From the sequence record SRR22947727_2379: a stretch of 32,138 nucleotides of DNA, one strand, 5' to 3'. Made by a program: the position numbers and the translations under genes. The notes under the pieces are model-generated. The model did no database searches and had not been told where the DNA came from. It worked only from the letters and a program-made list of their open reading frames with translations. Positions 1-32,138 of the stretch are shown here, in pieces; the stretch's first letter is position 1, and the number at the start of each line of letters is the position of its first letter.

Positions 1-41
1 AACCAACCCTATTGATTCATCGAACGTACCTTATTGGTTCG
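1..41. repeat. Two direct copies (reverse orientation) of a 20-bp REP-like palindromic repeat, first copy truncated by the window edge
   Basis: aaccaaccctattgattc (1-18) and gaacgtaccttattggttcg (22-41) match the reverse complement of the consensus CGA(T/A)CCAA(T/C)AGGGTTGG(T/A)TC, which is seen at four other sites. Confidence 0.7.
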
Positions 42-72
42 TGGGGATGAAGTCCCATGCCTTGCATCTCAG

Positions 73-153
73 GAATATCGCACAAGGAATTTCCAAATTC
101 GAAGTCCCGCAGCCTCCGAAACTTCTGATTTCGAGATTCCTTGTTCGATATTC
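73..153. repeat. Imperfect inverted repeat (33-bp arms, 15-nt loop) built from 7-nt subunits
   Basis: Arm 73-105 gaatatcgcacaaggaatttccaaattcgaagt versus reverse complement of 121-153 gaatatcgaacaaggaatctcgaaatcagaagt: 28/33 identical. An extra gatattc unit lies at 154-160. Confidence 0.85.
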
Positions 154-200
154 GATATTCAACAATCGCTGGGCCCAGTCGGTGAAGAAGGAAATTCTGG

Positions 201-570
201 CGTCCCGGCAGGGACAGCTCGACGGTAGCCCGGTGCAAGTGAGACACGAACACAGCGGCGGGATCAGATCCGTGCCACCCAAGTCACTCCGGCAGGGGTG
301 ATAGAAGTTTCCGCCGCATCCACCTTCGTTGCACACAGCAGCCATCGGCCCGATTCGATGTCACCGGCATCAATGCGATGTGAACATTCATGGGGTGGAT
401 TTGGGGTGCTGGCGAATCGGATCGGATCTGACCTGGCGGATGGGATTGTTGGCGAAATGGGGGCTGCTATCACCCTTGCCGGGGTGATCCCACGGGTATC
501 GCGGGCGGTCTCGGAGCTGCGCTCGTGCCTCGCTTGCACCAGGCTAACATCTGTCGGTCCTGCCGGGACG
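201..570. mobile_element. REPIN/MITE-like non-autonomous element with 104-bp imperfect terminal inverted repeats
   Basis: Arm 201-304 (cgtcccggcaggga...tagcccggtgcaagtgagacacgaacacagc...tcactccggcaggggtgatag) aligns with the reverse complement of 467-570 (cgtcccggcagga...tagcctggtgcaagcgaggcacgagcgcagc...tcaccccggcaagggtgatag). The inverted repeat is directly seen; mobility is inferred. Confidence 0.6.
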
Positions 571-586
571 TTCCTTGATGATCTGC

Positions 587-1027
587 AATTCCAATCGGAC
601 TGTCCCTAGATTGAATCAGATGACCAGAGGTTGTCATCAGAAGACCAAACGATGCATTTTAACGACCCTGAGTTGCCGTCTGACGACTTCAGATTTTAAT
701 CAGATCATCCAAAGGCGCAGTCACATGTTCACGAAATTGAATCGCACGATTCTTAAATACATTCGAACCAGCCAGAGGTGCAATCAGACAATCGTATGAT
801 TTAATCAGATGACTCGAAGATTTCAACAAATCATCCTTAGGTTTGGTCAGACGATCTTACTATGCTATCAGACGTTCACTAGATTAAATCGGACAACTCT
901 TAGAGTTAAGTTGACGGCTCAAACATTTCTTCAGACGACCAAAAAATTCCGACATATTACTTTGAGATTTAATCCCGCAAACAGAAGACATGTTCGAATG
1001 ACCCTTAGATGCCGTCAGACGATGTGA
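587..1027. repeat. Degenerate tandem array of 21 units x 21 bp, consensus approximately AGATTTAATCAGACGACCCTT
   Basis: Units begin at 587, 608, 629 ... 1007 with no indel. Hand alignment gives position 4 T in 18/21, position 9 T in 18/21, position 10 C in 19/21, position 13 A in 20/21 and position 16 A in 17/21. Confidence 0.9.
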
Positions 1028-1120
1028 CGACTCGGCTTACCTTGCCCATTCAACTTCCGGTCGACGCAGATCGGTTCCCCTTTTCAAAAAAGGCCCGATT
1101 CATTCGAAACTTTTCGAACG

Positions 1121-1588
1121 TTACACGCCTGCTTTCTGGCCGGTCAGAATCTCGTAGAGCTCGGAAGCATTATCCGCTTCGCCAAGTTGGGTGCGCGTGT
1201 CAGCGGAATTAAGCTGCTTGGCAATCGCCGCGAGCGTCTTCAAATGGGCGCTGTATTCCGAACGTGGAACTACAAACAACACAATGAAATGAACGGGTGA
1301 GCGATCAATCGAACAGAAATCGACTCCGGCGGTCGAGCGCCCAAAAACGGTGGTGACTTCTTCAATCGTATCTGAAAAGCAGTGGGGAATGGCAACGCCG
1401 CCGCCAATTCCGGTGCTGCGCTCTTCTTCCCGTTGGCGAAACGCCTCCAAAACGACGTCACGATCTTCGATCGGATAGGAATCGATCGAGATCAGGTGGT
1501 CGACCAACTCAACAATGGCTGGCCAGTGTTCGGTCGCCTGTAGGTCGGCAATCACCCGGTCGGGTGATAGTAATTGGGCCAAAGTCAT
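1121..1588 (-). CDS. ptsN: PTS sugar transporter subunit IIA, nitrogen-regulatory (EIIA-Ntr/Fru-type) protein
   Basis: Motifs REEERSTGIGGGVAIPH (phospho-accepting His), GRSTAGVDFCSIDRSPVHFIVLFVVP and HLKTLAAIA. Start reassigned to the ATG at 1588 (MTLAQLL, 155 aa) because the longer ORF overlaps the divergent gene. Confidence 0.88.
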   Translation of the reverse strand: MTLAQLLSPDRVIADLQATEHWPAIVELVDHLISIDSYPIEDRDVVLEAFRQREEERSTGIGGGVAIPHCFSDTIEEVTTVFGRSTAGVDFCSIDRSPVHFIVLFVVPRSEYSAHLKTLAAIAKQLNSADTRTQLGEADNASELYEILTGQKAGV

Positions 1589-1694
1589 AAAATGGGAAGG
1601 GGCCGATGATAAGCCGGTGCCGGAACCGTTCAAGGAACGATTTTTCAGGGGATTTTTGACTTTTCGCGCGAAGGCGCTCCATTGGTTACCCGAA

Positions 1695-2189
1695 ATGAAA
1701 CACGTTCTGTTCCTTTGCACTGGAAATGTCTGCCGCAGCCCGATGGCAGAAGGTCTTTTTCGCGAGATGGCGAAAAAGGCAGGGCTCGATGCAACCGTAT
1801 CATCCGCTGGACTTAGCACCGGAGACGGCATGGAACCGAGCGATTATTCGGTTGAGGTGATGGCGGATATGGGCATCGATATTTCCAGGCAACGCAGTAT
1901 TGCCCTGACGACTGAGCAGGTGAACCAGGCCACTCATATTTTCGGAATGACGGAGGGCCACGCGGAGCTGGTTCGGATTTATTTTCCCGAGGCGCTGGAG
2001 AAAACTTTTGTCCTGCGTGAGTTCATTACGAAAGACGGTTTCGAGAGCGATGTGTCGGACCCGATTGGGATGCAGCGCGATGAATACGAAAGAACGAGAA
2101 ATCTGATCACCGAAGCCATGCAAAGCGTAATTAATTTTGTCAGTTCCGGAGATCCCACACGCTTTGACAAACCCGATGAGGAAGCGTAA
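1695..2189 (+). CDS. Low-molecular-weight protein tyrosine/arginine phosphatase (YwlE-like)
   Basis: P-loop VLFLCTGNVCRSPMAE (CX5R) and DVSDPIG general-acid motif. ATG at 1695 gives 164 aa. Sits upstream of rpiB, as ywlE does in Bacillus. Confidence 0.9.
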   Translation: MKHVLFLCTGNVCRSPMAEGLFREMAKKAGLDATVSSAGLSTGDGMEPSDYSVEVMADMGIDISRQRSIALTTEQVNQATHIFGMTEGHAELVRIYFPEALEKTFVLREFITKDGFESDVSDPIGMQRDEYERTRNLITEAMQSVINFVSSGDPTRFDKPDEEA

Positions 2190-2222
2190 CGGACGGCAAA
2201 AATTTTTATCCACACACGAAGA

Positions 2223-3917
2223 ATGAGTAAGACTATTATCGTCGGCGCCGATCACGGTGGCTTTGAACTGAAAGAAGCTGTTGTTGCTCACCTGAAAAGC
2301 CTCGGCCACGAGGTGAATGACATCGGCGCGTATTCTGCAGAATCCGTTGATTATCCGGACTATGCGCACCGCGTTGCGGGTGCTGTTGTCGGCGGAAGCG
2401 CTGATCTCGGCGTGCTTTGCTGCACGACGGGCATCGGCATGAGCATCGCTGCCAACCGTCACCCCGGAATTCAAGCGGCTCTGGTAACGGATGTCGAAAC
2501 AGCCGCGACAACGCGAGTTCACAACAATACCAACGTGCTCTGTCTCGCCGGAAATAAGACCGGCCCTGAAGGAGTCCCTGCGCTTCTCGACGCGTGGCTG
2601 GGTGCTGAATTTGATGCCGGTGGTCGCCACGAGCGACGCGTTGGAAAAATCAATGCCTGCGGCGGCGATCTCGATGTGGTTCCTGCGGAACTCGCTGCGG
2701 TGGATCCTGAGATTGCCAAGTGCATTGCGGACGAAGCCAAGCGCCAGCAGAATAACATCGAGCTGATTGCATCGGAGAACTTTGCTTCGAAAGCGATTCA
2801 ACAAGCGCAAGGCAGCTGCCTGACGAATAAATATGCTGAGGGTTACCCCGGTAAGCGTTGGTATGGCGGGTGTGAAAACGTCGATGTGGTTGAAACACTC
2901 GCAATCGAGCGGGCGAAAAAGCTCTTCGATTGCGAATTCGCAAATGTTCAGCCGCATTCCGGTTCACAAGCGAACGCGGCGGTTTACTTCAGCGTATTGA
3001 CGCCGGGAGATAAGATTTTGACGATGGACTTGAGTCACGGTGGTCACCTGACCCACGGTCACTTCGCGAATTTCTCCGGTAAATTGTACGAAGTTGAGCA
3101 CTACGGCGTTTCCGAGGAAACCGGCCGGATTGATTACGATAAGCTGGCTGAAGCCGCGAAGCGATATAAGCCGAAGATGATCACAGCAGGAGCTTCGGCT
3201 CACTCGCGAATCATCGATTTCAAGCGCATGCGTGAGATTGCCGATTCGGTTGATGCTTACCTTTTCGTCGACATGGCTCACATCGCCGGACTTGTTGCGG
3301 CAGGCGTTCACCCGACACCGCTCCCACACGCGCACTTCATCACGACGACGACTCACAAGAGTCTTCGCGGTCCTCGTGGCGGCCTGATTTTGACGAATGA
3401 CGCGGCTTTGGCCAAGAAGATCGACTCCCAGGTTTTCCCAGGTGTTCAGGGTGGACCGCTCATGCACGTGATCGCTGCAAAAGCGGTTTGTTTTCACGAA
3501 GCGCTGCAGGACGACTTCAAAGCGTATCAGGAGCAAATCGTGAAAAACGCAAAAGCGCTCGCGGCAAAACTCGCTGACAACGGTTACACGATTATTTCAG
3601 GCGGAACAGACAATCACTGCTTCCTCGTTGATCTTCGCCCGGCTGGCTTGAATGGAAAAATTGTTCAGGAAACGCTCGATGAAGCTGGAATCACGGTGAA
3701 TAAGAACTCGATTCCATTCGATACCGAAAGCCCATTCAAAGGCGGCGGAATCCGAATCGGATCTCCTGCAGTGACGACTCGCGGCATGAAAGAAGCCGAC
3801 ATGGAACAGATTGCTGATCTGATTCACGAAGCGATCACCAACCGCGAAGACGATGCCAAACTGGATTCGATTCGCGAGCAGGTGGCCGTAATCAATGAGC
3901 GATTCCCGCTCCCGTAG
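2223..3917 (+). CDS. glyA: Fusion of ribose-5-phosphate isomerase B (aa ~1-146) and serine hydroxymethyltransferase (aa ~155-564)
   Basis: RpiB motifs [32 protein letters not shown] and [12 protein letters not shown] motifs [54 protein letters not shown] and [14 protein letters not shown] (PLP lysine). One uninterrupted frame. Confidence 0.96.
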
Positions 3918-3955
3918 TTGAAAGGAGCAGAAGGAATCTTAACTCTGCATTTTTG

Positions 3956-3996
3956 ATAGCGAGGTTGCCAAGTCACGGTAATCTCGCTATTTTTTT
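3956..3996 (+). terminator. Rho-independent terminator after rpiB-glyA
   Basis: Stem atagcgaggttgcc / ggtaatctcgctat (14 bp including G-U pairs), 7-nt loop, followed by a T run. Confidence 0.8.
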
Positions 3997-3999
3997 AGG

Positions 4000-4383
4000 G
4001 TGAATTCTGAGGACACTCCCTTCACTGCTCGCGTAGATTTTCCCGTAAAACGGATGCTGCGGATGATTGTCTTGGGAAATTTGATGACCACAGGCGGGAT
4101 TTATCTCCTTGGAGTGACTGCATTTGTTCTCCGGAGAATCTCTTTCTATATCACCTCGGAAAAATCCCTTCCTTCCATAGAATTCGTCGCTAAATCGATT
4201 CGGATCGTCGGAGACGAATTGATCGGACTTATTCTGAAATATCCGGGCCTTCTTTTTGTACTCTTTGCACTTAGCGGTCTCGCCTCGATGATCTGGTATG
4301 TCATCGCTCGACGTATCGAAACTCGCGAAATGAAAAAGCGGTGGCTCATCATTCAGAAATCCAGCGTTTCGGAAGAGCAGTGA
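4000..4383 (+). CDS. Hypothetical membrane protein (two predicted TM helices)
   Basis: 127-aa ORF fills the gap between the terminator and the convergent gene. Hydrophobic stretches MIVLGNLMTTGGIYLLGVTAFVL and GLLFVLFALSGLASMIWYVIA. Start codon uncertain. Confidence 0.6.
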   Translation: MNSEDTPFTARVDFPVKRMLRMIVLGNLMTTGGIYLLGVTAFVLRRISFYITSEKSLPSIEFVAKSIRIVGDELIGLILKYPGLLFVLFALSGLASMIWYVIARRIETREMKKRWLIIQKSSVSEEQ

Positions 4384-5526
4384 TCAATGCCCTTTCGCAA
4401 ACGTCGCGATCTTAAAACTCTGCCCCATCATCCCAGGGTGAGTCAGCGTCTGAAACTGCCGGATGCGTTTCGCAGTTTCAGCATCGGGGACGACCCCATC
4501 GATCGACCGAAGCCACTTTTCGGAGGCCCGAATCAGAAAATGATGCTGATCTGTGAGCAAATAATTCCCGAGCCCCACATTGGCGGCTTCGCGAGCGAGA
4601 TGGCTGAAATTCACATGCGTTGTCAGATCGGTTTCGCCCACCCTTTCGAAGGGATTCTCTGATTTTTCGTGATTCCGATAACATTGCAGCGTGCCGGTGG
4701 TGCGGTGCGACGCAAAAAAGTCGTCATCTTCAAATCCGTAATCAAAAATCCAGAACAGGCCTCGTTTCGAAAAAGCCGAGGCCGCTTCGGAAAGCCATTG
4801 GGTAACCGCGAGACAAATTTCGGTGATGTAGCCTTCCGGAAAATCTTCACCCAACCGCGAAACTTCATCCTCAAGCGCAGAATCGGCGAGAATTTCGACC
4901 GGCTGCCACGCAAATCCATCATTCCACCGCGTAACATGCAATTCGCGCCACACTCCGTTTTCGAACTGAATGCGATGCACCGGAAAAGCATCAAGCAGCT
5001 CGTTCGCGAGAAATATCCCCTGTTCGCCCCGCGCCTCGGAAAACGATCCGACAGGGTTGATTCGCTGAACCAACCCTATTGATTCGAAACGAAGCTGCAG
5101 CTGCTCTCGAACCGATTCTCGCGGCTCGACAATCACGTAGCGGCCTCCGTTTTCAAAAAAATCCGGCCGACGAGCTTCCAAAGCCGTTACCACATCGATG
5201 GCGAGCTGCCCATCATGCCCGCCTTGCTCGATGATTGTAAAATTTTCGGCAGATTCGAAATTTTCTACCCAATTCCGCTCGATTTCGTGACTTAAAACAA
5301 ATCCAAAGGTGTCTCCCACACTGACACTGGTGAAAAAGTCGCCAGACCTCCCAATCACTCGTTCTGCCGGAGCTGCGTAGTAGCCCTGATCAGGATGATA
5401 CAACGCCAAACTCATAAAATCCGCGAAGGAAATCGACTTGGATTCCGCTTGTTCGATCTGTTGAAAGATCACTTCTGCAAGCGGCGTATCAGGTTTTGAA
5501 TTTTTTTTGTCGTCAAGATAGCCCAC
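4384..5526 (-). CDS. SAM-dependent methyltransferase, MidA/NDUFAF7 family
   Basis: Family motifs FADFMSLALYHPDQGYY, GDFFTS, EQGGHDGQLA, ANELLDAFPVH, DYG, GETDLTTHVNF and MGQSFK. GTG start; exact start uncertain. Confidence 0.9.
   Translation of the reverse strand: MGYLDDKKNSKPDTPLAEVIFQQIEQAESKSISFADFMSLALYHPDQGYYAAPAERVIGRSGDFFTSVSVGDTFGFVLSHEIERNWVENFESAENFTIIEQGGHDGQLAIDVVTALEARRPDFFENGGRYVIVEPRESVREQLQLRFESIGLVQRINPVGSFSEARGEQGIFLANELLDAFPVHRIQFENGVWRELHVTRWNDGFAWQPVEILADSALEDEVSRLGEDFPEGYITEICLAVTQWLSEAASAFSKRGLFWIFDYGFEDDDFFASHRTTGTLQCYRNHEKSENPFERVGETDLTTHVNFSHLAREAANVGLGNYLLTDQHHFLIRASEKWLRSIDGVVPDAETAKRIRQFQTLTHPGMMGQSFKIATFAKGH
5044..5086. repeat. Inverted doublet of the 20-bp REP-like repeat inside the methyltransferase CDS
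   Basis: cgatccgacagggttgattc (5044-5063) + gct + gaaccaaccctattgattcg (5067-5086). Same layout as the intergenic doublets at 20906-20948 and 27298-27340. Confidence 0.8.
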
Positions 5527-5547
5527 AAGCCGATTTAACGGTATAAT

Positions 5548-8500
5548 ATGAGTTTTTCACGCACCCTTTCCGCACAAAAGTACGTGTCTACCGATATTCC
5601 AGACACCGGTCCCATCGATGAGGCCGTTGATGATTTACCTGACGAACTTGAGCCAGCGCCGCTGGAAGACCTTGAGAGCGAGGGAGAATCCGTGTCCTCT
5701 GAGCCGGAAATTTCAAACGATGAAACGGAGGAAGTAGCGGCAGAGGTTGAAGAAGAAACCGTAACGCCTCCGATTGAAGAGGAATTTCCCGCAGAAGACG
5801 AAATCATTGAAACTCCACTGTCACTCGTTCCGGACACCGAGATCGAGGAAGAAACGCAGCTTTTTGCGGAAGAGTTGGAACGTGTCGAAATCGAAGATTT
5901 CAGCGAACCACCTCTGGAAGTTGATCAGGATGAGGAAGAAGAAGAGGAATTCAACGAAGATGACGTCGTCGGAATCGGGAATGTCGCGTTCGACGATGAA
6001 CTGTCCCCAATCCTTGATGAGCAGGATGCCGATGATGACTTGGAATTGAGCGCTATCGACGCCATTCCGCTGCCACCGCCGCCAAACACACTGAAGCCGG
6101 CAGCAAGTCGAAAGAAAAAATTACTACGACTGTGGGCGTTCGTGAAATTCTGCCTCTTCATGCTGGCATTGTTTTTGATCGTCGGTGTTATCGGCGGAGT
6201 CGGGGTTTATTTTTACTGCTTGCCCCGCTATGAGCTGGCCCAGTCTCTCGACATGAGCAAGATCGATGATCTTGAAGTAGCGAGTAAGATTTTTGATCGA
6301 AACGGAAAAGAGCTTGGCCGGATTTATGTGCAAAACCGCCACCCCGTCCCCTATGAAAGTGTTTCCGAAAATTTCACCAACGCCCTGCTCGCGGCGGAAG
6401 ACAGCCGGTTTCATACTCACAACGGCGTTGATCCGAAAGGTCTGCTCCGAGTGCTTTTTCAGGCCATTAAAACCGGTGAAGTGAATCAAGGGGCTTCCAC
6501 AATCACGCAGCAATTGGCCCGGAATGCATTCGATATGCGCGAGCGGAGCATCAGCCGAAAAGTGACAGAAGCGTTTCTGGCTTGGCGAATCGAAAAGGAA
6601 ATCGCTGATAAAAACAAAATCATGGAGCTCTACATGAACCGGATTTATTTCGGTGACGGCTACTATGGAATTGCTTCTGCGGCTGAGGGATTTTTTGGCA
6701 AAAAGGCCAGCGACCTTACCATCGCGGAGGCCGCGACGTTGGCCGGGGTAATCCGAAATCCTTATTATCGGGGGCCACGGAAATTTCCAGCCGAGTCGAA
6801 AAATACGCGGGACAGTGTCATTCGCCGAATGCTGAAACTTGATTTCATCGAAGAAAACCAGTCAGAAGCGGCCATCAACCAGCCCATTACGACCATTCCA
6901 AAAAAGAATCAGACAGGCCGCTCCAAATATGTTTACGACCGCGTCCGCCAGCAGGTGATCGAACAGCTCGGCTATGAAACGGTATCTCAAGGCGGTTACA
7001 CAATTCGGACGACGATTGATATCGACGTTCAGCAAAAAGCCGAAGAAAAACTGCGATCCCAGCTCGACGAAGTCGAGAAACACCCTGACTTCAAGCACCA
7101 GACGCTAGCTCAGTATAAAGAACTGAAAAAGGAATTTTCCGATGCTGAAAACGGATCTCAACCACCGAATCCCACTTATTTGCAGGGATCGCTGTTGATG
7201 ATCGAAAACAAAACCGGAGCCATCGTCGCGCTCGTTGGTGGGCGCGATTTCTCCGACAGTATGTTTGACCGGACCTCAATGGGGCGCCGCCCTTCCGGCA
7301 CAGCTTTTCTTCCGTTTGTCTACGCATCCGCTTTTGAGAGCGGCAAATTTCCCGGTTCACTCGTCGCGGACACACCGATGGATCAAAGCAATTTGCAGAT
7401 TGGCGGGCTCACCGGAATTGTTGCCGAATGGGGACCGGAAGATCTCGATAACACCTACGAGAATTCGATCACCTATCGGCGGGCGCTCTCCAAATCAGCA
7501 ATTGGTGCAACCGTAAAAGTCGGCACGACGGCGAAGCTGGACAACATCGTTGATCTCGCAAAATCGGTCGGCATGTCCTTTGATGGCGATCTGCAGAATT
7601 TCAACGCCACCATGGTTGGTCGCAACGTTGTTTCAATGTCTGAGCTTTGTGAGGCTTACACCATTTTCCCGAATAACGGCGACCGTCCCGAAGCGACTTA
7701 TTTGATTGAGAGCATCACCGACGCAAACGGTATCGAGATTTTCAAACCGGAAAAACGAATGACCAATCGTCCCGCGATCGATAAGTATTCCGCATTTCAG
7801 GTGACGAGTTGTTTGCAGGATTCTTTGAAAACGGGCTCCGCCAAAAAAGCCACCGAAGAATACGGCCTGGGAGATTATCCTGCCGCCGGCAAAACCGGCA
7901 CCGAATATGGATTCACCGACAACTGGTTCGTCGGCTACACCAGCGAAGTCACCTGCGCAGTGTGGGCCGGGTTCGACAAAACCGAACAAATCTACCCCCT
8001 GGCCTTCAGTGCCGACACCGTTTTACCGGTCTGGACTGATGTCATGAATGCCGCGAAGGCGAGCTATCCCCCACAGGAATTTACGCCTCCAAGCGATGCG
8101 GCAGAGGTTGAGGTGTGCACCCACTCCGGCGAATTGGCGACCAATGATTGCTTTGAAATCGTCCAAAACGGAACCGCCGCAACCCAAGTCCGGACAACAT
8201 TCATCGAGTATCTCCGTCCCGGAACTGAAGTGAAGTCCATTTGTTCCATCCATGCCCGACCCGGCAGCCAAGTATTGACCGGTGCCGGCAGACTGACGCT
8301 TACAGGGAACAACAAACGTCCTCAGCCAATCCGGGTTTCATTGGTGGGCGCCGATCTTGGAGAACCCATCATTCCTATGGCCATGACTGTCGTTGGCGAG
8401 GATCCCTACGCGTCCGTCGTTCCCGTTGTTCGGGCAAAGGTCGCCCTTCCTCATCCGGATGAAGAAACTGATGATCCCGAAGCGATCCCCGGCGAAGAAA

Positions 8501-8814
8501 ATCCCGATGATCCTGAAGCAATCAATCGCAAACCGTTGCGAGCAGTTCCCGTACAAGTCAATTCCAGCGGGCTTCCTGTCGTTCGCCCTATCTTAGAGGA
8601 CGATCCGATCGAACCCGTTGCCAATCGCGTTCGCCTTGCTCCGCCCCCTCCGATTATGCTGGATGGAATCGCTGGAGAAGAACCGGTTCCTGTCGAAGCC
8701 GGTCCAGCCATTTCCCGCCCAATTTCGGAAGACCCTTCGCCAGAAGAGGAACCTGAGCCTGCAATTGAACGGCGCGCAGTGCCTCGTACGGGAAGCATTT
8801 TCAAAAATCAGTGA
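5548..8814 (+). CDS. Class A penicillin-binding protein (PBP1A-like): GT51 transglycosylase plus transpeptidase-fold domain, with long acidic N-terminus and Pro-rich C-terminus
   Basis: GT51 motifs EDSRFHTHNGVD, GASTITQQLARN, RKVTE and KIMELYMNRIYFG. One TM helix at aa ~195-225. Transpeptidase domain with AGKTGT and DNWFVGYT; SxxK and SxN are degenerate. Confidence 0.92.
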   Translation: MSFSRTLSAQKYVSTDIPDTGPIDEAVDDLPDELEPAPLEDLESEGESVSSEPEISNDETEEVAAEVEEETVTPPIEEEFPAEDEIIETPLSLVPDTEIEEETQLFAEELERVEIEDFSEPPLEVDQDEEEEEEFNEDDVVGIGNVAFDDELSPILDEQDADDDLELSAIDAIPLPPPPNTLKPAASRKKKLLRLWAFVKFCLFMLALFLIVGVIGGVGVYFYCLPRYELAQSLDMSKIDDLEVASKIFDRNGKELGRIYVQNRHPVPYESVSENFTNALLAAEDSRFHTHNGVDPKGLLRVLFQAIKTGEVNQGASTITQQLARNAFDMRERSISRKVTEAFLAWRIEKEIADKNKIMELYMNRIYFGDGYYGIASAAEGFFGKKASDLTIAEAATLAGVIRNPYYRGPRKFPAESKNTRDSVIRRMLKLDFIEENQSEAAINQPITTIPKKNQTGRSKYVYDRVRQQVIEQLGYETVSQGGYTIRTTIDIDVQQKAEEKLRSQLDEVEKHPDFKHQTLAQYKELKKEFSDAENGSQPPNPTYLQGSLLMIENKTGAIVALVGGRDFSDSMFDRTSMGRRPSGTAFLPFVYASAFESGKFPGSLVADTPMDQSNLQIGGLTGIVAEWGPEDLDNTYENSITYRRALSKSAIGATVKVGTTAKLDNIVDLAKSVGMSFDGDLQNFNATMVGRNVVSMSELCEAYTIFPNNGDRPEATYLIESITDANGIEIFKPEKRMTNRPAIDKYSAFQVTSCLQDSLKTGSAKKATEEYGLGDYPAAGKTGTEYGFTDNWFVGYTSEVTCAVWAGFDKTEQIYPLAFSADTVLPVWTDVMNAAKASYPPQEFTPPSDAAEVEVCTHSGELATNDCFEIVQNGTAATQVRTTFIEYLRPGTEVKSICSIHARPGSQVLTGAGRLTLTGNNKRPQPIRVSLVGADLGEPIIPMAMTVVGEDPYASVVPVVRAKVALPHPDEETDDPEAIPGEENPDDPEAINRKPLRAVPVQVNSSGLPVVRPILEDDPIEPVANRVRLAPPPPIMLDGIAGEEPVPVEAGPAISRPISEDPSPEEEPEPAIERRAVPRTGSIFKNQ

Positions 8815-8876
8815 GCCAACAACTCGCATCATTTCGAAATTGCTCTTTTTTCTGCAAGACCGTAGGATTGCCGATC

Positions 8877-9833
8877 ATGAAATTTCCCGTCTCGATTTTT
8901 TCACTGGTGATACTGACGCTCACCGCTTCATTCGCTCAGGATAAAGAAGCCGCGCCGAAAACGACAAACCTTCCACCAGATCCATTCGGAGATTTGGAAC
9001 CGGTCCCGGTGATTCCTGATTACGCGATGAAAGTGGATCGCACTCGCGGTCTGATGACAATCGATGCCAAAGACGGCACCTACGTTCCGGGAAGCCACTT
9101 CGCCCACTGGAATTGGACGACCAACGCAAAACGCTGGGGGAATTATTATGTGACTTTGAATTACGAATCCGTCGCCACCAAAATGGGGATCAATGTAAAA
9201 ATCGGCGACAACACAGTCAAAAGCTACGCTCCTCGCACCAGCAGTGGCGAACCGAAGTTAGGCGATATTACGCTCGGAACCATTTATGTGCCAAAATCCG
9301 GAGAATACCCAGTCACCCTTCTCAGCGCCGACAAATCAAACGGCCCCGCATTCTTTGTCCGTGGCCTTACAATCCATCCGGCTCCCGAAGGGAAAGTAGA
9401 AGGTCAATCCATCGATGGCTCGATCGAATTGCTAGCTAAGACAGCGACCACGTATTCTGAAATGATGCGCTACGAGCCGAAGCCCGAGAAAAATTGCCTC
9501 GGTTACTGGATCGACGAAAAAGACTGGGCCGAGTGGGTTTTCGAAGCAGGGATGCCCGGCAAATTCAAAGTCAGCGTTGTTCAAGCTTGCGGAACCGGCA
9601 ACGGGGGCAGCGAAGTGGCCGTTCTTGTTAACGATCAAACTTTGAAATTCACCGTCGAAGACACCGGTGGCTTTCAAGAATGGAAAACCCTCGAGATTGG
9701 CGAAGTCGAAATCAAACACGCCGGAGAACAGAAGCTCGCCATCATGCCGCTCAAGAAATCAGCCAAGGCAGTGATGGATATTCAAAAAATCTTCCTTGAG
9801 CCCGTCGCAGCGAAAACAGCGGCCGCTGAATAA
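8877..9833 (+). CDS. Exported protein with two beta-sandwich, carbohydrate-binding-module-like (CBM6/35-type) domains
   Basis: Signal peptide MKFPVSIFSLVILTLTASFA/QD from the ATG at 8877. C-terminal domain GYWIDEKDWAEW...GKFKVSV...TGGFQEWKTLEIGEVEI...GEQKLAI resembles CBM6/35 folds, and the N-terminal domain has a similar pattern. No catalytic domain recognised. Confidence 0.7.
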   Translation: MKFPVSIFSLVILTLTASFAQDKEAAPKTTNLPPDPFGDLEPVPVIPDYAMKVDRTRGLMTIDAKDGTYVPGSHFAHWNWTTNAKRWGNYYVTLNYESVATKMGINVKIGDNTVKSYAPRTSSGEPKLGDITLGTIYVPKSGEYPVTLLSADKSNGPAFFVRGLTIHPAPEGKVEGQSIDGSIELLAKTATTYSEMMRYEPKPEKNCLGYWIDEKDWAEWVFEAGMPGKFKVSVVQACGTGNGGSEVAVLVNDQTLKFTVEDTGGFQEWKTLEIGEVEIKHAGEQKLAIMPLKKSAKAVMDIQKIFLEPVAAKTAAAE

Positions 9834-9909
9834 ACACATGGGTAGCTCGAATGAGCCTTGAATGGTTTTGTCATTTTTTTTGATTTTTGCCTAAGATTCG
9901 GGTCTCTCA

Positions 9910-12324
9910 ATGATCCCGAACACTCCCGCAAAAAATCCTTTTTCACGATCCAATAGGGTTGGCTCATCGAACCAACAGGGTCTGTTCGTTTCGCCCTCAC
10001 GAACCAATAGGGTCTGTTCGTTGATCCAACAGGGTTGGATCGTCGCTACACTTCTTTTCATCTCGTTCCTCAACGCTCAAGACGCGCCCGTTCGGGGATC
10101 GATTGTTGAAGATCGCGCGGCGAAAAAATTGCTCGAAGCGGGTGACGCCCGAATCGAAGCGGAAGAAACCGAAAAAGCGCTCGAGATCTGGCGGTCAGTT
10201 ATCGAACGCTATCCGCGCTCGAAATTTCGATTCGATGCCCATTTGCGATTGGGAAGTTTTCTCCTCGAAAAACGTCGCGCTTTCGATGAAGCGCGTGGTC
10301 ATTTTGAAGCTGTCGATGTCGAAGCCAACACGGATGACGCGCAACGTGCTGCGGCGGCACTGCAAACGGGGGTTTGTTTTTACGAAGGTCGACTGTATGG
10401 CCAGTGCTTCAAAGTATTGCGCCGCGTGATCGAAGATTACCCGTCTTCGGAACAAGTAAACTCGGCCTATTATTTCATCGGCCTCGGCCATTTTAAACAG
10501 GGGCATTACAGCCGGGCCATTGAAGCGTTGGAAAAAGTGGGAACCGCGCTTTCTGAAGAAGATGCTCAGATAGACAAAGTAGAAGCTGGAAAGCGGCTTT
10601 TCGTGAAAGTCGCCGATCAAGACCTCGCCGTTCTTGAGCCAGGCGAAACCGTGACGCTTCGCTGCAAAGCGAAGAGTGGCGATGAAGAAGATGTGATTTG
10701 CCATCCGATCGGGCGTCAGGTTCGCGTGATTTTGGGATCGATACCGACAGCCCTGGGCGCTCCCGCTCATGGAAATGGCCGGCTTGAAGTTCAGGGCGGA
10801 GATACAATTGAAGTCACTTACATCGATGCCCAAACAGCCGACCGAAAATTTGATGAGCAGCGTTTATACACCGTCAACGTCGTTGGAACAGCAATCGCGC
10901 AAATCATGGACGGATCGTTTGGCGACACGCTTGCAGGTGTGGTCATCGGAAAACAGGCGAACTTGGAAATTCTCGACGCCGATTTTGATACAGGTGACGG
11001 GGCCGACAAACTGACCGCAACAGCAGAAATCTGGCGTGAGAAATCAACCGCAGAGCTGGATGAAGAGATCGCAGCGGCGGCCGCAAAACAGGATCCGCTC
11101 GCAGAAACAAATGAAGACGGCAAGGTGGATTTGAAGGTCGAACGGTTTAAGAAAATTGATGAAACCAAAGTGACGCTGACTGAAGCTTCGATTGTTCGCG
11201 AAGTTTTCAACGAAGTGGAAACCGCAGACGAAACGCCTGGCGACGATGCAGCGCCCGCTCCAGAAAGCGCTCCGATCACTGAAACAGAAGACGCGCCACC
11301 AACAGTTCACAGTGGGATTTTCCGCGGACAAGTCGTCATCGCAGACGAAGCAACGCCAAAGGCGGGCGATTCGATTTTACAGGCTCAGCCGGGGGATTTG
11401 TTGCGACTTCGCTATCGCGACGAAAAAAATCTTACCCGCGCTTCGATTGATCTGACTGCGCAAGCTCGTTGCATCGAAGGCAATTTAGGGAATGTCAGGG
11501 TGACCAAAACCGACATCTCAAACGCGGAGTTGAAAATCAAAACGCAACTGGGCTCTGCCGATGCATTGACGAATATCGGCAATCACTACCGTGAATTTGG
11601 CCTTCAGAAAAAGGCTGACCTAAAATACGAAGAAGCACTTTCGGTCGCCAACGAAGTTCTAGCCGAGGCACGAAAACTCGGCGGATCGATTTTGGAAAAC
11701 GCCTATGTGCAGCTGTGGCGGACATATTTTGCGATGGAAAACTACAATCTCGCGGTGGCGATGAGCCAGCAGTTGATGAAAGAATTTCCGGAATCAACCT
11801 TTGTAGATCAAGCGATGTTGCAACAGGCAGATGCCTTTCGAGCGCAAGGGAAATTGCCGGACGCGATCCGATTGTATGGTTCGATTCTTCGTTTGAACGA
11901 CAGCCCGCTGAAGGGTGAGGCTCAATTTGGCATTGCCGAAACCTACGAAAAGATGGCCGCCGATGCAGCCATCGCTCAATCAGACGCGCTGTATGAAAGG
12001 GCTTTTGTTGAGTATCACAAGGTCTACGAATCGTTTCCCGACAGTGGTCGAGTCGGTGACGCCGTTGCGAAGATGGCGAATTTCTATTACAAAAAACAGG
12101 ACTATTCGCGAGCGATCGATGTCTTCGAAAATGTTCTCTCTGAGTATCCCGACGCGAATTTCCTCGACGTCATTTTGTTCAACTACGGTCGATGCCTGTT
12201 CCGCCTCGATCGCAAAGCGGAAGCCCGAAGAATGTTTGATCAATTGATCAATGAATTCCCCGAGAGCTCCGTCGCCGGAGAAGCTAAACGGATCAGCGAT
12301 GCGCTGGTGAAGGCGGGAATCTAA
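9910..12324 (+). CDS. Exported tetratricopeptide-repeat protein (BamD/CpoB-type TPRs flanking two beta-rich repeats)
   Basis: Repeated TPR turns (ERYPRS, EDYPSS, KEFPES, ESFPDS, SEYPDA, NEFPES) and signal-like WIVATLLFISFLNA/QD. Central domains GKRLFVKVADQDL...GGDTIEVTYID and LEILDADFD...HSGIFRG...PGDLLRLRYRD. Start is either ATG 9910 or the in-frame TTG at 10021. Confidence 0.85.
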   Translation: MIPNTPAKNPFSRSNRVGSSNQQGLFVSPSRTNRVCSLIQQGWIVATLLFISFLNAQDAPVRGSIVEDRAAKKLLEAGDARIEAEETEKALEIWRSVIERYPRSKFRFDAHLRLGSFLLEKRRAFDEARGHFEAVDVEANTDDAQRAAAALQTGVCFYEGRLYGQCFKVLRRVIEDYPSSEQVNSAYYFIGLGHFKQGHYSRAIEALEKVGTALSEEDAQIDKVEAGKRLFVKVADQDLAVLEPGETVTLRCKAKSGDEEDVICHPIGRQVRVILGSIPTALGAPAHGNGRLEVQGGDTIEVTYIDAQTADRKFDEQRLYTVNVVGTAIAQIMDGSFGDTLAGVVIGKQANLEILDADFDTGDGADKLTATAEIWREKSTAELDEEIAAAAAKQDPLAETNEDGKVDLKVERFKKIDETKVTLTEASIVREVFNEVETADETPGDDAAPAPESAPITETEDAPPTVHSGIFRGQVVIADEATPKAGDSILQAQPGDLLRLRYRDEKNLTRASIDLTAQARCIEGNLGNVRVTKTDISNAELKIKTQLGSADALTNIGNHYREFGLQKKADLKYEEALSVANEVLAEARKLGGSILENAYVQLWRTYFAMENYNLAVAMSQQLMKEFPESTFVDQAMLQQADAFRAQGKLPDAIRLYGSILRLNDSPLKGEAQFGIAETYEKMAADAAIAQSDALYERAFVEYHKVYESFPDSGRVGDAVAKMANFYYKKQDYSRAIDVFENVLSEYPDANFLDVILFNYGRCLFRLDRKAEARRMFDQLINEFPESSVAGEAKRISDALVKAGI
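9946..10041. repeat. Four direct copies of the 20-bp REP-like repeat overlapping the 5' end of the 804-aa TPR gene
   Basis: cgatccaatagggttggctc (9946), cgaaccaacagggtctgttc (9968), cgaaccaatagggtctgttc (10000) and tgatccaacagggttggatc (10022). Arranged as two pairs 54 bp apart. Confidence 0.85.
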
Positions 12325-12345
12325 ATTTTTAAACGACTTTTTGCG

Positions 12346-15300
12346 ATGAAACTGATTTCGAAAATTACTCTGGCTCTATTCGTCTGCGTGGCAGCGACCG
12401 GCCTATCTCAAGATGAGCCATCAGCAGCTGAAAAAAAGGCGGCTGATCTCGAAGCCAAACTTCGGCAGACGTTGGAGTCTTCGGAAGAAGGGGCGCGGGT
12501 GCTTCTGGAACTGGTGGATTTGTATTATGTGGAGGGACAGGTCTTTGGACTGGTGCGCTCGGGCAAGACGTTCGTGACTGTTCAGGTCGGGCACCCCCGC
12601 CATGAAGAGATCATGGGGAAGTTGATTGATGGACTGGCAATCGCTTCTCGAAATTCAGATTTGAAAGCGAACATTTTGCAATTTGTGGATCGCTATCCCA
12701 ACTCGAAGCGAGCCGCCGAATTTCACCGAATGCTGGCACAAGTATTGGAGCGGGAGGGGCAACGGCGCGACGCGGCAGATCACTATCGGACTTCATGGGA
12801 AAAACGCGGGGTTGCTACTGGAGCGGGGGATGCGGAGAAAGCTTTTAAGCTCTACGCGGATCTGCGGAGTGAGGTGACGGCGAAAATTATGGGGGAGATG
12901 GCGCTGAAGTTGTTGGATCAGCTGCCGGCGAATGTCTCAGCGGGGCAGTTTGGCATGGCTGCGGTGTATCAGACGCGGACTTATGGGGGTCAGTATGCGC
13001 TGAGCAATCAGGTGGGGGCAAAAATCATCACTAAAAAGCTGCCGTTGGTAGATCGGCAGGCGTGGGAGGTTCACAGCTGGATGGGGGATAATTTCCGGAC
13101 GGAGAAGCAGTATGCCAATGCGATTCAATCGTATCGGCAGGCGATCGCGAAAGGCACGGACTACCATGAGACGCATCGGAATCTGATTCGTTCGCTCTAT
13201 GATTCGCAGGCGGCCCAGGGGGATTTGGATAAGGCGGTGAATGATTATCTGCGGGCGTTTCCGGAGGAAACGGTGGCTCGCAAAGCGGAGATGAGTGTGC
13301 TGATGGCACTGTCTAAACAGCGTGCGGGGGATGTGAACGGTGCGCTGGCGATCTTGAATCAGGTGTTGCGGGAGCATGCCTCTACGTCGGCGTATCTTTT
13401 CTCATGGACGGAGGAGGAGCCGTTGTGGAAACGGGCGGAGCAGATTTATCAAGATGCGGCAAAGCAGAATCCTGAGGATGTGCATCGGCTGCATTATTCG
13501 GCTGCGTTTTCGCTTTACCGGGATCGGCTGAAGAATGACGGGGCGGCCAAAAATCTTTTGCGCGGTCATATTCTCTACAAGTCGCCGCTGCCGAATGCGG
13601 GCAATGAATTCCGGGTGGCGTTGGATTGGATTCTCGACACGGCGGCAAATGACGGGGAGTTTCAGAATGAGATCCGCAAGCATTTTGATCACGCGAAGAA
13701 GAACGGGCAAAATCAAAATTACTCGAAGGCGGTGGAGCAATGGCTAGCTGAAGCAAAGCGGTCGAAAGAGGATGTAATCAAGAACCGTTATCGCTGGGCT
13801 CAGGCTGAGTATGCGAAGTTTCGCAAGGATCCTACGCTGCGACTGTGGGAGTCGGCTTTGCAGAACCGGATGAAGGGGCACGGGGCTCGAGAGCAATTGC
13901 TGAAAACGAATCTGATGGTGGAGCAGCGCAAGCAGTTGCTGGCGCTTCATGCGTATGACATCCGGACGTATGGCGATTCACGGAAGCGAAATGAGTCGAT
14001 CCCGTTTTATGAGCAGTTGGCGAAGTTGGATGCGAAGGATTATGTAAGCGGGAAGGCATGGGTGGAGGTGGCATCGGGCTATGGGGACGTTGCTCAATGC
14101 AAAGCTGCGTTGGAGCACTTGCTAAATCTGGATCAGACGACGCAGGACGCGGTTGGTTGGTATCATGCATCGAACGCGGCGCGGAAATCGGAAGACCCGA
14201 CGCTGCAAAAGCGGGTATTGGATTGGATCCGGAAGAATCAGCAGCGGGTGGGGGCTTCGAATGCCTACGCGGGAACGATCATAGGGAACTTGCGGGCGAT
14301 GGAGTTGGAGGCTGACGCGGTGGCTTACATGAATGAAGCGGCGAAGCGTGATCTGAACTATTCGGATACACAGACGGCGGTGCGGGGGCTTTTTGAACTG
14401 CAAGAAGAGGGGCCGGCGCGCATTAATTTTTTGAAGCCGTATCTGGCTCAGTCGAGTGACAACCACGGGCACTATGCCAGTTGGACCGCGGATGAATATT
14501 TGAAGCTGGGTGATTTCGCTAACTTTGAAAAGGTTTGCCGTGAGGCGCGGAAAACTCAGAATGGGCGTCGGCTCCGTCCCTGGAGCTTTTATGGAAATGC
14601 ATGGGTGAGCCATGCGCTTGCCAATGAGGAGTGGACTGCCGAGCAAAAGGAGCAGGTTTACCGTGTTGTTCGAGATATGAATTATGGTCGTGATAGCGCA
14701 CTCGGCGAGATGGCTTTGCTGGAAGTCGAGGGGTTTAACATGAAGCCTGTCGAGCGACTGCTCGCTTACCGAACGGCAACGATTGAGGTGCAAAAGGATC
14801 AGACGAGTTACAACTATTTATTCCCATGGGCGCAAAAGGCAATGGGGCGCGATGAGTTTGCTGAGGCGGCTGCTTTGGCGACAGGGTTGCTGGCGAATAT
14901 TGATAACATCGGCGTGGATACAAAGGGGAAAACCCGATCGCTGATTCGTGAGGCTTATGGAAAAATGGGGGCACTCGGGATGGAGGTCAATGCGGATAGC
15001 CCGATGGCACCCTTGCTGGAAATCGGTCTTCATTTACGACTCGGCGATCGAGAGCGAGCGCTTGAGGCTTACACCGAAAATCTAAAACGTTTTGACGAAT
15101 TTGTATTGGAGTTGCCATCCGAATTGGTTGCGTTCGCGGCAGATTCCCACACTACGGCTGGAGGTGAACAGAATTACGATCGTGCCGAATCCATCCTTCG
15201 AAAATGGATGGTCGCTCACAGCGAAAGCGAGAAATTCTCAGATTCAGAGAAGGCTAAAATGCAGCTTCTCCTTGCGAGAAATTACGACCGCGCCAAGCGC

Positions 15301-18300
15301 TTCGAAGTGGCTCGGAGCGAATACACTACGGTGGTAAATCGCTACCCTGAAACGGAAGAAGCCGTCGAAGCTCGTTTCGGCATTGGTGAAACCCAAATGG
15401 CGCAGAAGATTTTTGACCAGGCGGAGGAGACTTTTTTAGATCTCTCAAACAACCCGATTTCTAAAGTTCGCATTCGGGGAATGTTTCTCCTCGGAGTGTT
15501 GGAAAGCCGAAAAGGAAATACGGAAGATGCGCGAAAGATTTTCAAAGACGTTCTGAGTTCGATGCCGGATGTCTCTCTCGCGAACGAAACCCTGTTTAAC
15601 CTGGCGGAGGTTTACGGCGGCGAACAACGGTATTTGGACCAGCTGAATTTGCTCCGCACAGTTGGACGCTTGGGACAGGAATCAAAGCGCTGGCACGAGC
15701 CGGGACGCGCCCTTTCAATTGTTGTTCAGGATTCCGATTTGGGAATCAGTCGCGGCCATACAAAAATCCCCGTGCAGGTGACAACGGTTCCGGGCGGCGA
15801 TCGTGAGATGGCTCACCTTTCATCCGGCGGAGCTGGCAAGGGACTTTTCATTGGGGAAATCGAAACCAGCCTGGGATTGGCGCAGGCTGAAAACGGAGTA
15901 CTCGAAGTTTCCGGAAACGATTTGATCAAGGTCGATTATCCGGAGGATTTTAAGAATGAGTTTCAATTCAATCCCCTGGCCACCGGTGATATCGGAATTG
16001 CAATTGACGCAGAGTTCACGATGGCCAGTTCCCAAATCGTCGATGAAGAAGTCGAAACCGAAGCCGAGCGAATTGCGCGAGAAGAAGCGGAGGAAGGCGA
16101 TTTGCGTCAGTCAATTCAGCGCCCGCAAAATGAAATCAAACCCGGAAATCCGATCTACCTTCGCGTCACCGATCTTGACCGCGATATTTCCGGAGAGGCT
16201 GATGAAGTGATGGTGAAAGTGACAGCTTCAAGCGGAGACGAAGCTCAAGTGATTCTCCGTGAAACCGGATCGCATTCCGGAATTTTTGAGGGATCGGTCG
16301 ACTCGAGCGATCTGCCGGCGGGGGCACTGGCCACGGACACTGCAATCGAACACAATCCGCTGATGGCAATCGACAAAGATCCTGCGTCAGCTTGGGTCAG
16401 TCAGCCCGATGGGCTCACACCGAAATGGTTGTCTGTTGATTTGAAAGAACTGCGGACGGTTTCGAAGGGAACGTTCACGACCCCGAATCCACTGGATCAA
16501 GCGCCGGTCCGCACAAGGCTGCAAGGAAGCCATGACGGACGATTCTGGTATCCACTCGCCGAACATCCGCAACGCGAGACCGCGGAAAAACCTGCGGGTG
16601 ATTTCAAACGGATGACTCAACGCCTTTGGCACAGTCGAAATGCGTCGGCCATCACCAATTGGCAGGAAGTGATCAAGCTCGCAAAAAGTCAGCCGCCCCA
16701 TGAAGAATCTCAGCCCGATGAACTTCACTACAAAACTGAAATTCCCATTGATGCAGAAGAACGACGAAAGCGAAAAGCCGATCCCTGCGGTGTTATTTGG
16801 CAGGGCGCTTTCATTCAACCGCGAGATGGTGCCGTGCGATTCGCTATTTCGGGCCAAACAGCTGGTGCCATGATAGATGGCCTGCTGATTCAGCCTATCG
16901 TCAAAGTTCAGCGTCAGGTGGAACTTGATGTCTATCTTGAAGCCGGGCTCCACGAAGTGATTTTCTTTGCTTCGACAAGCGATTCGGGCCGCCGGCCCAT
17001 CGGAGTGTTGAGAACCCGCGAGAATCCAAATACCAGCCAAGTTCGACTGACTCGATTCGTGCCGGAGGATTTTGATTTGAATCAGGCCTTTGCTGCCGAT
17101 CTGAAACCGGCGGGCAACTATCCACTCGGCACAATGTCGGCTGATGACGAAGGAAAATGGGAATTTGGAATTGAGCCCCGCGAGCTTCGTCACGTGCGCA
17201 TGGTGATCGACGAATATGTAGGCCAGGCCGTTGCCATCAACTCTGTTACCGTGGCAAGCCCTAAGGACCAATTTATTCCGACCGAACAGGATTTGATGCA
17301 GCTCTCCAGCAACAACATTCTTGAAATCACTCCGGGGGATCAACTCGAATCGACCTACATCGATGAACTCCCAACGGGTGGTGAGCCTAAAAATCGCGCT
17401 CTCTCAGAACGACTCAACGCCACGTATTACAACGGCTCAATCACCCCGATCGCCTACGACTTCGTCAGAAATAGCAACGGCACGGTTGAAGAGACCGAGA
17501 AAGACCTGCTACGAATTGATCCCGGAGAACGTATCACGCTGGAGATCGTAGATTTTGATTTGGACTCCACCGGCCAACGAGACAAAGTGCCAGTGAAGGT
17601 TCAGATTGGTGATGGAGCTCCCGTCGAATTATTTGCGACGGAAACCGAATCCACCTCGGGTATCTTCAAAACGGAAATCGATACGTTTGATCCCAACGCA
17701 CCGGTAGCTGAAGTGAAGCCGGAAATTGCTTCTGAAGATGGAGAGACCGAAGAAGAAGAAGACGCGGAAACAGATCCCGCGCCTGAATCCGATCTGCCAA
17801 AACTAGCCATCAAATCGGGAGACCAGATTTACTTTACCTACCGAGATCAAGAGAACACCTTTCCCGGCCACGCGATCGATCGCGATGCGGTGATTTATGT
17901 TCGAGAACCAACGGCAGGGCGTTTTCGAATTCTTGAAACCCGCGTCACACCTCCACAAACTGAAGGTGCTCAATCAAAAGTCACCTTTTCGAATTCGGAA
18001 AGCGCAGAAGGAGTAATCAAAGGGGTCGCTTATGACGTTCCGCTTACCGTTGAAGTCATTGATGAAGATGCAGCGAGAGATTCGCGCTCCGAAGTCACAG
18101 TTTCACTGACTCTCGCAAACGCTCCCGAAGGAACCGAACCCGTTAAGGTCGCCTGCCGAATTTCGGCGGCTCATTCAGATCTCGACGACTCCCTTGCGCA
18201 GGTTCGGAACCCGGCGCTGCATCAAGGCCGGTTTGTAGGGCAAGTCACCATGCGTCTTGGGGGATCCAACAGTCCCACATTGATTCCCCGCGCTCCTGGA

Positions 18301-19716
18301 GTTTCAGCAAATGCGTTGATCGGTCGAGTCTTGCCTGTAGACGACTCTGAAACGATCGAGGACGGCTTGATTGGAGTTCTTAACCTCACCGGTGCCGACA
18401 CGATCCAAGGGTCTTACATCGACGAACAGACCCTGCCTGAGCGTGAAGCTATCCTGTCAGACAGAGCGCGCATTCTTGGAAACGGCTCACTCGCGGCCAC
18501 CGATAGCGCTTACGAGGAAGTCGTGGAAAAGCTGCAGGTTGGCGAGCGCTTGTATTTGCGATTTTCCGATGCAGATAAAGACATCACCGACGAACGCGAT
18601 AAAATTGATGTCGCGGTCGAATCCGCCAATGGAGAAAAAGAAACGGTGCCACTTGAGGAAACGCTCAATCACAGCGGCATTTTTACCGGGTCTTTCAAAC
18701 TAAAGGCCGTGCCGCAGCCCATCCCGGGGAATTTTGACCCCACCTCGCCAGAGCTGGAGGCCTTCTTCGGCCAGGCAATGATCGCAAAATACACCGACGA
18801 TCGTCCGGCAACCCCGGACGAGGCCGCGGTTCCCCACGTTACCGAAATTCCCGTGTCAGATGGAACCGACGGCGATCTCGCTGCATTCACCAAAATATTT
18901 GGCGATGAAGATTTAGCAATTCAGACCCAATTTCATATCGCAGAGAGCTTCTTTGAACTCTTCAAGAGCCACTTGGAATTGGATCGAAAAGAAGAAGCCG
19001 ACACGGATTTGGAAAACGGACGACGGGTTCTGAAAGAGCTTCAAGAAGACTATCCCGATCCAAAATATGCGGCCCGCGTTGCCTATCTCCTTGGGCAATT
19101 TGCTCAGGAATTAAAAAACTGGGACGAGGCAATCGAGGCTTACGAAACCATCGTGAAACAGTATCCTGATCACACCCTCGCCGCAGACGCACAATACAAA
19201 CTGGGACAATGCTACGAGGAGGCGAAGCGACTTGATGAAGCTCTTGAGGCCTATGTGACTCTGGCCGCGACGTACCCGGAAAATCCGCTCATTTCAAATG
19301 TGATGATTCGGATCAACGAGCATTTCTACGTGCTTGAAGAATTTGAAGTCGCCGCGCAGGTCGGAGCGAAGTTTCTTGAGCGATTTGAGAACCATGAATG
19401 GGCTCCCCGAATGGCTTTCCGGGTCGGGCAGTGTTTTTACAAAGACGAGAAATATAAAGAAGCGGGCCTCGCCTTTGATGATTTTGTGAAACGATTTCCC
19501 GAAGACGACCTTGCCGGCCAATCGCTGTTTTGGGCGGGGGAAAGCTATCGCCAGGGCAATAACGTTCCCTTCGCCTTCCGGCGCTACAATCGTTGTCGCT
19601 GGGATTTCCCCGAATCCGATGCCGCAAAATACTCCCGGGGCCGATTAGCGCTGCCCGAAATGCTCGCTCAATTCGAGCGCGAAGCGCAAAATGTTGATAT
19701 GGAGGAGAATCAATAA
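12346..19716 (+). CDS. Giant (2456 aa) exported TPR protein with about five beta-rich repeats and discoidin/PA14-like inserts
   Basis: Signal peptide MKLISKITLALFVCVAATGLS/QD. Helical and TPR region to aa ~1115, and C-terminal TPRs (EDYPDP, KQYPDH, ATYPEN, KRFPED, WDFPES). Repeats of the form G-x-x-[IL]-x-[LI]-x-[VF]-x-D-x-D-x-D...ET-x-x-x-SGIF. Confidence 0.88.
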   Translation: MKLISKITLALFVCVAATGLSQDEPSAAEKKAADLEAKLRQTLESSEEGARVLLELVDLYYVEGQVFGLVRSGKTFVTVQVGHPRHEEIMGKLIDGLAIASRNSDLKANILQFVDRYPNSKRAAEFHRMLAQVLEREGQRRDAADHYRTSWEKRGVATGAGDAEKAFKLYADLRSEVTAKIMGEMALKLLDQLPANVSAGQFGMAAVYQTRTYGGQYALSNQVGAKIITKKLPLVDRQAWEVHSWMGDNFRTEKQYANAIQSYRQAIAKGTDYHETHRNLIRSLYDSQAAQGDLDKAVNDYLRAFPEETVARKAEMSVLMALSKQRAGDVNGALAILNQVLREHASTSAYLFSWTEEEPLWKRAEQIYQDAAKQNPEDVHRLHYSAAFSLYRDRLKNDGAAKNLLRGHILYKSPLPNAGNEFRVALDWILDTAANDGEFQNEIRKHFDHAKKNGQNQNYSKAVEQWLAEAKRSKEDVIKNRYRWAQAEYAKFRKDPTLRLWESALQNRMKGHGAREQLLKTNLMVEQRKQLLALHAYDIRTYGDSRKRNESIPFYEQLAKLDAKDYVSGKAWVEVASGYGDVAQCKAALEHLLNLDQTTQDAVGWYHASNAARKSEDPTLQKRVLDWIRKNQQRVGASNAYAGTIIGNLRAMELEADAVAYMNEAAKRDLNYSDTQTAVRGLFELQEEGPARINFLKPYLAQSSDNHGHYASWTADEYLKLGDFANFEKVCREARKTQNGRRLRPWSFYGNAWVSHALANEEWTAEQKEQVYRVVRDMNYGRDSALGEMALLEVEGFNMKPVERLLAYRTATIEVQKDQTSYNYLFPWAQKAMGRDEFAEAAALATGLLANIDNIGVDTKGKTRSLIREAYGKMGALGMEVNADSPMAPLLEIGLHLRLGDRERALEAYTENLKRFDEFVLELPSELVAFAADSHTTAGGEQNYDRAESILRKWMVAHSESEKFSDSEKAKMQLLLARNYDRAKRFEVARSEYTTVVNRYPETEEAVEARFGIGETQMAQKIFDQAEETFLDLSNNPISKVRIRGMFLLGVLESRKGNTEDARKIFKDVLSSMPDVSLANETLFNLAEVYGGEQRYLDQLNLLRTVGRLGQESKRWHEPGRALSIVVQDSDLGISRGHTKIPVQVTTVPGGDREMAHLSSGGAGKGLFIGEIETSLGLAQAENGVLEVSGNDLIKVDYPEDFKNEFQFNPLATGDIGIAIDAEFTMASSQIVDEEVETEAERIAREEAEEGDLRQSIQRPQNEIKPGNPIYLRVTDLDRDISGEADEVMVKVTASSGDEAQVILRETGSHSGIFEGSVDSSDLPAGALATDTAIEHNPLMAIDKDPASAWVSQPDGLTPKWLSVDLKELRTVSKGTFTTPNPLDQAPVRTRLQGSHDGRFWYPLAEHPQRETAEKPAGDFKRMTQRLWHSRNASAITNWQEVIKLAKSQPPHEESQPDELHYKTEIPIDAEERRKRKADPCGVIWQGAFIQPRDGAVRFAISGQTAGAMIDGLLIQPIVKVQRQVELDVYLEAGLHEVIFFASTSDSGRRPIGVLRTRENPNTSQVRLTRFVPEDFDLNQAFAADLKPAGNYPLGTMSADDEGKWEFGIEPRELRHVRMVIDEYVGQAVAINSVTVASPKDQFIPTEQDLMQLSSNNILEITPGDQLESTYIDELPTGGEPKNRALSERLNATYYNGSITPIAYDFVRNSNGTVEETEKDLLRIDPGERITLEIVDFDLDSTGQRDKVPVKVQIGDGAPVELFATETESTSGIFKTEIDTFDPNAPVAEVKPEIASEDGETEEEEDAETDPAPESDLPKLAIKSGDQIYFTYRDQENTFPGHAIDRDAVIYVREPTAGRFRILETRVTPPQTEGAQSKVTFSNSESAEGVIKGVAYDVPLTVEVIDEDAARDSRSEVTVSLTLANAPEGTEPVKVACRISAAHSDLDDSLAQVRNPALHQGRFVGQVTMRLGGSNSPTLIPRAPGVSANALIGRVLPVDDSETIEDGLIGVLNLTGADTIQGSYIDEQTLPEREAILSDRARILGNGSLAATDSAYEEVVEKLQVGERLYLRFSDADKDITDERDKIDVAVESANGEKETVPLEETLNHSGIFTGSFKLKAVPQPIPGNFDPTSPELEAFFGQAMIAKYTDDRPATPDEAAVPHVTEIPVSDGTDGDLAAFTKIFGDEDLAIQTQFHIAESFFELFKSHLELDRKEEADTDLENGRRVLKELQEDYPDPKYAARVAYLLGQFAQELKNWDEAIEAYETIVKQYPDHTLAADAQYKLGQCYEEAKRLDEALEAYVTLAATYPENPLISNVMIRINEHFYVLEEFEVAAQVGAKFLERFENHEWAPRMAFRVGQCFYKDEKYKEAGLAFDDFVKRFPEDDLAGQSLFWAGESYRQGNNVPFAFRRYNRCRWDFPESDAAKYSRGRLALPEMLAQFEREAQNVDMEENQ

Positions 19717-19770
19717 AGAAAAGCGGTTTGGTAGTTTTCAGAATCCAGTTTTTAGACAACCTTCAATAAA

Positions 19771-20460
19771 ATGATTCCATCCTCATTCCTCGATTCCGGC
19801 GCCCTCGGCCTGCTCCTTCAAGGCGGCATTTTCATGGCGCCGATCTTGATCCTCGGCATTCTCGCCGTGGCAGTCATCATCGAACGATACCGGAGCCTGA
19901 AAATTCTGGATTCACGTTCCGAACAAGTCCGCCACGCAGTCATTGATGAATTAGCCGAAGGAGATATCGAGAAGGCTATTGAAGTTTGTGAGAATTCACA
20001 GGGTCCCGTTGCTGCTGTCATGGGGAATGGGTTGCGCAAATATCTCGTCCTGGAAGAACTCGGCTACGAACCTGCACGAATCGAAGAGCAGGTTACCAAG
20101 AGCATGGAAGCTTACGGAGTTCATGTGGTGGCCGCATTGGAGCGTCACCTCCCGATTCTCGCAACGGTTTCCAGCGTTGCCCCGATGCTGGGGTTTCTCG
20201 GGACCGTTCAGGGAATGATTGTTTCTTTTGCCAATATTGTTGAAACGATGGGGCAAGTGAACATCGTTGAAGCAGCTGCGTCCGGAATTCAGACCGCTCT
20301 TTTGACGACTTGCTTTGGACTGATTGTCGGAATTCCCGCCTACATGGGGTTCAATTATTTCATGAGCGTTATCAACAATTTTGTCCTCGAAGTTGAGCAA
20401 TCCGCCGCTGAATTGATCGAAGCGGTTTCAGTTCAACTCACTCTCGCATCGAGGAAGTGA
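19771..20460 (+). CDS. exbB: MotA/TolQ/ExbB proton channel family protein
   Basis: TM1 ending VIIERY, then APMLGFLGTVQGMIVSF and GIQTALLTTCFGLIVGIPA. Family-level assignment only; ExbB cannot be distinguished from TolQ by eye. Confidence 0.92.
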   Translation: MIPSSFLDSGALGLLLQGGIFMAPILILGILAVAVIIERYRSLKILDSRSEQVRHAVIDELAEGDIEKAIEVCENSQGPVAAVMGNGLRKYLVLEELGYEPARIEEQVTKSMEAYGVHVVAALERHLPILATVSSVAPMLGFLGTVQGMIVSFANIVETMGQVNIVEAAASGIQTALLTTCFGLIVGIPAYMGFNYFMSVINNFVLEVEQSAAELIEAVSVQLTLASRK

Positions 20461-20470
20461 TTTTATTCCA

Positions 20471-20893
20471 ATGATGGTTCAACGTCGCAAACTCCTTGTT
20501 GATCCGCCGGCCACGGCAGCGCCGGATATTGCGTTTATTTTGATCATCTTTTTTCTGGTGTGCGCTTCCGTTCAGCCGGATACCGGTCGACCGCAAAACA
20601 TTCCACGCAGCGAAGAAACACCGGAAAAAACAGCTGAAACCAAAAACGTCGAAATTTCGATCACGGAAAAAACAATCCTGGTGAACGGGGAACTGCTTCC
20701 GCTGGGCAATTTGAAAACGAAAATCAGTCAGCTACTCGCGGGCAAAGAATCCGATTCTGACCGCGTGATTTTGGTCAAGACAGCTGATGATGCGACCTAT
20801 CAGCGCTGGATCGATGTCACCAGCGCGATCGAAAGCGCAGGGGGAATCATCACGATCCAAATGGAACAGGAAGAAGTCCAAATCGTGAATTAA
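20471..20893 (+). CDS. exbD: ExbD/TolR family biopolymer transport protein
   Basis: Single TM helix with conserved Asp (PDIAFILIIFFLV) and periplasmic domain ILVKTADDATYQRWIDVTSAIESAG. Directly follows the ExbB-family gene. Confidence 0.9.
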   Translation: MMVQRRKLLVDPPATAAPDIAFILIIFFLVCASVQPDTGRPQNIPRSEETPEKTAETKNVEISITEKTILVNGELLPLGNLKTKISQLLAGKESDSDRVILVKTADDATYQRWIDVTSAIESAGGIITIQMEQEEVQIVN

Positions 20894-20905
20894 CAGACCG
20901 TTTTT

Positions 20906-20948
20906 CGATCCAATAGGGTACGTCCGATGAATCAACCCTGTTGGTTCG
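20906..20948. repeat. Inverted doublet of the 20-bp REP-like repeat between convergent exbD and lpxD
   Basis: cgatccaatagggtacgtcc + gat + gaatcaaccctgttggttcg. Confidence 0.8.
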
Positions 20949-20955
20949 TGGAAAT

Positions 20956-21990
20956 TCACTCCGACTCTTTCGCTGCTTTTTCGAGCGCTTTGATTCGATC
21001 CAACATTCTTGGAAGCTGCTTGATTCGCATGCTATCTCGAAGCGTGTCTTTCATGGGTTTCGCCGGATAACCGAACCATTTTCCACCGGGTTCATCGATA
21101 CTGGAGATCACACCGCTCCGCCCTCCGCAGATTACCTTATCAGCGATTTTAAGATGACCGGCCACGCCCGTTTGAGCAGCAAGAGTAACGTAATCACCGA
21201 TGATCGCGCTCCCTGAGATGCCGACTTGAGCCACAATCAAACAGTGCTTCCCGATGACAACGTTGTGACCGATTTGGACCAGGTTATCAACCTTCGTTCC
21301 CTCACCAATCACGGTTTCACCAAATCGAGCACGGTCAATGGTTGTGTTCGCCCCTATCTCGACATCATCATCGATTCGGACGATTCCAAGTTGCTCGATC
21401 TTCTGATGCCGCCCTTCAGAAAATTCAAATCCATAGCCGTCGCCCCCAATGACAACTCCAGCGTGAATAATCACACGGTCGCCAATTTTCGTCCCCTCAC
21501 GAAGGCTGACATTCGGCCCAATCTCGCAGTCTTCACCTATTTCAACATTGTCTCCAATCACTGCTCCGGGGCCAATTTTCGTCCGATCACCAATCGATGC
21601 GCCATCCAGAATCACAGCGTTCGGCATCACAGAAACGAATTCCACATTCAACGTCGCGGTTTCAGATACAGAAGCAGAAGCGTGAATCCCAGCGCGAAAA
21701 GGTGGCTTAGGAATACAGAACCGCTGAATCACGAGATCTGAAGAAACCACCGGATTCTCAACCTGAACCAAGGCCGCTGCTTCCGGGGTAACCCACTCGC
21801 CCGGAGGAATCAAAATCACTCCGGCAGCGGATTCCTTCAAATCATCGGCGTATTTTTCATTTCCGAAGAAACTGATATCACTCGCCGAGGCATTGGCAAG
21901 TGACTGAAATCCTGTAAAACTCAAGTTTGAGTCACCACGAACCAGGGTGCCGCCAACCAATTCGACGAGTTCAGTGAGATTGATTTTCAT
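20956..21990 (-). CDS. lpxD: UDP-3-O-(3-hydroxyacyl)glucosamine N-acyltransferase
   Basis: Hexapeptide repeats and motifs [38 protein letters not shown] and GVAGHL. Canonical bamA-skp-lpxD order. Confidence 0.96.
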
Positions 21991-22084
21991 AACTTTATTC
22001 CGGGCAAGAAAAAAGGGCCAAAGCTAATCGCTCAGACCCTTTCAGTAAGTTCCACTTTCGTGAAAGGAGATCTTTTTCTAAAAA

Positions 22085-22717
22085 TCAGTTCGCTGGGCCT
22101 GTCGCAGGCGCTGCTGCTGGGGTAGGTGCCGCGCCGGCTGGTGCGTCTTTGTTGAGAGTCGCAACAAGCTCAGCAGTCAAATCAGGGACGTTTGCGGATA
22201 CAAAAACGATCGCTTTGTTTGCTTTTGGGAGGAACGACTTGTCATGAACGAGGTCGTAACCTCCAGCTGTTGCCATTCCATTGAGTACCGAGCGAATTTC
22301 TTCAACGAGCGCTACTTCCATGGCCTGACGCGCCTGAAGCACTTCACCCTGGTATTTACGCTGTGCATCTGAGATCTCTTTCGCCTTTGTTTGACGCTCC
22401 TGCCCAACGCGCTGCATTTCTGCAAGTGACTCTTGGCGAGACGCCTCCGCACGAGAAGTGTCACGGACAATCTTATCCAATTCTGCCATTTTTGAAGTCA
22501 GGGCCTGAAAATCAGCAGTGCGCTCATCGAGGTTTGCACGCTTCTCTTTGGCGAGCCCATTGATCTTCTCAACTTCGATCGCAGTCTTGTAGTAATTGTT
22601 GAGCGCCTCCTGCATGTCGACAACAGCAATCTTGTAGCCTTGCGCCGAGGAGTTTTGACTAAATCCGAAAGTCAGGGCGATTCCGGCAAGTAGAGTAAGA
22701 AATGAATGAAGCTTCAT
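22085..22717 (-). CDS. skp: OmpH/Skp periplasmic outer-membrane-protein chaperone
   Basis: Signal peptide, KIAVVDMQ start, long coiled-coil, and GYDLVHD...DLTAELVATLN end. Lies between bamA and lpxD. Confidence 0.9.
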   Translation of the reverse strand: MKLHSFLTLLAGIALTFGFSQNSSAQGYKIAVVDMQEALNNYYKTAIEVEKINGLAKEKRANLDERTADFQALTSKMAELDKIVRDTSRAEASRQESLAEMQRVGQERQTKAKEISDAQRKYQGEVLQARQAMEVALVEEIRSVLNGMATAGGYDLVHDKSFLPKANKAIVFVSANVPDLTAELVATLNKDAPAGAAPTPAAAPATGPAN

Positions 22718-22800
22718 GATGTGAATTGGTAGGTTTTGTTGAGTTTGAAAATTGTTTGTAATTGAATCGCCAGATACTCAGGCAGGAGCGAGTTGGGTAA

Positions 22801-22843
22801 ACAAAATTTCGGCGGCTTGCTGCAAGAGCAATAAACCGCCGAA
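22801..22843 (-). terminator. Possible terminator or stabilising hairpin between bamA and skp
   Basis: ttcggcgg (22808-22815) / ccgccgaa (22836-22843) with partial inner pairing, followed by attttgttt on the minus strand. Confidence 0.45.
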
Positions 22844-22898
22844 GGTCATACGATTTTCCTCAGATAGATATTAGAGAAAAATCGCGAATTTGTTCAAA

Positions 22899-25199
22899 TC
22901 AGAACTGAGCACCGATTGTAAAGTTGAAGCGTCCGCTTCCATCGTTGTAAGCATCAGACTCGAGTGGGATACCGTAGTCCAACCGGACCGGGGCTGCACC
23001 GAGAAGGAAAAGACGAAGACCAATACCGTAATCGGAATTAACTCCGCCACCAATGGTGCCGTCAGGCCCACCGGAAACTTCACCCACATCGTAGAAAACT
23101 GCACCGCGAATCTTGGTAACCAAGGGGAACGTTGCCTCCAACGTCGCATTCCATGCTTCATCACCACCAACACCTTCGAGTGAATCAGGATCTTTTGGAC
23201 CTACGTCGCGGAAATCAAAACCACGGAGATTGTTCGCACCACCTAGGAACTGACGAGTGAAAATGTTATCACCATCAGACTTCTGGTATTTCGCGCTTCC
23301 GTTCAGGATAATGTCGAATGGTAACTCAACATGCTTTGCAACCGAGAGACTGTAAGCAAGATCATCCACATCCCCACCAAGACCGGCGTAATCAACACCG
23401 AAGCTTGCACGGTGGCCCTCACGTGGCATGAAAAGGTTGTCACGAGTATCGTAGACCAAATCGACTCCAATCGTGCTTTTGAAGAAATCTCCCGCTTCGT
23501 TCTGGAAGAGTTCAGATGCACCGGGCTCAACGTCGATCTCATACATTTCAGGACGATACCCAACTACACCGTAGGTGAACTCTCCAAGTGACTTCCGAAA
23601 GTTGATGTCACCACCATATTGAGTTTGATCATACTGATCGCTCAGGAAAAGGAGGTCGCGGTAGAAAACTTCACCCGTAAGAGCGAGACGCTTGCCCATG
23701 AACCAAGGCTCAGTCAGGCTCATCTGGAAATCACGACGCTTAGTTCCCGCACGAAGGCTCATCCGGAAACGTTGTCCACCACCGGTAAGTGAAGGCCAGT
23801 TACCAATGTCGAAGTTTGTCTGAGTCACCTCAACAAATCCCACCAAATCATCAATCGAACTGAAGCCAGCACCGAAGTTAATCGTTCCAGTCGGCTTCTC
23901 CGTTACACGGATCAAAAGATCTTTCTCGTCAAGGTAGCTCGTGTCGAGTGGAATCACTTCAACATCTGAGAAGTAGTTCATATTTTGGAGACGAGCGCGA
24001 GTTGCATCAAGAGCAACGGTATCGAAGTTCTCCCCTGGAAGGAGAGCGATCTCGCGACGAATCACGATATCCTTGGTCTTGTTATTGCCTTCAATGTCAA
24101 TCTGACCAACTCGATAGGCTTTTCCTTCGAAAACCTGCAAAACAATATTTACCTGTCCAGGACCTGCGTCCTGGAACTGACGGCTAACACGTGCCTCAAC
24201 ATATCCGCGCATGCCATACTGATCTTCAATCAGCTTAACGTCAGACTCAAGGTCACTGCCGGAGAATACGTTACCAGCGGTCATCGTGAGGTATGGCTGG
24301 ATGTCAGATCCAAGGGAAAGACTATCGATTCCAAGGATCGAAACACCAGCAACGGTGTAAGCCTGACCTTCGTCGATTGTCATGATGACGTCCACACTGT
24401 CAGTATCAACCTGAACCTTGGAGACGTTCACCACTCGCGCATTGAGGTAACCCTCGTCCAGGTAGAGACGTTCGATCCGCGAAACATCACCCTGAAGCGA
24501 ATCAGCATCCGTGCGGCCCTTCTTACCGAAAGGAAGGAATCCCTTCGCTTTCTGCTCCATCGCCTTGCGGAGTTCACTGCCACTGAAGACAGTGTTTCCT
24601 ACAAACTCAACGCTCCGAAGGATACCGCGACCACCCTCGTTAATCTTAAATGTTACGATTGAGTAACCATCCGCATTTGGCGCAGAAACTTGATAGCTGA
24701 TCGTTGCTTCAGGAAAACCCTTCTTGCGATACATCTCCTGAATCGCTGTCCGACCTTCCTGAACAGTTGCCTCATCAATTGGTGAATTGACCTTCAGATC
24801 AATTTTCTTCTCGAGCTTATCATTTGAGAAGAGCGTATTCCCCTCGAAAGCTACACCGCCGTAGAGCGCACGAGTCTGAACAACAACAATCAATCCAATT
24901 CCGCCGCCCACTGGCTTCGAGAGCATCCGCACATTCTCAACCAAACCGCTGCTGTAAAGATTCTTAACGTCGTCATCAATCTTCGCTGCAGAAAGCGTGC
25001 TGCCAACCCGAGTGGACATCCTCGCTTTGATTTGATCAGCTGAGACCGCCTGTGCACCTACATATTGAACGTCGATTGACTTAACAGTTTTTCCCTCCTG
25101 AGCAGAAGTGGAAGCAGCCAGAAGCACGAGCGCCGCAATAGCCGAAGATAGTCCGCGGAAGAAGACTGTTTTTATGGAGACAGAAGAGTGGTGGTTCAT
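22899..25199 (-). CDS. bamA: Outer membrane protein assembly factor BamA
   Basis: Signal peptide, POTRA-type repeats (GNNKTKDIVIRRE), barrel start EKPTGTINFGAGFSS, LRGF loop motif and C-terminal FNFTIGAQF. Confidence 0.96.
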   Translation of the reverse strand: MNHHSSVSIKTVFFRGLSSAIAALVLLAASTSAQEGKTVKSIDVQYVGAQAVSADQIKARMSTRVGSTLSAAKIDDDVKNLYSSGLVENVRMLSKPVGGGIGLIVVVQTRALYGGVAFEGNTLFSNDKLEKKIDLKVNSPIDEATVQEGRTAIQEMYRKKGFPEATISYQVSAPNADGYSIVTFKINEGGRGILRSVEFVGNTVFSGSELRKAMEQKAKGFLPFGKKGRTDADSLQGDVSRIERLYLDEGYLNARVVNVSKVQVDTDSVDVIMTIDEGQAYTVAGVSILGIDSLSLGSDIQPYLTMTAGNVFSGSDLESDVKLIEDQYGMRGYVEARVSRQFQDAGPGQVNIVLQVFEGKAYRVGQIDIEGNNKTKDIVIRREIALLPGENFDTVALDATRARLQNMNYFSDVEVIPLDTSYLDEKDLLIRVTEKPTGTINFGAGFSSIDDLVGFVEVTQTNFDIGNWPSLTGGGQRFRMSLRAGTKRRDFQMSLTEPWFMGKRLALTGEVFYRDLLFLSDQYDQTQYGGDINFRKSLGEFTYGVVGYRPEMYEIDVEPGASELFQNEAGDFFKSTIGVDLVYDTRDNLFMPREGHRASFGVDYAGLGGDVDDLAYSLSVAKHVELPFDIILNGSAKYQKSDGDNIFTRQFLGGANNLRGFDFRDVGPKDPDSLEGVGGDEAWNATLEATFPLVTKIRGAVFYDVGEVSGGPDGTIGGGVNSDYGIGLRLFLLGAAPVRLDYGIPLESDAYNDGSGRFNFTIGAQF

Positions 25200-25572
25200 C
25201 TTGGAGAGTTGTCCTGAAAGTGTTGTGCGGTGTTTCGTTCACAAGAGATACGGAGAGATTCCGATAGTCTTAGAATAAAAGCTTCTTTTCGGGAAAAAAG
25301 GGCGTTTCGTCAAGCTGGAATTTCGAAATCCACCTATCTAAATTACCAATAAAATTATAATTTCTAGATATTTTCCGTTATTATTAACAGGAATGCAAGC
25401 TCTGTAATTTGATGAAATGCAAATCGTTCGACGCCTTTAAAATTTATGTTATCTTAGAATTCAATAAATTCAAAGCAAGAGAAGCGGCTACCACATCTAC
25501 TCGAGATACCATATTATCTCGCTTCATCAATAAAGATTAAGCTTTTTAAGGCTTCAATTTCGTCCAATCCCG
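25200..25572. promoter_or_regulatory. AT-rich divergent promoter region between bamA and ruvB
   Basis: 373-bp gap between divergent starts. Bases 25321-25380 contain only 14 G+C in 60 nt. No specific promoter box confidently identified. Confidence 0.5.
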
Positions 25573-26601
25573 ATGAACGAACCTTTTTCAAAAGAAAATT
25601 CAGAAGAGCCTGCCAGCGACTTCGATAAAGCACTTCGACCTCCTGATTTTGATGAATTTGTCGGTCAGGTGAAAGTAAAAGAGCGTTTAATGCTGATGGT
25701 CGAAGCAGCAAACCAACGGGGCGATGCTTTGGATCACGTTCTGCTAAGCGGTCCTCCGGGATTGGGAAAAACAACGCTGGCGCATATTTTAGCGAAAGCT
25801 TTTGGCAGCCAAATTCACTGTACGAGCGGCCCTCAAATTGAGAAAGCCGGCGATCTTGCAGGTATCCTCACCAATTTGAGCCACGGAGATTTTCTTTTTA
25901 TCGACGAAATCCATCGGCTTCACCCTGCCATTGAGGAATATCTGTATCCGGCGATGGAAGATTTCCAGCTCGATATCATCATCGACCAAGGGCCGAATGC
26001 TCGTTCCGTTTCCCTGTCATTGCCTCCATTCACGTTGATCGGCGCAACAACCCGCCCAGGCATGCTCACTGCTCCCCTGCGGTCACGTTTTGGCATGACC
26101 AATCGCCTCGATTACTACACGGCGGAAGATCTCGTAAAAATCATCAATCGCTCTGCCAGTTTGATTAAGATTGAAACCGATCCTGGTGGCGCCCATGAAA
26201 TTGCGTCCCGAAGTCGCGGCACCCCTCGAATCACCAACAACCTGCTGCGTTGGGTTCGTGACTACGCTCAAGTACGCGCCGACAATATCATCACTCAAAA
26301 AGTCGCCGACACCGCCCTCGGGATGCTCGATATCGACGCCGATGGACTCGACGAAATGGACAAGCGCATCCTCGAAGCCGTCATTTACAAATTCGGCGGC
26401 GGCCCCGTCGGCGTTGGTTCTCTGGCTGTTGCTGTCGGAGAAGACGCCTCCACCATCGAGGACGTTTACGAACCCTATCTTATTCTCCAAGGCTATCTCC
26501 AGCGGACACCACGCGGTCGGACAGCATCTCCTCTCGCCTATCAAAAAATCGGCCTTGAAGCACCCACCAACCAACCTCCCCAGCAGGGAGATCTCTTATA
26601 A
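25573..26601 (+). CDS. ruvB: Holliday junction branch migration DNA helicase RuvB
   Basis: LRP...FVGQ, Walker [10 protein letters not shown], Walker [38 protein letters not shown] and RTPRGR. Confidence 0.98.
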
Positions 26602-26634
26602 AAACCTCCTCTCGAACGCCCCAGCACACTTCCC

Positions 26635-27243
26635 ATGAAAAACTCGTTCGCCCAGCTCGAAAAACTCGCCGACGCCCTATCAGATGCAGAATACCGGTTC
26701 CTTTTTCTGGAACCCATTCTGCTTTACGGCATCGCCTTCGGCATTATCGGATTCGTCGTCAGCTATTTTCTGAAAGCTGACAAATTGCAGATCACCGCTT
26801 TAATCTTCGTCGCAGTTTCTTCGTTTGTGTTTCTTCCCTACATAAACGCACGCTCCAGCGCTCAGCCTCGTCTCGAGAAAGTGTATAACCTCAGCGCTCC
26901 CTCCCGGGCCAAGACTTTTGCAGACAACACCTGGCTTTGGAAAAAGAATAAGTGGGTTTATTACGCATTGGCTGCTGCAGCCGCTGCAACCGTTTTAGTT
27001 GGCGCACGCCGCAACCGCCTCGGTATGATTTTTGGAATCGCCACGGTCTCACTCGGATTGCTGGCCATGAAAAATTCGGCATGGATGCATTACAGCGACG
27101 CCCTCGCCTATCATCCCACATTAAAAACAAACAATGCTCCGGTGAAAGAAAAGTTGCGTGCCAAACCTGTCAAAACAGCGAAAGCAGAACCCGCGTCAAC
27201 CGAGCGGATCAAACGCCCCGTGGCCCCGCTTTCAGCAAACTGA
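26635..27243 (+). CDS. Hypothetical membrane protein (about four TM helices, basic C-terminal tail)
   Basis: 202-aa ORF starting just after the ruvB stop, with four hydrophobic segments. No family recognised. Confidence 0.75.
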   Translation: MKNSFAQLEKLADALSDAEYRFLFLEPILLYGIAFGIIGFVVSYFLKADKLQITALIFVAVSSFVFLPYINARSSAQPRLEKVYNLSAPSRAKTFADNTWLWKKNKWVYYALAAAAAATVLVGARRNRLGMIFGIATVSLGLLAMKNSAWMHYSDALAYHPTLKTNNAPVKEKLRAKPVKTAKAEPASTERIKRPVAPLSAN

Positions 27244-27265
27244 ATCCATCGGATTTGATTTTTAA

Positions 27266-27340
27266 CGATCAGCCAGGGTTCGTTCGTGAAGCCGTTTCGA
27301 TCCGATAGTATTGGATCATTGAACCAACCCTATTGGATCG
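27266..27340. repeat. Three copies of the 20-bp REP-like repeat (one single plus an inverted doublet) between convergent genes
   Basis: cgatcagccagggttcgttc (27266), cgatccgatagtattggatc (27298) and inverted gaaccaaccctattggatcg (27321-27340). Confidence 0.8.
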
Positions 27341-27356
27341 AAAAGTTGGTTTTGCT

Positions 27357-28010
27357 CTAAATCCCGAATTCCTGCTGCTCTTCGTCTGAACCATCCGTTT
27401 CCGGCACAAGCCGATGAGATCGGCACCTTTCGCCGGCGATAATGGAACTGAAAATCTCGAAATCGACTTCCTTCGTTCCGCTAATCACTGTGTAGCTGTA
27501 TTCAGCCCAGTGCTTCATTTCCTTGCGTGCATTGCGAAGTCTCAAATCGAGTTCCTCCTGCCCTTCCGTGCCTCGATTGTTGAGACGCTCAACCAACTCT
27601 TCCTCGCTTCGCGGGAGAATAAAAATGTCAACCAACGCCTCCTGAATCAACGGGTCGATGCTTTTTCGAATGAATTGCGCACCCTGAACATCGATATCCA
27701 TCAGCACATCGCGACCAGCCCGAATGTGCTCAATCACTTCATCTTTCAGCGTTCCGTAAAACCTTCCGTGTACTTCGGCAAATTCGAGGAATTCACCCCG
27801 GGTTGCTTTTGCCTGAAATGCCTCGCGCGTCAGAAAATGATAATCTTTTCCGTCCTTCTCGCCTGTCCGCGGAGGTCGCGTTGTGGCAGATACTGCATAG
27901 GTCGCTGAAGAATCGGCATCGCTAAAGGCCCGACACAACGTCGTTTTACCCGATCCCGCAGGACCGGACACGACACACAACAAACCGCGACGCTGAAAAT
28001 CAAACTTCAT
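27357..28010 (-). CDS. gmk: Guanylate kinase
   Basis: VSGPAGSGKTT, SATTRPPRTGEKDGKDYHF, EFAEVHGRFYGT and DIDVQGA. Downstream of yicC, a common arrangement. Confidence 0.97.
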   Translation of the reverse strand: MKFDFQRRGLLCVVSGPAGSGKTTLCRAFSDADSSATYAVSATTRPPRTGEKDGKDYHFLTREAFQAKATRGEFLEFAEVHGRFYGTLKDEVIEHIRAGRDVLMDIDVQGAQFIRKSIDPLIQEALVDIFILPRSEEELVERLNNRGTEGQEELDLRLRNARKEMKHWAEYSYTVISGTKEVDFEIFSSIIAGERCRSHRLVPETDGSDEEQQEFGI

Positions 28011-28070
28011 TTCTCAAATTCAAATTCCGACAAGATTGCGCAAATTGATAGAAATTTCTGCGCCTCGATG

Positions 28071-28940
28071 TCACTCCACGTTCTGAACCTGCTCGCGAAT
28101 TTTCTCGAGCTCCGTTTTCGCATTCACAATTCGTTGCGCAATTCCCGCATCGTTCGCCTTGCTGCCGATTGTATTGAATTCCCGATTCAACTCCTGACAC
28201 AAAAAATCAAGCGGACGCCCCACCGGCTCATCACTGGAGAAGTAATTCCGAAATTGGGTGACGTGACTCGCAATTCGGGTCAGTTCTTCTGAAATATCTG
28301 ATTTCTCGGCAAAGATCCCGATTTCACGAAGCACTCGCTCATCGTCCAAATCGAGTCTCTCCAGCCCGCCATCGCGCAGCCGCTTAAAAAGTGACTTCCG
28401 GTAGTGCTCTACCACCGATGGCCCGATTTCTGAAACAAATCCAATCTCGGACTCAATGGTATTTATCCGGTTTTCTAAATCTTCACGAAGGTGAGCCCCT
28501 TCTACTTCCTGCATCGCAGACAACTCGGATAATGCGAATTCCACCGCAGCGGTCAATGTGCCGCGAAGCTCCGCTGGCTCGACGGACGCGTCTTCGACTC
28601 TAAAAACTCCGGGTGCTCGAAACAAATCCGAAGCGGTGACCTCGGCATCAGATCCGAGCAACGCTTTTGCTGCGGCCACGTATTCGGCAGCCAGTGATTC
28701 ATCGATCGAAAGCTGGCTTTCGCCGGATTCTCCATTCGTCAGAACGATCCGGGCATTGATTCGGCCCCGCGAAATCGCTGCTGTCAGCTGCTTGCGTACA
28801 TCACCTTCGAGCTCATGCAGCCGATGAGGCAAATTGATGGCGAGATCGATTTGCTTTCGATTCACGCCTGAAAGCTCCACCGTCAGCGTCCATTGTTCCT
28901 CAGTCGCTTCGCCGCGACCAAAACCAGTCATGCTTCGCAT
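28071..28940 (-). CDS. yicC: YicC/YloC family endoribonuclease
   Basis: MRSMTGFGR start, ISRGRI, DISEELTRIASH, GRPLDFLCQELNREFNTIGSK and EKIREQVQNVE end. Confidence 0.95.
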   Translation of the reverse strand: MRSMTGFGRGEATEEQWTLTVELSGVNRKQIDLAINLPHRLHELEGDVRKQLTAAISRGRINARIVLTNGESGESQLSIDESLAAEYVAAAKALLGSDAEVTASDLFRAPGVFRVEDASVEPAELRGTLTAAVEFALSELSAMQEVEGAHLREDLENRINTIESEIGFVSEIGPSVVEHYRKSLFKRLRDGGLERLDLDDERVLREIGIFAEKSDISEELTRIASHVTQFRNYFSSDEPVGRPLDFLCQELNREFNTIGSKANDAGIAQRIVNAKTELEKIREQVQNVE

Positions 28941-28963
28941 AAGTTCGTTTTCGTTCTCCCCGT

Positions 28964-29012
28964 AAAAAATTCACGCGCAAAGGAAAGACGGAATGGCTTC
29001 CTGTTGCGCGTG
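28964..29012 (-). terminator. Putative Rho-independent terminator downstream of the PUR-family gene
   Basis: cacgcgcaa (28972-28980) / ttgcgcgtg (29004-29012) plus inner aggaa/ttcct, followed by aatttttt on the minus strand. Confidence 0.55.
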
Positions 29013-29061
29013 CTTATAGTAATCGAAAAAATAAAATCGTGCGCGTAAATTCGCGCCTCAA

Positions 29062-29310
29062 TCAATCATTCTCGTCACTCGCTTCAGAAATCTGCTGAAG
29101 GGCAGTGATGAATTCTTCCAATACTTCGCTTGGCACCATGATGGTGTCGCGACGACCGCGAACATCTTCGGTGATTTTTACAAAACGACCCCGGTCGTTT
29201 TCCTTCAGGTCGAGAAAAAAGATTTTGCGATCAGCAAAGATTTTTTCTGTGTGGATCGGATAATTGTCCGAACGCCGTCCGTTGTCTTGGTCTTCTTCGT
29301 AGCCTATCAT
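29062..29310 (-). CDS. PUR-repeat (Pur-alpha-like / DUF3276-type) nucleic-acid-binding protein
   Basis: IHTEKIFADRKIFFLDLKENDRGRFVKITE...RRDTIMVP...LEEFITAL matches the single PUR repeat pattern (K-x-F-[FY]-x-D-x-K-E-N-x-R-G-x-F-x-x-I-x-E). Confidence 0.85.
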   Translation of the reverse strand: MIGYEEDQDNGRRSDNYPIHTEKIFADRKIFFLDLKENDRGRFVKITEDVRGRRDTIMVPSEVLEEFITALQQISEASDEND

Positions 29311-29609
29311 TTCTGTATTTTCATCTAACCTCCTGTTAATAAGATTTGCGCAGAGAAAGCAAAAGTCACCTACGCCTTTTTATTTCGTGTGAATTTCTGT
29401 TTTATCACGCAGATTTTGTAGCGGCAAGACACCGGAAAGGCGCATTTGCGTTCATATTTTTTGTTACAGGATCGGTACGCCGCATCTTCGCGGACCCACC
29501 ATCGCGCAGATCACTTTACGCATCTTTGCCGAATCGTAAAATCAGGCTAGGTTCGCGGCCTCACCAAAAATCTTCTTCACCTTACTGTGAACTTTAACGA
29601 CTCATTCGC

Positions 29610-31484
29610 ATGCTCTTAAAATCCGCTTTTGAAAAACTCTTCAAAATTCGGGAAGAAGCTGGCCGCGCCCGAAAAGAAGGTTCCGGTGCCGACGCAGGCT
29701 TCGACCCCCACGAGAAACCGTTTCTCGAACACCTTGAGGATTTGCGCAAAACATTGATGCAAATGTTGGGCACGCTGCTTGTGATCACGATTTTCACGTT
29801 CGTGTTCAACCAACAAATTTTTGATTTCGTCCTGCTCCCGCTGAAAGTCGCGATAATCGATGACTCGGGAACGCGCCTTTATGACGTAGCCAATCTCCTC
29901 ACGCTGAGCCCGCAGGAAATGCTGATGCTGGCAATCAAGACGTCGTTCATCGCCGGATTGATTTTGGCATTTCCACTGCTCGTTTATCAACTATTTCAGT
30001 TCATTTTACCTGGCTTGCGTCAGGTAGAAAAAAAAATGGTCATTCCCGGAGCGCTCATAGGATTCCTGCTTTTCCTTGGCGGAGCGTCCTTCGCCTTCTT
30101 TCTGGCATCGCCAATTGCCCTGAAATTTTTCTACGAATTCGAACAAGAACGAGTCGGCTCAATTGACCCTTCAGTCGAAGCTCTGAAACGGCCGATTGCG
30201 GAATTTACTCTCATCGGTCTCGATGGAAAACCCATTCCGGTTGTTGGCGAAGAACCAGCCGATCCGCCACCTGAAGGCGAAACGGCCGTGCAAGAAAACC
30301 CCATTAAGCCAGTCGAACCTGCCGTTGCGGTAGTAGAATCGACACTCGATGAAGCGACGAAAAAAGAGGTTCGCGATTATATCCTGAGCGTTTTCGCCTT
30401 CCGGGAAGGGTCCGAAATCGCGCTGCGATATGATGAAACCCGCGACAAAGTGATCATCTTAAAAGTGAAGGGCAAAACGACCGAGTATCGGATGGGCGAT
30501 TACATCAACTTCGTCACACGATTGGTATTGGTGTTCGGAATCAGCTTTCAACTGCCGGTTGTCGTCACGATTTTGGTAAAACTTGAGCTTCTCACCGCTC
30601 GCGTGATGCGCGCAACTCGAGCCTACGCGTGGGTCATCATGATGGTGGCAGCGGCGATCTTTACTCCGCCAGATATTTTGACTCTCGGCCTGCTCGCTGG
30701 CCCGCTGATATTCCTTTATGAAGTCTGCATTGTCATTGCGACGGTGATGGAGCGTGGCCGCGCGAAAAAAGAACGTGCCCGCGAAGAAGCTCGCAAAACC
30801 CGACTCGAAAAACTTTACGAACGCAAAGCAGAAGACCTCTCGGAAGAGGAGAAGGCTGAATTGCACAAGCATGAGATCGAGCAATACGAGAAGGAACACG
30901 CTGATCTCCACGACGACGATCACGCCGATAATCCGTATGCAGATCCCTATCATAATGACCCGTATCACGACGAATACGGGCATCCGATTGATGACCCGCA
31001 TGCGAACGATCACAAAACGGGCGATGATCACGATCATCCGGAACATGATGAAAGTTGGACCGATGATCATCACCACGATGAACACGGCAATCCCGATCCT
31101 CACCACGGTGAGGACGAGCACAAGCCGTTTCAGGATTGGCCGGATCGCGAAGATGGGGATGATGCGGATTCAAAACCGGATGCGGATGAGGACAAACCTG
31201 TTCTCGAAAGCGATCACGCTGAGCCAACTGAAGTAGATGAAACCAACGACGACCACGAGCATGATGAATTCGATGACGAAGAAGTCTGTGCGCCAAGCGG
31301 TCCGATTGTGGATTTGAATCACTCCGATTTCGAAGAAATCATGAACCTTCCAGGAATGGACGAAGAACTCGCTCAGATGATTATCGACCACCGTCCTTAT
31401 GATTCGTTCGACGATGTCGAAGACGTTCCCGGAATGGATCCTGATCGATTGGCCGATATGATTGAACGCCTCATGCTTGGATAA
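29610..31484 (+). CDS. tatC: Twin-arginine translocase subunit TatC with a large loop insertion, a His/Asp-rich tail and a C-terminal helix-hairpin-helix domain
   Basis: TatC motifs PFLEHLEDLR, YQLFQFILPGL...EKK, FGISFQLPVV, AAIFTPPD and PLIFLYE. Length is 624 aa versus roughly 250 aa for a typical TatC. Confidence 0.92.
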   Translation: MLLKSAFEKLFKIREEAGRARKEGSGADAGFDPHEKPFLEHLEDLRKTLMQMLGTLLVITIFTFVFNQQIFDFVLLPLKVAIIDDSGTRLYDVANLLTLSPQEMLMLAIKTSFIAGLILAFPLLVYQLFQFILPGLRQVEKKMVIPGALIGFLLFLGGASFAFFLASPIALKFFYEFEQERVGSIDPSVEALKRPIAEFTLIGLDGKPIPVVGEEPADPPPEGETAVQENPIKPVEPAVAVVESTLDEATKKEVRDYILSVFAFREGSEIALRYDETRDKVIILKVKGKTTEYRMGDYINFVTRLVLVFGISFQLPVVVTILVKLELLTARVMRATRAYAWVIMMVAAAIFTPPDILTLGLLAGPLIFLYEVCIVIATVMERGRAKKERAREEARKTRLEKLYERKAEDLSEEEKAELHKHEIEQYEKEHADLHDDDHADNPYADPYHNDPYHDEYGHPIDDPHANDHKTGDDHDHPEHDESWTDDHHHDEHGNPDPHHGEDEHKPFQDWPDREDGDDADSKPDADEDKPVLESDHAEPTEVDETNDDHEHDEFDDEEVCAPSGPIVDLNHSDFEEIMNLPGMDEELAQMIIDHRPYDSFDDVEDVPGMDPDRLADMIERLMLG

Positions 31485-31499
31485 TGTCCAAACGATTTC

Positions 31500-31530
31500 A
31501 CAGGGCGCTTGCACGACAGCAGCGCCCTGT
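31500..31530. terminator. GC-rich hairpin after tatC (possible terminator or stabiliser)
   Basis: acagggcgct / agcgccctgt perfect 10-bp stem. The T tract (ggcatttt) is offset and weak. Confidence 0.45.
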
Positions 31531-31541
31531 GGCATTTTCAT

Positions 31542-32021
31542 ATGGCTCCTGTTTTTCAGAAATTCCTAGTCGTCTTTGCATTGCCATTAGCGGACCGGTG
31601 GGTGCAGCATCAGGAAAAAAAGATTCTGAACGAAGGCCGTGAACTTTCAGAATGGGAAGTCGATTGGGCTCACGACGTTGGCGTCATGGATGTCAGCCGC
31701 GTTCGCATTGCGATCGTTCCCGAGGTTCCCACTCCGGGTTCTGCACCATTGCAATTTTTAGCAAAATTAGTCGGACTCTCGATGAAAGCGTCAGGCATGG
31801 CGCTTGGCCACGGCATTTACGTTGAAGCCATCAATGCTACCAACCCCTCGCTGATCGTTCACGAGCTCGTCCACGTTGCTCAATACGAACGCCTCGGCGG
31901 GATTCGAAATTTTCTTCGCGAATATCTCATCCAATGCCTCCGCGACGGCTACTGGGATGCGTTTTTGGAACGTGAAGCTCGCGAATTGGCACTGAAATAC
32001 GCTCGTCCTCCAGAGCGTTAA
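31542..32021 (+). CDS. Hypothetical protein with HExxH zinc-metallopeptidase-like motif (DUF4157-like)
   Basis: GMALGHGIYV...LIVHELVHVAQYERLGG...FLEREAR. The ATG at 31542 is preferred over the TTG at 31509, which lies inside the hairpin. Confidence 0.75.
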   Translation: MAPVFQKFLVVFALPLADRWVQHQEKKILNEGRELSEWEVDWAHDVGVMDVSRVRIAIVPEVPTPGSAPLQFLAKLVGLSMKASGMALGHGIYVEAINATNPSLIVHELVHVAQYERLGGIRNFLREYLIQCLRDGYWDAFLEREARELALKYARPPER

Positions 32022-32074
32022 TACCGCTTGATTCTGCAGCGTTTGAGCGCTCATTTGCCGCAAAAATTTCAGAC

Positions 32075-32138
32075 ATGGACGAAAACTCACTTATCGCTCC
32101 GGCGGACATTCGTAATATCGCGATCATCGCACACGTTG
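32075..32138 (+). CDS. typA: 5' end of translational GTPase TypA/BipA (truncated by the window edge; absent from the ORF track)
   Basis: ATG at 32075 reads MDENSLIAPADIRNIAIIAHV. RNIAIIAHV(DHGKT) is the TypA-type G1 lead-in; LepA has RNFSIIAHI and EF-G has RNIGIMAHI. Confidence 0.8.
   Translation, partial: MDENSLIAPADIRNIAIIAHV

Follow-up and report, generated by a model that had tools for sequence, protein, structure and literature searches.

A lineage-specific long form of TatC with a histidine-rich acidic cytoplasmic tail and a terminal helix-hairpin-helix domain in aquatic Verrucomicrobiales

The window considered here (the whole stretch of 32,138 nucleotides that was analysed) carries near its 3′ end an intact single ORF which, by the ORF list and its translation, encodes a TatC of 624 aa; its parts are collected in Table 1. 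The Pfam TatC model PF00902 matches at 192.4 bits against a cut-off of 25.1 (1.1e-56), with the match falling in two stretches, and the NCBIfam TatC model TIGR00945 matches at 169 bits (cut-off 132.7). In the nearest genome (G001, 95% complete), one PF00902 locus is present and is the sole tatC found there, accompanied by two ordinary PF02416 genes in tandem (tatA/B, 60 and 90 aa). The organism has this one TatC, which is the receptor for signal peptides and forms the core of the Tat export machine; here it takes a lineage-specific long form.

Table 1. Position and basis of the features of the long-form tatC gene in the window.
Feature	Residues	Position	Strand	Basis or content
tatC, long form		29610..31484	+	one ORF, 624 aa plus stop codon
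N-terminal cytoplasmic region	1-49	29610..29756	+	amphipathic helix and motif G-A-D-x-G-F/Y-D, then PFLxHLxDLR
TatC core, first part, TM1-TM3	40-180	29727..30149	+	Pfam stretch 40-180, profile positions 1-131
Insert in second periplasmic loop (TM3-TM4)	182-297	30153..30500	+	segment separating the two parts of the TatC match
TatC core, second part, TM4-TM6	298-380	30501..30749	+	second stretch of Pfam and PDB matches
Charged helical stalk	381-437	30750..30920	+	model helices 356-404 and 412-437, pLDDT ~90
Disordered polyanionic His-rich region	438-559	30921..31286	+	pLDDT <50; net charge; conserved motifs
C-terminal (HhH)2 domain, ComEA/PsbU (HHH_3) type	560-624	31287..31481	+	Pfam, PDB and fold match

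A sequence-only reading of this locus had described a TatC fused to a His/Asp-rich tail and a helix-hairpin-helix (HhH) domain, and that architecture is borne out, with Pfam matches to TatC, HHH_3 and PsbU inside one ORF. The reading had also named a case that would undo it, in which the tail is a separate ORF attached through an assembly error. This is contradicted by a 15,825-nt contig from an independent metagenome study, which covers positions 29500-31600 with seven substitutions and no indels, and by the relatives, since PF00902 and PF12836 (HHH_3), the very combination that the reading had proposed to look for, occur together in 118 of the 120 best database relatives listed. Moreover, a second independent contig crosses the junction of TM6 and tail, and of the 90 TatC ORFs in fetched loci, 71 show the same single frame, one of them in a chromosome-level record of 5.26 Mb. 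An assembly or frame error joining two genes is thus next to inconceivable, and nothing in its favour was found in the contigs, fetched loci and relatives examined. Contigs from two metatranscriptome libraries also cover the tail. Strain differences in the gene are mostly synonymous (7/11), and those within the tail are non-synonymous in two of three cases, both at unconserved positions. A real, conserved long-form TatC is almost certainly what the locus encodes.

In its core, the protein is like canonical TatC (E. coli; Aquifex aeolicus, 4B4A/4HTS; the TatBC cryo-EM structures 9DZZ/9E01), with the six-helix core, the HMM matches, equivalents of E15 and E103, and TatA/B partners. Hydropathy blocks and model helices agree on six TM helices (TM1-TM6), the first core part, which aligns to the TatCs of Aquifex and E. 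coli, is modelled with pLDDT mostly 83-96, and the whole core fold matches 4b4a (Foldseek E 1.4e-8, TM-score 0.87 on target), with 9e02 and 9e01 matching likewise. D44 and E140 align to E. coli E15 and E103, respectively, the acidic residues of the twin-arginine recognition site; both are invariant in the relatives' alignment. E103A served as the transport-inactive control in PMC13323110 (available text). The charge bias of the flanks (C1 +2, C2 +2, P2 -10, and +5 at the tail start, over its first 25 residues) fits the positive-inside rule, and from hydropathy, charge bias and model helices we infer that both ends of TatC are cytoplasmic. The tail would be kept on that side because no further hydrophobic segment follows TM6 (maximal 19-residue hydropathy beyond residue 381, 0.26), in agreement with the cytoplasmic C-terminus assumed at the outset.

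Outside the core, the protein is unlike canonical TatC in several respects: it has 624 aa rather than ~250, ~35 additional residues at its N-terminus that include a conserved GADxGF motif, a periplasmic insert of ~115 aa, and a cytoplasmic tail of 244 aa with a folded domain. The N-terminal region is modelled as a helix at residues 2-24, followed by the GADxG[FY]D motif (G26, A27, D28 and G30 invariant in the alignment of relatives) and directly thereafter by PFLxHLxDLR, the signal-peptide-binding segment. The motif is present in the main HhH-bearing clade and in relatives L090/L091, and absent in L075-L077 and in HhH-less TatCs. Its co-occurrence with the HhH domain is a lead only, as L075-L077 have the domain without the motif and the other lineages share common descent.

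The periplasmic insert, which was absent from the sequence-only description, splits the TatC match (query 177-294, against ~10 residues in E. coli). Both models show it as partly folded (pLDDT 65-87; mean 65.3 when modelled by itself), with a small alpha/beta module surrounding a Pro/Glu-rich segment that is disordered, and R255, Y274, D275, Y293 and G296 are conserved in the relatives' alignment. Comparison with 48,161 chains by VIA-align gave a best Z of 2.1, so there is no fold match, which is not evidence of a new fold. Large periplasmic-loop inserts also occur in the atypical TatCs of Nitratifractor salsuginis (9E02) and Myxococcus xanthus (9E03), which still form TatBC trimers, and the family profile matches both (9.1e-49 and 8.9e-37, respectively). 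The additions in those two proteins are periplasmic, and no cytoplasmic C-terminal domain, His-rich chain or HhH is seen in what the available text of PMC13323110 gives of them.

The tail as a whole has a net charge of -62. Its first part is a charged stalk, in which the TM6 helix is modelled as extending to residue 404, with a turn at 405-411 and a second helix at 412-437 bearing a His/Glu/Tyr stripe (H419, E422, Y426, H430). The stalk contains 27% Glu and 27% Lys plus Arg. No other part of the tail is so well conserved, and many stalk residues are invariant (L402, E414, E417, E422, Y426, E427 and H430, with H419 at 98%). The charged helix that the sequence-only reading placed after the last TM helix is present, as a conserved helical hairpin; the start given there, position 30790, does lie inside the charged helix (residue 394), and the tail itself begins earlier, at residue 381 (base 30750). 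All four of the sequence strings that it quoted are present, at residues 442, 472, 485 and 567, and its ~23 His in ~140 aa compare with 22 counted in residues 420-560 and 25 in the tail (381-624).

Between the stalk and the terminal domain lies a chain for which the model gives pLDDT <50 at residues 439-449, 464-505 and 511-559. Residues 436-559 have a net charge of -45 and 15.3% His, against 1.7% His in 19 other ORFs from the same window, in which 11 is the maximum for any segment of 124 residues; over 97 relatives, the median His content is 14% in the disordered region vs 1.1% in the core. Short conserved motifs punctuate the chain (HDESW at 479-483, DPHH at 496-499, QDWPD at 508-512 and ESDHAEP at 533-539), and individual columns are strongly conserved, including H479 (92%), D480 (100%), W483 (99%), H489 (90%) and H536 (92%). 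The 13 columns with a His consensus have a mean frequency of 0.71, nine of them at 0.7 or above, as compared with 0.47 for the 42 Asp/Glu-consensus columns (one-sided Mann-Whitney p 0.003, with columns and sequences non-independent). Finally, C560 is invariant, as part of an equally invariant C560-x-P562 motif that precedes the HhH domain.

Histidines conserved by position, together with an invariant cysteine, would be the pattern expected of a metal-binding segment, and judging from the sequence, metal binding by the tail in vitro is about an even prospect. The His enrichment might just as well act in pH sensing or have no specific purpose. The metal buffer or proofreading arm that the sequence-only reading proposed would be a candidate role, as would binding of a protein by the HhH domain. 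The tails of SlyD, HypB and UreE and the loops of CDF/ZIP transporters are His-rich and bind metals, and by composition the chain may be likened to them as a disordered His/Asp/Glu-rich segment on a working protein. Unlike the SlyD, HypB and UreE tails, it extends from a protein translocase, is much more strongly acidic, and has a folded domain at its end, and Pfam, profile and phmmer searches gave no sequence relation to His-rich tails of this type. Outside long-form TatCs, nothing related to the disordered region was detected, and it matches neither a family nor a structure (Pfam, profile, phmmer, ESM Atlas), so what speaks for metal is its composition and positional conservation. The phmmer search with the region alone (436-559) against 1.84 billion representatives yielded 0 matches at E<=0.001 and is uninformative because of composition filtering, with even the known relatives being missed; ESM Atlas, queried with residues 405-624 and with PF00902 left out, gave no usable match.

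The terminal domain is confidently modelled (pLDDT ~95) and is matched by HHH_3 (PF12836; 3.5e-8, 33.9 bits vs a cut-off of 27, residues 566-617) and by PsbU (PF06514; 1.3e-8, 35.2 bits vs 24.5, residues 556-610), with the PsbU equivalog NF002708 (31.4 bits vs 85) and the ComEA subfamily TIGR01259 (14.6 bits vs 152.35) remaining below their cut-offs. Its PDB sequence matches are led by PsbU (8wql, 3.5e-9) and include the ComEA-related 2duy (2.7e-6), with which its fold superposes at an rmsd of 0.8 A over 55 columns (38% identity); the best solved matches of the family profile are EEPD1 (5.9e-13), 2duy (2.9e-11) and ComEA (8dss). The domain is like the ComEA (HhH)2 (2DUY, 8DSS) in its fold and in an SGPVDLNHA entry motif common to the ComEA-like proteins of family f1, to part of which the long form is limited, and a ComEA-type module of the lineage itself is its most likely source. 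It is unlike ComEA in that it ends a cytoplasmic tail, whereas ComEA's sits outside the membrane behind an N-terminal anchor, and in its net charge of -14, with acidic residues in place of the Gly-x-Gly hairpins and the Lys that follow them. A second likeness is to PsbU, the extrinsic 12-kDa subunit of photosystem II, in having an acidic HHH_3-clan domain. In PsbU, the HhH-type domain serves protein contacts, not DNA. Unlike PsbU, the TatC domain is no free lumenal subunit and has no photosystem context, and the fold TM-score is ~0.5 on target.

The sequence is PGMDEEL in the first hairpin of the window's domain and PGMDPDRL in the second, as against PGIGPKL and PGLGPEKL in most relatives; both Gly-x-Gly hairpins are degenerate (GMD, GMD), and the lysines are lost. 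Among 97 relatives, both Gly-x-Gly hairpins are kept in 50 and neither in 23, 86% have a Lys or Arg after hairpin 2, and each hairpin has switched state at least nine times on the tree, often to an acidic G-x-D-E-E. The net charge of the domain ranges from 0 to -14 (median -6) and is positive in none of the 97, as compared with -1 to +3 in ComEA-like paralogues of the same family (n=4) and -3 to +1 in nuclease-HhH paralogues (n=4); because these paralogue charges overlap those of the least acidic TatC domains, charge is decisive on DNA binding only for strongly acidic domains such as the window's. Since all 97 domains are neutral or acidic and the hairpins have switched repeatedly, DNA binding is probably not the conserved role of the domain, with relatives that have canonical hairpins and charges of -2 or -3 as possible exceptions. 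The statement that the usual basic residues are acidic thus applies to the window's sub-lineage and fails elsewhere, and the suggestion of an HhH domain repurposed away from ComEA-type DNA binding fits the lost hairpins, lost lysines and charge of the window's lineage.

The tails of the 120 listed relatives have 184-290 aa and 11-29 His, and their disordered part varies in length and sequence, leaving many gapped columns in the alignment. The feature is beyond chance: its composition and domain recur in all 120 of these relatives; the conservation that had been put forward as a check is seen, with motifs and Cys invariant, and an unconserved tail is not what was found. The family f1, to part of which the long form is confined, belongs to the Verrucomicrobiales and is mostly uncultured. 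Within f1, the TatC is this form, with the split match, in 56 of 81 genomes at least 90% complete, and a tail-only search gave matches in 84 of 119 genomes. No standalone or split tail was found among proteins of 30-342 aa; there were six short matches only, which are taken as fragments because none of their contigs exceeds 2,323 nt. TatCs of related families and genera carry acidic disordered tails of 83-173 aa without HhH and with few or no His (L078-L085, L087, L089, L093, L094), acidic tails without His occur in Prosthecobacter and Verrucomicrobium, and His/Tyr-rich tails without HhH occur in genera g156 and g157. Acidic-aromatic motifs are found on both sides, with DDWDNENYNPW in HhH-less tails and QDWPD and HDESW here. 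The acidic, His and HhH features can thus occur apart from one another, and it may be the polyanion that is primary. As for the neighbourhood, PurA-like and YicC genes lie divergently upstream with conserved synteny at 47 of 80 loci, in the core subclade only and not in other HhH-bearing lineages, and a downstream 170-aa ORF recurs in 1/80; no functional link was drawn from these 80 loci.

In solved Tat core complexes, three copies of TatC surround a cup whose opening faces the cytoplasm, with TatA/TatB placed between the copies of the trimer (PMC13323110, available text). As TatC is trimeric and the cup opens to the cytoplasm, three tail arms would hang beneath the docking place of twin-arginine signal peptides, each passing from a rigid charged stalk to a polyanionic disordered chain of ~120 residues with conserved His, Trp and one Cys, and then to the folded (HhH)2. 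Such an arm could act as a capture or regulatory tether, in which His/Cys/Asp/Glu sites may take up divalent transition metal ions or be titrated as pH changes, altering the charge and compaction of the chain, and in which the terminal HhH would attach to some partner in the cytoplasm, which in the window's lineage would be a protein and not DNA. A complex prediction for TatC 1-440 with HhH 556-624 scored 0.00 in both runs, made without alignments, and speaks neither way on binding. Taken as a whole, a metal- or pH-tunable polyanionic arm with a docking domain at its tip, placed below the cytoplasmic mouth of the Tat receptor, is favoured tentatively, at somewhat below even likelihood. An extension of it, in which the arms are a cytoplasmic sensor and gate whose metal or proton binding alters their reach or compaction and, through the HhH and the GADxGF motif, opens or blocks the signal-peptide site, so that export of folded proteins with their cofactors is directly coupled to metal or pH state, is improbable as it stands.

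It is conceivable, if rather unlikely, that the arm is purely electrostatic or steric, a polyanion that attracts, decoys or auto-inhibits basic twin-arginine signal peptides or excludes unsuitable material, with metals playing no part and the His and HhH being secondary additions. The charges of tail and chain given above would suit such an arm, as would its position beneath the cytoplasm-facing cup, the site of signal-peptide binding (PMC13323110, available text), and the HhH-less, His-poor acidic tails with acidic-aromatic motifs on related TatCs. However, His columns are better conserved than Asp/Glu columns, and charge fails to explain an invariant Cys and a well-folded end domain kept clade-wide. 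That end domain could instead make the arm a DNA or nucleoid tether, with the (HhH)2 binding dsDNA and linking the Tat receptor to the chromosome, an activity lost or weakened in the window's lineage. The profile's best solved matches are indeed DNA-binding HhH proteins (EEPD1, 2duy, 8dss), and the 2duy-like fold, the 50/97 relatives with both Gly-x-Gly hairpins and the common Lys/Arg after hairpin 2 point the same way, but no domain is net positive, both hairpins have switched repeatedly, the attached chain, with a median net charge of ~-38, would repel DNA, and the window's own domain, at -14, has no Gly-x-Gly hairpin; such a tether is improbable.

The stalk and/or HhH might also form an assembly or localisation module that holds TatC copies together, binds TatA/TatB or positions the complex, with the chain as a mere linker. 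The stalk is the best-conserved and a well-modelled (pLDDT ~90) part of the tail, the clade in which the HhH arose is also the one that gained GADxG[FY]D, and TatA/TatB lie between the TatC copies of the trimer (PMC13323110, available text). Against this, the TatA/B of the nearest genome are of ordinary size, L075-L077 have the HhH without the motif, kin share both by descent, and a simple linker would not hold His at fixed positions, which leaves a module of this kind with little likelihood. Smaller still is the chance of a tolerated lineage-specific decoration without specific function, arising from low-complexity expansion and a captured domain. The variable length and gapped alignment of the disordered part and the non-synonymous tail differences at unconserved positions (2/3) would be in keeping with it, and E. 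coli-type TatC functions without any comparable tail. Yet the tail is kept on the only TatC in 56/81 near-complete f1 genomes, its motifs and Cys are invariant, its folded domain is intact, and the tail has no standalone or split form beyond the six short matches on contigs of at most 2.3 kb.

To our knowledge, TatC is treated as a compact receptor of ~250 aa without regulatory parts, and we know of no Tat system with regulation built into the translocon. A search of the open-access literature on TatC, Tat and HhH gave no description of a TatC C-terminal domain. Term searches were likewise negative in the available text of PMC3827258, where "C-terminal", "extension" and "fusion" are absent, and in that of PMC10197872, PMC13323110 and PMC13186574, where no such domain is described. 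The literature searched contains no account of the long-form TatC, a natural variant of familiar machinery.

An entire clade of aquatic Verrucomicrobiales thus depends on one TatC with a folded domain, a stalk and a His-studded polyanion below the signal-peptide docking site. The TatC inserts of N. salsuginis and M. xanthus were chosen as cryo-EM fiducials (PMC13323110, available text), and the extra folded masses of the long form could be natural fiducials as well. Moreover, the switching between GIGPK and G-x-D-E-E offers a natural series for studying the role of an HhH domain after DNA binding is lost. Should metals, substrates or chaperones prove to bind the arm, Tat export would gain a layer of control or quality checking that is lacking in model organisms, and if the sensor and gate reading were true, regulation would lie within the protein translocon itself.

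The gene of interest is a long-form tatC whose product matches TatC (1.1e-56, in two stretches) and, toward its C-terminus, both HHH_3 (3.5e-8, residues 566–617) and PsbU (1.3e-8, residues 556–610) in Pfam, and it scores 169 bits against the NCBIfam tatC equivalog (cut-off, 132.7). Its core is alignable with the TatC proteins of Aquifex and E. coli, with E140 corresponding to E. coli E103 and D44 to E15, and superimposing the AlphaFold core on 4b4a gave a target TM-score of 0.87. All defining features that a sequence or model can display are present, and the gene belongs to the TatC family. Moreover, the genome nearest to the window (G001; 100% of the window's sampled words in common, 95% complete) possesses a single PF00902 locus, which is the long-form tatC gene; its two tatA/B genes are ordinary ones (60 and 90 aa) and lie on a different contig. 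The long form is the host's working TatC.

A sequence-only reading had described this protein as TatC fused to a His/Asp-rich tail and an acidic helix-hairpin-helix (HhH) domain. The four peptide strings on which it drew occur at residues 442, 472, 485, and 567; histidine is found 22 times in residues 420–560 and 25 times in the tail (residues 381–624); and residues 436–559 contain 15.3% His, 27% Asp, and 13% Glu (net charge −45), versus a mean of 1.7% His and a maximum of 11 His per 124-residue stretch in the 19 other ORFs of the window. The observation therefore holds, and the Pfam domains bear out the HhH end, the last 65 residues of which have a net charge of −14. The start of the tail, placed at base 30790 by that reading, is corrected here to residue 381 (base 30750).

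Features of the long-form tatC gene and its product
Feature	Residues	Nucleotides	Strand	Remarks
Long-form tatC		29610–31484	+	Single open frame, 624 aa
Periplasmic insert (P2), TM3–TM4 loop	182–297	30153–30500	+	~115 aa; splits TatC match; overlooked by sequence-only reading
TM6 extended as helix	to 404		+	Model; then a turn
Second stalk helix	412–437		+	Model, pLDDT about 90
Disordered region	439–559		+	Model, pLDDT below 50
Compact end domain	560–624		+	Model, pLDDT about 95

An assembly join between TatC and a separate tail ORF is contradicted by a 15,825-nt contig from an independent study, which spans 29500–31600 with seven substitutions and no insertions or deletions, and by the co-occurrence of PF00902 and PF12836 in 118 of the 120 relatives listed among 525 matches (E 0.001 or better) in a search of 5.8 billion clustered proteins. 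The TM6–tail junction (30328–30984) is also bridged by a contig of a second sequencing run, and contigs of two metatranscriptome libraries, in which DNA carry-over is possible, span 30744–31487 and 30814–31541. The 11 strain differences comprise seven synonymous changes and four replacements, all four at unconserved positions. That the tail is an artefact is next to impossible. Among the 120 best matches, named relatives are all Verrucomicrobiales or Verrucomicrobiota, and lengths are 550–700 aa with one exception. This exception is P0006, a 417-aa fragment with 85% identity to the window TatC: a bacterial contaminant in an animal genome record, it is listed in the assembly of the isopod Idotea baltica with the flag UNVERIFIED_CONTAM.

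The AlphaFold model (mean pLDDT 74.7) was built on an alignment of 97 of 121 proteins, following removal by eye of 22 near-duplicates and two fragments. Beyond residue 381, hydropathy reaches at most 0.26 over 19-residue windows, and the first 25 residues of the tail have a net charge of +5; the topology of TatC together with the positive-inside rule thus predicts a cytoplasmic tail. Invariant positions in the 97 relatives include L402, E414, E417, E422, Y426, E427, H430, D480, C560, and P562, plus N570, L580, R595, and R620 in the HhH part, while H419, H479, W483, H489, E533, S534, D535, and H536 are conserved at 90% or more. Short conserved motifs include HDESW, DPHH, QDWPD, ESDHAEP, and C-x-P.

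The end domain is an HHH_3 clan member by HMM and fold. In sequence searches, the window's domain matches PsbU best (8wql, 3.5e-9), with the ComEA-related 2duy second (2.7e-6), and the fold of 2duy fits at 0.8 Å over 55 columns; the structures nearest to the family profile are EEPD1 and 2duy. The domain is unlike PsbU proper in being the C-terminus of a TatC, with the PsbU models split (Pfam above its cut-off, NCBIfam below), and ComEA proper is rejected on hairpins, charge, location, and equivalog score. Most relatives have the hairpins PGIGPKL and PGLGPEKL, the window has PGMDEEL and PGMDPDRL, and Gly-x-Gly is kept in both hairpins of 50 of the 97 relatives and in neither hairpin of 23. On a FastTree tree of columns up to residue 437 (core and stalk, without the disordered region and HhH domain), each hairpin changed state at least nine times, often converging on G-x-D-E-E. 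HhH net charge among the 97 ranges from 0 to −14 (median −6). Genomes of the same family (loci L096–L103) encode small membrane-anchored ComEA-like proteins (net −1 to +3, n = 4) and nuclease–HhH fusions of roughly 300 aa (HhH net −3 to +1, n = 4), the nuclease part of which reads as staphylococcal-nuclease-like. The anchored proteins and the TatC tail domain have the motif SGPVDLN(H/Q)AS in common, and since the entry motif SGPVDLNHA is shared, the TatC domain was probably derived from the lineage's own ComEA module.

In a phylum-wide sample of 301 genomes, TatC was matched in 263, and among the 150 matches listed (405 more were obtained) the tail was covered in G001 only. An order-wide sample of 401 genomes was queried with residues 407–624, and family f1 gave matches in 84 of its 119 genomes, mostly in frames of 544–739 aa. 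Matches listed for other families (13/119 in f2, 33/118 in f3, and 13/38 in f63) covered the HhH part only, mostly in frames under 400 aa. At completeness of at least 90%, all 81 f1 genomes have TatC, and 56, from seven genera, have the split long form. Nearly all records are metagenome-assembled genomes; the title "Verrucomicrobiales bacterium BCK34" carries no such mark.

The HhH is present in 71 of 90 TatC ORFs from fetched loci, and three of the 19 without it are truncated by a contig end. Prosthecobacter and Verrucomicrobium TatCs possess acidic tails of 112–118 aa that contain DDWDNENYNPW and hardly any His; in genera g156 and g157 the tails are acidic and His/Tyr-rich, with terminal Lys/Glu repeats; L075–L077 and L090–L091 combine short His-rich tails and a divergent HhH without the P2 insert; and in an Akkermansia-like TatC the chain continues for only about 30 residues beyond TM6. 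With such differing feature sets, the tail parts are separable. A search for a standalone tail protein found none, the six short matches all coming from contigs no longer than 2.3 kb. Large inserts occupy differing periplasmic loops of Verrucomicrobiales TatCs (loci L085, L087, L089, L092, and L094 among them, besides the window): the long-form clade has its insert between TM3 and TM4, an Akkermansia-like TatC shares a TM1–TM2 location with genera g153, g155, and g164, and L090 and L091 have a TM1–TM2 insert of a different type. Structure comparison of the window's P2 insert, for which the model is mediocre, gave no fold match. Databases label the long-form relatives plainly as TatC, and in the portions available of the literature outside subscription journals, no TatC with a cytoplasmic domain, His-rich tail, or HhH fusion was found.

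Divergent from tatC lies a gene (29062–29310, −) for an 82-aa PurA/PUR-alpha-like single-stranded DNA/RNA-binding protein (PF04845, 6.5e-11). Together with YicC (28071–28940), it holds this position in 47 of 80 related loci, all in the core subclade, which gives no grounds for linking the gene to the HhH tail. A 170-aa ORF (31509–32021, +), with an HELVH (HExxH-like) motif and no Pfam match, starts 25 bases past the tatC stop codon, and its homologue adjoins tatC in one of 80 loci (L027). Elsewhere, a 564-aa ORF (2223–3917, +) joins ribose-5-phosphate isomerase B (PF02502, 5–143) to a full serine hydroxymethyltransferase (PF00464, 158–534), and a 2456-aa protein combining TPR repeats with an F5/8 type C (discoidin) domain (12346–19716, +) is directly followed by ExbB and ExbD genes (19771–20893).

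Several roles for the tail can be weighed. In its disordered part, the 13 His-consensus columns have a mean frequency of 0.71, versus 0.47 for the 42 Asp/Glu columns (one-sided Mann–Whitney p 0.003, columns and sequences being non-independent), and it is unlikely that the tail is a purely electrostatic antenna or decoy for signal peptides. The conserved role of the TatC HhH is other than ComEA-style DNA capture, an activity that is very unlikely for the window's domain, and a nucleoid tether is improbable. A role as an assembly or localisation module is quite doubtful. Finally, tail conservation goes beyond composition, and very little probability attaches to a tolerated decoration.

The best-supported reading, a tentative one that goes past anatomy, topology, and conservation, is a flexible, metal- or pH-tunable polyanionic arm with a terminal docking domain. 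In PMC13323110, the TatC trimer is described as an inverted cup opening to the cytoplasm, with substrates held by their signal peptides only, and naturally occurring TatCs that bear large periplasmic inserts are reported to assemble into this complex all the same; three copies around this cup would therefore place three tails below the docking site. Suspended there, each tail could act as a flexible polyanionic arm carried by a rigid stalk, with position-conserved His and Cys allowing metal ions or pH to tune the arm's charge and compaction; the chances that the tail binds metal in vitro appear even. At the tip of each arm, a docking domain would receive a cytoplasmic partner.
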